From Bdellovibrionales bacterium (GTDB taxonomy: Bacteria; Bdellovibrionota; Bdellovibrionia; Bdellovibrionales; UBA1609), in the NCBI GenBank assembly GCA_965261545.1, contig CBDHDF010000006.1, positions 192,001 to 256,000 on the forward strand: DNA of 64,000 nt. Direction: 5' to 3'. The position numbers and the translations under genes are program-made. Position 1 is the first letter of the stretch, and every line of letters starts with the position of its first letter. The notes beneath the pieces were generated by a model. It did no database searches and had not been told where the DNA came from. It worked only from the letters and a program-made list of their open reading frames with translations. This document shows, one piece after another, positions 1 through 64,000 of the stretch.

Positions 1-1452
1 ATCGAAGAGACTTTCATTTTGGGTCCCTTGCTGATTTTACAAAAGTTGTTTGATCAACTGGGTATCAATAAGACCCTCAAAGACATAAAAGATTCTCATG
101 AGAAAGTTCAATTTGATTTATGTAAGGTGATTTTTACCTTAGTTGCCATCCGATTTATTGCTCCTAGTTCCAAGTTAAAGGTTTTTGAGTATTGGCAAAA
201 ATCTTTTTACCCAGACATGATTAAGGGTGATTTGAGTCTCCAGCATATTTATCGGTCTATGGACTTACTTGCCTCCCATAAGGATGAAATAGAGAACTCG
301 CTTTATTGGGTGGGGCGAGATTTATTTAATTTCCAAGTAGACATTGTGTTGTATGATTTAACAACCTTACGCTTCGAGAGTACAAGAACAGACTTAGGGA
401 AACTTCGTCAATTTGGCTATAGTAAAGAGAGACGATCAGACTGCACCCAAGTTGTCTTTGGTTTGTTGGTGAATCGGGATGGCATCCCTTTAGGTTTTGA
501 GGTTTTCCCTGGTAATACTTTTGAAGGCAAGACGCTTTCAGATATTGTTGATAAAATGAGAAAAAAGTTTAATGTACGCCGTTTCATTTTTGTGGCTGAT
601 AGGGGGCTTTTATCAAAGGCTAATACTGACAAACTCAGTGAGGATCAAAGCGAGTTTATTGTTGGTATGAAGCTTGGATCTTTAAAAAAAGAAAAGAAAC
701 AAGAGGTCTATGATTTAAATCGTTTTAGCTGGGTATATGAGAATGAGCTTGCTGTTTACGAAACAGACCATGGGGGGCATAGATGTATTGTGACTTGGTC
801 TAGGAAAAGAGCAGAGAGGGATAAAAAATCTAGAGAATCCCTTCTTGAAAAGATCGAAGGAAAACTATCTTCTAAAGGTGTTCAGTCTAGTACTTTTGTT
901 TCCAATAAAGGTTATAAGAAATATGTAAAGATGGCTGACGACAAAAATAAAAAACCTGAATTAAATGCAGAACAAATAGAATTAGATGAAAAAATTGATG
1001 GTTTTTTTGCCGTCCTTACAAATGTCAAAGACTTGACGGCAGATGAGATTATTATCAACTACAAAGAATTGTGGAAAATTGAAGATGCTTTTGGTGAGTT
1101 AAAAGGGACTTTGAAAACACGTCCTGTTTTCCATTGGACAGACCAGAGGATTATTGGACATTTAACTCTATGCTTTTTAACTTATCTTTGTGAGGCCCAC
1201 CTTACAAAATGTTTAAGAGATAAGAAGATGAACCTAAAAAGCCCAGCCATAGGCATTGGTCATGTTAAAGAGCGACCTTTAACTGTTGTAGAGGCCATGA
1301 GGGAACTCAAGGAAGTTAGGGCTATCCCTGTTAAAATTCGTGATCAAGTCATTTGGACCCGCACAGATATCACTGGCAATGCCAACTCCTTATTTAAAGC
1401 CGCAGGCGTCCCCATCCCTCCCAGAATCCTTAATGCCCACAAGTGTGGATAA
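1..1452 (+). CDS. IS1634-family DDE transposase (5' end outside window)
   Basis: Frame open from base 1; motifs YDLTTLRFE, FGYSKERRSD..QVVFGL, FPGNTFE, FVADRG, YKELWKIEDAF..LK..L.TRPVFHW. Confidence 0.9.
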   Translation: MEETFILGPLLILQKLFDQLGINKTLKDIKDSHEKVQFDLCKVIFTLVAIRFIAPSSKLKVFEYWQKSFYPDMIKGDLSLQHIYRSMDLLASHKDEIENSLYWVGRDLFNFQVDIVLYDLTTLRFESTRTDLGKLRQFGYSKERRSDCTQVVFGLLVNRDGIPLGFEVFPGNTFEGKTLSDIVDKMRKKFNVRRFIFVADRGLLSKANTDKLSEDQSEFIVGMKLGSLKKEKKQEVYDLNRFSWVYENELAVYETDHGGHRCIVTWSRKRAERDKKSRESLLEKIEGKLSSKGVQSSTFVSNKGYKKYVKMADDKNKKPELNAEQIELDEKIDGFFAVLTNVKDLTADEIIINYKELWKIEDAFGELKGTLKTRPVFHWTDQRIIGHLTLCFLTYLCEAHLTKCLRDKKMNLKSPAIGIGHVKERPLTVVEAMRELKEVRAIPVKIRDQVIWTRTDITGNANSLFKAAGVPIPPRILNAHKCG

Positions 1453-1523
1453 ACAAAATACAACTATATGCGTTAATCCTTTAATATCATTCGTTTGACG
1501 CAGATGCTGCTGTCAAACTCGGG
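1..1523 (+). mobile_element. IS1634-family element, right end at ...TGTCAAACTCGGG (1511-1523)
   Basis: A different transposase frame begins abruptly at 1524; left end not in window so TIR/TSD cannot be confirmed. Confidence 0.7.
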
Positions 1524-2591
1524 AATTACGCTCACTCCACCTTACAGGACTTGATTGTTCAAATAAGTGAAGAAACTTGGGGAATTATTAGCGCCTCTTT
1601 AGTTTCAGATGCAAGAGATCAAAAGATTGAGCCGTGTAAGAAAATGAGATTGGACAGTACAGTGACGAAATCAAATATTCATCATCCAACGGATGCATCG
1701 CTTTTATATGACTGCATAAGAGTTACAGAAAGAGAATTTAAAAAAGTTCGTAAAAATGTCATGAAAGATTTTTGGCGACTTATTTCAAGAGAAGATCTTA
1801 AGAGAGCAAAAACCTTGCTTTACAAAATTAATAATTCCAAAAATGATGCGGAAAGACTACCTTGCTATAAGGAGCTTTTAAAAATCGCTACCAAATTGAA
1901 CAAAGGATTACCTGATACCATCAGAAAGATAAAAAAAGAACAAAAATGTGTGAAGATGAATGCTTTGAAAAAGAGTCTAAAACAGTTAGAAAATGTTGCC
2001 TTCTACCTGGAAAAAATCATCTTTCAAACTCAAAAAAGAGTTATTGAGGGGAAAAAAGTATCTTCTGAAAAAAAGGTCCTATCCATCTTTGAACCGCATA
2101 CAGACATTATTGTAAAGGGGCAAAGAGAAGTCGAGTTTGGGCATAAAATCTTTCTGACCTCAGGGCAAAGCAACATGATTTTAGATTGTCAGATCCCTGA
2201 TGGCAACCCCGCAGACTCTGATATGTTTTTAAAAGTTATGAATTCAGTGACACAAACCTATGGGGCTTGCCCTGTAAAAGTAAGTGCAGATGGTGGGTTT
2301 GCTTCAAAAGAAAATCTTGAAGAGGCCAAAGAGATGGGGGCTAAAGATGTTTGCTTCCCAGAAAAAAAAGGAATGAAAATATTAAAGATGGTTAAAAGTG
2401 CTTGGGTCTTTAAAAATCTTCTCAATTGGAGAGCCGGAATAGAGGCTGTTATTTCATTCCTTAAGAGATGTTTTGGTATGAGAGTTGCTTACTGGAAAGG
2501 GCATGATGGTTTTAAGAGGTATGTAAAGAATGCCGTTTGTGCCTATAATTTTGTTGTCTTGGCAAGACATGAATTATCAACTGTCACCTAA
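1524..2591 (+). pseudogene. ISNCY/IS5-like transposase, 5'-truncated by the IS1634 insertion
   Basis: Frame reads NYAHSTLQDLIVQISEETW from 1524; motifs RLDSTVTKSNIHHPTDASLL, EKKVLSIFEPHTDIIVKG, SADGGFAS, WRAGIEAVISFLKRCFG. Confidence 0.85.
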
Positions 2592-2824
2592 ATTTATCCA
2601 TTAGGAATAACAGCAATGGACCAGGTCGAAGGTGCTAAAATCTTCCAAAGGTAGGGGTGCGTCTTCAAATCGAAAAAACTAGGGCGCAAGTCGCTTAAAG
2701 ACCTTTTTCCCCTTAATCTGTAGAGTTTGTGTGGCAAATCTCCAACTCTCACTCCCCCATTGAGGCATTGGGAGGCTCAATGGGGAGTGTCAGAGAACAA
2801 AAAATGGGCCTTTCTGGACAGAAA

Positions 2825-3925
2825 CTAGCTATAGTCGTTAAAGTAGTCAATATACTCAGGAGTCCATGGCTCAAAGGTGCCCTCGATATAAATTCTCTTG
2901 TGTTCCCCCACCATGGCCTTTTTGGGCTCTAGGGAGGGGGTAAATCCCAAATGTAGAAGCCCTTGGTCTTGAAGGGAGGGGATGAGTTTCTGTATACTTT
3001 GCTTTCCAAGAACTTGGCGTCGAATGAGATCATCCAGGCTGGATTCAAGCTCGTCCGTGGTAAAATCAAAATGGGTTGTTAGGTTTTTAGCCACTTTTAT
3101 GATGTCTTCAGATGTGAGACGGCCATCTTGGAATAGATCTAGTGCCGTTTGAAAACTATTGTAGATGGGGAGGCAGCGTCGACCAAATTTTATATAATAC
3201 TCAGCATCTGTGTCGTCGGCGAGGTTGATATATATTTTTGCAACGGGGTCATTTTCAGGAATTTGCTCTTGTATTTCTAAGATGGTGTTGATTTGAGAGC
3301 CTGTCACTTTGAAGCGTTTGAGTGTTTTGACCAGGTTGGCTTGGTCGAGCCTTCTTGTGCAAATATCTGAATATAAGCAGTAAATAAAAACATCGGACTC
3401 ACTGTCGTCCCCCCACATAATACATTGAACCTCTTGGTGAAGCTGCATTCTTAGCTGTAAGAGAGCTTGTAGTTTATATCCCACTTGTTGGGTGAGGCGC
3501 CAAAGCCTTGTGGGCTTTAGGTTTCTAAGGTTGTCTTTGCAGAAGAGGCCCTTGGGAGAGATTCCATCGAGATTGAGTTTTCTTATAATCTTGCTCTCAA
3601 GTTGTGGTGGAGAGGCTGTGATAAAAAAGATGGGAAAGGGGCTTGGGCCCATGCGAGCATGCCAATAGCTTTTGAGACAGGCGCATAAAACAGATGTTCC
3701 CGGGATATTTTCTTTCTGAAAGGCTTTTTCAAAGGCGGTTTTAAAGAAATCTTTGATGCTTTCAACCTTTGTGTCGAGATAGGTCTTGTCCAAGTCCCAA
3801 AGATAGGCTTCTCGATCTTTTTCCTGGTTTGTGGAGACATTCGTTGAGGCATTTGTTGAGGAAGTGGAACCAGGGAAGTAAACCACATCTTCATGTATTT
3901 CAGCTCTTTGACGCCAGTCTGTCAT
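2825..3925 (-). CDS. HAD-like phosphatase-domain protein (App1/phosphatidate phosphatase-like)
   Basis: WDLDKTYLDT (DxD), FITASP, WGDDSESD motifs; likely start MTDWRQR at 3925. Confidence 0.65.
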   Translation of the reverse strand: MTDWRQRAEIHEDVVYFPGSTSSTNASTNVSTNQEKDREAYLWDLDKTYLDTKVESIKDFFKTAFEKAFQKENIPGTSVLCACLKSYWHARMGPSPFPIFFITASPPQLESKIIRKLNLDGISPKGLFCKDNLRNLKPTRLWRLTQQVGYKLQALLQLRMQLHQEVQCIMWGDDSESDVFIYCLYSDICTRRLDQANLVKTLKRFKVTGSQINTILEIQEQIPENDPVAKIYINLADDTDAEYYIKFGRRCLPIYNSFQTALDLFQDGRLTSEDIIKVAKNLTTHFDFTTDELESSLDDLIRRQVLGKQSIQKLIPSLQDQGLLHLGFTPSLEPKKAMVGEHKRIYIEGTFEPWTPEYIDYFNDYS

Positions 3926-4063
3926 GGTTTCTATTATACACTGAGTGAGTCCATGGGGGCGAATTATAATGTGTTGCATCTTCTTCATGTTCTGAGGGGG
4001 GGGCTTGACTGTGCTGGAGAGTGTGGGCTAGGTGGGAGAATGGTGGCTAGGGTGAAGGAGTGC

Positions 4064-4945
4064 ATGAATTTTGTTGAAATAAATCATTGTCGGAGAGATT
4101 TGAACTTTTTGCCAAAGCAGCCTTGGCCGGAAGCCCTCCCTCCTATTTGTTGGAGGGGTTGGCTTTTGTCTGGCTTTGAGTCGCCCATGGAAAAGGCTCT
4201 AGAACTGACGGGGCCCCCTTTTCACCAAGCCTTTCAATCCTGTTATTTGAGCCTTAGTTTTTCCGAGTTGGCAAGGCTTTACGGGAAGGCCAGAGAATTT
4301 TTGCCCCCCGAATCTTTCTGCGGGGAGAAACTTTTGGGAGATTATGGCTTTAAAAGCTCTGAAAATACCTTCCAAACAATGATTCAGTTGGTTCAAGCGC
4401 CCATGGCTTTTCAGGAGTGGTGCCAGGAAAAACAGGTGGCTCCCAAGGACCTTGGAATTTTGCGCAGTTTGTCTTTTCCCCTTGAGCCTCCCATGGAGGA
4501 GCTTTTTGACAATATTGCTCATCTTCAAGCCTCCAAATCTTTGGGTGTTTCCATTCTTCAGTTGATCTGTGAACTTTATCTTATGGAATACGATATGGGT
4601 GCTCCTAAAGAACTTCTCTTTCCGCCACCCCCTCCAGCCCTTCCATCTCGATGTGACGCATCTTCAGGTCATGCCCCTTCAGGTCACTCGTTTTCACAGA
4701 AATGGTATGAACTTTTAGTTTCTCGCCGCTTTCCACGGGCGACTGAGCAGGGGCAGAGGCGAGCCCAAAAATTGAAAGAATTGCCATGGCCTGGGGGGAG
4801 TGAGGTGAAGGAAGCTCGGTGGGGAGACCTCTCTGGTGTTGAGATTAAATTGCGAATTGGCTCACAAAAAGATTTTAAAAAGTACCTCCATGGCCTTCAG
4901 CATGTCTATGAACTTCTCGAAAAGCAAAGCCATCGGTTGTGGTAG
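4064..4945 (+). CDS. Hypothetical protein
   Basis: Long ORF, AAGGAG RBS before ATG 4064, overlaps tsaE start. Confidence 0.6.
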   Translation: MNFVEINHCRRDLNFLPKQPWPEALPPICWRGWLLSGFESPMEKALELTGPPFHQAFQSCYLSLSFSELARLYGKAREFLPPESFCGEKLLGDYGFKSSENTFQTMIQLVQAPMAFQEWCQEKQVAPKDLGILRSLSFPLEPPMEELFDNIAHLQASKSLGVSILQLICELYLMEYDMGAPKELLFPPPPPALPSRCDASSGHAPSGHSFSQKWYELLVSRRFPRATEQGQRRAQKLKELPWPGGSEVKEARWGDLSGVEIKLRIGSQKDFKKYLHGLQHVYELLEKQSHRLW

Positions 4946-5592
4946 GAGAGGGCGTGGTGGTGACGTGTGGCATTCATGGGATCAAGAACCAGAGTGTGCA
5001 TATAAAAAATCTCAAAGAATTAAAGAGTTGGATTTGCTCCTTGGTCTGTGCCTTGGGTTCTCGGTGGGGTGAAAATTCAAGGGTCTGCATTTTATTAATA
5101 GGACCCATGGGGGTTGGCAAGACTCAGTTTGTAAAGTACTTTGTAGGAGCCCTTGGGGGAGAGAGAGAGGACTCTGGTGGCGAAGGGGTTTGCTCACCCA
5201 CATTTGCGATACATAACTCCTACCTAGTCAAGGTGAATGGCACCAAGGAGCAGAGCACCAAGGTCAGTGGTACCAAGGCAAGCGATGAGTCTTCTTGTTC
5301 TGCCTCGGCAATGTCCGCTCCAGAAATTTCTGTCAAAGAAGTTCCGGCCCCGGAATCTTCTATTCCAGAAATTTCCGTGGATCACATTGATTTATACCGC
5401 CTTGAAGATGAAGATGACCTGGAGTCCACAGGATTTTGGGATATCTTTGAGAAAAAGCAGGGCTATATTATGGTTGAGTGGGCGGATCGTATCGAAGAGT
5501 CCTTTTTACCAGGCCACTGGGACATGATTCGTATTTCTATGGCTGTCCATGGTGATGGAGGGCGAACTTTATTAGTGACTGCTCATCGCTGA
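4939..5592 (+). CDS. tsaE: tRNA threonylcarbamoyladenosine biosynthesis ATPase TsaE, with an internal low-complexity insertion
   Basis: GPMGVGKT Walker A, SPTFAI, HIDLYRL, VEWAD. Confidence 0.9.
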   Translation: MVGEGVVVTCGIHGIKNQSVHIKNLKELKSWICSLVCALGSRWGENSRVCILLIGPMGVGKTQFVKYFVGALGGEREDSGGEGVCSPTFAIHNSYLVKVNGTKEQSTKVSGTKASDESSCSASAMSAPEISVKEVPAPESSIPEISVDHIDLYRLEDEDDLESTGFWDIFEKKQGYIMVEWADRIEESFLPGHWDMIRISMAVHGDGGRTLLVTAHR

Positions 5593-5658
5593 GTGAGATG
5601 ACTGCTATGAACATTTTTATTTTCCAATATTAAAGTTAAAGGATGAGGCTTTAATGTT

Positions 5659-6561
5659 ATGATGGCACACAAAAAAAAAATAAATTGCCCAGTTTGTAAT
5701 TCGCAGCATTATAATTTGTTTTTATCGTCATGGGTGGATGAAAGTGATCCGTCGAAATTATATGGCGCAGCTTCAGGTGTTCAGGGGACGCAAGATCTTG
5801 TCATTTGCTCTTGTTGTAAGTTTATCTATGAAAATCCGCGTTATGATGAGTCGATCATTGTAAGTGGTTACATGCAATCAAATGAGTCTGTTCATGATAG
5901 TCAGTATGCCATGCGGGTTAAGAGTTTTTATAAAGCACTTTTGAAACATGCTGATTATTTGCCTAAACCTGGAGCGCATGTTCTTGATATTGGTACGGCT
6001 GGGGGAGCCTTCCTTGAGGCTGCGGCAGAGTTTGGCTATGATGCTTACGGTATGGAGCCTTCTGCGCATTTGGTGGAACTGGGCAAGGTACGTGGTTTGA
6101 AAATTAAGCAAGGAACCATAGATGATCATACTTTTGAGCGGGAGAGCTTTGATCTCATTTGTTTATGGGATGTCATTGAACATCTTGTTGATCCAAAGTT
6201 GGCTCTTAAGGAAATACACAAGCTTCTCAAGCCAAAAGGTGTTTTATTGATCAATTATCCTGATATAGGCACATGGCAGGCAAAATTGGCTGGCAAGCAT
6301 TTTTGGTGGATTTTGTCTGTCCATTTGCATCATTTCACTCGAAGAAGTATTACGGATATTTGTGAGCGCACTGGATTTAAAGTTTTTAGTCTTAGACGAT
6401 ACTGGCAAATCCTTGAGTTTGGATATCTTGAAGATATGGCGGCTCATCTTGGAATACCCTTAGCAAAAACCATTGCCAAGCTAACTCCGAATATTATTCG
6501 TCGTATTCCTATTCCGTATTATGCAAGCCAGACAACAGCTTTGGCATGGAGAACATCGTAA
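5659..6561 (+). CDS. Class I SAM-dependent methyltransferase with N-terminal Cys cluster
   Basis: CPVC..CSCC; VLDIGTAGGAFL; DLICLWDVIEHL. Confidence 0.85.
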   Translation: MMAHKKKINCPVCNSQHYNLFLSSWVDESDPSKLYGAASGVQGTQDLVICSCCKFIYENPRYDESIIVSGYMQSNESVHDSQYAMRVKSFYKALLKHADYLPKPGAHVLDIGTAGGAFLEAAAEFGYDAYGMEPSAHLVELGKVRGLKIKQGTIDDHTFERESFDLICLWDVIEHLVDPKLALKEIHKLLKPKGVLLINYPDIGTWQAKLAGKHFWWILSVHLHHFTRRSITDICERTGFKVFSLRRYWQILEFGYLEDMAAHLGIPLAKTIAKLTPNIIRRIPIPYYASQTTALAWRTS

Positions 6562-6562
6562 A

Positions 6563-7966
6563 ATGACAACTTATATCCTAGGTGCTGGTCCAACGGGGTT
6601 GGCCATTGCAGATGGTATTGTGGATTCTAAATGTGGGGATTTTGTCCTGATCGAACGCAACCACATTTTGGGAGGTTTGGCGCAAACAGTTGTTTGGGAT
6701 TCTATAGGGTCTCATGATTTAGGGCCACACAAGATTTTTTCCAAAGATGAATCTTTAGTAAATAGGGTCGAAAATCTTTTGTCTGAAGATGAATGGCTTA
6801 GGAGGGACAAAATCAGCTCTATTTATATGAATGGGTACTATCTTCTTTATCCACCTTCTCCATTTTCATTGGCGAATGTTTTTGGCTTATCAACATTTGT
6901 CCACATGATTATCGGTTATGGTTTATCAATTTTACGCAGTTTATTTTCGAATAAACAGCCAAAAACATTTGAAGAAGACTTGATAGGGCGTTTGGGTACT
7001 CCCCTTTATGATGTATTATTTAAACCAATTGCTTTGAAGCTTTGGGGAGATCCACAACAGCTTGATGTGAAATTATCTCAAGGGCGCATTCAAACTCCTT
7101 CGATTTTTGAAATCATAGGACGCTTATTAAAGATAAAAAAAAACAGTGAGTTTGAAGCGCTTGATTTCCGTTACCCCAAGGGTGGTCTCGGTAAGCTTTG
7201 GGATGCCATTGCCGAAAAAAGCAAGGGTAAGGGCGAAATACGAACGGGAAAGGCGGTTACAGGATTAAAGGTGGAAAATAAGCGAGTGACATCCATAGTG
7301 CTTGATGGTGGCGACGTCATTTATGTGAACAAGGGTGACATGGTGGTATCTAGTTTACCCTTGGGACTTAGCCTCAGACTTATGGGGGATGCTGTTCCAG
7401 CACCCATATTGCAACTTTCCAATGATATTATCCAGCTCAATGACCTTTTATTGGTATTTTTACATGTGGATTGCGATAGTCTCTTAAAAGAGTCATGGGT
7501 TTTTGTGCCGGACCCCAATATTGCTTTCCATCGTTTGAGCGAACAGGAATCTTTTGACCCTAAAATGACGCCTAGCGGCGGTATTGTTTGCTGTGAAATC
7601 ATGAGTTCAAAAGTGCGTAATTTTACCTCAAAAACAGACGAGTCATTGGTTGACGACGCCACACAGGGGCTGGCAGTTATGGGTTATAAGGGCTTCAGTG
7701 TTTTGAACAGCAAAGTCGTGCGCTTGCCGAAAAGTTATCCCGTTTTCCGTACGGGTTACAAAGAAGGGTTGATTGAGATTCTGAACTTTTCTGATCAGTT
7801 TGATAATTTCCGGACTCTTGGTCGCCAAGGGGCTTTTAACTACATTGGTACACTTGATGCTATGGATATTGGTTATGGTTTTGCGCAGTGGCTACAGGAA
7901 GGGGCTCAAGCTCATCGGTGGCAAAAAGAGAGGAAGCGCACAAGTAGTTATCCTGTATTGGATTGA
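6563..7966 (+). CDS. FAD-dependent oxidoreductase (UDP-galactopyranose mutase/HemY-like)
   Basis: ILGAGPTGL, GGLA, GPHKIF, FRYPKGG, GRQGAFNY. Confidence 0.8.
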   Translation: MTTYILGAGPTGLAIADGIVDSKCGDFVLIERNHILGGLAQTVVWDSIGSHDLGPHKIFSKDESLVNRVENLLSEDEWLRRDKISSIYMNGYYLLYPPSPFSLANVFGLSTFVHMIIGYGLSILRSLFSNKQPKTFEEDLIGRLGTPLYDVLFKPIALKLWGDPQQLDVKLSQGRIQTPSIFEIIGRLLKIKKNSEFEALDFRYPKGGLGKLWDAIAEKSKGKGEIRTGKAVTGLKVENKRVTSIVLDGGDVIYVNKGDMVVSSLPLGLSLRLMGDAVPAPILQLSNDIIQLNDLLLVFLHVDCDSLLKESWVFVPDPNIAFHRLSEQESFDPKMTPSGGIVCCEIMSSKVRNFTSKTDESLVDDATQGLAVMGYKGFSVLNSKVVRLPKSYPVFRTGYKEGLIEILNFSDQFDNFRTLGRQGAFNYIGTLDAMDIGYGFAQWLQEGAQAHRWQKERKRTSSYPVLD

Positions 7967-7971
7967 GGAGT

Positions 7972-9462
7972 ATGAAACTTACTTTAATTTCACCGCGAAT
8001 AGCCATTCAGAAAGGTGATTTTCTAGGCTCAGGGGTACCTTACTGGCCGTTGGAACTTGCAACATTGGCTGCTTTTGCCCAAGGTCAAGGCGATGAAATA
8101 GCCTTTCTTGATTTATTTGGAAATAATATTGAGCGGTTTGAAGATGTGGGTGACTATTATCTCCAAGGTAATCCCATAAGCCATTATATACATACATCAG
8201 ATGTACGGGAAGCCCATGGCTTTATTCTTTATGCAATCTCTTATATGTCTCATCAGGAGTTGCTCTCGATGGTTCGGCAGTTGAAGCATGCTTATCCAGA
8301 CAAAGCGGTAGCAATTCTAGAAAATTCCCAAGCTGTAACGGCCTATTCGCTTTCGCACATGGCAAAGACATTTTTTGAAGTAGGCGCAGATGGGCTTATT
8401 TGTGGTGAGGCTTATTTCAATTGGGATGAAATTAAGAAAATGCTTCAAGGATCGCCATTTCTTGCACCCAATGTTATTACGCCGTCAAGCCATACCAAGG
8501 TCAAGGTTCAGCGGCTGCTACAGCCAGGGTTTCGCTATCCTATACCAGATTGGGGGCTCGTTAATTTCAAAAACTATTGGCGTCTTCCTTATTCACATGG
8601 ACCCAAAACGTCAACATTTTTCCCAATGTTGACGTCTCGTGGATGTCCCTATCCATGCGATTTTTGTGTTGTACCAGAAACCAATAATCGTCGCTGGCGA
8701 GGGAATGCACCAGAAGATGTTGTGTCTGAAATGTTTTATCTACGCGACACCTATGGTGTGCATGATTTTCAGATTGAGGACCTAAATCCTACTGTACAGC
8801 ATGCCCGTTGGGAAAAAATCAGTGAATTGTTAATTGAAAAACAAGCCAATATTTGTTTTTATTTTGTGAGTGGCACAAAGGCTGAAACAGTACATATTGA
8901 TAAAGTGGAATTGCTGGCTCGTGGAGGTTGTCGATACATATCTATCAGCCCAGAGTCGGGCAGTGCTGATTTGATGAAAAAGATAGGTAAAAGGTTTAAT
9001 TATGATCATGGTTTAAATCTTATTCGCACATGCCATCGACATTCTATTCGCATACAGGCATGTTTACTTGTTGGGCACCCTAATGAAGAAAATGATGATT
9101 TTTTCGCTACCCGCAGTTATCTCAAACAGATGGTGCGCGCTGGATTAGATGAGGTTGCAGTTTTTATTGTATCTCCATTTGCAGGAAGCAAACTCTTTGC
9201 ACGTGGTGCAATTCATTTTGAGAATACATCTGCGCTTACGAGTTTCTCGCCAAAGGGGCGCTCCAATTATAAGGAGCTTGAGAAAAAGCGTAAGTTACTC
9301 ATCAGGAGCTTCTTTGTCGAGAAGCTAAAAAAGGGTCTTTCCTTGTGGGGGCAAGGGTATCGTTCATTATTTAGTATTCCACAAACAAAAATGGAAAATT
9401 TGCCTAAGCGTGTCCTTTTCATTTTGCGTTGTGTGCGAAGAGAAACTAATGATTCATCATAA
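7972..9462 (+). CDS. B12-binding-domain radical SAM enzyme
   Basis: TSRGCPYPCDFC (CxxxCxxC); N-terminal PLELATLAA/GEA cobalamin-binding-type region. Confidence 0.85.
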   Translation: MKLTLISPRIAIQKGDFLGSGVPYWPLELATLAAFAQGQGDEIAFLDLFGNNIERFEDVGDYYLQGNPISHYIHTSDVREAHGFILYAISYMSHQELLSMVRQLKHAYPDKAVAILENSQAVTAYSLSHMAKTFFEVGADGLICGEAYFNWDEIKKMLQGSPFLAPNVITPSSHTKVKVQRLLQPGFRYPIPDWGLVNFKNYWRLPYSHGPKTSTFFPMLTSRGCPYPCDFCVVPETNNRRWRGNAPEDVVSEMFYLRDTYGVHDFQIEDLNPTVQHARWEKISELLIEKQANICFYFVSGTKAETVHIDKVELLARGGCRYISISPESGSADLMKKIGKRFNYDHGLNLIRTCHRHSIRIQACLLVGHPNEENDDFFATRSYLKQMVRAGLDEVAVFIVSPFAGSKLFARGAIHFENTSALTSFSPKGRSNYKELEKKRKLLIRSFFVEKLKKGLSLWGQGYRSLFSIPQTKMENLPKRVLFILRCVRRETNDSS

Positions 9463-10162
9463 GAAGCGTATTCTACTCATTGTTCCCTGTTATAATGAGG
9501 AGAAGAATATTCAAAAGGTTTTAGAGGAGATTCGAGGGCTTGGAGAAGGTTACGATATCATTGTTATTGATGATGGCTCCCATGACAGTACGTCTAAAAT
9601 AGCCAGTGCATATGCGCCCGTTGTGCAGTTGTTGGATAATCTTGGTATAGGTGGAGCTGTTCAGACCGGTATAAAATACGCTTATCAAAATGATTATGAT
9701 TTTTGTGTTCAAATTGATGGAGATGGTCAGCATTTGCCTTGTGAGGTGGTGAAGCTTATCAAGCACCAACAGGAAACCGATCAAGCCATTATCATTGGCA
9801 GTCGCTATATAGATAATGCATCATTTCAATCGAGTTGGGCACGACGTTTTGGTAGTAGAATCATTGCCTGGGAATTGAACCGATTTTTTTCCAATTGTCA
9901 TATTACTGATCCAACCAGTGGCATGCGTTTGATGAACCGTGAGGCAATACAGTTTTTCTTTAATCAATACCCTTATGACTTTCCGGAGCCTATTTCATTG
10001 GCTTGGGCACTAAAGCGTGGGATAAGTGTTGGAGAAATTAGCGTGAAGATGCGCAGCCGAAAGTACGGGATGAGTTCTATATCGACATTTCAATCCTTTT
10101 CTTATATGTTTCGTGTGTTGTCTTATATTTTAGTATGTAAATTCACTAAAGGCATTAAGTGA
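9449..10162 (+). CDS. GT2 glycosyltransferase (polyprenol-phosphate sugar synthase-like)
   Basis: VPCYNEE, IDDGSHDST, QIDGDGQH, DPTSGMR. Confidence 0.9.
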   Translation: MIHHKKRILLIVPCYNEEKNIQKVLEEIRGLGEGYDIIVIDDGSHDSTSKIASAYAPVVQLLDNLGIGGAVQTGIKYAYQNDYDFCVQIDGDGQHLPCEVVKLIKHQQETDQAIIIGSRYIDNASFQSSWARRFGSRIIAWELNRFFSNCHITDPTSGMRLMNREAIQFFFNQYPYDFPEPISLAWALKRGISVGEISVKMRSRKYGMSSISTFQSFSYMFRVLSYILVCKFTKGIK

Positions 10163-10166
10163 GGTA

Positions 10167-10553
10167 TTGATGGGACATTCAGATAATATCGAAACAATTT
10201 TGATTATTCTTTCGTTTTCAATATGGTATACTTGGCACCTTTTACACAAGACTTCTTGCCTAAAATTAGACATGTATGATTTTTCTATGCTATCGTCGGT
10301 GAGTATCATTCCCTTATCCTTTGTAGTTTTTCCAACCTTTTGGCAGTCTATATCGGATATATTAGGTATTGGATTCCCCTTTATTTTGTTATTTGGGATG
10401 ATGATAGCAATTATTTTTATTTTTATTCACAGACTTACTGTCAGACTGCACCATATGAGTCATAAATATACCCTTTTGATACAGGAAGTCAGTCTTTTAA
10501 AGAAAAAACCTTCTTTAATAAGGACGGAGCATGAAATCAATTCATGTGAGTAG
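10167..10553 (+). CDS. DUF2304-like small membrane protein
   Basis: Three hydrophobic segments, C-terminal LIQEVSLL; usual partner downstream of this GT2 type. Confidence 0.65.
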   Translation: MMGHSDNIETILIILSFSIWYTWHLLHKTSCLKLDMYDFSMLSSVSIIPLSFVVFPTFWQSISDILGIGFPFILLFGMMIAIIFIFIHRLTVRLHHMSHKYTLLIQEVSLLKKKPSLIRTEHEINSCE

Positions 10554-11457
10554 AAATATTTTTCTTGGTAAAATCATAATATCATTATTAATCTTTTTGT
10601 TGCTGTCCTACCTAGTAGATTGGCATGCCGTACTCGATTGTTTACAACAGTTGAATCTATTTTGGTTCATCGTTGCATTGCTGGTGTTCTGGTTTGCACA
10701 GTTAATATCTTCACTACGATTTTTCTATATTGTTCGAGCCTTGGGTGGTGATATTCTTTTTTCAAAATCAATCATTGTGCATTTTATAGGCCTTTGGTTT
10801 AATCAGATTTTGCCTGGATCTTTGGGAGGGGATATATTAAAATTTTCTATTCTCATAAGGAACCTTGGGGCTAGCATGAGTCTTCGCGCATGCATCCTTG
10901 ACCGGTTAGCAGGGCTTATTTTTATGAATCTAGCGATTTTCATCACACTTCCACTTTATGCTAGGATCTTGCCCAAACAATGGATGGTTGTGGGGTTGAC
11001 TATTATGTCTAGTATTTTTTTGATGGCCCTTGTTGGGCTATCGTGGAGTTCCACATATTTACGGAAGTATTTTGAAGAAAGCGCCTGGATTTTAAAAATT
11101 ACTCAACTTCTTGCCGATATTTGCTCATTTCGAAGACCCATCTATTTTTTCCATCAATTTTGGACATCAGCAATTGTACATTTTAATGGTATTTTTAGTT
11201 ATGCACTTATGGGTATAGCCCTAAATATTGATATTGATATTCTAAATTTTGTTCTTATTGTACCACTGGTCTTCTTGATAGCCCTTCTTCCTATTTCTTT
11301 TGCGGGATGGGGAACTAGAGAAGTAGGGGCTATATGGTTGTTTGGTTTTATTGATGTGCCGTATGAGGAGGCTTTGTCTATGTCTGTTGCTTTTGGCTTT
11401 TTCCTCATTTTATCAGCACTGCCGGGTTTGGCCTTCACTGTTTTCTATCGGAGATAA
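10531..11457 (+). CDS. Lysylphosphatidylglycerol-synthase TM family / putative flippase
   Basis: NQILPGSLGGD, LPISFAGWGTRE; multi-TM. Confidence 0.85.
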   Translation: MKSIHVSRNIFLGKIIISLLIFLLLSYLVDWHAVLDCLQQLNLFWFIVALLVFWFAQLISSLRFFYIVRALGGDILFSKSIIVHFIGLWFNQILPGSLGGDILKFSILIRNLGASMSLRACILDRLAGLIFMNLAIFITLPLYARILPKQWMVVGLTIMSSIFLMALVGLSWSSTYLRKYFEESAWILKITQLLADICSFRRPIYFFHQFWTSAIVHFNGIFSYALMGIALNIDIDILNFVLIVPLVFLIALLPISFAGWGTREVGAIWLFGFIDVPYEEALSMSVAFGFFLILSALPGLAFTVFYRR

Positions 11458-11461
11458 AAAT

Positions 11462-13621
11462 ATGAATATTTTTTATAAAAATAATCGAGAAAATTTTTGG
11501 TCACTTCTTCTTTTTTCAATGTTATTTCTTATATTTTTTTATCAAGTCGATTATTTTCTTTTTCATTCAAATCTGAATGATGTTTTTCACAATACATGGA
11601 CCTACAATCGTAATTTACAAAATATTCTTTCACTTAAAAATCCTTTAACACCAAATATTTTATTTCCAGATATAAAATCATCTTACTATAGTGAGGTCAG
11701 TCTAGGAGATTCCATAATTTATGGTCTTGTTTTTCTTCCAACGGGGAATGATGTTGCCGGATATGCTTTTCTTTATTTTATTTCGAATGTATTAAGTGCT
11801 TTTTTTGCATTCAAGCTGGCACGTTTTTTCAATGCTTCATTTTTGCTGTCTATAGCATCAGGTATTGTTACGGGTTTTTTTTCATACCGATATTTTCAAT
11901 TTTCACATGTACAATTGTTGTCAATTTTTTGGTTGCTCGCGCCACTTTTTTTTAGCTTTCGTTACTTAGAAACAGGAAAAAAATCTAACTTATTACCCTT
12001 ATTTCTTCTTTTTGTATTGGCAAGCGATGGACCTTCCTATGATTTTGTAACATTAATCATTGTTGCACTAGTTGCCATGGTGACCTTGTTTTCCATGATG
12101 AAAGATTGTATTGCGAGAAAGCGATTTATGATGATTAGCTTCTTAGCTCTGTTGGCTATGCTTGTTAATTCCTGGATCTGGGTTGGCTATTTTGATCTAT
12201 TTATGGACGGACATAGTCGAGTCGCTCATGAATTCTCTGTATTTAAAAATGACCTGATTTATTTCTTTAATCCTCGTTCTATGAGCTATGCAGATATTTT
12301 ACCTTCCTATATGAAATCTCAAAGAAATTATAGGTTTTTTTCTGGCTTTATTGCACTTTTTTTTATTTTGAGTTCTTTTGGAATTTTTATAAGAAGAAAA
12401 CAATTCTTTGAGACAATTTCAGGTAATAAGAGTTATTTCTTAAAAGCTCTATTCTTTTCATCATGTATTTTGTTTTTAATATCTCTTGGTGAAAGGATTA
12501 CACTCTTGGGGCTTCAACTTTTTCCTAACTATTTTTTTATTGTATTAACCAAAACCCCACTTCTTGGCGCGACGCGTTTTATAGCTCATTATGCTTATCC
12601 GGCAATAAGTCTTTTGTCGATAGTCTCAGCTGTGCGACTTACAAGGACGTCTCTTTTTAGTGGAAACAAATCTTTACGAATCGGTCTTATTTTCGTCCTT
12701 TTTATGTTGATAGAGATGTATCCTAATGATCCCGAACACTCAAGTCATCGATCTTTTCCAAAATCTCCTTTGTATGACTTTCTTGGTACACTCAGGCAAG
12801 GTGCAGGTGCTATCTATTTACCCTTCAGTAGGAAGGCGGATGATATTTCTTTTACACGGCAGTTTGAATATATGAGATATGCTCATTCTCATTCTTTATG
12901 GATAGTCAACGGAATTTCAGGGTTCTACCCTCATGAATATAGAAAAGCGACTAAATCTTTTACTAGATTTCCGTCATTTAAATCATATGCATGGATTGCA
13001 CGCAATAATTTAACTTATATCATCTTGGATAAACGGTCTCCTGAATATATCAATGATATAGAATACGATAATATACGGAAATGCAATTTTTTCATTCCAT
13101 TGTACCAAGGTAGAGAATTCGAAGTCTTTGAAATCAAAAATCCATCACTCATTATTAATGAATGTGGTTCCGATATGGTAGAGCCTATAGAATTAGGTAA
13201 AATATATAATTTAAGAAGTGGCTCACTTTATGATCACTCGATTCAAATTATGACAGGTTGGTCTGAACCGGAAGACTGGGGTATTTGGACCGAGAGACCT
13301 AAAGCTCAAATATTAGTTTTTGTGCCTGCTGATACAAGAGCGAAGGGATATTCACTCTACTTCAAGGCACAAGCTTTTGGTAAACAGGGAGAGAGGAAAA
13401 AAGTTGGCGTTTTAGTCAATGATAAATTCATAACGGACATATATTTTACAGCGAGACATAAACAGGAAGAAATGAAAATAAAAATACCACCAAGTATAAT
13501 TCAAAATCGAGAGATTCGTATTGAATTTCTTATATATAATCCTGAATCTCCAGCTGATTTGGGTTTGTCTTCTGATTTGCGTAAATTAGGAATTGGATTG
13601 ATTAGTTTTGGAGTATTTTAA
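11462..13621 (+). CDS. Polytopic membrane protein, GT-C/YfhO-like glycosyltransferase with periplasmic C-terminal domain
   Basis: Many TM helices, HVQLL, IVNGISGFYP; C-terminal GWSEPEDWGIWT...SPADLGLSSDLRKLG. Confidence 0.6.
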   Translation: MNIFYKNNRENFWSLLLFSMLFLIFFYQVDYFLFHSNLNDVFHNTWTYNRNLQNILSLKNPLTPNILFPDIKSSYYSEVSLGDSIIYGLVFLPTGNDVAGYAFLYFISNVLSAFFAFKLARFFNASFLLSIASGIVTGFFSYRYFQFSHVQLLSIFWLLAPLFFSFRYLETGKKSNLLPLFLLFVLASDGPSYDFVTLIIVALVAMVTLFSMMKDCIARKRFMMISFLALLAMLVNSWIWVGYFDLFMDGHSRVAHEFSVFKNDLIYFFNPRSMSYADILPSYMKSQRNYRFFSGFIALFFILSSFGIFIRRKQFFETISGNKSYFLKALFFSSCILFLISLGERITLLGLQLFPNYFFIVLTKTPLLGATRFIAHYAYPAISLLSIVSAVRLTRTSLFSGNKSLRIGLIFVLFMLIEMYPNDPEHSSHRSFPKSPLYDFLGTLRQGAGAIYLPFSRKADDISFTRQFEYMRYAHSHSLWIVNGISGFYPHEYRKATKSFTRFPSFKSYAWIARNNLTYIILDKRSPEYINDIEYDNIRKCNFFIPLYQGREFEVFEIKNPSLIINECGSDMVEPIELGKIYNLRSGSLYDHSIQIMTGWSEPEDWGIWTERPKAQILVFVPADTRAKGYSLYFKAQAFGKQGERKKVGVLVNDKFITDIYFTARHKQEEMKIKIPPSIIQNREIRIEFLIYNPESPADLGLSSDLRKLGIGLISFGVF

Positions 13622-13955
13622 GAAAAAATTTTAGGCTGTCATGAAGCGGAGAAAGATACAGGAGCGACTTAATTCTTCTCCTTTTTGGGCCCTGGATGGG
13701 GGGTGAAAACTACCCAGTTCATTTCCCCGAGATTTTGTTGTGTGCCTTTGAGAGTGAGAATAACAACTTGATGAACGGAAGCTGATGGGCTATAAATTAC
13801 ATGATTTACTTAAAAAAATCCACCTTATTGTAAGGGAAATCCAAAGAAAGGTCATTAATGGTATTATACAATATTTTGATTCTGATCGAAGTATTATGGA
13901 ATAGTTATATAAGCAAAAATAATACTGCGCGCCATAGAGAGACGTCGGAGAGACG

Positions 13956-14753
13956 GTGCCTTGCGTTATGATGCGAAGTCTCTATCGCTATCGCTATTTT
14001 GTATTGAGTTCCATCAAAAATGATGTCATTCATCGTTACGCGCGTAGTCGACTTGGGATAGTTTGGAACGTACTAAACCCTTTGGCCTTGGTGTTAATAT
14101 ATGCCTTTGTCTTTTCAAATGTTATGCAATCGAAGTTTCCCAATATTGAATCTAAATATGGTTATACTATCTATTTGATATCAGGGCTGATGGGGTGGAA
14201 CTTATTTAGTGAAATTCTTTTGCGAAGTACCACAGTTTTTATTGATAGTGCCAATTTGATAAAAAAGATGAGCTTTCCTATATCGACATTGCCTTTGATT
14301 GTCTTTGGCATTGCCATAATAAATTTCTTTTTTCTGTCATGTGCCATTTTTTTCCTACTTATTTTCTTAGATAATGCATTTTCTTGGTCTATGCTCTGGC
14401 TTGTCCCGGTCACTCTTCTTTTATCTGCATTTTCCCTTTCTTTGGGAACAATTCTGGGGATGTTCAATGTATTTGTGCGTGATATTGGTCAGGCCATCCC
14501 TATAATATTGCAAATGACTTTTTGGGTGACACCTATTGTTTACCCTGTTTCAATTATCCCAGAGTGGTATTCCTCTGTTCTTCGTTACAATCCCATATAT
14601 CTGTTTATTGATAGTTACCATCGTATTATGGCCTTTCAAAAGGCACCTCATTGGGCGAACCTTCTTATTGCTTTTGGTATTACATTGGTTTTAATGATTT
14701 TATGCCTATTCTTATTTCGCCGTGCCAAAGGCGACATTCAGGATGGGATTTAG
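13956..14753 (+). CDS. wzm: ABC-2 polysaccharide exporter permease
   Basis: RYARSRLGIVWNVLNPL, NLIKKMSFP, RDIGQ, FWVTPIVYP. Confidence 0.9.
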   Translation: MPCVMMRSLYRYRYFVLSSIKNDVIHRYARSRLGIVWNVLNPLALVLIYAFVFSNVMQSKFPNIESKYGYTIYLISGLMGWNLFSEILLRSTTVFIDSANLIKKMSFPISTLPLIVFGIAIINFFFLSCAIFFLLIFLDNAFSWSMLWLVPVTLLLSAFSLSLGTILGMFNVFVRDIGQAIPIILQMTFWVTPIVYPVSIIPEWYSSVLRYNPIYLFIDSYHRIMAFQKAPHWANLLIAFGITLVLMILCLFLFRRAKGDIQDGI

Positions 14754-14755
14754 AA

Positions 14756-15973
14756 ATGTTAGAAGTATCGAATCTCAGCAAATCTTATAAAATATCTCAT
14801 TCTCAATGGAAATATTTTGCACATTGGTTTGGATTCAAAAGTAACTCATTCTCAGAGAAGTGTGTGTTGAAAAATGTGAATTTTTCTATGCAAGCGGGGG
14901 AGGCTCTTGGGGTTATTGGCTGTAATGGGGCAGGAAAAAGTACACTTCTACAGATCATTGCTGGCACGATCTTTCCGTCGTCGGGTCACGTACATTATCA
15001 GGGGCATATCGCTGCGATTTTGGAGCTTGGAGTGGGATTTCATTCAGAGCTAACAGGTCGGCAGAACGCCTACCATGTGGCTTCTATGAATGGGTTCTCA
15101 GGTGCAGAGCTTCATAATGCTATCGAGCAGACTTTCGAATTTTCCGAGATTGGAGATTATTTTGATCAACCTGTACGTACATATTCCAGTGGTATGCAAA
15201 TGCGTGTTGCTTTTTCAGTGCTTACGGCGAGACGACCAGATGTTTTACTTGTTGATGAAGCATTTTCTGTAGGTGATGCTTATTTTCAGCATAAAAGCTT
15301 TGATCGGATTCGTGGGCTTCAAAAGGAGGGAACCTGTTTGATTTTGGTTTCCCATGACCGAAATGCAATTGCAAATATTTGCAACCGAGCTTTGCTTCTT
15401 GAAAACGGGAATGTGGCTATGGATGGGAAGCCAGAACAAGTGTTGGACTATTACAATGCAACACTTAGTGAAAGCTCAGTTCATACCATTCAAGCAAAGC
15501 CTCTTAAGGATGGAAATTTTCAAGTAAAATCGGGAACCGGAGAGGCCACACTGACAGAAATTCTTCTTTTTGATAGTTGTGGAAAAAACACTGAAATTCT
15601 TAAGGTGGGGGAAAAGGTTAAGTTGGAGTTGCGAGTGCGAGTTTTTGAGTCTGTTGAGACGTTGGTTTTGGGTTTTGGTATAAAAGATCGTATGGGACAG
15701 GTCTTGTACGGTACAAATACTTGGCATACCAAGCAAATTATTGATAACCCCAAGGTGGGAGACGAATTCATGTTTACCATTGAATTTGAAGCCAACTTTA
15801 ATGTGGGGAACTACTCAGTGCAAACAGCATTAACGGATAGCGAGACTCATTTACATGCCAATTATGAGTGGTTGGATTACGCTTTGGTGTTTGAAGTCAT
15901 CAATACGAACAAGCCATTCTTTACGGGGACGCAATGGAATGATTCAAAGATTGAAATTGAGAAGATCACATAA
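14756..15973 (+). CDS. wzt: ABC polysaccharide exporter ATPase with C-terminal Wzt_C carbohydrate-binding domain
   Basis: GCNGAGKST, YSSGMQMR, LLVDE, SGTGEA-type C-terminal domain. Confidence 0.9.
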   Translation: MLEVSNLSKSYKISHSQWKYFAHWFGFKSNSFSEKCVLKNVNFSMQAGEALGVIGCNGAGKSTLLQIIAGTIFPSSGHVHYQGHIAAILELGVGFHSELTGRQNAYHVASMNGFSGAELHNAIEQTFEFSEIGDYFDQPVRTYSSGMQMRVAFSVLTARRPDVLLVDEAFSVGDAYFQHKSFDRIRGLQKEGTCLILVSHDRNAIANICNRALLLENGNVAMDGKPEQVLDYYNATLSESSVHTIQAKPLKDGNFQVKSGTGEATLTEILLFDSCGKNTEILKVGEKVKLELRVRVFESVETLVLGFGIKDRMGQVLYGTNTWHTKQIIDNPKVGDEFMFTIEFEANFNVGNYSVQTALTDSETHLHANYEWLDYALVFEVINTNKPFFTGTQWNDSKIEIEKIT

Positions 15974-16029
15974 GGTTCACATGGGACTTAGTAGAAGCTT
16001 CGCTGCATTGAGATGGAGATTCAAATGAA

Positions 16030-17337
16030 ATGAGTAATATATGTGTGGTTGGTCTTGGCTATGTTGGTTTGACGCTGGCGGTGTATCTTGCTCGACAAGG
16101 TCTCCAGGTTCATGGTGTTGAGATATCCAATGAAATTTTGCAATCTCTCAAAAGGAAGAAGGCTCATTTTTATGAGGACCATTTTGACATCCATCTTGAA
16201 AAAGCCATAGACAATGGCCTTTTCACTTACGGTGATCAATACACTGAGAGCCCTGAAAAAACAGTTTATATTATCACTGTGGGGACACCCCTTGGTACGG
16301 ATGGCCTAGTCCATCTCACTTCATTGCAAACTGTCATCGACAACATTGCCAAGGAGCTAAAAGATGATGACATTATTGTTTTACGATCCACAGTCAAGCT
16401 TGGTACCACCCAAGGCATGATCAAAGAAGCCTTGGGTAAGACAGGAAAAACCTACTATCTCGGCTTTTGTCCTGAACGTACCTTAGAAGGTTCTGCTTTT
16501 AAAGAATTGTCGTCATTGCCACAGATTATTTCTGGCATCAATGATGATTCTCTTAAAGAGATTGAAATGTTTTTCAAATCAATTTTCAGGGAAACTGTGG
16601 CTATGAAATCTGTGGAAGAGGCTGAAATGGTGAAACTCCTCAATAACTCTGAACGAGACTTAATGTTTGCTGTTGGCAATGAAGTTGCGCTTATGTGCGA
16701 AGAAAAAGGGCTAGATGCCTATCGCATCATTCAGGCCGCCAACTATCAGTATCCTCGCTCAAATTTAAAAAAACCTGGTCCTGTGGGTGGGCCCTGTCTT
16801 GAGAAAGATCCTTATATCCTTACCGAAGGCTTTAAAAAGGCTTCATATCAGCCGTCTCTTTTTACGGCAGGGCGTAAGGTGAATGAAAGTATTATCCGTG
16901 GTGGTTTGAAACGTTTTTTGGAGCGCAAGGAAGTGCAAGGGAGCATTGTGCCGACGAAGGTTGCTGTATTAGGTTTTGCTTTCAAGGGGATTCCATCGAC
17001 GGGTGATGTCCGTGGCAGTCTTGTTTGTGATGTGGTCAACACGATTAAAAACTACTTTCCTTATGCAAAAATTATAGGACATGACTACTTGGCCACATCG
17101 TATGATATGCGCCGGGCGGGTGCCCTTGAGGGTCTCAACGACTTGAAAAGCGTGTTAAAAGATGCTGATATGGTGATTTTGCAAAATAACCATCCCTTCT
17201 ATAAGCGTGAGGACTGGGCAAATTTGCAACAACTCATGGGTAAAGGGGCGTGGATTTACGATTTTTGGAATCAGTTGGAGGGAGTTGAATTTTTAGATGG
17301 GAGGTTCTATCATGTTTTTGGTAGGGGGAAAGTGTGA
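16030..17337 (+). CDS. Nucleotide-sugar dehydrogenase (UDP-HexNAc/GDP-Man dehydrogenase family)
   Basis: GLGYVG, TVGTP, CPERTLEG, GGPCLEKD, GFAFKG. Confidence 0.9.
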   Translation: MSNICVVGLGYVGLTLAVYLARQGLQVHGVEISNEILQSLKRKKAHFYEDHFDIHLEKAIDNGLFTYGDQYTESPEKTVYIITVGTPLGTDGLVHLTSLQTVIDNIAKELKDDDIIVLRSTVKLGTTQGMIKEALGKTGKTYYLGFCPERTLEGSAFKELSSLPQIISGINDDSLKEIEMFFKSIFRETVAMKSVEEAEMVKLLNNSERDLMFAVGNEVALMCEEKGLDAYRIIQAANYQYPRSNLKKPGPVGGPCLEKDPYILTEGFKKASYQPSLFTAGRKVNESIIRGGLKRFLERKEVQGSIVPTKVAVLGFAFKGIPSTGDVRGSLVCDVVNTIKNYFPYAKIIGHDYLATSYDMRRAGALEGLNDLKSVLKDADMVILQNNHPFYKREDWANLQQLMGKGAWIYDFWNQLEGVEFLDGRFYHVFGRGKV

Positions 17338-18809
17338 AACATAAAGTCTTAGTTGATATCTCTCTTGCACATATAAGTTCTGGATTTTCTGGTATTCCAC
17401 AAGATGCAAGGTTGTTATTTGGTAATTTGATGAATTCACAGAGATTAGAGTTGGCGGGGCTCATTTATAGTTCTGGGGAGAATATTTTTTATCGCAAATA
17501 CAAAAACGATCTGGCAACAACCTCTGTATTTCTTGGGATTCATTTAAATGGTTATTCGAAGACCTCTGAGAATGGTATAGCTCAGAAGGTTTTTGCGAAG
17601 CTTTCTCCTAGACTCCACCGTTATGTGATGTCCTTCTTATATAGCCTGCCATATAAATTTACACTCAATTCTTTGGATATGGATGCTTTTGGGGATATGA
17701 TTTGGCGTAGCTTTTTTTCTTCAACTTTGGATGTGGCTTTGTCTAAGGAGTTATTCAAGAAAAAAATGTTCTGGTCTGGTATGTCTGCAGTTCGTATTTT
17801 AAATGGCGCTCTTGGAAAATTACCTATTTGCGAACTTGATAGCCGGGGTTTTGATTTTACTTTGCTTCAAGATGTTCGTGCTGTGAAACTCTCACATGAG
17901 ACGCAAAAAATAATTCGATATCATGATGCTTTGCCGGTCTTTGCCTCCGATACCTTTGGTAATGAACTCCATACACTGGGACATATTCATGCCATTAAAA
18001 AGTGTGCTGAAGACTCTATTTTTGTGTGTAATTCCACCAACTCGGTGAATGAACTATCTAGAATTTCTCAAAAAGCTGCCGATAAGGCCCATGTGATTCC
18101 TTGTTTGTTGCCTCCTATGGAAAGAAAAGACGTCACACGCAAGGTTCTGGAGAAAATCTGCCTGATTCGTCGCTCAAGCAGCACTCAGCCCACAAACCAA
18201 GAAACCGACATTCAAAAATGGTTGGGGCAGGGCGAAGATATTCCTCCATTTATCATGAGCCTCGCCACTATTGAGCCACGCAAGAATTATATTGGCTTGA
18301 TTGAGGCTTGGCTAAGACTGCGTTATGAAACAGGTAGGGATATCAAATTGATGATTGTTGGCCGCCCGGGTTGGCTATTTAAAAAAACGTTGAGAGTTAT
18401 GCGGCCACTTGTTAAATCTGGTGACCTCATGCACCTGGAAGGTGTGGCACAATTGGAGCTACCCTATCTTTATTCGGCTGCAAGCTGTTTTGTGTTTCCC
18501 AGTTTTTGTGAGGGTTTTGGTTTGCCACCCAACGAAGCGATGCAATGCGGCTGTCCGGTGACTGTATCTGATATCCCGGCCCATCGTTATTCGGTGGGTG
18601 ATGGGGCTCTTTATTTCAATCCCTACGATCAAAAGGATATGTCCCATAAAATGGGTTTGCTTATGGACAAGCAAAAAAATCAGACATTGATTGATGATTT
18701 TATTGAGAAGGGGTATTCCAATGTGAAGCGTTACTCTGGGGAGGCTGTGTTGCCACAGTGGGAAGGCTTGTTTGACCGGTTTAAAAAAGATAAAGTAGGT
18801 CTTCAGTGA
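17334..18809 (+). CDS. GT4 glycosyltransferase
   Basis: TIEPRKN, FPSFCEGFGLPPNEAMQCG. Confidence 0.9.
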   Translation: MKHKVLVDISLAHISSGFSGIPQDARLLFGNLMNSQRLELAGLIYSSGENIFYRKYKNDLATTSVFLGIHLNGYSKTSENGIAQKVFAKLSPRLHRYVMSFLYSLPYKFTLNSLDMDAFGDMIWRSFFSSTLDVALSKELFKKKMFWSGMSAVRILNGALGKLPICELDSRGFDFTLLQDVRAVKLSHETQKIIRYHDALPVFASDTFGNELHTLGHIHAIKKCAEDSIFVCNSTNSVNELSRISQKAADKAHVIPCLLPPMERKDVTRKVLEKICLIRRSSSTQPTNQETDIQKWLGQGEDIPPFIMSLATIEPRKNYIGLIEAWLRLRYETGRDIKLMIVGRPGWLFKKTLRVMRPLVKSGDLMHLEGVAQLELPYLYSAASCFVFPSFCEGFGLPPNEAMQCGCPVTVSDIPAHRYSVGDGALYFNPYDQKDMSHKMGLLMDKQKNQTLIDDFIEKGYSNVKRYSGEAVLPQWEGLFDRFKKDKVGLQ

Positions 18810-19786
18810 CGGCATTAAAAATTCTTGTCACGGGGGGGGCTGGTGCCATTGGTTACCAACTCGCAAGGGCTTTGGCCGAGCGTGGTGACGAGGTTATTAT
18901 TGCAGATAATTACATCCGTAGTCAAAGGGACCAAGAGTTGGTGGGCCTTTTGTCAAGGCCCAATGTGTATGAGTTGAACATCGATCTGAGCAATGATGGA
19001 CTTTACGATCAGTTGCCCAGTGATGTGGACTACATCTATCATTTGTGTGCCTTTAACGGCACACAGAATTTTTATGAACATTCCTTTGCCGTGTTGACTC
19101 ATTCCACTTTGCCGACCATCCATTTGTTACGAAAGTATGGAAAGAGCCAAAGACTGAAGCGCTTTATTTATGCAGGAAGCTCAGAAGCCTATGCTTGCAG
19201 TGTTTCTTGCTTCAATTGGGAGATTCCCACCGATGAAACCGTCCCCTTGGGCATTGAAGATCCACTGAACCCGCGTTGGTCTTATGGTGGCTCAAAAATG
19301 CATGGTGAATTGGCCGCTGTGGCTGCCAACAACGAGTTAGGTACGCCTTTTACTATTCTTCGTTATCACAATATTTACGGCCCGCGTATGGGTGACAAAC
19401 ATGTCATCCCAGATTTTATAGTGCGTGCTAAGCAGGGTGTCTATGCCCTTTATGGCTATGAAGATACCCGTTCCTTTCTTTATGTCTCTGATGCTGTGAA
19501 TGCCACCATCGCATGTGCAGAAAGTCAGAAAACCCTTGGCTCCATTGTTCACCTTGGCAGCGATCAAGAGATAAATATACTTGAACTTGGAAAATTGATG
19601 ATGAAAATCATGGGAAAAAATGACGAAATCACTCTCCACCCTTCGCCCCGCGGAAGTGTCAAAAGAAGAGCTCCCAATGTGGGAAAATTAAAAAGTGTTA
19701 TCAGATTTGAACCCAAAATCAGCCTTGAGGAGGGTTTAAAAAAAACAATGGAATTTTATGCACCAGAACTACTGGATCAGAGCTAA
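18806..19786 (+). CDS. NAD-dependent epimerase/dehydratase
   Basis: TGGAGAIG, YGGSK, RYHNIYGPR. Confidence 0.9.
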   Translation: MTALKILVTGGAGAIGYQLARALAERGDEVIIADNYIRSQRDQELVGLLSRPNVYELNIDLSNDGLYDQLPSDVDYIYHLCAFNGTQNFYEHSFAVLTHSTLPTIHLLRKYGKSQRLKRFIYAGSSEAYACSVSCFNWEIPTDETVPLGIEDPLNPRWSYGGSKMHGELAAVAANNELGTPFTILRYHNIYGPRMGDKHVIPDFIVRAKQGVYALYGYEDTRSFLYVSDAVNATIACAESQKTLGSIVHLGSDQEINILELGKLMMKIMGKNDEITLHPSPRGSVKRRAPNVGKLKSVIRFEPKISLEEGLKKTMEFYAPELLDQS

Positions 19787-19792
19787 AGGGGT

Positions 19793-20914
19793 GTGATGAA
19801 AATTGGACTTTCAACATCCTCCATTGAGAGGGAGCGAAACCATGGAGTCCTTGATGGGATGGGTCATTACACGATTCAATTGATGAAAAATTTGAAGTCC
19901 ATGAATCATGAAGTTGAGGGATTTGCATTTCCTCGGGTTTTTAAAAAAATAAATTTTCAAAACAGTTCTTCTTTTCCTAAATCATTTCCTGAGCATATGC
20001 TTTGGTCTTATTTTCAATTTAAAATGCCTTATGATTTAGGTAGTGATGTAGATATTTTCCACTGTACGGATTACAAGATGATTCCTGTGACCTGTCCTGT
20101 GGTTGCCACTATTTGGGATGCCATTCCCTTTGTACACCCTGAGTGGTTCCCAGGATATCTTAGGAGTCGAATTAGTTCTATTTTTCTCAAGCGCAGTGCA
20201 GAATACGCCAATAGGGTGATAGCGGTTTCCGAACATGCTGCAAAGGACCTCGTCAAATATTTTGGGATTTGCGAAGATCGTATAGAAATCATACCTTGGT
20301 GTATAAGTGACAAATGGCTTTCAAAATATAGTCAAGGGGAGATTGAATCTGTTTGCTCAAGATACAATATTTCTACGGATTATATTTTAACAGTGGGAAC
20401 ACTTCAGCCTAGAAAAAACTTTGGAAGAGTCATTGATGCATTTGTGGCATTACCAGATAAATTGCGTACTAATTTAAAGTTGTTGATCGTCGGAAAATAT
20501 GGCTGGATGAGTGAGGATCTTGTCAAAAAAATTCATGCTTATACAAATTCAGGTGATGTTTTGTGGTTGAAAAATGTAGAAAATGATTGTGATTTACAAT
20601 CATTGTATCAAGGGGCTAGGGCTTTTGTCTTTCCCTCTCTCTACGAAGGCTTTGGAATGCCTGTGTTGGAAGCCTTTGCAAGTGGAGTTCCAGTGATTAC
20701 GAGTAACACCACGTCTATTCCCGAAGTCTGTGGTGATGCGGCTTTACAAGTAGACCCATCTTCCACCAAACAAATTACGGATGCCATTGACTTCATATTG
20801 AAAGATGGGGCTGCCTCCAGAGATTTCGTAAAAAATGGTTATAAGCGGTTAAAGCTTTTCAACGAATATGACATGATGGCTAAAATTGTTGGTCTCTACA
20901 AGAAATTACTGTAG
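19793..20914 (+). CDS. GT4 glycosyltransferase
   Basis: GTLQPRKN, FPSLYEGFGMPVLEA. Confidence 0.9.
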   Translation: MMKIGLSTSSIERERNHGVLDGMGHYTIQLMKNLKSMNHEVEGFAFPRVFKKINFQNSSSFPKSFPEHMLWSYFQFKMPYDLGSDVDIFHCTDYKMIPVTCPVVATIWDAIPFVHPEWFPGYLRSRISSIFLKRSAEYANRVIAVSEHAAKDLVKYFGICEDRIEIIPWCISDKWLSKYSQGEIESVCSRYNISTDYILTVGTLQPRKNFGRVIDAFVALPDKLRTNLKLLIVGKYGWMSEDLVKKIHAYTNSGDVLWLKNVENDCDLQSLYQGARAFVFPSLYEGFGMPVLEAFASGVPVITSNTTSIPEVCGDAALQVDPSSTKQITDAIDFILKDGAASRDFVKNGYKRLKLFNEYDMMAKIVGLYKKLL

Positions 20915-21006
20915 TCCATCATAGGATTGAGGCTTTCCTACTGAAACCTAGTGGGCATAGTCTGAAAAGTTATAATAATCTGATCAGTTATAGAAGTTCT
21001 ATATTT

Positions 21007-23166
21007 TTATTCTTTTTTCATTAGCTGCATATCGATAAATCCAAGTCCAAGTACTCTTGAATCATTACTGATTCCTATAGATGTTGGAGAGAGTGGGTTT
21101 TTAATTTCAAATCTAATTTTTATTTTTTTGTGATTTCCTTCATGAATCTGAAAAATAAATTCTTTGGGATTTTGTTCCTGATATTCGATAGTGATTTTAT
21201 CTACAAATTTATTATTTATATAGACATTAGATGATTGAATTTTATTTTTATGATTAACGAATGCAGATAGATTAAATTTAATAGCCTTTGCATTACAATT
21301 TTTTTTTGGACTGATATTTATTATGGTATAATCATGGTTACTCCATCTTCCCCAATGTTCTATGTGAGAAAGATTTTTGAAATAATAATATTTCTTATGA
21401 TTGTATTTAGAAAAAGATATTTTTTGATTACAAGGAACAGTGTTGTATGTAATTTGATTCCACGATGATGAATTATTTAGAGGCCCATTAATTTTATACG
21501 ATATTATTGGTAGTACTTTTCCTTGACTCAAAACAGTGTATCTTGGATTCAAGTAATCGTAATAATGAAAGAGACGTTCGCGATTCTTTGGTCTAATTTT
21601 TGCAAGAAGATTAATTCCTTTATAGTCATTTGTCAAGTTGAGTGCATCTGCAATTGTCTTAGGAATATCCGAAAGTTGAGCGTGGTAAGGGTCAATAGTG
21701 AGATTGCCTGATTTCCTAAAGGGTTTGATTAATAGTGTTGATGCTGCACGGGAATATGGAGGTGTTATTTTTTCTTTATTCTTCATGTTTTTTGGTGTGT
21801 GAAATGATCCGTGGTCAGAAGAGATAATAATCATTGTGTTGTCATAAGCGCCGCTTTCTTTGATATTGTTTATAGTTTTAAGAATTTGTTTTATGGCGCA
21901 AAGCCCCTCCATAGATTTATTTTTTAAGGAGTAGAAAGATTCGCCTTTTTCCACTAATTTATTTCTAGTATTACAATTTTCATCTAGAATAGTAGGGCTA
22001 TGTGTGAGAATAGAGTGATGAAACTTTAGAGTTGGTTTATAATCTTTTATAATAAAAAATTTCTCTGTAGCTAAGTATTTTAATGATTTGAGTGGTCCAC
22101 TTTTATCTCTTCCTGCTGAAAGAGTTTGGTGTTTCATATTATATTTTATAAACCATTTTTCATTGTTGTATATTTCTGGTTTCATTGCATCTGGAACAGA
22201 TCGAAAGATTGAATAATTTAAGAGTTTAAAATATGAAGAAATATTTTTTTCGTTAATATTCTGAAGCATTACAAAGTTATTTTTTGGAAAAAGATTTTGT
22301 GCCATTGAAGATGGTGGTTCCGTGTAAGTAACTTCAAAACCTTCTTCGTCAAGTCGAATTGCTATGCTGTTGTCTCCACTTTTTTTATAAAATTCTTTAA
22401 GTTTTATTTCATTCTTGTAAATATTACTTGAAAATATTGCTGGCATCGATGCTACAGTGGTAGGAAAATTAGAGGATGCGTCGGAAAACCATATAAAGCC
22501 ATCTAATTTTTCTTTGATATTTTCATTGAGAATATACTCAAAGAGATCTGTTTGATATTCATCTAAAATAATAAAAAGTATGTTTGGATTTTTATTTGAG
22601 TATATGAAAAGTTTTTTTAGATCTGATATCTCTGCTTTGTTTTCATTATAATTATTTTTGTAGGATGATATATTAAAAACACTCACTGAAATACTAATTA
22701 AAAGGATAGATAGCAATAAGGTCAATTGTTTTTTATTTTTTTTGAATAGATTTATCCCTGCATACATCATTAGAAAAATAGTTATTTGAAAAAAATTAAG
22801 TAAGCCAAATCGATTGATTTCAATGGCGCCTCGACCATCAAATATTCCATAAGTTCCTACTAAAATAGTTGAATTGATCCAGATTGAGATCGAAGATGCA
22901 AAGAGTATAAAAATGAATTGTTGAATAATAAATTTTCTAAATAATAAAAAAATGAACAATAGAGCTATGTTAAGAATGAAAATAAAATAAAGCATATATT
23001 TTATAGAAATTTTTAGGATGGACCATGCTGATATACCAAAGAATTCTTCTGGATTGTTCGCCATAATATCAAATGGTGTTGCAATAAATAAAACCCATGT
23101 CGATAATAAGAAACATAAATTCGCTAATAAAATTTTATTAATAATATCTGTCTTTTCTTTAAACAT
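21007..23166 (-). CDS. Membrane-anchored sulfatase/LTA-synthase-fold phosphotransferase
   Basis: About 5 N-terminal TMs; NILFIILDE, FPTT, THSP, IISSDHG; visibly AT-rich. Confidence 0.75.
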   Translation of the reverse strand: MFKEKTDIINKILLANLCFLLSTWVLFIATPFDIMANNPEEFFGISAWSILKISIKYMLYFIFILNIALLFIFLLFRKFIIQQFIFILFASSISIWINSTILVGTYGIFDGRGAIEINRFGLLNFFQITIFLMMYAGINLFKKNKKQLTLLLSILLISISVSVFNISSYKNNYNENKAEISDLKKLFIYSNKNPNILFIILDEYQTDLFEYILNENIKEKLDGFIWFSDASSNFPTTVASMPAIFSSNIYKNEIKLKEFYKKSGDNSIAIRLDEEGFEVTYTEPPSSMAQNLFPKNNFVMLQNINEKNISSYFKLLNYSIFRSVPDAMKPEIYNNEKWFIKYNMKHQTLSAGRDKSGPLKSLKYLATEKFFIIKDYKPTLKFHHSILTHSPTILDENCNTRNKLVEKGESFYSLKNKSMEGLCAIKQILKTINNIKESGAYDNTMIIISSDHGSFHTPKNMKNKEKITPPYSRAASTLLIKPFRKSGNLTIDPYHAQLSDIPKTIADALNLTNDYKGINLLAKIRPKNRERLFHYYDYLNPRYTVLSQGKVLPIISYKINGPLNNSSSWNQITYNTVPCNQKISFSKYNHKKYYYFKNLSHIEHWGRWSNHDYTIINISPKKNCNAKAIKFNLSAFVNHKNKIQSSNVYINNKFVDKITIEYQEQNPKEFIFQIHEGNHKKIKIRFEIKNPLSPTSIGISNDSRVLGLGFIDMQLMKKE

Positions 23167-23239
23167 TTTTTTAATCCTCGCTCATAGAATTGGTTGTTTC
23201 TCATTTTTTATTGGTTATTTTTATCGGATGTATTAAAAG

Positions 23240-24394
23240 TTATGGAAAAGACGATTCTTTATATATATTATTTATAAAATTTTCTACAAATTGTCGATCT
23301 GAGTCTCCTAAATTAAAAACATATTGAGATGTAACTTCTTTATTCAAATTTATTTTTATGGAATCACAGCGTTCAATGCAATCTGATATTGGATTTTTTC
23401 TATTCCAAACCACACCTATTTTATTTCGAATGGAAACTTCAAGGGGAACAAGATCAATGGACAAATAATCGGGATTGTTCGCTTTCTTTGGTATATCACA
23501 AAATATGATTGGCTTTTGTAAACCAAAGGCATATTCAAGAGCCGCGCCAGACCAATCACTTATCATAATGTCTGAATAATGAAAACTATCATTGTTGGAA
23601 ACATTGTCTTCATAAGAGAAAAGTGAGTGCTCTTCATATAGTGCAATGATTTTGTCCACATTGGAGGCGGCATGTTTTATAGTTTGTGGATGGGGCCTTA
23701 ATGTTACATAATAGCTTTGTTTAAGCAAATCTTCAATTAGCTGCTTGGCAAGGCCAGATTCAATAAGGCCATTTGGGCCCCATGAGGGTGCTATAAGAAT
23801 ATGTTTTGTGTTTGATATGTTCTTTTTTGTTCCATATTTTTCTTGATCTTGTTGGGTAATGGTATCCAATCGTGAATATCCGTGTTCAAAGATATTTTTT
23901 GCCGGCAACTCATATTTTACCTCCATGGCTCGAATTTCTTTTACATGATGTGGTCCTGAGCAACAAATCGTATCGAAATGGTCGAAGGCGCCTTTGCGGT
24001 ACGCCATATGTAAGCTCACTAATGAATGCTGCACATAAATATAATGAACAGGGTAGTGGGAGCGCTTGACCTGATATTGATGTAAATCTGGTGTTGTCAT
24101 AATCATAAAATCAGTATCAATATTTTGAAATATCCAGTTGAGTATAAAGCCAGTGCCAACGTAAAATTTGTGATAGTTTGCGTTTTCAAGCATAAGTCCT
24201 GGGTCATCGGGGGATGAGCTGATATAACAAATTGGAGATACATTTGTCGCAAGCAGTGTACGTACTAAACCTTCAAGGTGTGGCCAATACTTGACTCCCT
24301 CACTATAAAAGGTGATGCGGCGCTTCTTTTTTGGGAGACTCATGAAGTTTATCACAGAGAAAATTCCTCTTATTGTGTTCAAAAATCTAAGCAT
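23240..24394 (-). CDS. CDP-glycerol glycerophosphotransferase (TagF)-family protein
   Basis: HGYSRLD, ILIAPSWG, RPHPQ, MISDWSGAALEYAF. Confidence 0.85.
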   Translation of the reverse strand: MLRFLNTIRGIFSVINFMSLPKKKRRITFYSEGVKYWPHLEGLVRTLLATNVSPICYISSSPDDPGLMLENANYHKFYVGTGFILNWIFQNIDTDFMIMTTPDLHQYQVKRSHYPVHYIYVQHSLVSLHMAYRKGAFDHFDTICCSGPHHVKEIRAMEVKYELPAKNIFEHGYSRLDTITQQDQEKYGTKKNISNTKHILIAPSWGPNGLIESGLAKQLIEDLLKQSYYVTLRPHPQTIKHAASNVDKIIALYEEHSLFSYEDNVSNNDSFHYSDIMISDWSGAALEYAFGLQKPIIFCDIPKKANNPDYLSIDLVPLEVSIRNKIGVVWNRKNPISDCIERCDSIKINLNKEVTSQYVFNLGDSDRQFVENFINNIYKESSFP

Positions 24395-25190
24395 ATGGAT
24401 TCCATATTTTTTTAAGTTGTTGCTGTTGTTCCAATTTTTCGTAAAGTGTAAGATCTTCGATGGTATCGACCTCTAGCCAGCCATGGGTCACGGGCACCCC
24501 TTTAATTTTCCATCCGGCGTCGATGAGAAGTTGAAGAAAGCTCGTTAAATAAATTTTGTGGAAAGGGGTACCATCATAATACTTATTGCGATCAAGTTGA
24601 TCGTAAAAATAGATGAAATCATCAATTTTGTGTGCAGCTACTTTCAATAATCCGGTATATTGTCCGTCAATTTCATCATAGGTTTTAGGCTTCTTTCCAA
24701 GCTTTCTGATGAAGCCATTTTCATCGATCTTCAAGGTTTCGGCATCATTAAGTGGGTTTTCATTTCGTAGGCTCCATAAATCATACCATCCATAATCAAT
24801 CATAACAGAAAGATCAGCGTCATCTTTTATAACAGCTTCAAGATTTTTTCTTTCATACACAATATCACCGTAGGAAATGAGCAGATCATCAGATGAACCT
24901 TTCATAAAGGTACGCGCGAGGAACAAGCTTTCCACCATATTAGTGCTATCATAAAGATCATTTTTGAAGATTGTAAATTCAAATTTTTCTATTTTTCCAA
25001 GTTTTTCAATCTTCTCAGACAGGTAACCCGTTACAATGGCGATGGCATCAATTTCAGATCTTTGCAAAAGATCAATTTGATGGTGAAGCAACGGCTTGCC
25101 CAAGAGTGGGACGAGGCACTTTGGCCTGTCATCGGTCATGGGGCGCAAGCGTGTTCCACAGCCAGCAGCAAGAATAATACATCTTGTCAT
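24387..25190 (-). CDS. Phosphocholine/phosphoglutamine cytidylyltransferase (LicC/Cj1416-like)
   Basis: LAAGCGTRL..T..PKCL, TNMVESL, YGDIVY, GQYTGL, WLEVDT. Confidence 0.85.
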   Translation of the reverse strand: MTRCIILAAGCGTRLRPMTDDRPKCLVPLLGKPLLHHQIDLLQRSEIDAIAIVTGYLSEKIEKLGKIEKFEFTIFKNDLYDSTNMVESLFLARTFMKGSSDDLLISYGDIVYERKNLEAVIKDDADLSVMIDYGWYDLWSLRNENPLNDAETLKIDENGFIRKLGKKPKTYDEIDGQYTGLLKVAAHKIDDFIYFYDQLDRNKYYDGTPFHKIYLTSFLQLLIDAGWKIKGVPVTHGWLEVDTIEDLTLYEKLEQQQQLKKIWNPYA

Positions 25191-25191
25191 T

Positions 25192-25860
25192 TTAAAATAT
25201 CCTTTTTAATAAATCTAAATCACTTTGAATGAAAGGGGTTTCCCGTTCTGGATGCCACATAATGGCTGTCACCTTTTCTTCTTTATGGGTAAAAGCTTCG
25301 ATGCGGTCATCCTTATCGCAGGCGAGGGCTTCTAAGGGCGTTGCGAGCATATCGGGTGGGATCCCATAATTGTGGTAGCTATTCACTATTTCAGGGAGGT
25401 TAAAGGCCAACTTATGGTCACGGTGAATGATTGAATGTCGATCCGAACTGGCGTGACCCTTAATTTTTACTATGTCACCACCATAAAAAAGATTAATCAA
25501 TTGCATTCCTCGACAAACTCCTAAAACGGGAATTTTTGCTTTTATTGCATATCTGAGCAACTGATGTTCATAGCTATCTCTTTTAGGAAAAAAATCTGAA
25601 AGAAGATCATCTTGGTTATTACCTTGCAATGTCTTTGCTGTAATGGAATTGCCGCCACTTAAGATCAAGCCATCTAAAGAAAGATTGGATAGTTGTGTTT
25701 TGACAAATCTGGGTTCGATATTGGGAAGTGGAAGGGGCTGTAAATCCAAGTGAAGCAATAGATCAGACCATCTTTGGTCAAGACAATCCAGAACTTCTTC
25801 ATATCGAGGGTGCTTTATAACTTTTTGAGTGATGCCGATACATTTTTTAAACATTCGCAA
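25192..25860 (-). CDS. Class I glutamine-amidotransferase-like hydrolase (gamma-glutamyl-CDP-amidate hydrolase, Cj1417-like)
   Basis: LDQRW, LSGGN, GVCRGMQ, VNSYH, MWHPER. Confidence 0.8.
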   Translation of the reverse strand: MRMFKKCIGITQKVIKHPRYEEVLDCLDQRWSDLLLHLDLQPLPLPNIEPRFVKTQLSNLSLDGLILSGGNSITAKTLQGNNQDDLLSDFFPKRDSYEHQLLRYAIKAKIPVLGVCRGMQLINLFYGGDIVKIKGHASSDRHSIIHRDHKLAFNLPEIVNSYHNYGIPPDMLATPLEALACDKDDRIEAFTHKEEKVTAIMWHPERETPFIQSDLDLLKRIF

Positions 25861-28825
25861 TCCTATGATTTAGGCAGTCGAGTAAAATCGTACCTTGTTT
25901 GATATTTTCATAAATCTTATCACCTGTACCGATGGCCGCAGGCAAAGATATCTCTGCGCATCGAATGGCCATATGAGAGTTAGCACCACCATATTTTGTG
26001 ATAAGGCCGGCAATTTCATACCTGAACAGCCAATCAAAACCGGGGTCTGCATTTGGAATTAATACAATTTTATTGTTCAATTTATTTTTGTCACTCTTTT
26101 CGATTGTAATGGCTTCGGCGATGACACATTCATGGGTGATAAAATTGGGAATAGAGTGTATTTGCTCAAAGCCATAGAAGTCAGATTCTGATTTGATGAA
26201 AGAGGGTAATTTTACAAGTTGCTTATTTCTATCTTCTTTCATACGCCTGTGAACAAGTTTTTTGACAGCAGCCTTGTCTGTATGACCTGTTCTAAGATCA
26301 GCAATATCTGCCCATTTCATATACCCTACTTCCTTGCGTGATAATCCAAGATCTTGGTGACCATAGGCAATCAAAGTATCCAATGATAAACTTAGATTGC
26401 GTGTAAATATGAATTTACTTTTTTCCCTCGCTTGTATGGCCGAGCGTAGATAGTTAATAAATTCACTTGTTGTGATCGGGCTTTCCAATTCATCCAGTAT
26501 TTTTTGTATGGAAGATAGTTCTTCTTTGTGAAATCGAAACACTTTGACAGTATTTTTAGAATTTTTTTTTAAGGTTGCTCGTTGTCCAAAATAGAATTTT
26601 GTGTTTTCCCAATATGCCTTTTGGTTCACATCATAGGTCCCAGGACGTAAGTGACCGTATTTTTTAATCAGATATTTGAGTGACATTTTTTTATTATTCA
26701 TATCATTTTCAAAATCACTGGTAATAGTGTTAAAACTAGACTGAAATTGAAGCATACGCTCTTTGGAGATTATATTTTCTTCAACAAGGCTTTTTAAGAA
26801 AGTGATAGCAATAAAGCCAGAGCGAGCTGCATGGGCAAAGCTCAATGTTCCATAGTTCTTGCAATCTTCAATCAGAGTGTAGGCTTTTTCCAGTAATGGC
26901 AGTTTTTTTTCTCTTAGGTTATTAAAACGTTCTTCAAGTTTTGTAAGATTTTTTATATCTTGGTCCAGTCGTTGCAATGCATGAGCCGTTAGCACTTTTA
27001 GTGAGGTTTCGAGCAAGGTGATATCTTGCTCTGTTACATTTTGGCCCGCAAAGCGTTTGGTCGCATGGTACTTAAAATTGGGAATCCAAATTGTGAACGC
27101 CACTTCAAATTCAATTTTGTCGTGTAAATGTGGATTCTTCTTTAAGATATTCAAGTAGGCATTTATAATTCGTGTGGCACTGTCATTGGGTAAATCAGAA
27201 GGAGTGAGTGAATTGAGGCTTGCTCTGCAATCAATATAGGGCTGAGCACAAAAGCCATAAACAAGTGGAAAGGGGCGGAGATCTCTATATCCAAACTCGG
27301 CGCGCTGCGTTCCCCATATTTCATCTGTAATGATGTGGCGGTATAGGCTGAGTGCGAGTGGGTTGGGACGTGCTCCAATAATCTCGGCGGGATTCCAATC
27401 TGCCATATTGGAAAATAGCGTATAATCTCCAATAATTTTTAGACTTGATGGCTGCCATTTTCGAAAGTTATCACAGGAGGCATCAAGATAATCTGTTAAT
27501 GTTTTATCATCAACATTATAGCGGTCATGTTCAACAATGATGGGGCGCACTTGAAATGTATGAACATGCCCGAACTGATCAACAGCAAATTCTATATCTA
27601 GTTTGTTGAAGCCCAATAAGAGTTGCAGCTCTTTTGCGGCTCTGACGACCGTGGCTAGTCGTGCATCTATGTGAGAGATCATTTCTTTGTGGGAGTGGCT
27701 GATAATAATTGTTCGCAGATCATTTTGACGACCAGAAGTCACCATTTCTGTGGAACCCGACTTATCGTCATAGTTTATAATGTAGTATGGCATTCCAGTG
27801 TACAGATCGCAGGTAAAAATAACTCCAGAAATAATTGTATTTTGAATAAAGGGCTGGATGAGAACCTGGCTGTTATCAGTAAGTAAATTATAAGAAGCAA
27901 ACACCTTGTCAATGGCTTTTTCGAGGGAGTCATGATCGCGACCATCAATGTTCAAAATACTCTCAAAAGCACCAGCATTTGAGATTTGCCAACCATCCTC
28001 CTGTGCAGAGCTACTTCGCACAATCAAAGCTCGGTCTCCAAATTTTTCTTTTATTGCTGCGAAAGATTTTAACTTCGCATTTTGCCAATGGAGCCAGCTA
28101 CAGACCACCTGATCAGAGATAATGCTATGCTTGATGTGTGGTCGAATTCGATTCAGTGTTTCCGCTTTTGTACCGAGAACAAAATGAATCAAGTCATTTG
28201 GCTCATTCATTTCGGCCCAGTCGCCACAAACATCAAAATATGTTATACCAAAGCCTTCATCTTTGAGAAGCTCAATCAGTTCAAGAAAGCTTGAGCCAAG
28301 CCCATTGACTCCTTTCGAATGGATGAAACTTATCGCCTCACTGGTGAACTTGATAAGGCCGGTGTATTCCACATGGCCATGGGAATTGGTGATGAAGGTT
28401 TCGGCTCGGTCCATATCGGTTTGTGGTCGCTTTGCGAAGCGATGTTGCCATTGGCTATCAATGGCGATGACGACATCTGAACTGATTTTTAAAAATTGTT
28501 CTATTGTCTTTTGGTGAAAGACCGTATCGGCATACATGGCAATGACAGGCTCTGATGGCTTCCAAGAAGCTTGCATAAAAGAATGCAAAGCACTTTCAGT
28601 TTCCCAGTTGAGTGCTAAGGAAAAATTGACATTTGGGTACTTTTGAACAATTTCATCGTATTGATAACCAACAATAACGGAGATATGACTCTCCGGACAG
28701 GATTGGTGTAATGTATTGATTTGCCACTCCAATAGGCTTTGTCCATTGGCTGTTGGCCAAACACTGCATGGGACCCTTCCGTCATGACGCATCCCGGCAG
28801 CTAGTATTAAAAATTGCATAACCAT
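25847..28825 (-). CDS. PEP-utilising-fold L-glutamine kinase (Cj1418-like) with N-terminal nucleotidyltransferase-like domain
   Basis: GTKAETL, VRSSS..ED..SNAGAFES, MADWNPAEIIG, YGHLRPGTYD, ADPGFDW, GGANSHMAIRCAE; N-terminal ILAAG. Confidence 0.85.
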   Translation of the reverse strand: MVMQFLILAAGMRHDGRVPCSVWPTANGQSLLEWQINTLHQSCPESHISVIVGYQYDEIVQKYPNVNFSLALNWETESALHSFMQASWKPSEPVIAMYADTVFHQKTIEQFLKISSDVVIAIDSQWQHRFAKRPQTDMDRAETFITNSHGHVEYTGLIKFTSEAISFIHSKGVNGLGSSFLELIELLKDEGFGITYFDVCGDWAEMNEPNDLIHFVLGTKAETLNRIRPHIKHSIISDQVVCSWLHWQNAKLKSFAAIKEKFGDRALIVRSSSAQEDGWQISNAGAFESILNIDGRDHDSLEKAIDKVFASYNLLTDNSQVLIQPFIQNTIISGVIFTCDLYTGMPYYIINYDDKSGSTEMVTSGRQNDLRTIIISHSHKEMISHIDARLATVVRAAKELQLLLGFNKLDIEFAVDQFGHVHTFQVRPIIVEHDRYNVDDKTLTDYLDASCDNFRKWQPSSLKIIGDYTLFSNMADWNPAEIIGARPNPLALSLYRHIITDEIWGTQRAEFGYRDLRPFPLVYGFCAQPYIDCRASLNSLTPSDLPNDSATRIINAYLNILKKNPHLHDKIEFEVAFTIWIPNFKYHATKRFAGQNVTEQDITLLETSLKVLTAHALQRLDQDIKNLTKLEERFNNLREKKLPLLEKAYTLIEDCKNYGTLSFAHAARSGFIAITFLKSLVEENIISKERMLQFQSSFNTITSDFENDMNNKKMSLKYLIKKYGHLRPGTYDVNQKAYWENTKFYFGQRATLKKNSKNTVKVFRFHKEELSSIQKILDELESPITTSEFINYLRSAIQAREKSKFIFTRNLSLSLDTLIAYGHQDLGLSRKEVGYMKWADIADLRTGHTDKAAVKKLVHRRMKEDRNKQLVKLPSFIKSESDFYGFEQIHSIPNFITHECVIAEAITIEKSDKNKLNNKIVLIPNADPGFDWLFRYEIAGLITKYGGANSHMAIRCAEISLPAAIGTGDKIYENIKQGTILLDCLNHRIANV

Positions 28826-28854
28826 ATACCTGAGATTGAAAAAGCTATTTTTGG

Positions 28855-29112
28855 CTAGGAACTATTACCTTGCATTTTTGTGTCTTCAGAGGGGCTCTTT
28901 TTTTGGGGTTTCTTTTTAGAAAATCCAAAGATGGAGGTGATTTTGTACCAAAATGTCTTTATGGTGATACCGATGGCCACAAGTAAACCGATAATAACAC
29001 TCATCAGCGCACTTCCAGAACCAGGGTCAATATAAGCATGTGCATTTGAACTGAAAGAAAAAACTAATGTTGCAATAAGAATGACTAAGGTCGGAGATGT
29101 AGCTTGTTTCAT
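28855..29112 (-). CDS. Small membrane protein with AYIDPGSGS motif
   Basis: Signal-like N-terminus, AHA|YIDPGSGS, one TM, basic tail. Confidence 0.7.
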   Translation of the reverse strand: MKQATSPTLVILIATLVFSFSSNAHAYIDPGSGSALMSVIIGLLVAIGITIKTFWYKITSIFGFSKKKPQKKSPSEDTKMQGNSS

Positions 29113-29234
29113 GCAGTGGATTCCTCTCAATTATTGTGATGTTCGTTCTGTAGCGGACTTCATACTTGGAAGTCAACTCCAATATTATCTCAGTCTCTAT
29201 GCTGATGAGTGTCTAATTTGTCAGATTTGGAGGA

Positions 29235-30383
29235 GTGATGCTCCCTCGAGTTCCTTTTTTACAGCTATTTTTTCTTCTTCTAGGTGTACTGATGGGTTTG
29301 CTTCCTCTTAGTGTTTGGGCAGAAATAAGTGACATTGAATTGACCTTAGATCAGGTTAACGTTTATGCAAATGAACAGGTGAGAGATCGCTTTCCTTATT
29401 CGGGGCTTGCCCAATTTTATAATGGTATTAGCCTTTTTGTTGTTACTACCGAAGGTGTTCGAGAACTTGATTCAGAGGTCCTAATACTTGAAGAAAACCA
29501 GTGGCTGGCCATTGTCGGACACTACAAGGTCCTAGTATTTCAGAAACCTGAATTAAGCGTGATGCTGGATGGTGAGCAAATTCAGGCGAGTCTAGCTAAG
29601 CAACCTTTAGATGAGGTTTTAATTAATGCACATTTGATATTAAAGTCTGAGCTTAAAGTCCTAGACCCTACACTTGATCAACTAAGATATGCGTACTTGT
29701 GGACGCCGTTGAGAGTACTTTGTCTTGGTATTGACAAGCTTTTGTTGTGGCTCAACTCTCTTCACCCCTTCGGTTGGGGAATAACTATTGTGCTGCTTTC
29801 CATTTTGTTTAAAATATTCATTTTACCGGGCAATATATTATTGATGAATGCTCAGCGAAAAATATCGTATATCCAGGCAAGACTCGCACCTGATCTAGAT
29901 ATGATCAAAGCTAACTATTCTAGCGAGGAAGCCCATGAAATGTTTATGGCAGCTCATAAGCGATATGGCGTGACCCCTTTTTTTACACTCAAGTCTTTGC
30001 CACTGACCTTGCTTTCTGTTCCATTTTCAATTGCTATTTTTAATGTACTTGGTGAGATAGACCAAATTGAGGGACATTCGTTTTTGTGGATCAATGATCT
30101 TGTGCGGCCAGATTCAATTTACGACCTTGGGTTTCAAGTGTCATTTCTTGGTAGTTCTCTCAATTTCCTGCCTATTTTAATGACACTACTTACAATCTTT
30201 GCTGCGATTTTACATCAGAACAAGATTGTCAGTGTAAAAGAAAATCAAAAACAAAAAAAACACTTATACCTGATGGCACTTGGTTTGTTTGTTCTGTTTT
30301 ATCCATTCCCTGCCGCAATGGTATTGTACTGGACTTGCACTAATCTTTGGCAGTTAATACAGCATAGGATTATAAAAATATGA
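29235..30383 (+). CDS. yidC: YidC/Oxa1-family membrane insertase paralogue
   Basis: WGITIVLLS, SFLWINDLVRPD, NFLPILMT, FPAAMVLYWTCTNL. Confidence 0.75.
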   Translation: MMLPRVPFLQLFFLLLGVLMGLLPLSVWAEISDIELTLDQVNVYANEQVRDRFPYSGLAQFYNGISLFVVTTEGVRELDSEVLILEENQWLAIVGHYKVLVFQKPELSVMLDGEQIQASLAKQPLDEVLINAHLILKSELKVLDPTLDQLRYAYLWTPLRVLCLGIDKLLLWLNSLHPFGWGITIVLLSILFKIFILPGNILLMNAQRKISYIQARLAPDLDMIKANYSSEEAHEMFMAAHKRYGVTPFFTLKSLPLTLLSVPFSIAIFNVLGEIDQIEGHSFLWINDLVRPDSIYDLGFQVSFLGSSLNFLPILMTLLTIFAAILHQNKIVSVKENQKQKKHLYLMALGLFVLFYPFPAAMVLYWTCTNLWQLIQHRIIKI

Positions 30384-30517
30384 TTCTTTCTCACGATCTT
30401 GATAGCTTGTTACGAAATTATGCCTTTGGAGGTGTAAATAAATAACTTTTATTTTTTTTACTTGTCTTTACTAGGAAAGTTGACATCATACAGCAAAGTT
30501 ATTTTTTTACACCTCCT

Positions 30518-31174
30518 TTATGCTGGGTGATGATGTGGCGAATGATAGCGAGACGTCGACATAGGCTGATCTCGATTCATTCTTATAATAAAATCAATCT
30601 CACTTATAGGTAAACTAACTTCTTTTAAAATTTTGTCTTTTGGAAGTCCCTGATAAGCCATTTTAGCAGCCTTCATGTACTTACTTTTATTTTGCCTGTC
30701 GATGATTTGATCATGGGGAATTTGATCTTGAAAAACTTCTGCAACTCCAAGATTTGATTTTTCTTGCATTTTTAAAGAAGGAGGTTTCGAGTTTAGATTT
30801 GATGAAGTCGAAAAATCTTTCTCTTGTAAATAAGTGCTTGAAGTGAGTGGAGAAGTACTTTGCGCACCTTGTGTGTTTTGAACACTCTGAGTGCTTTGCG
30901 CATTTTTTAAGTAAGCACTCCATTTGTCAGATTTACCTATGACACCTTGAAGTTCTTTCACTTTTTGATCAACAAGAGACATAGACTCTTGAACCTGGGC
31001 TTCAGTTCGATCAGAAAGGTCTTCAAGTATGGCAATTTGGCTCTTTAAGTTGTCAAGCCCTGCGCTGATATGGGGGTTCTTCTTTTGTAAGCCCCTTGTC
31101 TTTGACCACAAAATATATCCACCTAGCATGAAAGCTAAATTGAAAAAAAGTTGAATAATAAACCAATGTGGCAC
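30518..31174 (-). CDS. Hypothetical membrane-anchored coiled-coil protein (DUF2802-like C-terminus)
   Basis: N-terminal TM, coiled coil, YMKAAKMAYQG..LPISEIDFI. Confidence 0.55.
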   Translation of the reverse strand: MPHWFIIQLFFNLAFMLGGYILWSKTRGLQKKNPHISAGLDNLKSQIAILEDLSDRTEAQVQESMSLVDQKVKELQGVIGKSDKWSAYLKNAQSTQSVQNTQGAQSTSPLTSSTYLQEKDFSTSSNLNSKPPSLKMQEKSNLGVAEVFQDQIPHDQIIDRQNKSKYMKAAKMAYQGLPKDKILKEVSLPISEIDFIIRMNRDQPMSTSRYHSPHHHPA

Positions 31175-31419
31175 AAAAAACCTCCGTGAGCCTCACTTAT
31201 TTCATGACTCCATTTTATACCTTTGGCCCTTGCATCACAATGAAAACTTCGCTTTCACGACAACGACTTCACTAAGGACCTATCACTCCGTATTGGGTCA
31301 TAAGTAAAATCTCTTGAAATCCGTCTCCCTTAATGGTAGCCTTGTCTTTGAGTACCTTGTCAATGGCTGTGAAAACATACATTGACTTTACTCCAAAGCA
31401 AGATGCATGATTTTTACTT

Positions 31420-32457
31420 ATGAAAAAATCTCTCCCTCCCCTTTGCTTAACCCTTGATAACGCTTTTAAAGCATTTTTTAAGCACGACCAGGGCTTACTC
31501 AAGCCTTTGTTGCAGGATTTTCTTCCCTTGCCACCCGGTTGTCGGGTGGAGCATGTGCAGTTGTTAGATGCCGAAGAAAACTCTTCAGAGGCAAGCAAAC
31601 CTTCGGGAAAGACCTTCATCTTGGACATGAAGCTTCGCATTTCTCGACAATTGTCCAGTGGGGAGTGGGTCGAAAATGAAACTGTGAATGTGGAAATGCA
31701 AACCGTCTCCCAAAGAGACTTCACAAATCGCCTTCTTGCCTATGCGGGACGGGTCTACTCCAACCAAGTGAAAGAAGGAGAAAAATACGAGAAATTAAAA
31801 ACTGTTTACTCCCTTGTTTTCAGTACTGTGGATCTTCCTGAGCTATGCAAGGACAACGATTATTACCACACATGCAGCATGAGGCAGGATAGATACCCTC
31901 ATTTGAGACTCACCGATGGTATGCAATTTGTCATTGTAGAATTGAACAAGTTCATTGGCAGATTAGACAGTCTTGTTGACCAGCGTGAAGCGTGGTGCTA
32001 TTTCTTAAAGAGATCGGATGAGTTGGATCAACAAACCAGCCAAGAGCTAGCCAAAAAAGGAAGGGACATGGGAAGAGCCGTCAAAAATTTGTGGAATTTG
32101 TCTCAAGACGAGCTCATGCGAGAGCGACTTGAAGCTGAAGATAAGCAGCGTCGAGATCGTTTATCACAGATCGACACAGCCCATGAAGAGGGGCTTGAAA
32201 GAGGGCGTGAAGAAGGGCGCGAAGAAGGGCGTGAAGAAGGGCGTGAAGAAGGGCGTGAAAGAGGGCGCGAAGAAGGGCTTGAAAGAGGGCGCGAAGAAGG
32301 GCTTGAAAGAGGGCGTGAAGAAGGGCTTGAAAGAGGGCGAAGGGAAGAGAGAGAGGCCATTGCTTTAAAGATGGTTTTAAAAGGACAGGAGGCTTTGGAG
32401 ATATCCGAAGCAATAGGGCTTTCTGAAGACGAAATCAAGGCTCTCCAAAAAAAGTAA
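31420..32457 (+). CDS. Rpn/PD-(D/E)XK nuclease family (recombination-promoting nuclease / putative transposase)
   Basis: DNAFKAFF, ILDM, NVEMQ, RLLAY, VELNKF; C-terminal EEGR repeats and HTH-like tail. Confidence 0.85.
   Translation: MKKSLPPLCLTLDNAFKAFFKHDQGLLKPLLQDFLPLPPGCRVEHVQLLDAEENSSEASKPSGKTFILDMKLRISRQLSSGEWVENETVNVEMQTVSQRDFTNRLLAYAGRVYSNQVKEGEKYEKLKTVYSLVFSTVDLPELCKDNDYYHTCSMRQDRYPHLRLTDGMQFVIVELNKFIGRLDSLVDQREAWCYFLKRSDELDQQTSQELAKKGRDMGRAVKNLWNLSQDELMRERLEAEDKQRRDRLSQIDTAHEEGLERGREEGREEGREEGREEGRERGREEGLERGREEGLERGREEGLERGRREEREAIALKMVLKGQEALEISEAIGLSEDEIKALQKK
32185..32342 (+). repeat. 12-bp tandem repeat array (GAAGAAGGGCGY / GAAAGAGGGCGY / GAAGAAGGGCTT variants) encoding EEGR/ERGR/EEGL
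   Basis: Directly visible, about 13 units. Confidence 0.9.
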
Positions 32458-32779
32458 AAATTTCAACAAACCTGCTAAATTTGATGATAGATTTGATGAT
32501 AGTAGGTTTTCGTCTCATCACGATGATTTTTTATACAGCAAGTCTCACAATGAATAGTCGAGGAGCTAAAGGGGCCTGTGCCATCAATGCTGAGAAGATA
32601 TTTTCCACCCAGATATAGATGAAGGTCTTGTCAAAGAAAAAAAACTCGGCCAGAATGAAAACTCAGAAAAGCTATAAAACCATTGTCGTAAAAGAAAAAT
32701 GTAGTAAAGCACTGCAACAAAATGGTTTTGCAGTCTTTTATGCAGTTTATACAAAATAATTCACCTTGAGGGGGTAGGC

Positions 32780-34072
32780 GTGCCAGGAATTATCGTTGTG
32801 GGTTCCCAATGGGGCGATGAGGGAAAGGGAAAGGTCGTCGATGTTTTTTCAGCTCAAGCCGACTATGTCATTCGCTATCAAGGGGGAGCCAATGCAGGGC
32901 ACACTCTGACTGTGAATGGCCACCAAACAGTGCTCCACTTGGTCCCCTCAGGGGTTCTCCATAGTAGCACCGTATGTATGATTGGCAGTGGAGTGGTACT
33001 TGATGTGGAAACTTTGGCAGAGGAAATTCGTGCTTTAAAAGCCAATGACCTCCTCAAAGACCCACAGCAGCTTCGTATCTCAGACTCAGCAACAGTTCTA
33101 TTGAGTCATCACCGTCGTCTCGACCAGGCCCGAGAGGCTGCCGCAAGCCACGAAAAAATTGGAACAACGGGTAAAGGTATTGGTCCAGCCTATGAAGAAA
33201 GAGCCTCACGGAAAGCCATCTTATTTGGGGACCTATTTCACAGAAAAACTCTCAAAGTCAAACTTGAGGCATCATTAAAAGAAAAGAATTTCTTGCTCAA
33301 AAATATGTATCACCAAGAAGCTGTCGTTTTGGAAGACATCCTCGATGTAGCCAAAAAAGCTGCTGAAGAACTTGCCCCCTACCGATGTAAAGACACCTCC
33401 CTCCTCATTCATAAGGCCCTTTGCTCTCAAAAAAAGGTTTTATTTGAAGGAGCCCAAGGCACCCTTTTAGACCTTCTTCATGGAACCTATCCCTTTGTAA
33501 CCAGTTCCTCCACCCTATCGGGTTCAGCCTGCATTGGTGCAGGTGTGGGGCCAAGGGCCATTGATAAAGTCATTGGAATCACCAAAGCCTATACGACTCG
33601 GGTGGGCTCAGGGCCCTTTCCCACAGAGTTAACGAACAAGGTGGGTGAGTATTTAAGCCACAAAGGACATGAACTCGGAGCCACGACAGGGCGAAAAAGA
33701 CGCTGTGGTTGGCTTGATCTGGTGGCCCTAAAGTATGCCATTCGCATTAATGGGATTACAAGCATCGCTCTTATGAAAGTTGATGTTCTCAGTGGTCTTG
33801 AGGAGATCCTCGTGGGAACTTCCTATAAACTTGGCGACAAAGTGATCACTGAGTACCCCGTATCTCCTGGTGTGTTGTCACAAGTCGAACCCATTTATCA
33901 ATCTTTTAAAGGCTGGAGTGAGGAAATTGGACATATAACAACATTGGAAAATTTACCTCAATGTGCACAAGAATACATTAGCTTTCTTGAACATGAGTTG
34001 GAAATTCCCATTGATGTGGTTTCTGTGGGCCCTGGACGAGATCAAACCCTGTGGTTAAAACCACTTTTTTAA
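32780..34072 (+). CDS. purA: Adenylosuccinate synthetase
   Basis: QWGDEGKGK, GGANAGHT, EGAQG, TTGRKRRCGWLD. Confidence 0.97.
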   Translation: MPGIIVVGSQWGDEGKGKVVDVFSAQADYVIRYQGGANAGHTLTVNGHQTVLHLVPSGVLHSSTVCMIGSGVVLDVETLAEEIRALKANDLLKDPQQLRISDSATVLLSHHRRLDQAREAAASHEKIGTTGKGIGPAYEERASRKAILFGDLFHRKTLKVKLEASLKEKNFLLKNMYHQEAVVLEDILDVAKKAAEELAPYRCKDTSLLIHKALCSQKKVLFEGAQGTLLDLLHGTYPFVTSSSTLSGSACIGAGVGPRAIDKVIGITKAYTTRVGSGPFPTELTNKVGEYLSHKGHELGATTGRKRRCGWLDLVALKYAIRINGITSIALMKVDVLSGLEEILVGTSYKLGDKVITEYPVSPGVLSQVEPIYQSFKGWSEEIGHITTLENLPQCAQEYISFLEHELEIPIDVVSVGPGRDQTLWLKPLF

Positions 34073-34173
34073 TGAGCTAGCCCCATTTCTCACAAATTAT
34101 AAAAAATAAAAAAAGACGTGATTTTCTAAGGTTTCCTCAATAAAATTAATGTAACTGCTCGCACTTTTTCACC

Positions 34174-35067
34174 TTAGTACCCATGATATATTCTCTGAAA
34201 TAGGTCTACAAATTGGAGGGGGCCCAACTCCTCAGCCCTCACTTGAGGAGAAAATCCCATTTCTTCTAAAATCCTCACTAAATCTAATCTCGTAACTGGA
34301 TCTAGTCTCGTAGAGGTTCCCAGAAGTAACAGTTTTTTAAGTAAGAACTTTCTTCTCTGGGCAAAACAATGTTTGACAAAGCAAGCAAACTCCCATGAAA
34401 GAACAAAGGGTAATTTTCGCCGTTGAAAAATGAGAACTTGACTGGAAATATGGGGCACCGGATAAAAACAAGAAGGGGAAACATCCACCACCTTGCGAGT
34501 CTCCCAAAAAGACTGGGCTATCACTGTCAAAACTCCATAGTCCTTCGTCCTCGGTGGCGTCGAGATTCGCTGAGCAACTTCCTTTTGAAACATGAGAACC
34601 ATGTTTGAAATAAAAGGTGATGAAAAAGACAGGTCAATGACAAGACGAGAAGATATCTGATAGGGCAAATTACTCACCACAGTCAAGTTTTTCAGGGAAC
34701 CCAGTTTGTTCCAACTGTACTTGAGTGCATCGGCTTCGATGACTTTCTGTCCACGGGATCTCCAATACTCAGCAAGCTTTCTATCCAACTCAATGAGTGT
34801 CAAAGAGCCTCCCCTCTTTTGAGAAATATCACTGAGAAGCTCCGTCAAAGCCCCTAGGCCCGGACCAATTTCTAAAAAATGAGGACTTTCTGTGTGGCCC
34901 ACCTGTTGAATAATCTTTGAAATGATATTTGAATCAATGAGAAAATTTTGCCCCATGGATTTCTTTGGTATGATACCCAAGGCTTTCATAAGGTCTTTCA
35001 CTTTCTTCTGACTATGCCTTGTTGAAGGAGCCTTATTTGAGAGAGATTTTTCTGGAGAAGATTTCAT
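34174..35067 (-). CDS. rsmA: 16S rRNA adenine dimethyltransferase
   Basis: KKSMGQNFL, LEIGPGLGALT, SNLPYQIS, MFQKEVA. Confidence 0.95.
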   Translation of the reverse strand: MKSSPEKSLSNKAPSTRHSQKKVKDLMKALGIIPKKSMGQNFLIDSNIISKIIQQVGHTESPHFLEIGPGLGALTELLSDISQKRGGSLTLIELDRKLAEYWRSRGQKVIEADALKYSWNKLGSLKNLTVVSNLPYQISSRLVIDLSFSSPFISNMVLMFQKEVAQRISTPPRTKDYGVLTVIAQSFWETRKVVDVSPSCFYPVPHISSQVLIFQRRKLPFVLSWEFACFVKHCFAQRRKFLLKKLLLLGTSTRLDPVTRLDLVRILEEMGFSPQVRAEELGPLQFVDLFQRIYHGY

Positions 35068-35708
35068 TGGAGAGGAATCAGGTAACGGGTTCTAATTTTT
35101 CCATGACCCTGGGCCTCGTAAATTTCAAAAACATTTGTTTGAGTTTTGAGACGCTTTTTCTGCACAAAATCCTTGATTTTTGGATAAACAAAAAAAGGCC
35201 CAATGGAGGGAGAACCTGAAAACTGAGCCTCAATATAGGCTCCCCCAGGTACTTGACGATGGAAAAAACCCTCGGGAAGAGCGGAAAGAATGGGGGGCAG
35301 ATTCGAAGAATGAGGAGGTAGGTTGGAAGAGCTGGAAGAGACAGAAGGGCTGGAGAGAAGGGCTTGAAAAGAATGTCCCCCTCCCCCTGATTCCCCTCCT
35401 GCAATAAAACACCCCCCATGGCTTCTTAATCGCTCATGGGGAACTTCCTCGGGATCATCAAGAAACTCTCCAAAGGCGTGGGTACAGGGAAAGTTCTGCA
35501 TTTGAGCCCATTTTTCCACAGTCTGAATCACATGGTTGATTTCATGATAAGGACCAATGTGAGTTTTATAAATAATATGAAAAGAAGACTCCTCCACCAA
35601 GAGCACTTGAACGCCTTTAAAAGCTCCCAAATAAATATACAAATATCCACTAAGAAGTAAAAAGCCGAGAAACAAGCTACCTATAAAAAGAGTAAACCAT
35701 TTTCGCAC
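35064..35708 (-). CDS. GyrI-like domain protein with N-terminal membrane anchor
   Basis: HIGPYHEI, FLDDP..VP..LRS.G, VYPK, FEIYE. Confidence 0.65.
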   Translation of the reverse strand: MRKWFTLFIGSLFLGFLLLSGYLYIYLGAFKGVQVLLVEESSFHIIYKTHIGPYHEINHVIQTVEKWAQMQNFPCTHAFGEFLDDPEEVPHERLRSHGGCFIAGGESGGGGHSFQALLSSPSVSSSSSNLPPHSSNLPPILSALPEGFFHRQVPGGAYIEAQFSGSPSIGPFFVYPKIKDFVQKKRLKTQTNVFEIYEAQGHGKIRTRYLIPLQ

Positions 35709-35781
35709 TTGAGTGATTCCTTCATGTCACGACTCACTCCCTCTTTCCCATTCCATTCAATCAACCGACCACACCTTTATT

Positions 35782-38700
35782 TTACCACTTGAGCGAAAGA
35801 TCAAGCTTAGCACCATACTCCGTGTCTTCACCATTGCGATCACTTTGGATAACCTTAAAATCAAGATCAACTCTCTCATCCTGTTTTGGTGTCAAACGCC
35901 ATCCTAGAGCGACATCATTGGTATCTTCAGTGAATCCAAGGTTGGCATAGGGTGTGCCAATAAAGAAGCTACCTACATCAAAACCCCAGCCGGCCTCCAT
36001 AGTTGTTCGTTGGCCCATATGCATGCCCCCCCTATTTGCAATGGGATCGGTGGCAAACATGGAATCAAGTCCTCCTTTTGCTCCACCATAATCCTGACGA
36101 AGCATCAGCGAGGGGCCCTCCTTGGAATCCATATCCGAACTCCAGGCAAAGGATGCCGAAAGCCCATGATCCTTGAAATTTTCGTCATCATGGGTCACAA
36201 GCCCACGGCCTGAAACATCCAAGGTGACCCCATACGAGGGATCGTGCCAAGCAAGGCCACCACCGACCTCAAGACCAACACCTGTCTCGGCGCCACCATC
36301 ATGACGAAACCCAAGTTCCAAGGATGGCGTCACCGTGCCACCATTGCCATCAGTATCATCACCACCCTTCTTGAGATGGTGCATCCAAGCACCTTCGAGA
36401 CCTACCCGCAGACGGGTTACGTCCGCGGAGGAAGCCATCATCCCAGTCACCTTATCCGAGGAGGTACTTACCATCATGGCATCTGACTTCAGGGCCAAAG
36501 AGAATCCACCCTCAGGTGGTGCCTCCAAAATTTCTCCACGAAGACCTGTTCCCACCATCCACATGTCAATGTCTGTGTCTATATTGCGACTATTCTTCGG
36601 CTTGAGAGTTAACTCACCCAAGCCATAGCCCACAGTCCCCCATAGGGTCCATCTATCATTCACCTCGTAACGACCCCAAGGATAGAAACTAGTCAAGGAT
36701 CCATCAACCTCACCACCAGCAGCTTCCATGCCTGTGGAACCACGACGACGATATGTCCCCGAACCAAAGCTCTGGGAAAGAATCAAACCTACACCCCAAC
36801 GGTCCTTGGCATAATCAACTCCGATCAACCCACTGGCCACCTTACCGTCATCCAGCATGACATCTTCTTCCATACCTTCAAAAGAACTCAATGCACCACG
36901 GCTCCAAAATGTCACAAAGCCACCATCATTTGTCTCCCCTCCCAGTGTAAAAGAGCTTCCCATGAAAACATCCAACCCTGTCATTGACCGTGATTCGAGA
37001 CTGCCCTCTCTACCCATATCCATTCCATGGAGCCAGTGAGAAGAAGCATGAAGAGGCATCCTCTCTGCACCATCCATGCCCTGTGCTGATGATTCTCCCG
37101 TAACTGGGGCTATAGCATAGTCAGCAATCTTACCATCAAAACCTAGCTTCTGTGGTGCACTCATCCGGTCTTGCACAGTGTCCAAAACCTGATCCACGAC
37201 CGTACGTCCGAAGCGTCCAAGCCAGGCCTTGGGCATAACATCCGTGTTGTTAATGGTCCCAGTAGCCACTCCATCGCCTATGCGTGCTCCCGAAGCATTG
37301 GAGAGTGTCAGTGTCAGTGTCTCCGAACCCTCATCGTGGGCATCGTCAAGGACGGACACGCTCACCGTCTTCGTTTGTTCACCTGCAGCAAAGGTCAAGG
37401 TGCCATTGGCCGACGCGTAATCCGATCCCGCCGTGGCGGTTCCATCTGACGTAGCCCAATTCACCGTCACCGTGGATGAAGTGGTGCGAGAGAGTCTCAC
37501 AACAAAATCCAGCGTTGCACCCACCGCTTCCTTAACCGTCACATCGGCAACGCTCAGGGAGGATGGTCCGAGTACAACTGCGGCCAGCGCACTGGAGAGC
37601 TTCCGGCCATCACCCGTGCACACCGCACCCGAAGCCCCACAATTCGCCGTGGATGGTAGACTCACCCTTACGTCCCTATGACTTGTCGGCTCAACTTTAA
37701 TCAACCAGCTCTGATTGCTCCCCTGGGACAATCTCCGAGCTCCATTGACACGACCTTGACTCACCCTAAAGGCGTGGTCACGAAGCACTTTGTAACTCAA
37801 GCCAGGCATATTCTCGCTAAAGTGTAATTCAAGAGTGAATACATCTGACCCATTGTGCTCAGTTGGAACTTGACGAAAGGCCGCTGTCAGTGGGGTCGGT
37901 GGTGGAGGTGTGGGGGGGTGTGGAGGCGTGGACTTTGCTGGCTGGGATTGTGCAGGTGTGGCAGGGCCACGCACTATCCTAAGAACTCCTGAAGAGAGAG
38001 GTCGATCTCCAATGCAAATGGCACCTAAATCTGTACAATTCGTGGTGGGAGACAGCGTAATTTCAACGGGCTGTTGGCTGCTAGGCTGAACAGTGACTCC
38101 CCAATTCTGGTTGCTCCCCGGTGCGAGGCGGCGCACTCCAGTGATCCGACCCTGTTTTACCGTAAATACAGAATCTCGAAGAACTTTGTAACTCAAACCG
38201 GGAATATCTTCGCTAAAAATCAAATCGAAAGTAAAGGCCGACCCATTGTGCTCAGTTGGAGCTTGATGAAAGGTCGCTGTCAGCAGGGGCGCCGTTTGCT
38301 GGGGCTGGGATTGTGTGGGGCCAGGCACTATTATGGTAACTGCTGAAGAAAGAGGGCGATCTCCAATGCAAATGGCACCTGAATCTGTACAACTCGTGGT
38401 GGAAGGCAGCGTAACTTCAACGGACTGTTGGCTGCTAGGCTGAACAGTGACTCTCCAGTTCTGGTTGGCCCCCGGTTCGACTCGGTTCGCTTGAGCGATC
38501 TGATTCACTCCAGTGATCCGACCCCGTGTTACCGTAAATACAGAATCTCGAAGAATTTGGGAACTCAGGCTGGCAATATTCTCGCTGAAAATTAAATCGA
38601 AAGTAAACGCCGACGATCCGTCATGGGCATTCACTGAAATATTTCTCGTATAAGCGGACAAAAGGATGTCTCCTTCTGGAGATTTATGTCGAGTTTGGCT

Positions 38701-41295
38701 GTCTGCTGGCAAGATGGCAATAGGCACTTCATTTTCCAGCTCCTCTTGATAGCCATTGTTGTCGATGAAGCTTACTTTCACTTTTAACTTCTTACCCAAG
38801 TCTGCATCGACCAGCGTATAGGTCCGCAAAGTTGCGTTTGCAATCACTGCTTCGTTGGATCCATCCACACGAATCCACTGGTAGCTAAAAGAAACACCTC
38901 TCAAGCCATTGGCATCATTAATAAAGTCAGTTTCTACTGTGAGCACCTCGCCAACATACAAAGGCCCTGTAATTCTTGGTGCCCCTGTGGCCCTTCTTTG
39001 GTGAGGACGAGTCCTCACCAACTCTGTGTTTGTACTTTTTTGTTCCTCTTGATAGCCGTTGTTGTCGCTGAAGCTCACTTTCACTTTCAACTTCTTACCC
39101 AAGTCTGCATCGACCAACCTATAGGTTCTTGAAGTTGCACTTGGAATCGCCATTTCGTTGGATCGATCCACACGAATCCACTGGTAGCTAAAAGAAACAC
39201 CCCTCAAGCCGTTGGCATCACGAATACCTGAAGTGTTCGCTGTGAGTTCTTCAGTCACTGCGGCTGTACCCTCAATTGTTAGTGCACCCGTCGATCTGCT
39301 TTGAAGAGGAGGGGGCTTCACCAAGACACCTAAGTTTTTTCGTACCTCCCTGTTGCCTCCGTTATCTATGAAAACCACAAGCACATACAAGAATTGATCA
39401 ACATCCGCCGCTGTGGGCACATAAGACTTCCCACGAGCTATGCGCTTTCTACTTGTCCCTCTGATATTTGTGCGATACCAAAAATATTGCCATTGAACAT
39501 TTTCCACTCCATCACGGTCACGGATCGAACCAATGCTCGCAGTCAATGTGGAACCCACCTCCGGGCGGCCTTCAATCACAGGTAGCCCCGTGGACCGGGT
39601 GTTCGCCCTGGGGGTGGCAGTGACACTGGCAATGGCGCCTGCGCTGTATGTTCCGCTTATTCCGCTCTCAGTAAACAAACTCATGTCGGACCCCTCGTTG
39701 GTCGCGTTCAACTCAAATGTATAGGATTGACCATTTGTCAGCCCAAACACGAGCCGCCTTGAATATGGTGCACTCCTGGCGAAGTGCAGTTCTCCATCGT
39801 ATTTAAAGTAGTATGCTTTAATGGGGAGACCACCATCATTTGTTGGTGGATCCCAGGTGAGAACAACTTGACCATTCCCAGGGATGGCCCTTAGATTTCG
39901 TGGAGCAGATGGATCTGACACAGCCTTAAGACCCCAAAGTTGTGTATACGTTTTTCCGCCCTCTGTGTACTTCGCCTCAAATGTCTTGCCCTCATGGCTA
40001 TCCTTAATCTTAATCTTACGAGTGGTGGTTTCGCTTTTCCTGGTTCCATTTTTATCTATCGAGTACCACTCAAAGGACTGCGTCCAACTGTCAGGACTAA
40101 GCACGACCATGTCCAAGGTTGCACCCTTTGGTGTGTGATTGGGAAGACACTTTGTGCAATCAATGAACATATGGCCTCTAGGGGGGGAGGTGGAGGAAGT
40201 ACTCACTTGTGACCAAGGTAGAGTCGCCCCACTCTCCCCCATAGGTCCCATCCCTCCCTCTTCTTGGCTGGCCCATTGGTCCAAAAGACCAAATAGAGAA
40301 TCACCCCCTCCTTCTTCCTCAGAGTCAGAAGAAGCAAGCATAAAAAAACGGAGTGCCGAAGAATCTAGTTCAGGAAAGAGTTTTCGAAGATCTGTTTGGG
40401 AAAATCCATGGAGATGTTTTTGAACCCCAGTTTCACCCCAAACATGAAGAGATTTACGGTCAGTTGAAATGAAGTCAGGAGAAATGAGATCAGTTGAAAT
40501 GAGGTCAGGGGAAAGTACCTCATCGCCTTGAAAGTCCAAGTCTTGGCGGCCTTGATCGCCCCAAGAGCTTCGATGATTTTTAAAAATCACTAAGACGTTA
40601 TCGACTTTTTGGATTCGTCCCTCCTTGCCGGTGATCATAAGACCCTTATCAAACAACTCTATGGAGTTCTTCCAAGTCTCTGCACCCATAGAAGCTCGGT
40701 CCACTTCATGGACCACAAGAATACCTCCTTGCTTCCCTTGGGTAGGGGTTTTCACCTCTTTAAGCCACTGGATAAGACGCTCTGAATTTTGATCACTGGA
40801 TACCATGGATGCTGCGGCCTTCGGTCCCCCAAGTATCATGGGTGGCGTGGCCCGGAGGGGCGTGGTTCCCGCCGATGTCATGGGTGCGACTTCTAAAGCC
40901 ACTACGAGGTTAGCTACTTTGTGGTCCGCCACTTCGTGGTCAACCACTTCGTGGGAAGACCCATGGTCTGAAGTGGTCGAAGACGATGTCATTAAAAAGT
41001 CAAGCGAATGGACTTCGATCTCTAAAACAGCCTTGGGATTATCAAAAACAGCTCCTGCAATGGCATGGGCAAGGGAGACTTGAGTCTGTCCCTTTGGACT
41101 CGAACTCATATCCATACCCATATTTTGATTCTTCGACAGATTCTTCGGCCACGCCTCTTGAATTCCGCCTATCGGGGTCCCGTAAATACCCCCCAGGAAA
41201 CATCCTATAGCAACAACCATTGCTTTTAATATTTCCATAGCTTTCATAGCCCTTATCATTAACACAATGCGTGTAATCTTTATAATGTGAGTCAT
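35782..41295 (-). CDS. Large autotransporter-like surface protein: degenerate ClpB-D2-like N-terminus, FN3, Ig-like repeats, Calx-beta, C-terminal beta-barrel
   Basis: PSAPRNL..GNGQVVLTW (FN3); TVNWATSDGTATAGSDY (Calx-beta); AWLGRFGRT linker; amphipathic strands ending LSLKW. Confidence 0.8.
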   Translation of the reverse strand: MTHIIKITRIVLMIRAMKAMEILKAMVVAIGCFLGGIYGTPIGGIQEAWPKNLSKNQNMGMDMSSSPKGQTQVSLAHAIAGAVFDNPKAVLEIEVHSLDFLMTSSSTTSDHGSSHEVVDHEVADHKVANLVVALEVAPMTSAGTTPLRATPPMILGGPKAAASMVSSDQNSERLIQWLKEVKTPTQGKQGGILVVHEVDRASMGAETWKNSIELFDKGLMITGKEGRIQKVDNVLVIFKNHRSSWGDQGRQDLDFQGDEVLSPDLISTDLISPDFISTDRKSLHVWGETGVQKHLHGFSQTDLRKLFPELDSSALRFFMLASSDSEEEGGGDSLFGLLDQWASQEEGGMGPMGESGATLPWSQVSTSSTSPPRGHMFIDCTKCLPNHTPKGATLDMVVLSPDSWTQSFEWYSIDKNGTRKSETTTRKIKIKDSHEGKTFEAKYTEGGKTYTQLWGLKAVSDPSAPRNLRAIPGNGQVVLTWDPPTNDGGLPIKAYYFKYDGELHFARSAPYSRRLVFGLTNGQSYTFELNATNEGSDMSLFTESGISGTYSAGAIASVTATPRANTRSTGLPVIEGRPEVGSTLTASIGSIRDRDGVENVQWQYFWYRTNIRGTSRKRIARGKSYVPTAADVDQFLYVLVVFIDNGGNREVRKNLGVLVKPPPLQSRSTGALTIEGTAAVTEELTANTSGIRDANGLRGVSFSYQWIRVDRSNEMAIPSATSRTYRLVDADLGKKLKVKVSFSDNNGYQEEQKSTNTELVRTRPHQRRATGAPRITGPLYVGEVLTVETDFINDANGLRGVSFSYQWIRVDGSNEAVIANATLRTYTLVDADLGKKLKVKVSFIDNNGYQEELENEVPIAILPADSQTRHKSPEGDILLSAYTRNISVNAHDGSSAFTFDLIFSENIASLSSQILRDSVFTVTRGRITGVNQIAQANRVEPGANQNWRVTVQPSSQQSVEVTLPSTTSCTDSGAICIGDRPLSSAVTIIVPGPTQSQPQQTAPLLTATFHQAPTEHNGSAFTFDLIFSEDIPGLSYKVLRDSVFTVKQGRITGVRRLAPGSNQNWGVTVQPSSQQPVEITLSPTTNCTDLGAICIGDRPLSSGVLRIVRGPATPAQSQPAKSTPPHPPTPPPPTPLTAAFRQVPTEHNGSDVFTLELHFSENMPGLSYKVLRDHAFRVSQGRVNGARRLSQGSNQSWLIKVEPTSHRDVRVSLPSTANCGASGAVCTGDGRKLSSALAAVVLGPSSLSVADVTVKEAVGATLDFVVRLSRTTSSTVTVNWATSDGTATAGSDYASANGTLTFAAGEQTKTVSVSVLDDAHDEGSETLTLTLSNASGARIGDGVATGTINNTDVMPKAWLGRFGRTVVDQVLDTVQDRMSAPQKLGFDGKIADYAIAPVTGESSAQGMDGAERMPLHASSHWLHGMDMGREGSLESRSMTGLDVFMGSSFTLGGETNDGGFVTFWSRGALSSFEGMEEDVMLDDGKVASGLIGVDYAKDRWGVGLILSQSFGSGTYRRRGSTGMEAAGGEVDGSLTSFYPWGRYEVNDRWTLWGTVGYGLGELTLKPKNSRNIDTDIDMWMVGTGLRGEILEAPPEGGFSLALKSDAMMVSTSSDKVTGMMASSADVTRLRVGLEGAWMHHLKKGGDDTDGNGGTVTPSLELGFRHDGGAETGVGLEVGGGLAWHDPSYGVTLDVSGRGLVTHDDENFKDHGLSASFAWSSDMDSKEGPSLMLRQDYGGAKGGLDSMFATDPIANRGGMHMGQRTTMEAGWGFDVGSFFIGTPYANLGFTEDTNDVALGWRLTPKQDERVDLDFKVIQSDRNGEDTEYGAKLDLSLKW
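37600..39250 (-). repeat. Intragenic domain repeats: three ~120-aa modules (37600-38640) and two near-identical Ig-like modules (38740-39250)
   Basis: Repeated DNA, e.g. TTCTTACCCAAGTCTGCATCGACCA and TTGGCTGCTAGGCTGAACAGTGACTC each occur twice. Confidence 0.85.
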
Positions 41296-41807
41296 AGTTT
41301 TTGCTCCCTGGCCGTTTTTGTTTTCTCAAAATACCTTAAGAATTTAAATAGGCAAATAGTAGTGAATCATTAAGTAGTTATAGGTATATAGATCGTTAAA
41401 GTGATTTCATACCCTCTCGTTAAGTATGTGCCTATATCACATTCAAGACTTAATGCTAGAAGTTTTAGCCAAAGTAAAAATTTTACTAAAAATAAATTAA
41501 TGATATTTTTGATTGCCACCAGAGCTGTAGGGAAGAACTTTTTTCATTGCAATTTTACAATGTAAAGAACAATGAAAGAAGAAAACTACAATAAAGAGAG
41601 ATTATGGCCACCTGACCCCTTGATCAGTAGAGGCTTAGAGGCTATAAACTAAACACAAGTCGCTTAAAAAGCCTCCACTTTTTTGGGGAACTCCACAGCA
41701 TGATTGGAGTATTGGTTATTGAAGTATTGAATGATTGTGAATTGTTGAGATACTGAATAAAATTGAATAAATAAAGTGCTTTTACACATTTTAAATGGAG
41801 ATTTAAT

Positions 41808-42197
41808 ATGTTCAAGGCTGTGCTTAAGAGTGCTGTGCCAAAGATGGGATTTTTGGCCTCCACTCTTCTCTTGATGATCTCGTCGACTCTTCTCTTGATT
41901 TCCTTCTTATGCCTTGGTTTCTTTTCTTCCATGGAAGGTTTTACCACCCTAGGAGGGGGGGCTCTGGCGGCGGATTGTCATGACGTGATGCCCCATCATG
42001 AAGGGGTCGTGGAAGATGGCTCCCTTCAACCATTTCGTGAAAAGGGGGGGAGAAGAGGGCCCCATTTTCATGAACCAGACTCTCAAATTCCTCCTGTCTT
42101 TGATGAAGGACGACAACGAGACAGTGACTCAGGTCGCTCCAGTGTTGGGGGAGCTTATTTGGATGATGGTCCCTCTTCTGCTTGGGGTGACTTTTAG
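41808..42197 (+). CDS. Hypothetical secreted/membrane protein
   Basis: GGAG RBS, hydrophobic N-terminus, abuts holB. Confidence 0.45.
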   Translation: MFKAVLKSAVPKMGFLASTLLLMISSTLLLISFLCLGFFSSMEGFTTLGGGALAADCHDVMPHHEGVVEDGSLQPFREKGGRRGPHFHEPDSQIPPVFDEGRQRDSDSGRSSVGGAYLDDGPSSAWGDF

Positions 42198-43172
42198 TTG
42201 ACTCCTCGTCGTAGGCCCACGACTTCTTTGTGGTCGAAAATACAGGGGCACCATCAGAATATTTCAAATCTCAAAGCGATGATAAATCATGGAAGGTGGC
42301 CCCATACCTCTATTTTTTATGGTCCATCGGGGGTGGGGAAGTTTCTCAGTGCCAAAGCGGTGGCACAGAATTTCATTTGTACAACCCAAAGGGCTTGTGG
42401 CCAGTGTGGCCCTTGCGTGAGAGTGGACCTGGAATCTTCAGAATCTTTGCTCCTCATTCAGCCTGAAAAATTAGAGATCAAAGTGGACCAGGCAAGGTCT
42501 GTTGTGCGCTTTATGGATTTAAAAAACCTGGGGGCGGCACGGGTGGTGATTATTGACCAAGCTCATCGACTCAATAGGACTGCGGCCAATATTTTGCTTA
42601 AAACCTTGGAAGAACCCCCTGAGAATAGCTATTTAATTCTTGTGACTCCCACATTGTCGGGGGTACTGCCCACCATTCGATCTCGTGCCCAAGTCATGCG
42701 ATTTGCTATGCTTGGACCGGAAGACTTGGGAAAGTTGATGGAAGGCTCTGTCCCTCCATGGATTTTGAATTTGGGGCGAGTGGGTTTGGCCAAAGAGTTT
42801 TTAGAGCAGGGGGCTGCCATGACGGCTTGGACCTATGAGCTTTGGAGTGCTCTCCTTGGGGGAGACGTGGGGACGGCCTTTGGTAAGCTCAAAGATCGGG
42901 TGAAAGATCGTGGGGCAAGTCTTCGTGTTGTTTGGTTCTGGCAACAGCTTATGAAAGCGGCTTGGGCCTTTAAGGTGGGCCGGCCCGTTCCCCCGTGGCA
43001 GGGAGAGGTTTTAGAGGGGCTTGCATGCTTGGGAGAAAGTCAGTTGTCGGAAATCAGCTTAAAAACTGTGGGATTAGAGCGGGACATCATGGCTCAGTTG
43101 GAAAGAAGTTTGTGTTTTGAAAATTATTTTTATGAGGTGGATGATCTCATTCAGGGGCGTCTTTATGGGTAG
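42198..43172 (+). CDS. holB: DNA polymerase III delta' subunit
   Basis: GPSGVGK, CGQCGPC, AANILLKTLEEPP, LPTIRSR; followed by tatD. Confidence 0.9.
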   Translation: MTPRRRPTTSLWSKIQGHHQNISNLKAMINHGRWPHTSIFYGPSGVGKFLSAKAVAQNFICTTQRACGQCGPCVRVDLESSESLLLIQPEKLEIKVDQARSVVRFMDLKNLGAARVVIIDQAHRLNRTAANILLKTLEEPPENSYLILVTPTLSGVLPTIRSRAQVMRFAMLGPEDLGKLMEGSVPPWILNLGRVGLAKEFLEQGAAMTAWTYELWSALLGGDVGTAFGKLKDRVKDRGASLRVVWFWQQLMKAAWAFKVGRPVPPWQGEVLEGLACLGESQLSEISLKTVGLERDIMAQLERSLCFENYFYEVDDLIQGRLYG

Positions 43173-43980
43173 GACGCATCATGGGCCTCATATGACATCA
43201 CCAACTATGGCAACTTGGATTGATATTCATACACATCTTAATATGTTGGAAACTCCCCCTCAAGAGGCACTTAATATGGCTTTGGAGGTCGGTGTAGAGA
43301 GGATAATCACCATTGCAACAGGCCCCCAGGATTTTGATGAGGTGTTGTCCCTAGCGCAGTCTCTTCAGCCCTATGTTTATGGAACTTTGGGTGTGCACCC
43401 CCATGAAGCTTCTTCATTTGATGAGTCTGTGGATGAATATTTACAGGCCCATTTAAGGCGACCTGAAGTGGTGGCTGTGGGTGAGATTGGTCTCGACTAT
43501 TACTATGAACACTCCCCCATAGAAATTCAAAAAGAGGTCTTTCGTCGTCAGTTGCAGCTATCCATAGAGTATGGACTTCCCGTAGAAATTCACTCAAGGG
43601 ATGCTGAAAAAGATACGTTGGATATTTTAGGTGAGTTTGGGGGGAAGGTGAGAGGCTTGATTCACTGCTTTACGGGAACCCAGTTTTTGGCCGATGGGGC
43701 CTTGGATTTGGGTTTAAATGTGAGTCTCAGTGGAGTGGTGACTTTTAAAAAGGCCGAGGCTCTTCGTGAGGTGGTAAGGTCTTTGCCTATGGATCGCATT
43801 CATGTGGAGACAGATGCTCCTTTTCTAGCCCCCACCCCATTTCGAGGTAAGAAGAACACTCCCGCCTATGTGGTTCACACGGGAGAGTTTGTCGCCAATT
43901 TGTTGGGTGTGACCAAGGAAGAGTTGGCCCGCCAAACTTGTGAGAACGCTTTAAAGATGTTTTCTAAATTAAAGTGGTAA
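43165..43980 (+). CDS. tatD: TatD-family DNase
   Basis: DIHTHL, GVHPH, GEIGLDY, HSRDA, HCFTG, ETDAP. Confidence 0.93.
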   Translation: MGRTHHGPHMTSPTMATWIDIHTHLNMLETPPQEALNMALEVGVERIITIATGPQDFDEVLSLAQSLQPYVYGTLGVHPHEASSFDESVDEYLQAHLRRPEVVAVGEIGLDYYYEHSPIEIQKEVFRRQLQLSIEYGLPVEIHSRDAEKDTLDILGEFGGKVRGLIHCFTGTQFLADGALDLGLNVSLSGVVTFKKAEALREVVRSLPMDRIHVETDAPFLAPTPFRGKKNTPAYVVHTGEFVANLLGVTKEELARQTCENALKMFSKLKW

Positions 43981-44820
43981 ATGAGTATTTGTGACATAGG
44001 TGATATTATCTGCGCCACCCGAGCTTGGGCATATTCGGAGGCCCCAGGTGGATTCTCTCTTGCCGCCAAAACCTGGTCTTGTTTGCGCGGTGAAACCTTG
44101 CTGTTTTAAGCTTCGCGAGAGAGCCCCCGTGGCGGCATAGGTGCTGAAGATGCAATGGGGAGCTGCCGCTTGGGAAATCCAATGAGAGAGGGCCTCTTGG
44201 GTCCACATCTCTGGGGATGTACGTGAGCTATAGGCATCGAAAAGAATGCAGCTGAATGGGTGCTCAAAAGTTGTTTCTTTGTTGAGTGTTCCCCGCATTT
44301 GCCATTTGCCATTTTGCAATGACTCCAAGAGAAGGTCTTTGATGTGTTGTGAATGGTTTGAGTTTCTTTCATGGTTTGAGTTTTTTTCATGATTTGAGTT
44401 TCTTTCATGGTAGCGAGCGGCGAGGGAACTCCAAACCCTGTCGTAAATATCGATATCATAATTATCAGTATCATAATTATCCTGAGTATCATGATTATCT
44501 GGGCTAGGTTTCTGGAGCCATGCCAAGAAACTTTTTTGAAGACTTTCTTGTTTTTCAAAGCTCTCTAGGTAAAAGGTTTTCCAGGAGCCAAGTAGGGCTT
44601 CCATGGCAAAGATCATTTCGTTGTAACCCAGCCCCAATCCCACAGATAAAACAGACTTGGGAAGTTTTTTTTCGTGAATATAGGCCATGGCGGGTTGGTA
44701 GAGATAGAGGGCTTCCGAACTGGCTCCCTGTCGGTTGTGCATACTCTCTCCATTGATGAGGGAGAGAGTGGGGCTTCCGTCTCGGGTGGTTTGGAGGGTG
44801 AGGTTTTGGTCTTCGGTCAT
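43969..44820 (-). CDS. MnmC/MnmD-like tRNA mnm5s2U34 methyltransferase domain protein
   Basis: TRDGSPTL, ESMH..GA..E, VGLGLGYN, LFDAYS...PEMW, TYAA, PGFGGKRE. Confidence 0.8.
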   Translation of the reverse strand: MTEDQNLTLQTTRDGSPTLSLINGESMHNRQGASSEALYLYQPAMAYIHEKKLPKSVLSVGLGLGYNEMIFAMEALLGSWKTFYLESFEKQESLQKSFLAWLQKPSPDNHDTQDNYDTDNYDIDIYDRVWSSLAARYHERNSNHEKNSNHERNSNHSQHIKDLLLESLQNGKWQMRGTLNKETTFEHPFSCILFDAYSSRTSPEMWTQEALSHWISQAAAPHCIFSTYAATGALSRSLKQQGFTAQTRPGFGGKRESTWGLRICPSSGGADNITYVTNTHLPL

Positions 44821-44851
44821 GGTTATGAGTCTCTAGGGAGATGTCCATAGT

Positions 44852-46204
44852 TCATGGAGATGGTGAACTTGCCACTATGGTCTGGGTGATAAGATCGTGT
44901 CCGATCCATGTGATAGGGCTAGTAGAGCTAGGATTGGAGGGGCTTTGATGACGGCTGCCACCCCCTATATGGTCGAGGATCAACTGGCCACAGGCTTTGA
45001 AAACGATCTCGCTGAGTTCGGCAGTCATGAGTTCCTGTTTGGATTTGTGCATCTGGATGATTTCTGTGGCAGTGTTTTTCATAAGTTCCATTTGCTCGGG
45101 GCCATTGTGCTGTGGCCAAGCGTCGAATTGGCTCCACTTGGCGATCACTTCAGATTGGAAATAATTTTCAAGTTTTTCATCAAGGCTTTCTAGGGTGTGT
45201 TCGCTTTTCAAAAGCGATTGACATTTTTTGATGAGATTTTGGGTGAGAGGTGAGTGGGGAGCGAGCTTCTTAAAGGAGGCGAGAAGGCGGTAGAGGGGAA
45301 TTTCCACGCCCAAAAAGATACTGCTTGAGTTGGTGAGAATTTCGGGGACATTGTAGACGGCACTTTGGATGCCTTCATGGCTTTTTTCTTGGGCTACATT
45401 TTCAAGTCCTAATTTGGCCCAACCTTGCAGGTAGGGGGAGTAGGACTGCCATTTAAACCCCTCACCTATGAGTATCTCTGTTCCATGATAGCCATAGGCC
45501 ACATAGGAGACTTTGTTTCCTCTGGCTTCTATGGAGTTTCGTAGGTCCGTACTTTCTTCAATGAGGTGCTTGAAAGTATTGCATGTGACTTCATGGAAAC
45601 TCTTTTCACAAAGTTGTCCCATGTCGGAGTTCCAAAATTCCTGGGAGGAAGCATAGCGGTCTCCAGCCCCTTTAAATATTTTATTGGACAGAGGCATAAC
45701 AATGCGTGCTCGCGGGAAGCCACCGGCCATGGTATGCACAAAGAGGACATTGGCATTGTTGGGGATATGTGATTTCAACTCCTCAAGGAATTTTTTTGTT
45801 TGCTGACGAAACTTTGCCTCTCCCCTTTGCCGTGATTCTTCGATATCTTTCCAATTGAGTTGAACTTGTTTCCAGTCGGGGAGTTTGATCCCTTGAAGTT
45901 GGTCCACGGGAGACTGACCCGAACTTGCTTTTTCAAGGTCAAAGCCTGCTTCCAAGGGAATATTGATGATCTTTTCTGGCTCTGGTTTTTCAGTAAGTTC
46001 CTGTTTGGAGAGAGGCCGCAAAGTATTGTCCTTCTCTCGTCGTCCCATGGTCCCGGTGACGACTGCCATGCCTGCCCTACGGGCTTCACTGACGATACCG
46101 TTGACATAGCCTCTTTGGAAGAGTTCACCAAATACAACAAGGACATCTTGGGGCTTGCACTGATGGGGCGAGGGAAGTTCTCGCAGAGGACAGTATTGTA
46201 ACAT
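44852..46204 (-). CDS. FabMG-like enoyl-ACP reductase family protein
   Basis: VFGELFQRGYVNG, INIPLEAGFD, HTMAGG.PR, YVAYGYHGTE, WQSYSPY; recognised from memory of the family. Confidence 0.65.
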   Translation of the reverse strand: MLQYCPLRELPSPHQCKPQDVLVVFGELFQRGYVNGIVSEARRAGMAVVTGTMGRREKDNTLRPLSKQELTEKPEPEKIINIPLEAGFDLEKASSGQSPVDQLQGIKLPDWKQVQLNWKDIEESRQRGEAKFRQQTKKFLEELKSHIPNNANVLFVHTMAGGFPRARIVMPLSNKIFKGAGDRYASSQEFWNSDMGQLCEKSFHEVTCNTFKHLIEESTDLRNSIEARGNKVSYVAYGYHGTEILIGEGFKWQSYSPYLQGWAKLGLENVAQEKSHEGIQSAVYNVPEILTNSSSIFLGVEIPLYRLLASFKKLAPHSPLTQNLIKKCQSLLKSEHTLESLDEKLENYFQSEVIAKWSQFDAWPQHNGPEQMELMKNTATEIIQMHKSKQELMTAELSEIVFKACGQLILDHIGGGSRHQSPSNPSSTSPITWIGHDLITQTIVASSPSP

Positions 46205-46248
46205 AACATTTCTCCTTTTAAGGTCATTTACAGGTCCTTCACTTTTAT

Positions 46249-47637
46249 CTAAGGCGACTCTACCAAAAGCTTGTAAATTGTGCGAGCGAGAATAATAAGA
46301 ATCGCCAAAGGGGCGACCACTCTTACACTCCACAGAACCCATGGAGTTAAAAAGGAATGTTCATTTGTCATCTTGGCAACGGCTTTCTTACCAAGCTTCC
46401 ATCCAAAAAATAGGGAGAGGAGGAGGCCCCCAATGGGTAGTAAATAGCTGGAGGTGAGGGTGTCAAAGAGGTCGAAGAATGTGAGGCCCTCCCGTCCGGG
46501 GATGAGGGAGATTTTAAAGTCGCTGAGTTTATTAAATGAAAAAACGGAGAGCAGGCCAAAGAGGTAAATGAGGGTGCCAATGGTGATGAGAACCTTCTTT
46601 CGGTGGATATGGTAGGTCTCAGAAACATAGGCGGTGGCAACTTCGAGAAGAGAAATGGCTGAGGTGAGTGCCGCAAAGATGACGAGAAGAAAGAAGATAA
46701 TGGATAAGAAATAGCCTCCCGGGATTTGTACAAAAAGTGCCGGTAGGGTGCTGAAAATGAGCCCTGGCCCTGAACTGGGTTCGAGCCCAAAAGTGAATAC
46801 AATTGAGAAGATAATAAGGCCCGCAACGAGGGCCACAAGGGTGTCGAGCAGAGCCACTGTCACAGCCACACGGGGAAGGTTTTCAGACTTAGAGAGGTAG
46901 CTACCATAGACAATGATGACCCCCATTCCTAAACTTAAAGTGAAAAAGGAGTGCCCCACAGCTTCAAGAAGTCCGCTGGGGCTGAGTTTGCTGGTGTCCC
47001 AGGAGAACAAGAAGTTAAAGGCTTCTCCAAAACCTTCAAGAGTGAAAGAGTAGATAAGAAGTCCTATTAACATACAAAAGAGGGAGGGCATCAATATTTT
47101 GTTCCATCGCTCAAGTCCTTGCTGCACACCCTTCCAAACAATGGCCACCGTAAGGAAAACAAAGGCAAGAAGCCAAAGGCTTTGTCTTAGGGGGTTGGAG
47201 AGAAGAGACCCCAAGGCCCCTTGAATGGATTTATCATCTTGGTTAAAAAACTCCCCCATAATGGACCTGTATTCAAAGTCCAAAATCCACCCACTGACAA
47301 CACTGTAAAAAGAGAGAATCAAAAAGGCACTGATAAGCCCCATCCATCCAGGAAGACTCCACCAAGAGCCCTTTTTATGGAGGACCTCAAATGAGCGCAC
47401 CGTGTTGGCTTGAGATTCTTGGCCTATATAGAGTTCGGCAATAAAAATGGGAATGCCAACGAGGGCAATGCAGAGAAGGTAGACAAGAACGAAAGCTCCC
47501 CCCCCATTAACACCAGCAATATAGGGAAATTTCCAGAGGTTTCCCAAGCCGATGGCAGACCCCACGGCGGCTAAGACAAAGGACATGCGACTGCCCCAGT
47601 GGGCTCTGGGTTGGGAGGAGTTAGGTGTTGTGTCCAT
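46249..47637 (-). CDS. Sodium-dependent transporter (NSS/SNF family)
   Basis: GSAIGLGNLWKFPY..G.NGGGAF, FFTLSLG, GPGLIF. Confidence 0.93.
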   Translation of the reverse strand: MDTTPNSSQPRAHWGSRMSFVLAAVGSAIGLGNLWKFPYIAGVNGGGAFVLVYLLCIALVGIPIFIAELYIGQESQANTVRSFEVLHKKGSWWSLPGWMGLISAFLILSFYSVVSGWILDFEYRSIMGEFFNQDDKSIQGALGSLLSNPLRQSLWLLAFVFLTVAIVWKGVQQGLERWNKILMPSLFCMLIGLLIYSFTLEGFGEAFNFLFSWDTSKLSPSGLLEAVGHSFFTLSLGMGVIIVYGSYLSKSENLPRVAVTVALLDTLVALVAGLIIFSIVFTFGLEPSSGPGLIFSTLPALFVQIPGGYFLSIIFFLLVIFAALTSAISLLEVATAYVSETYHIHRKKVLITIGTLIYLFGLLSVFSFNKLSDFKISLIPGREGLTFFDLFDTLTSSYLLPIGGLLLSLFFGWKLGKKAVAKMTNEHSFLTPWVLWSVRVVAPLAILIILARTIYKLLVESP

Positions 47638-47681
47638 GGTGGGAGGCTTCCTTTCTTGTTTTGTGCCACATTGGTTACATT

Positions 47682-48452
47682 TTATTTACGGCGGCGGCGA
47701 ACTATTTTTTTTTGAGATTTTTTGTGAGTAACAAGTTTGATGTCAAACAATGATGCTAGCTTTTTTTCCGAGAGAGTAAGCACTTGGGCTGTATCTTCGA
47801 ATTTTCTGTTCTTTAAATGTTTTGCTTCATCCTTTAGCGCAGATTGAACCAACTCTGAGGTATTGACACCCCTAAGTTTAAAAAAAAGGTCAATATTGTT
47901 GTCAATTTGTGATCCAAGAGCAAATAATGATGCAGAGACATGTTTACACATATTCGCCCAGTCTGGACACGAACAGTGAAAGCTCATTTCTTTGATCGTT
48001 GGAAAAATCCCCTCTCCTCGATCAGAAAAAATATCTTTGAGTTCTTTTGGAAATTTCCCTTCATTCAGTTCTGGCAATGTGCAAAGATGTTCTCGTGAGA
48101 GACGCTTCATTTTATTCCATTTATTTGGAGAAAGCTTTTTTGTTTTTATTTTTATATTGTATGGTGACGAACTTGTTCCCATAACTATGGACTCAATATG
48201 GCCTGGCTTTATTGCAAAGTGAATGACGAGACCATTTTTAACATAACTTCTACCTCTTCCGACTCTATTATCAAAATCAGCATAATGTTTAAGATGATTT
48301 ATCCAAGCCTTTCCCCACCAAGAACTGGCAATTTGTTTGCCATCAATAACAACGGGATTTAGATTAGGATTTTTCTTTTTTAATTGTCGGATTTTTCTTT
48401 GTGCCCTTGCAGATCTTTCACCGACGCTCACATACTCTCTAAACCACATCAT
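47682..48452 (-). CDS. SWIM zinc-finger protein
   Basis: SSWWGKAW, RGRSY, CSCPDWANMCKH (CxC..CxH). Confidence 0.88.
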   Translation of the reverse strand: MMWFREYVSVGERSARAQRKIRQLKKKNPNLNPVVIDGKQIASSWWGKAWINHLKHYADFDNRVGRGRSYVKNGLVIHFAIKPGHIESIVMGTSSSPYNIKIKTKKLSPNKWNKMKRLSREHLCTLPELNEGKFPKELKDIFSDRGEGIFPTIKEMSFHCSCPDWANMCKHVSASLFALGSQIDNNIDLFFKLRGVNTSELVQSALKDEAKHLKNRKFEDTAQVLTLSEKKLASLFDIKLVTHKKSQKKIVRRRRK

Positions 48453-51062
48453 TTAGAGCCCTTCTTCCATTTTAATAAGATCTATGATTTCTTCATCTTT
48501 CATTTCTGTGAATTTAATTTCATTGCTTTTACTTCCGAGAAGATCGGCAAAGAGCTTCGATTTGTCTTCAATCATTTGATCGATTTTTTCCTCAAGTGTT
48601 CCCTTGGTGATAAATTTATGCACAACAACTTTTTTCTTCTGTCCAATTCTGAAGGCGCGGTCTGTGGCCTGGTTTTCAACAGCAGGATTCCACCAGCGAT
48701 CGAAGTGAATCACATGATTGGCGGCCGTCAAGTTAAGGCCCGTTCCTCCCGCCTTAAGGGAAAGAATAAAATAAGGAATATATTCGTCACTTTGAAACAT
48801 ATCTACTGCTTTTTTCCTCTTTTTGACAGAAGTTCCACCATGAAGGGTGACACCTTCCTCACCAGAAAGCTTATGTAAAAATTGTTCCAACGGAGGAATA
48901 ATTTCTTTAAATTGGGTAAAAATGAGGACTTTTTCTCTTTTTTCAAAGATCGTTTCGCAAATGTCCTTTAGTTTTTCAAACTTTCCGCTGCCCGTAATGC
49001 TAAAATTCCCTGTTCCAATATACTGGTCGGCATGATTGCAAATCTGTTTAAATTTTGTTAAAGATGAAAGAATAAGTCCTTTTCTCTTCATGCCATCTGA
49101 GTTTTCCAGCGATGACTGAACATAACGAACTAGTTTTTGATATTGCACGGCCTGTTTCTTGCTTAAATAAGAATAACTCTTGAATTCAATTTTAGATGGT
49201 AAATCCGAAATGATCTTCTTATCCGTTTTAAGCCTTCTTAAAATATAGGGAGAAATCACACCTCTAATTTTCCCCATTCCCTTATTTTCCTTGTGCAAGT
49301 GTTTTATCGTATGTTGAAACTCCTGTTTCGATCCTAAAAATCCAGGATTAATAAAATCGAAAATTGACCACAAGTCACTAATATGGTTTTCAATGGGAGT
49401 CCCCGTGAGAGCGAGACGGTTCTTCGATTTTAGGGACTTAACAGCATGCGCCTGAGAGGTAGCCGCATTTTTAATAGCCTGGGCTTCATCTAAAATAATG
49501 TAGTTCCATTTGATCTTTTTAAATGCTTCTGACCTTCTCACAAAGCCATAAGTGGTGATAACAAGGTCATATTTTGTAGTTAAAGACCTTTGAGTCATAT
49601 GTTTTAACTTGCTAAATTCTTGGTTAGAGGGGTGGGCCACCAAAAACTTCAATTGTGGAGAAAATTTAAAAATTTCATTGACCCAATTGGACAATAAAGA
49701 CGTTGGAATGACGAGAAGATGAATTCCTCCGTCTTTTTCAACAATCTTTTGCAGAAAGGCTAGAACTTGAATTGTCTTTCCAAGCCCCATGTCATCGGCG
49801 AGACATCCTCCGAGTTCTAAGGAGTGAAGCGTGTTCAACCAGTTAAACCCCTGATGTTGATAAGGACGAAGGATCCCTTTGAATTTTCTTGGAAGAGTGG
49901 TACTTCTCATGACACTCGGATTTTCAAGCTTTTGAGTAAGGTTTTCAAGCCATTTCCCCCGAGTGACTTCCAAATCGGAGAAATTGTTCCCTAAAAGGTC
50001 GCTATCCTGTCCTGACAATATTTTCATGGCCTTGGAAAAGGAAATTTGCCGTTCTTTCATCAATTTTTTTGCATTTTTCCATTTTTCAAGAGTCTTTGAG
50101 AGGTTTTCTCTGTCAACATTTATCCATTTGCCCTTTAAAAAAGAGAGTCCATCTGATTCATCAAGTAATTTTTTTGCCTCTTCCTCACCCAGTTTCTCCC
50201 CCCCAAGAGAAAGGCTTATGTCAAAATCCACAAGCGAGTCGGCACCTAACATAGATGGTTTCTTATCGCCAAGGGCAAAGTTTAGCTTGGCTCCCTGGGA
50301 TGCAGATCTCCACCAATTGGGAATACGACAAAGAACTCCGGACTTGCTATAAAGGGGGACCTCCTTTAAAAATCTTTGCGCCTCTTTAGGAGACCATCTC
50401 AAAGGCTTAAAGATACTTCCAGAATCGAGAATAGCTTTTATAAAGCTTGATGCTTCGGAAGCCCTTCTGATGGTCGATAATAAAATGAGTAGCTTCTCTT
50501 GATTATTTTCATACTCCTTGAGAGCATACTGAAGAGGTCTGTGGGTGGGATTTTCTCTTTCCCTCGTGTTAGCCAGATAAGTTGCCATAAACGCAAAAGG
50601 AAATTCAGTATCTTGCTTATTCTCAACAAGGTGAAAAAAAACCTTGCCCACCAAATGAACTTCAGGATTAAGGCTAAAAAAGTACTCTTTGACGCTTCCT
50701 TTGAAATATTTTAATTCGTTGGAAAAATGATTTTGAAGTTTGTCCCATTGGGTAGAAAGGTACTCTTCATTGAGATACTCTACACCTTGCATAAAAGGGG
50801 CATCATCTAAAAATTCTTGCACTTTGTCTGGAGCCAAGGCAACACAACATTTTTCACGCAGGTCTTCAATGGCGGGATCAAGTCGGACAGACTCAATGAA
50901 GTACCCGGCAAAGTTCGACCAAAATTGCAGAGAGGGACTCACTGCCTCCCTCTCTTTTTCTTTTTCGAGTGCTAGAGAAAGTAGAGTGGCCTCGGGAGAA
51001 GTATTGAGGGGAGGAGTAAAAGATAAATGACCATTTTCATTAGCAGTGACCTCAACTTTCAT
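48453..51062 (-). CDS. SNF2-family helicase/ATPase
   Basis: LADDMGLGKT, LDEAQAIKN, TGTPIEN, SLKAGGTGLNL, DRWWNPAVENQATDRAFRIGQ. Confidence 0.93.
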   Translation of the reverse strand: MKVEVTANENGHLSFTPPLNTSPEATLLSLALEKEKEREAVSPSLQFWSNFAGYFIESVRLDPAIEDLREKCCVALAPDKVQEFLDDAPFMQGVEYLNEEYLSTQWDKLQNHFSNELKYFKGSVKEYFFSLNPEVHLVGKVFFHLVENKQDTEFPFAFMATYLANTRERENPTHRPLQYALKEYENNQEKLLILLSTIRRASEASSFIKAILDSGSIFKPLRWSPKEAQRFLKEVPLYSKSGVLCRIPNWWRSASQGAKLNFALGDKKPSMLGADSLVDFDISLSLGGEKLGEEEAKKLLDESDGLSFLKGKWINVDRENLSKTLEKWKNAKKLMKERQISFSKAMKILSGQDSDLLGNNFSDLEVTRGKWLENLTQKLENPSVMRSTTLPRKFKGILRPYQHQGFNWLNTLHSLELGGCLADDMGLGKTIQVLAFLQKIVEKDGGIHLLVIPTSLLSNWVNEIFKFSPQLKFLVAHPSNQEFSKLKHMTQRSLTTKYDLVITTYGFVRRSEAFKKIKWNYIILDEAQAIKNAATSQAHAVKSLKSKNRLALTGTPIENHISDLWSIFDFINPGFLGSKQEFQHTIKHLHKENKGMGKIRGVISPYILRRLKTDKKIISDLPSKIEFKSYSYLSKKQAVQYQKLVRYVQSSLENSDGMKRKGLILSSLTKFKQICNHADQYIGTGNFSITGSGKFEKLKDICETIFEKREKVLIFTQFKEIIPPLEQFLHKLSGEEGVTLHGGTSVKKRKKAVDMFQSDEYIPYFILSLKAGGTGLNLTAANHVIHFDRWWNPAVENQATDRAFRIGQKKKVVVHKFITKGTLEEKIDQMIEDKSKLFADLLGSKSNEIKFTEMKDEEIIDLIKMEEGL

Positions 51063-51151
51063 AAGTGACCTCAATCATTGGAATTATATATATTTAGACA
51101 TGTCTGTCAGTCAATACAATAAGTCAATACAACAAGTTAACACAAAGAGAT

Positions 51152-53530
51152 TTAGACTCTTTCTAGGGGGGTGAATTTAGCAATAAATTTTTTCATCCTT
51201 TTATTACGAAACATAATACTTATTTTGAGGCCATCGCCTTTGCCTTCCACTCCGCAGATAGAGCCTATACCAAAGGTGGGGTGACGAACCCGGATTCCCT
51301 TCTTATAGATACTTTCTAGATGGTTTGAATTGCTAAGATTGTTTTCGTAATCTGGTAGGCAATCAAAGTCATTTGAGTGTTGAAAGTCTTCTAAGTTTGC
51401 TGAATCTTCCAAATTTTTCGAGTTTTTTATGTTCCCATGCTTTTGTAGAAAGCGGGAGGAGGGTGAGTTTGGGGATGATGAACTGTGCGATAGTGAGCGG
51501 CGGCTGTCCCAGCTTGTGTATTCTTCAGGAATTTCTTCGATAAACCTCGACATAGTTTGGTATCGCTCTTGGCCCCAGATCGTTCGTAGGCGTGCACAGG
51601 TAAGAAAGAGTCTCTTTTGGGTGCGAGTCATTCCCACATAGGCCAGTCTTCTTTCTTCTTCCAAGGCATGATGTGTGTCTTCATCCTCATCAATAGCACG
51701 GCTTGTGGGAAAAAGGCCCTCCTCCATACCCACAATGAATACACTGGGAAATTCAAGGCCCTTTGAGATGTGAAGGGTCATGAGTGTTACGGCATCTACG
51801 CTTTCACTTTTTTGGTCTTCATCAGAAGAGACAAGAGACATTTGTTCGAGGAATTTTTGTAGGAGGCTGACTTGCGTTTTTTCTCTTTTTTCCGCATTCT
51901 TAGCTTCCCTAGCTTCTTTAGCTTCCTTAGCTTCTTCAACTTCCTCGATTTCTTCAAACTGCAAAATGGCATTGTGAAACTCTTTGAGGTTGTCAATGCG
52001 ACTTATGGCTTCTGGAGTATTTTCAATGTGTAGCGGTTCCATATATTGGGTGAGTTCTAGGATGAGCAGGTAGATTTCTGAAACTTTAGACGTGGGGATT
52101 TGTTTTCTCAAAGACTCTATAAGGTTATAAAAGGTTTGAAGGCTTTTATAGACCTTTCCTTGGAGAAGTCCCTCTGCTGTGGCATACTTGCAGGCTTCAA
52201 AGAGGCTTATCTTATTTTCGTGGGCCCATAGTTCGAGTTTTTCTACAGTGACCTTTCCAATTCCTCTTAGGGGAGTGTTGATGATTCTTTTGCAGGCGAT
52301 ATTATCGTTGGGATTAACCGCAAGCTGCATATAGCCTAAAATATCTTTGATTTCTTTGCGATCGTAGAATCTTATGCTTCCAACAAGTTTGTAGGGAATG
52401 GAGGAGTGGCGAAGTTGGTCTTCTAAAACGCGGGATTGAGCATTGGTTCTGTAAAAAATGGCAAAGTCTCTATAAGAGTCAGTTCCCTCACCTATCAAAG
52501 ATCGTATTTTCTGAACCACATAGTGGGCCTCTTGAAGATCGGTCATGTGTTCACTAATGGTTATGGGATCCCCTGCTGGAGCATTTGTAAAAAGAACTTT
52601 TCCTTTTCTCAATGTATTTTTGGCGACAACTTTGGAAGCTGCTTCGACAATATTTTTGGTGGAGCGATGATTTTCTTCTAGCTTGACGATTTTAGCATTG
52701 GGAAAGTCCTTTTCAAAATCGAGAATGTTATTGATATCAGCGCCTCGCCAACTGTAAATAGATTGGTCTTCATCACCCACGACACAAAGGTTTTTGTGTG
52801 TTGCAGAGAGGGATTTGACCAGAAGGTACTGCATGTGGTTGGTGTCTTGGTACTCATCCACCATAATGTATTGAAATCTTTCTTGAAAAAAGTGTAAGAT
52901 AGAGGGGTGGCTTTGAAAAAGCTCGTATGTTTTATAGAGGAGATCTGTAAAGTCAAGGGCGTTGGAGGCTTTTAGCTCAGACTCATATTCTGAGTAAATT
53001 TCAATTTCTCTTTTGTCCATGAGGTAGGGACTTCTGGTCTCTACATTCTGGGGGTGGAGTCCTTGGGTTTTGGCTTGGTTGATTTTTTCTTTGATAGCCT
53101 TGGGGGCATAGATTTTATCATTGAGATCAAGTCTTTTGAGGATTTTTCTAAGAACGCTAAGTTGGTCTCCATCAACATAAATGGTAAAGTTAGACTGGTA
53201 GCCGATGTGGTCAATGTACTGGCGTAGGATTTTTGCACAAAGTGAGTGAAAAGTGCTGATCCAAAGAGTCCCCATGGTGGGAATACCTATGCTGTGGAGA
53301 AGGTTTTCTGTGCGCTTCTTCATCTCCTTGGCAGCTTTGTTGGTGAAGGTCACGGCGAGGATTTGTTCGGTACTTGCCTCTCCTTGGCAGATGAGGTTGG
53401 CGACTCTGTAGGTGAGGACTCGAGTTTTACCTGATCCTGCTCCCGCAAGGATGAGTAGGGGGCCATGGAGGGTTTCTACGGCTTCTTGTTGGGGGGGGCT
53501 GAGTTGCTGGTAGAAAAAAGGTGAAGTCAT
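51152..53530 (-). CDS. uvrD: UvrD/PcrA DNA helicase
   Basis: AGAGSGKT, TFTNKAA, VDEYQDTN, VGDEDQSIY, EEERRLAYVGMTR, C-terminal Tudor-like domain. Confidence 0.93.
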   Translation of the reverse strand: MTSPFFYQQLSPPQQEAVETLHGPLLILAGAGSGKTRVLTYRVANLICQGEASTEQILAVTFTNKAAKEMKKRTENLLHSIGIPTMGTLWISTFHSLCAKILRQYIDHIGYQSNFTIYVDGDQLSVLRKILKRLDLNDKIYAPKAIKEKINQAKTQGLHPQNVETRSPYLMDKREIEIYSEYESELKASNALDFTDLLYKTYELFQSHPSILHFFQERFQYIMVDEYQDTNHMQYLLVKSLSATHKNLCVVGDEDQSIYSWRGADINNILDFEKDFPNAKIVKLEENHRSTKNIVEAASKVVAKNTLRKGKVLFTNAPAGDPITISEHMTDLQEAHYVVQKIRSLIGEGTDSYRDFAIFYRTNAQSRVLEDQLRHSSIPYKLVGSIRFYDRKEIKDILGYMQLAVNPNDNIACKRIINTPLRGIGKVTVEKLELWAHENKISLFEACKYATAEGLLQGKVYKSLQTFYNLIESLRKQIPTSKVSEIYLLILELTQYMEPLHIENTPEAISRIDNLKEFHNAILQFEEIEEVEEAKEAKEAREAKNAEKREKTQVSLLQKFLEQMSLVSSDEDQKSESVDAVTLMTLHISKGLEFPSVFIVGMEEGLFPTSRAIDEDEDTHHALEEERRLAYVGMTRTQKRLFLTCARLRTIWGQERYQTMSRFIEEIPEEYTSWDSRRSLSHSSSSPNSPSSRFLQKHGNIKNSKNLEDSANLEDFQHSNDFDCLPDYENNLSNSNHLESIYKKGIRVRHPTFGIGSICGVEGKGDGLKISIMFRNKRMKKFIAKFTPLERV

Positions 53531-53801
53531 CGAGTAGAATTACCCCACACTTCTTTTAGAAATGCAAGGAAAACCTCACAGATCCCCGCATGCGAATTTT
53601 GTCTTTAAACTTCAATTATTTAAAATTTAAAATATGTGTCTTGACATGGGTGGGGAAGAAAATGATAGATAAGGGGATAGAAAGGTTGATAGATAAATAT
53701 GTTATGATAGATTATAGGTAGCGAGTTATATTTAGATATTTAGAAAGGTAGAGAGAAAGTGGAGGGTTGTGTGTTTAAAAAGAATAGGAAGGATGGAGAA
53801 T

Positions 53802-54107
53802 ATGTCTAAGAAAAGTGCCAATGAGAAGAATGAGAGACGTAAGAAGATGGCGGCTCATTGGGGCCCTATTCGAGCTAAATTGCGAGCGGAGTCTGTGGAT
53901 ATGAAGCTTTCAGACGAGGTGCGAGAAGCGACTCGTTTGAAGCTGTCGAAGATGCCTCGTGATGGCGCACCGAATCGAGTTGTCAATCGTTGTGCCTTGA
54001 CAGGGCGTCCTCGGGGTTTCTTGAGGAAGTTTGGTCTTTCTCGCCTTGCTGTTCGTGAACTGGCCCTATTTGGGAAACTGCCAGGGGTCACCAAAGCTTC
54101 TTGGTGA
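53802..54107 (+). CDS. rpsN: 30S ribosomal protein S14, long Zn-independent type (101 aa)
   Basis: [32 protein letters not shown]; only one Cys. Confidence 0.93.
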
Positions 54108-54281
54108 CTTTGTCAATTCCAAGTAGGTCATTGTAGATAGATTAGGAGGTGACATTAAGACGCGTGTAGTTGTAAAATTTTTTTAAATGGAGAATTAATA
54201 AAAAATCACTTACTTTTTTGTTTCGATACTGCTAAGAAGATGCAGTCAACGAATACATAAATCACAATGAGGTTAATAGTT

Positions 54282-54476
54282 ATGAGTGAAGGTACAGTAA
54301 AGTTTTTTAATGCTAGTAAAGGTTTTGGTTTTATCATTCAAGATAGTGGTAAGGATCTTTTTTTCCATGTTTCTGAGATTCAAGGTCAGGAGCCTCAAGA
54401 TGGGGATAAGGTGGAATTTGAAGTTGGGGAGGGCCGTAAGGGTCCCTGTGCTTTGAGTGTTAAGGTGATGGGTTAG
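54282..54476 (+). CDS. csp: Cold-shock protein
   Basis: GTVKFFNASKGFGFI, DLFFHVSEI. Confidence 0.93.
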   Translation: MSEGTVKFFNASKGFGFIIQDSGKDLFFHVSEIQGQEPQDGDKVEFEVGEGRKGPCALSVKVMG

Positions 54477-54484
54477 TAATAAGA

Positions 54485-54508
54485 AAGGCCCCAGGAGGGG
54501 GCTTTTTG
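54485..54508 (+). terminator. Intrinsic terminator after csp
   Basis: AAGGCCCC-AGGAG-GGGGCTT stem followed by T run. Confidence 0.7.
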
Positions 54509-54874
54509 AGTTTCAGTAAGCTCTTTATATTCAAATCAAATCAAACTTCTTAATTATAATTGATGCTGAGCGTTACTCGGCCCGGCCTTTATCGCTGTGT
54601 CAGTGTGACTGTGGAGGGCTCTATTCCTAATCTAGGAATGGGGCTTCTTTGCCAGTTTGCTTTCAGTTATGGTTGTGTGGCTTTGATTGAGTGAGGTTGC
54701 TCAGGGGCATGGTGTTGGTTCGCCTTTTGGGTTGCTTTATGTGAGGGAGTATAGAAGGTTGCAATACTTGCCATAATGTGTCATATTTTTACTTGTTTGT
54801 TAGTGTAAGTGCTTACATGCTTAAATACTATACAGTCGCTTTGAAGTTATTTATGAAACCCTTGCAGAGGTGGA

Positions 54875-55780
54875 ATGTTTTTTCAAAGAACCATTCAGAA
54901 ACGAGCGCATGTGAGTGGTTGTGGCTTGCACACGGGGAAGCCAGTGCAACTCACTTTTTGCCCCGCCCCCCCCAATATAGGTATTTATTTTGTTAGAAAA
55001 GACCTTAAGGGGAAGCCTGCAATTTCGACTCAGGCGGAATCTGTTCATGGGACGACCATGGCGACAACTCTTGGAGAGGGCTTGTTTTCAGTGGCCACTG
55101 TGGAGCACTGTTTATCCGTTCTCGCCGCCTTCCGTATAGATAACTTGTTTATAGAATTGGATGGGCCTGAAATTCCTATTGGAGATGGGAGTGCTCGTTG
55201 TTTCCTCCAAGCTATTTTGGAAGCTGGGATTGTGGATCAGGATCAACCTAGAAAATATGCTTATGTGGATCAACTGATTTATTATGGGAATGGAGAGAAG
55301 TACGCCTATGTAACTCCGTACAATGGGTTGCGAGTGACTTGCACCATTGATTTTCCTCACCCTCAAATTGGCAAGCAGACCTTAGACCTAGATATCAATG
55401 AGCGTACATTTACGGCAGAGCTAGCTCATGCTCGCACCTTTGGCTTCCTTAAAGATATTGAGGCCCTTCATGCTAAGGGGATGGCCAAAGGAGGCAGTCT
55501 CAACAATGCGGTGGTTTTAGATGAGAAAAATGTATTGAACCCTGAGGGACTGAGGTTTAAGGATGAGTTTGTTCGACACAAGATGCTAGATGCCCTTGGG
55601 GACCTTGTTACATTGGGTCGTCCTCTTATGGGTCACCTTGTACTTTATAAGCCAGGTCATCAACTCATGAATCGCCTTGTGCGCACCATTATCGATTCCC
55701 CAAGCACTTATCGAGATATAGAGTTGGGAGAGATGCACTCTGATAAAGCCCAGCTACCATTGAGTGCTATAATACTATAA
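54875..55780 (+). CDS. lpxC: UDP-3-O-acyl-GlcNAc deacetylase
   Basis: GCGLHTG, TVEHCLS, EIPIGDGSA, ARTFGF, FVRHKMLDALGDL. Confidence 0.96.
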   Translation: MFFQRTIQKRAHVSGCGLHTGKPVQLTFCPAPPNIGIYFVRKDLKGKPAISTQAESVHGTTMATTLGEGLFSVATVEHCLSVLAAFRIDNLFIELDGPEIPIGDGSARCFLQAILEAGIVDQDQPRKYAYVDQLIYYGNGEKYAYVTPYNGLRVTCTIDFPHPQIGKQTLDLDINERTFTAELAHARTFGFLKDIEALHAKGMAKGGSLNNAVVLDEKNVLNPEGLRFKDEFVRHKMLDALGDLVTLGRPLMGHLVLYKPGHQLMNRLVRTIIDSPSTYRDIELGEMHSDKAQLPLSAIIL

Positions 55781-55814
55781 TGCCAGTAGAAATGATGCTT
55801 GGTCTAGGAGAGAT

Positions 55815-56927
55815 ATGATTATAGGTGTTCCAAAGGAAATCAAAATTAGTGAGAGCCGGGTGGGGTTAACTGAGTCTGGAGTGAAGCAACTTATTATTGA
55901 AGGGCACACTGTTTACATAGAGGACCAAGCGGGAGTTGGTTGCCGAATTTCCAATGAAGCCTACGAGGCGATGGGGGCTAAGATTCTTCCCTCAGCAAAA
56001 GAGGTCTACAATTGTGCGGATATGATTGTGAAGGTCAAGGAGCCTCTTCCCGATGAATATGATCTCATGAGAGAGGGACAAATTCTTTATACCTATCTTC
56101 ATTTAGCGGCAGAGCCAAAACTTACCCGTGCCCTTTGTGAGAACAAAGTTAAGGCTGTGGCTTACGAAACGATTCAAATGGCGGATGGAAGCCTCCCCCT
56201 ACTTAAGCCTATGAGTGAAGTGGCTGGAAGAATGGCCACGCAAGTGGGTGCTTTTTATTTGCAAAAGGACAATGGTGGTCAAGGTATTCTTTTAGGAGGT
56301 GTCACCGGGGTTCATAAAGCTGTGGTCACTATTATTGGTGGAGGTGTTGTTGGGACCAATGCCGCAAAGATGGCTATAGGGCTCGGTGCCGATGTGACAA
56401 TTTTAGATACCAATACCAATCGCTTGGAGTATTTAGATGATATTTTTCAGGGTAAAATTCGCACTCTTTACTCCAATACTCAAAATATTGCGGCACGAGT
56501 AGAGAAATCCGATCTTGTGGTGGGGGCTGTTTTATTTACGGGCAAGAAGGCCCCCATGCTGGTGACCAGGGAAATGGTTCATAGAATGGTCTGTGGGAGT
56601 GTTGTGGTGGATGTATCTGTGGATCAAGGGGGTTGTATTGAAACCTGTCGACCCACCAGTCATGCCTCTCCTACCTATGAGGAGGGAGGAGTTATTCACT
56701 ATTGTGTGCCTAATATGCCAGGGGTGGTGGCGAGAACATCCACTTATGCCCTCACCAATGCGACTTTCAAGTATTGCTCTATGCTGGCATCCATGGGAGT
56801 GGAAGCTGCTGTGAGTGAAGACCCCGCTCTTTACAAGGGACTCAATTGTTACGGTGGTTATGTGACTTATGAGGCTGTCGCCAATGATTTGGGTATGGAG
56901 TACAGGGATTTCAAGACTTTGATTTAA
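55815..56927 (+). CDS. ald: Alanine dehydrogenase
   Basis: IGVPKEIK, KVKEP, YLHLAA, PMSEVAGR, GGGVVG, HYCVPNMPG. Confidence 0.96.
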   Translation: MIIGVPKEIKISESRVGLTESGVKQLIIEGHTVYIEDQAGVGCRISNEAYEAMGAKILPSAKEVYNCADMIVKVKEPLPDEYDLMREGQILYTYLHLAAEPKLTRALCENKVKAVAYETIQMADGSLPLLKPMSEVAGRMATQVGAFYLQKDNGGQGILLGGVTGVHKAVVTIIGGGVVGTNAAKMAIGLGADVTILDTNTNRLEYLDDIFQGKIRTLYSNTQNIAARVEKSDLVVGAVLFTGKKAPMLVTREMVHRMVCGSVVVDVSVDQGGCIETCRPTSHASPTYEEGGVIHYCVPNMPGVVARTSTYALTNATFKYCSMLASMGVEAAVSEDPALYKGLNCYGGYVTYEAVANDLGMEYRDFKTLI

Positions 56928-56928
56928 T

Positions 56929-57322
56929 GTAACTGCTCGCACCCCTTCTACACCAGACTTTTAGCCTAAAGACCATTTTTATACTAAAGTATTGATTCTC
57001 AAGCCTCCCCATTTAATAATTCTTTCGTGAATACAAGAAAACAATCCTTACGAAGCGAAATTGAAAACCTCCAGAAGGAATCTAAGAAGATTCTTTCTGA
57101 CAAGAGTATCCCACGAGAGACTAAACTATTTATTCAGTCCATGCTGACCATTATCACAGTTGTAGTGACTTTATTTTTGGAAAAAAAGACTCGTAAAAAC
57201 TCCAGCAATAGTGGGCTGCCCCCTTCTCAGAACTCTGGTAGCAATGGGAACCGTAATAAGGAAGGGGCTGAGGAAGACAGCAAGAAAGGATCAAGGCTCG
57301 ATAACAGTAAGGACACAGAGAG
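56929..57322 (+). mobile_element. IS66-family element remnant: left end plus 5' of transposase (ORF from 57027), cut by IS4
   Basis: Starts GTAACTGCTC (IS66-type end); KTRKNSSNSGLPPSQ motif. Confidence 0.75.
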
Positions 57323-57335
57323 CAATGCCGTTTCC

Positions 57336-58265
57336 TTAAGCCACCACACCCCTCTGCCTCTGCGTTAAGCTATTTCTTTTAAAAGAACTCCCAGCCCTTT
57401 TGATAGACCTTTCATAGCTTCTTTTGAAGTGCCTCCTCTTCTCCATTGAAATCTTCATCAGCAACTTTATCTGCTTCCTAAATTTCTGATAGAGCCCCGC
57501 AACAAAAAGGGGGATGCTATCCATTATGAAATCAAGAATCAGTTTAAAGTTAGGTTTTTTGTAGTCATTTTTTACCAACTGATTCACACTGTCTTCATCC
57601 TCATTTATGCTCATTTGAATCTTTGTATAATTGAAGAGCCAAAAATAAGAATACAGCTCTTGCAATATTCCATTAAGGCTTGTTGAGTGCCACTGCTCCA
57701 TTTTCATTGTCGATGTAAAATCACGAAATGTCGTTTCTATTTCCCAACGACGAGAGTAAAGAGCAACCATATCCTTCTTGTCCAAGGAGCCATGCGGAAG
57801 ATTAGTGGCCAAAACAGAGAACTCCCCAGTCTTTGGGTTTTTATACTTATAGAGATGAATGACCACCCCCTCAATAACCATTTGTGAATACCAACCTGGG
57901 CCATTAAATAAATTTACGATGGGGATAAAAGTAGAGCCTCGCTTACAACGCGCAATAAAGAAGTTACTGGCTTGAGCATGGGCCTTAATAATCTCTGTAG
58001 ATAAATAAAGCCTATCGTAGAGAGTTATGCTATTACTCTCAAAACTACCTATCATTTGAATAGCATTGGCGATTTCGTTGAGAGCGGGAGAATAGCAAAG
58101 ATTCTTTGTCACACCCGATAAAACGTCATAAGCATGAGATAGATACATACGTAAGAAATGAGTTTCCATCTCATTTGGGCAAGGGTACCCACAATAACCC
58201 TCCTTTAAAAGATCTTTAGAGCGAGGAAGTGCTAATTGGTCGCCATCTATGGCATAGATATAAAA
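57336..58265 (-). pseudogene. IS4 transposase, 3' part (5' part at 59987-~60364)
   Basis: FYIYAIDGD, LYDRLY, YSRRWEIETTFR; removing ISL3 gives in-frame RKRFHGFYIYAIDG. Confidence 0.85.
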
Positions 58266-59986
58266 GGGTATATCCGAGTTTCTCAACAGAAAATGGGCCT
58301 AATTTCGACGTTGCAGAATTACCGCATTAAAAACCAAGAAAATAATTCAATTTCCATGATTTATCCCCCTCATTACTTTACCCATAACAAAACCATGGTT
58401 TAATCTCTTAATTTACTTATTGGAAAATAATACAGGAGATGCCATGGTCTTGAATAAGTTTATTATAAAGATGTTGAAATTATCATTCTTAAAAGTGACT
58501 TGGGTTAAATTTAAAAATCGAAATCAAGAACTTCACTTAGGGGTTAAACCCCATAAGAATGGCTGCCGCTGTCCTCATTGTGGACGCCGCTGTAAGATAC
58601 TTAGATGCTTAGAAGAAAGAGTGTGGCGAGATATCGTCGTGTGCGGTACCCCCATTTATTTCCATTATTCTCCGAAGGAAGTTCTGTGTCCCACTCATGG
58701 TCGTATTATGGAGAGAATTCCTTGGGCCGACCACTTCAGTCGAGTCACCTATCGTCTGGAACTAACAATTCTGACCCTGACCAAGCAGATGACCCAAAAA
58801 GCCGTTTCAGAGCTTGTCAAGATACCCACATCCACCTTATCTGATCTTATTCATCGAATCATCCACAGGGAACGAGATGGTCACAAAATTCGTGGTTTGG
58901 AGGTCATTGGAGTCGATGAAATTTCTTATGCTAAGGGAAGGAAGTTTATTACCTTGATTTACGACATGAAGAAAGGCTGTGTCGTTTGGATTGGAAAAGG
59001 TAAGGGTAAGGAGACAATAGACTCCTTTTTTACAAAGGAACTCAGCCAATATCAGCGAGACAAAATTAGAGTGGCTTGTTGTGATATGGCTCAAGGCTAC
59101 ATCTCCTCTATCAAGGAGCATTGTAAGAATGCTACTCTCGTTTTGGACAAATTTCACATTATTCAATCCCTCAACAGGGCTGTGGATGAGGTGAGAAAAG
59201 AAATTTGGAGAGATGCCTGCAAGAAGGACAGAAAGGCTATTAAGGGAACTCGCTGGTTGATAGCCTACAGTTCATCCTCTCGTAGTAAGGCCCAAACTCG
59301 TAAAATTAACCTCATGGAGAAATCTAACAATAAAATATTCAGAGCATGGCTGCTTAAAGATAATTTTGAGCATTTCTGGGATTATGTGAGTCCAGGTCAT
59401 GCTGCGAATTTTCTGAATGCCTGGATCACTCGTGCCTTAAGATCACGCATTGATTCTATGAAAAAGTTTGCCTTGATGCTCAGGAAGCACCAAGAAAATA
59501 TTCTTTCCTTCATTAAAGATCCTGTCACAAATGCCAAGGCTGAGGGAATCAATCGCCTTCTAAAGATCATAAAAAATCGGGCTTCAGGATTTAAGAACCT
59601 ACAGGGTTTTGAGAATATGATTTACTTGTGTGCTGGGGATTTGGATATTGTTGGAAGTTTCCCCAAGCGTTTTTGTACATTATAGTTTTTATTGTCGATC
59701 AACATTTCTTTTTCCAATTCACCTCCCCATACTAACTCCGCCAAGATGAGTCAGTTATCCACAGACTCATCCATGGCGACGCTGCGGCTATGGCCCTCGG
59801 AGCCACAATAAAGCAGCGCTGCTGTGGGTGAGTCTTGTGGATAACGGCGGCTCTCCACACAAGTGATTTGGTAGCCCTGTCCTCCGTGTTTTTATGTACA
59901 AATCTTAGGAATAACCTGTACATCCAGTTTTTAGCTATTTCCCTAGGGAATTTGGACTTTAGGCTCCGAGAAACTCGGATATAGCC
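58266..59986 (+). mobile_element. Intact-looking ISL3-family element (1721 bp)
   Basis: 19-bp TIR GGGTATATCCGAGTTTCTC / GGCTATATCCGAGTTTCTC; 8-bp TSD ATATAAAA at 58258-58265 and 59987-59994. Confidence 0.93.
58444..59685 (+). CDS. ISL3 transposase
   Basis: CPHCG, IGVDE, CCDM, LDKFH, TNAKAEGIN..IK.RASGF. Confidence 0.93.
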   Translation: MVLNKFIIKMLKLSFLKVTWVKFKNRNQELHLGVKPHKNGCRCPHCGRRCKILRCLEERVWRDIVVCGTPIYFHYSPKEVLCPTHGRIMERIPWADHFSRVTYRLELTILTLTKQMTQKAVSELVKIPTSTLSDLIHRIIHRERDGHKIRGLEVIGVDEISYAKGRKFITLIYDMKKGCVVWIGKGKGKETIDSFFTKELSQYQRDKIRVACCDMAQGYISSIKEHCKNATLVLDKFHIIQSLNRAVDEVRKEIWRDACKKDRKAIKGTRWLIAYSSSSRSKAQTRKINLMEKSNNKIFRAWLLKDNFEHFWDYVSPGHAANFLNAWITRALRSRIDSMKKFALMLRKHQENILSFIKDPVTNAKAEGINRLLKIIKNRASGFKNLQGFENMIYLCAGDLDIVGSFPKRFCTL

Positions 59987-60468
59987 ATATAAAAGCCATG
60001 AAACGTTTTTCTCAATGGTTCGTAGTCTGTAATCAGAGATTCAAAGATATTTTTAAAAAATAGGTAAGAAATACTTTGACGTATCTTGCTGAGACTGCTT
60101 TTGACTGGCATGAGAAGCAGGTCACCAAAATGAGTCCATACCGTCTTAAGAGCGATTTGGTAGCCTTCGTAATTTGTTCCGGAAATAAGATAGATAATAG
60201 TAAAAAAGAAAATTTGAGGATTAAATTTTCGATTCCTTTTTTGTTTTTCTGGATCGACAAGGTGCTCTGGCTTGAAGGAAGAATCAAGTTTTGGTAGAAT
60301 AAAATGGTCATCTGTGACGCGAACTCGTCATTTGGGGGCTTTCGAGATCAATATTGGATTGCATGTGACTTACTCCTTGGTTGAGGGTTGGGTGTAAAAT
60401 AAAACAAGTCTTATTCTTGTCGATTTATCTAATAATTTCAAGAGATTTTTCTTAAGGAAACGGCATTG

Positions 60469-60653
60469 CGCCCTGGACGGAATCCGTAGCTATAACCGAG
60501 GAAATGTTCCTCGTAGATGGGAGAGAGGATGCTGTCTACAACGGCCTTCTGGACAATCTTGTCCTCCAAGGCCAGGACACCCAAGGGTCTTGTGCCCCCG
60601 TCTGACTTGGGTATTTCTACCCGCAAGACAGGTTGCCCTTTGTAAGCACCCGT
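60469..60653 (-). pseudogene. Group II intron reverse transcriptase, second fragment (cut by IS4)
   Basis: GAYKGQPVLRVEIPKSDGGTRPLG..EDKIVQ..YE..F.GYSYGFRPGR. Confidence 0.9.
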
Positions 60654-62591
60654 TACTCCTCGGACACAATAGACAACTTTTCCATTGAAATTTCCATAAA
60701 TATATATAATCATTCACTTTATGCAAGTGGTCGTAAATATGCTCACTATCGTTGGCATCCACCTGAGGATTCTTCCCATTTAGCTTCGAACCATAGTCAA
60801 AGGAATGATAATGGCCCACCAAACAAAACATCAAAATCCATGGACAGCTCAGCTAAAAAGTGTCTATCAAAGCGACCAAACCACACGGATTCAACAGACA
60901 TACGAAGTTGTTGTTCCAAAAATAAAGAAACAATTAAAGCAGAAAGTAAAACAACAGAAAATAATGGAGGTTAAAAATGGAAACATCAGTAGCTCTTTAT
61001 TGTCGAGTGTCCTCAGATAAACAAGCTCAAGAGGGAACCATTGATTCACAGATTTCTAGTCTTCACGATTTCGCTAAGGAACACAATTTTTGTGTAGAGG
61101 AGGATCTTATATTTATGGATAATGGTGTGAGTGGCGCCACCCTTGTTCGTCCTGCTTTAGACTCTCTTCGCGACAAAGCTTTTTCTGGGGAGGTTACAAA
61201 GGTACTTGTGTTATGTCCAGACAGATTAGCTCGTAAATATGCCCATCAATTGATTCTAATTGAAGAATTTCAGAGGCTAGGTGTTGAAATTATTTTTTCT
61301 AATAGAGATATTACAAATTCACCCGAAGATCAGCTTTTGCTACAAATACAAGGAGTCATTTCAGAATATGAAAGAGAAAAAATTATGGAAAGAAGTCGAA
61401 GGGGTAAACTTCAAAAGGCTTCTAAGGGCTTTGTTAGCGTTTTATGTGGAGCCCCCTATGGTTATATATATATTCTGAAAACAGACTCCGCTGACGCACG
61501 ATATGAAATCCATCCAGAAGAGTCTAAAGTTGTTAAAAATATTTTTCAAATGTATTGCCGAAACAAACTAAGTATTAGAGCAATTGCAAAGGAATTAAAT
61601 ATAAGGGGGGTGCCTACTAGAAGACAACAAGGTATTTGGGGGCGTTCAACTATCTTGTGTATGCTTAAAAATCCCGCTTATTATGGACAAGCTGCTTTTA
61701 GAAAGACTATCAAGGTAGAAAGGTTGCGTCCAACCAAGTTCGCAAGAGACAATAATTTTTATCCAAAAAAACATAAATCAAGTTCTTCCAATCGAAATAA
61801 AAAGGATTGGATATATATTCCCGTTCCATCTATAATTTCTTCAAAAACTTTTCAAGATGCGTCCAGCCAATTGGAAGCTAACAAAAAACTTTCCTCTCGG
61901 AATAATAAAAAATATGAGTATTTGTTAAGTGGTCTTTTACGATGCAAAGAGTGTGGTTATTCGATCTATGGCAAACCTGCTTCTCACTCAAGGTATAAGC
62001 TTTGTTATTATCGCTGCATGGGACAAGATGGTTATAGGTGGCCAGCTAAAGGTAGAGTTTGCTCATCTCATCCCGTAAGAGTTGAAGTTTTAGATGACTT
62101 AGTTTGGGAACAAACAGTTAAATTACTTGAAAATCCTCAGACAGTTATAGATGAGTATACAAGTAGAATTCATGAGCAAAAAGGTGAACAACAATCATTG
62201 GAAAAATTAATTGTAAAAAAGGCTCAGGAGATTCGTCAAATAACACATGAAAAGGAACGTCTCTTGGATCTTTATCAAAATGGAACTCTAAATCTATCAG
62301 AAATAGAGTCACGATTAAAAAAAATAAGAGGAAAAATAAAGCAACTTGAAAATGAAAAGCAATCTTTAGAGTATGAGCAAAGGCAAGAAGGACAACAACT
62401 ACAGCTTGTAGATCAACTCCAAGAATTCCAAAAAAAAGTGAGTGCCAATTTAAAGGTATTGAGTTTTGAGCAAAAAAAGGAGATTGTAAGGCTACTGGTG
62501 AAGGAGGTTGAGGTGAACATTAAGGCAAGTGAAATTGTAGTTCGACACGTTGTGCCAACCTCCAAAAGTTTGCCATTGTGTCCGGGGAGTA
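60654..62591 (+). mobile_element. Minimal large-serine-recombinase element inserted in the intron RT gene
   Basis: Inverted ends TACTCCTCGGACACAATAGACAACTTT / TACTCCCCGGACACAATGGCAAACTTT (23/27); GT repeated at 60652-53 and 62592-93; removal restores the RT frame. Confidence 0.9.
60805..61020 (+). CDS. Small basic protein overlapping the recombinase start
   Basis: AAGGA before ATG; 71 aa; only other plausible gene in the element. Confidence 0.45.
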   Translation: MIMAHQTKHQNPWTAQLKSVYQSDQTTRIQQTYEVVVPKIKKQLKQKVKQQKIMEVKNGNISSSLLSSVLR

Positions 62592-62611
62592 GTGTGGACC
62601 CGACGATGTAA
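60977..62611 (+). CDS. Large serine recombinase (resolvase, recombinase, Zn-ribbon and coiled-coil domains)
   Basis: YCRVSS catalytic Ser, RPAL, DRLAR, PYGY, LRCKECG..YYRC..C; GGAGG RBS; stop lies outside the element end. Confidence 0.95.
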   Translation: METSVALYCRVSSDKQAQEGTIDSQISSLHDFAKEHNFCVEEDLIFMDNGVSGATLVRPALDSLRDKAFSGEVTKVLVLCPDRLARKYAHQLILIEEFQRLGVEIIFSNRDITNSPEDQLLLQIQGVISEYEREKIMERSRRGKLQKASKGFVSVLCGAPYGYIYILKTDSADARYEIHPEESKVVKNIFQMYCRNKLSIRAIAKELNIRGVPTRRQQGIWGRSTILCMLKNPAYYGQAAFRKTIKVERLRPTKFARDNNFYPKKHKSSSSNRNKKDWIYIPVPSIISSKTFQDASSQLEANKKLSSRNNKKYEYLLSGLLRCKECGYSIYGKPASHSRYKLCYYRCMGQDGYRWPAKGRVCSSHPVRVEVLDDLVWEQTVKLLENPQTVIDEYTSRIHEQKGEQQSLEKLIVKKAQEIRQITHEKERLLDLYQNGTLNLSEIESRLKKIRGKIKQLENEKQSLEYEQRQEGQQLQLVDQLQEFQKKVSANLKVLSFEQKKEIVRLLVKEVEVNIKASEIVVRHVVPTSKSLPLCPGSSVDPTM

Positions 62612-62956
62612 ATCGAACAGGTTTTGCACGAGGTTCTCGCCATACTCCTTCCATGTTAAATGGTCCACTCCCGCACTGGCTCCCCTATTCAAATAGAGGT
62701 AAGCCAAGTGGAGGGCTTCCACAGATACATGGTGAAGCAAGCAAGTGAGCTTACCATCCTTTCTCTTTGCTGCTATACGGACTTGCTCCGTCGCCTGTGA
62801 CACCTTTTCCCAACTCTGTGTTCGGCAGATGCTTTGACGGATTGAGTTCCCTTCAGTTCCACCCCTTCGCTCCAAGGACTCCGCTGGGCTTGTAGGCCCT
62901 TTGTTCGTCCTCTTCATCGCTACTATGAGTGGATCCGATTTCTTTATTTCGTTCAT
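62594..62956 (-). pseudogene. Group II intron reverse transcriptase/maturase, N-terminal fragment
   Basis: KSD..I...K.TNK...AE..ERR...GN, LLHHVS, ASAGVD..TW..Y, DLHRRVH; GGAGG upstream. Confidence 0.9.
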
Positions 62957-63405
62957 GGGTTACGGTTACCTCCTTTCCCATGTCGCCCGTCGCACATGAC
63001 GGGGTTAAATAAAGACCTCCCGAGGTCCCGAGATAAGATTCATATGTGCCAGTTTCTACGACGCCGTGGAGTCACCCACCAACTCACCATAGCGCTGGTG
63101 GGTATGTTGCGTTCGGCTACCATGACAGCCTCCGCACTCCAGAGTTCGGCATTTTCGACGCTCAATTATTTGGCCCACACACACCCCTACCGATACATCG
63201 CTTCGGCCTCACGGCCGACAGCGCACGGCTTGGGGAGAGAAGTGGTCGGTTGACCTTCCTCTCGGGGGACTCTAACCCCCTATCTTATCTCAGTTCGCCC
63301 GGCGAACCATGGCATTGCCCGCACTGATTGGCATGACTGATTCCCCTTAGCATAGCGTCATTGATGTTCTATAAAGACCTCCAATCTTTAACCAAGGAGG
63401 TCGAA

Positions 63406-64000
63406 ATGAGAACAAAGATGGATCATGAGCGTTACACAAAAATAAAATCATTAATAAAGGCAAATATTCCCGACCGAGAAATCAGTCGCCGCATGAAATG
63501 CTGCACCAAGACTCTTAGAAAGATAAGACGTGGTCTTTTAACAGACCCCAAGGATTGGAAGACCCAAAGAGAAATTCCCCCTTGGTCTTACGGTATAGAT
63601 TGGAAGATTATTGAGAAGGAGATTGAGGATAGGCATTGTTTAAGTGACGTTTGGGAGGAAAAATTTCTGAAGGTCATTAGCTACCCCCAGTTTACGAGGG
63701 AGTTTCATAAGCAATTTCCAAAAGCTGGCAAAAGGATTATTACCTTGCGTGATTTTCAGCCAGGCCACCAAGTTGAGGTTGATTACGCAGGATTTCAGCC
63801 AGAGTGGATCGATGAAGACCTTAATATTCATAAGGCCCATATATTTTGCTCAAATCTATGTTTCTCTCAGCGTATTTTTGCTTATGGCTCTTTGAGCGAA
63901 TCTAGTGAAGATTTTCTTCACGCTCACGTTCTGATGTTTGAATATTACGGTGGGGTTCCGAGAGTGGTTGTTCCTGATAATTTAAAGACTGGAGTGAACA
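63406..64000 (+). CDS. istA: IS21-family transposase IstA (runs off window)
   Basis: AAGGAGG RBS; HTH start; PGHQVEVDYAG, FEYYGGVPRVVVPDNLKTGV. Confidence 0.9.
   Translation, partial: MRTKMDHERYTKIKSLIKANIPDREISRRMKCCTKTLRKIRRGLLTDPKDWKTQREIPPWSYGIDWKIIEKEIEDRHCLSDVWEEKFLKVISYPQFTREFHKQFPKAGKRIITLRDFQPGHQVEVDYAGFQPEWIDEDLNIHKAHIFCSNLCFSQRIFAYGSLSESSEDFLHAHVLMFEYYGGVPRVVVPDNLKTGVN

Follow-up and report, generated by a model that had tools for sequence, protein, structure and literature searches.

A serine-recombinase element in a group II intron and the conserved C-terminal segment that its recombinase is predicted to gain on excision

The element and its insertion site

The window, a 64,000-nt stretch of DNA, contains a 1940-bp element with a large serine recombinase (LSR) gene inside the reverse transcriptase (RT) gene of a group II intron. 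The features at the locus are as follows.

60469..60653, minus strand: continuation of the intron RT (RVT_1 match), truncated in this copy at 60469, where the end of another IS lies
60652..60653, plus strand: GT crossover dinucleotide at the left junction; a single GT in the empty copies, two letters being shared at the joint
60654-62593: serine-recombinase element, 1940 bp, with terminal inverted repeat, GT core and empty sites
60654..60681, plus strand: left att arm, a 28-nt terminal inverted repeat with 86% complementarity to 62564-62591; equals codons 1-9 of the circle-only extension
60654..60755, plus strand: conserved head of the circle-only C-terminal extension, 34 codons (about 35 residues), motif IDxFS...H.LY..GR.YA.Y.W, without a start codon of its own
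60685..60713, plus strand: putative promoter-like match, TTGAAA-17-AATCAT, upstream of the small ORF and the LSR gene
60756..60974, plus strand: variable run-on of the extension, ending at TAA 60972-60974 and overlapping the small ORF in another frame
60805..61020, plus strand: conserved small ORF, 71 aa, overlapping the LSR start; a second ATG at 60811 fits the spacing to AGGA better
60977..62611, plus strand: LSR, integrated form, 544 aa, element-coded to codon 539
62564..62593, plus strand: right att arm with GT core, inside the LSR reading frame
62594..63307, minus strand: host group II intron, 5' part, in which 62594-62956 encode the RT N-terminus; assigned by identity to empty copies, 5' end approximate

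The element ends were set independently, by empty intron copies and by contigs that skip the element. Four copies of the host intron in the same genome are empty and carry one GT at the insertion place, and an exact 1940-bp skip at the element site was found in one contig in each of four out of four runs (one sample). GT stands at both junctions (60652-60653 and 62592-62593). Inverted arms around a 2-bp core, with no target duplication beyond the core, form a layout that fits large serine recombinases. The host intron matches Rfam group-II-D1D4-6 on the minus strand at 63052-63273 (E 7e-45), and removal of the element restores an RT frame that matches an intact 495-aa RT frame.

Five full copies of this variant (contigs C2, C6, C10 and C11) occupy the same intron site; they may be independent insertions or may have spread inside the intron. 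The same genome holds a sister variant at 97% identity, whose copies, two full and the others broken, sit in the GTPQG motif of other intron RTs (C11:871157-873096, C10:793053-794992, C7:146913-151829, C10:10146 and C11:368188). This motif, also used by many relatives, differs from the RT site of the variant described here (RVHT/GAY region), and the two LSRs differ non-synonymously at 28 codons. Two variants in two RT sites represent a small natural target switch. In the 97% variant the right core is always AC and the left core is GC, AA or CA, while the one empty site examined has AC. Family-wide, left and right cores were identical in only 31 of 55 automatic calls. Such mismatches may reflect mismatch-tolerant recombination, exchange between copies or mis-registered calls.

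The recombinase and its two C-termini

The LSR matches the Pfam families Resolvase (PF00239), Recombinase (PF07508) and Zn_ribbon_recom (PF13408), all above their cut-offs, and its structure model matches serine integrase structures (E 1.6e-20), which are also its top fold matches. A match to DUF4368 was absent at E <= 0.1. Within the multi-targeting TndX-like/DUF4368 clade of LSRs this domain is reported for 63% of members and lacking in 37% (PMC10083194), so that its absence is not decisive for clade membership. The model contains helices at 387-489; in the integrated form the zinc-ribbon domain is closed by strands at 508-524 and disorder follows after 533. A C-terminal extension would thus be an addition to a complete LSR fold.

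The original prediction stated that excision would rewrite the C-terminus of the recombinase. This was borne out by scripts run on the window and on the genome, and its arithmetic was exact (1940 bp, 544 to 645 aa). The same scripts confirmed the details: intron DNA supplies the final five residues of the integrated form, VDPTM, and the stop after them; in the predicted circle the last element codon, AGT at 62591-62593, joins in frame to TAC at 60654, and this frame stays open for 106 codons to the TAA at 60972-60974, two bases before the LSR ATG at 60977. The predicted circle form therefore has 645 aa versus 544 aa for the integrated form, and the 97% sister also gives 645 aa. A left-segment frame of this length was open in none of 200 dinucleotide shuffles, which is more than chance. 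The circle of this element is itself a prediction: no circle junction was found in the assembly or listed in the four contig runs, and contigs drop rare forms.

Among 120 listed LSR homologs, conservation stops at a PLCxGS-like motif, beyond which the tails vary freely in length. In 57 loci with called ends (see below), none has an in-frame stop within the last 30 codons before the junction, and the host-coded tails of the integrated LSRs are arbitrary, with a median of 19.5 codons. As read from these sequences, the crossover lies inside the integrase ORF, so that the free and the integrated LSR differ at their C-termini.

A conserved, selected segment beyond the junction

The end-finder was given 88 sequences: the window, five of the eight loci of one search, and 80 and two from two others. 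We kept 57 and dropped 17 that were incomplete, one without upstream DNA and 13 without a called end. The automatic registers of L101, L066 and L139 were wrong by eye, and these loci were kept in the counts as called. The elements are 1894-2206 bp long. RT matches occur in the flanks of 27 of the 57 loci, and in 13 of the 57 the empty site restores the RT motif PQG...SP, which independently confirms the junction register. Close relatives were found in two of 301 genomes of the class of genome G302 and in none of 300 genomes of the element's own phylum (best E 3e-28).

At 70% identity the homologs form 30 clusters. All 30 have a circle frame without a stop for at least 24 codons, compared with 5 and 8 for the other two plus-strand frames; the 20 clusters with identical cores on both sides are likewise all open over this length. 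Over codons 10-24, which lie outside the repeat arm, 30/30 clusters are stop-free versus 20.1 expected (P = 3e-6, a value that is optimistic, the clusters still being kin). The suggestion that homologous circles would stay open more often than expected is thus upheld. At 90% identity the frame is open in 47 of 48 clusters, and the single miss is a mis-registered call. A held-out plasmid set (12 of 47 records), absent from the profile, gave the same picture: eight of nine elements with called ends are open for at least 30 codons and the ninth for 60 after re-registering. The other three of the 12 loci had no end at the set threshold; a lower threshold gave 50 open codons in two of them, but no usable end in the third. 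Four of the plasmid loci (L129, L131, L134 and L138), together with L059 and L062, belong to a 2.2-kb subtype with a longer left region, in which L129, L131 and L138 have an extra annotated ribbon-helix-helix gene; the circle extension of this subtype is 25-34 codons long.

The head of the extension also carries a clear coding signature. Over codons 10-35, differences in 15 disjoint homolog pairs fall on codon positions 1/2/3 as 63/60/142 (P = 2e-11). Omega in the circle frame over this region is 0.27, with pS > pN in 15/15 pairs, while the other five frames give 1.28, 1.56, 1.70, 1.55 and 0.44. Alignments show clear motifs in both the near and the far group of homologs. By these measures codons 10-35 of the extension are under purifying selection. 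An antisense ORF as the source of the codon bias was considered and rejected, since it contains stops in many representatives and has the higher omega (0.44). On the minus strand of the window a 114-codon frame (60490-60834) starts in the left end and runs into the intron; its open state is not conserved in homologs. A duplicate or mimic of the small ORF was also rejected, the two profiles having no similarity (probability 0.2%). The two genome variants differ at seven positions of the left segment, four of them in the first 34 codons, and all seven are non-synonymous in the circle frame.

An in-frame ATG is absent from the first 15 codons in 30/30 representatives, and any start codon is absent in 20/30; in the element studied here these codons hold no in-frame ATG, GTG or TTG. 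A head without an ATG is readable only through a junction. We are confident that the extension head is translated and selected.

It was acknowledged in the original prediction that the S/N/K-rich extension could be a chance open frame. In that case the LSR would merely lack a stop next to a left end that happens to be open. The distal two thirds, which are low-complexity and unselected (see below), fit this caveat, as does the failure of the head to match any Pfam family or to give a usable Atlas match. Against it stand the codon-position bias and low omega of the head, the 30/30 open clusters, the held-out plasmids and the sequence of a phage WO particle. Chance is therefore a highly improbable account of the whole frame; on these codon data it is refuted for codons 10-35 and stands only for the distal tail.

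Natural proteins combining an LSR with the extension were absent from the protein collections. The matches there are read-through ORFs from host DNA into left ends and are too short for an LSR (16 of up to 269 aa, 36 of up to 487 aa and 24 of up to 284 aa); the 487-aa match was rejected as an LSR with extension and is an unrelated repeat. Searches of IMG/VR with attP-junction patterns gave 3 + 3 matches, none with an LSR, and the circle C-termini have no shared end motif. The extension is also carried by host ORFs that continue in frame into left ends: P0123, P0125, P0133 and window 60633-60974. ORFs of this kind include IS630-type and IS3-type transposases and a Rep protein, and relatives of the element also target such genes.

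A sequenced junction in Wolbachia phage WO

The best phage matches to the LSR are the recombinases of Wolbachia phage WO (36-37% identity). The WOVitA1 (sr2WO) recombinase has 579 aa in the particle record KX522565 and 550 aa in the prophage record HQ906662. The two forms part directly after the junction codon, in the same register as in the element family, and the attP of WOVitA1 was Sanger-sequenced from particles (10.1101/049049). The particle tail of 45 aa beats 2000/2000 shuffles on the extension profile; this is a short match of 8.2 bits, with E 0.009 among 53 targets. Furthermore, the phage gene upstream of the recombinase, gwv_1155, matches the small-ORF profile (E 4e-7). With an LSR 36% identical, the same junction register, a related tail and a homologous upstream small gene, phage WO carries the same module as the element. 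It differs in being a 65-kb phage, in a 45-aa tail with its own stop and in its target, a VNTR and not an intron RT. In the available text of the phage WO literature that maps attP, supplements aside, a changed recombinase C-terminus is not mentioned.

The small ORF and the distal run-on

The small-ORF motif is present in 39 of 57 loci, and a third-position excess in 10 pairs (42/41/99) places the ORF under selection. It has no Pfam family, and its Atlas matches are only sub-0.9 (0.79). A role as recombination directionality factor (RDF) is likely; in serine integrase systems the RDF is a small element-coded protein that binds at the zinc-ribbon/coiled-coil junction and makes attL x attR recombination possible. 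A consensus scan gave 10 promoter-like sites in the region versus 4.9 in shuffles; the putative promoter upstream of the small ORF matches the consensus at 9 of 12 positions. A terminator-like site was not found on the plus strand within the element.

The overlap of the extension with the 71-aa ORF in another frame was seen again here: the distal part of the extension overlaps the small ORF, which lies in frame +1. In 10 pairs this distal part shows 10 synonymous versus 109 non-synonymous changes in the circle frame, and 67 versus 65 in the small-ORF frame. Its distal ~70 aa are thus without amino-acid selection, and residues ~35-106 are most likely a run-on over the small ORF.

One ORF around the whole circle had been put forward as the central feature. 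It did not hold up as such: just 6 of the 30 clusters and three of the eight closest elements have a circle frame that extends to the LSR start, and the phage WO tail has 45 aa. On this comparison the whole-circle ORF is lineage-specific and is not the conserved feature. It might nevertheless be functional in this lineage, where ribosomes translating the long form would cross the small ORF and terminate two bases short of the LSR start; on multi-lap transcripts this could both couple LSR re-initiation and damp the small ORF. Whole-circle frames do cluster on a quick tree (10 of 53 rows, in two tree groups with three changes; 0/500 shuffles as low), one group having the frame in 7/7 members, and the lack of a plus-strand terminator-like site would permit such transcripts. 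In addition, 0/8 at-risk codons in the small ORF of this AT-rich element use the stop-making T, compared with 49/124 in the LSR and 9/21 at sites not at risk. This post hoc comparison is fairer than earlier stop-avoidance values of P(0)=0, which were driven by one Tyr codon choice, and may hint weakly at stop avoidance in this element's lineage. However, 24 of the 30 clusters stop earlier, and the stop deficit is not significant beyond codon 24 (24 vs 32.1, P = 0.09) or from codon 39 (15 vs 22.3, P = 0.07). The seven-member group is GC-rich, with a per-locus chance of an open frame of 0.15-0.43 for the six tested. All seven left-segment differences between the two genome variants alter amino acids of the extension, which speaks against selection on its sequence, and the phage WO tail is far shorter. 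A function of the full-circle length is therefore improbable.

Discussion

The ends of the element, the frame across its junction and the selection on the appended piece were established in this study, as was the same switch in phage WO, from a sequenced particle. It is tempting to speculate about what the piece does. We lean slightly towards a reading in which excision to the circle appends the conserved ~35-residue piece, and the piece likely docks on the zinc-ribbon domain and biases the circle-made enzyme to integration. In the integrated state, the left-end promoter would drive the small ORF, which likely encodes an RDF, together with a short LSR whose tail is arbitrary and comes from the host (5 aa here). 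The RDF site of this short form would be free, and LSR and RDF together would excise the element. On the circle, transcripts would cross the joined attP and enter the left end, and the LSR would gain the conserved piece, which would occupy or mask the RDF-binding surface. The long LSR could then join attP to a new attB despite the RDF gene on the same 1.9-kb circle. A circle of this size with an RDF candidate beside its LSR needs some way to integrate despite the RDF, and a blocker tethered to the enzyme in the circle alone would provide it.

Modelling predicts that most RDFs contribute a beta strand to the zinc-ribbon domain, and in models of SCCmec LSRs extra C-terminal strands could block the RDF site (PMC12286644). 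In engineered constructs described in the same source, an RDF fused to the integrase C-terminus promotes excision; an appended piece can therefore act either way. A complex model of LSR residues 300-539 with extension residues 1-42 scored 0.56 against 0.09 for the best of three controls, a weak pass that returned no interface and lies in a band (<=0.60) with only 18 of 157 solved pairs and both mismatches, which is more often wrong than right; the mark itself was reached by 116/157 solved and 2/215 mismatched pairs. The runs agree in at least 88% of contacts, with a partner pLDDT of at least 51. Folded alone, the head gives an extended stretch and a helix at 21-34 (pTM 0.27), with no beta hairpin; its reading as a strand comes from the alternating pattern of residues 9-17. 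Taking model and precedents together, the piece probably binds the zinc-ribbon domain. Whether the long form integrates and the short form with the RDF excises is, in our view, an even bet.

The main rival to such a directionality switch is a switch in activity or stability, in which the piece completes or stabilises the enzyme and the integrated form is weak or short-lived. The element would stay quiet until rare excision, or a circle from another copy acting in trans, yields the full enzyme. The selection on the extension head fits this equally well, the integrated tails are arbitrary (median 19.5 codons), and there are precedents: integration of Mx8 alters recombination efficiency (PMC6070905) and SSV integrases are split and inactive (PMC7253208). 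On the other side, the integrated form keeps its three LSR domains and the strands that close the zinc ribbon, and a pure activity switch needs no small ORF, yet a conserved, selected one adjoins the LSR. We regard this alternative as unlikely, though a serious one.

Alternatively, the piece might help to recognise the target (attB), a role that would matter only for circle-made enzyme. The family does use a conserved intron RT motif, a degenerate DNA sequence, with RT in the flanks of 27/57 loci. However, the two genome variants with nearly the same piece use different RT sites, the near and far groups share the GTPQG target despite different heads, and phage WO with its related piece uses other targets (PMC9203015). 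There is accordingly little to be expected from this explanation.

Returning to the directionality switch, its broadest form is tentative, and we would not count on it: throughout a widespread 2-kb family, many of whose members parasitise group II intron RT genes and whose module also drives Wolbachia phage WO, circularisation would tether a ~35-residue RDF-site blocker to the enzyme, so that a single gene would give an excisase in the integrated state and an RDF-proof integrase in the circle. If the switch is built in, every annotated copy in the family is a truncated form.

Myxophage Mx8 IntP is a tyrosine-type integrase. In Mx8 (and Mx9), as for the LSR, attP lies inside int, and integration creates a new 3' end and alters recombination (PMC6070905, PMC4383910); these are tRNA-targeting phages whose IntP is not homologous to the LSR. 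Bacillus phage vB_BsuS-Goe14 (OL580764) has a serine integrase with attP in its C-terminal coding region (10.1101/2021.11.22.469490). Its integrase is longer in the circular phage and shorter in the prophage, like the predicted LSR forms, and its authors speculate that the long form serves integration and the short form excision (10.1101/2021.11.22.469490). In contrast to the element, Goe14 is a 125-kb phage, 131 aa are lost, and no sprB-like RDF was seen in the part of that work available; the element has 2 kb, a selected piece of ~35 aa and a conserved small ORF. The Goe14 integrase is 26.6% identical to the LSR, and its tail is not detectably related to the extension profile (E 0.66). The principle of an attP inside the integrase gene is therefore already in print (Mx8, and the serine integrase of Goe14). 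These two systems are also closer than the attP-in-repressor switches to which the element had been likened: the junction lies in the recombinase, and no repressor domain was found among the element's ORFs. In mycobacteriophage integration-dependent immunity, recombination likewise alters the C-terminus of a protein, though there the gene that contains attP encodes the repressor, which sheds a degradation tag upon integration (PMC3694055), while here the recombinase gains a piece on excision. Archaeal SSV-type suicidal integrases also have the recombination site inside the integrase gene, which is whole only in the free form (PMC7253208, PMC5861418). They are tyrosine recombinases that split into two inactive pseudogenes, whereas the LSR belongs to the serine family and keeps three domains intact when integrated. 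The integrases of SPbeta, phiC31, Bxb1 and A118 share domain order, ~50-bp att sites, inverted arms, a 2-bp core and a small partner gene with the element; in those systems the integrase stays the same and the RDF by itself decides the direction (PMC12286644), unlike our reading of the element.

The literature searched (few subscription journals, supplements excluded) holds no description of the element family or of the selected piece. The main texts of Durrant et al., in the portions available, do not mention the arrangement or intron RT targets, and their supplements may list members. The choice of serine recombinases between integration and excision is under active structural study, and the family would offer the RDF-binding surface in a natural, covalently switched on/off version, within a 1.9-kb system of two genes that is easily tested. 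LSRs for DNA integration are mined from integrated copies. Cloning a member of this family in that way, for instance one of the phage WO recombinases that have been proposed as tools for Wolbachia (PMC9203015), would therefore miss the conserved piece and carry along a random host tail.

Other mobile DNA in the window and genome

Around the intron, the window at 57027-60468 and 63308-64000 is a dense IS nest with DDE_Tnp_1 and ISL3 transposases. A 474-bp unit at 59987-60460 exists in dozens of copies, and its end cuts the intron at 60469. At 63361 starts what we take to be an IS21-type transposase, without Pfam support. Elsewhere in the genome, C10:794993 (the right flank of one element copy) and C7:151830 (the left flank of another) are adjoining halves of one intron site, which is empty at C11:326134, C7:388519 and C2:602793; this split site points to rearrangement between element copies. 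Finally, a second multi-copy LSR family (22.8% identity) resides in the same genome at C11:177120, C11:193246, C11:879047, C10:13647, C10:1007869, C6:280760, C7:538764 and C3:8099.
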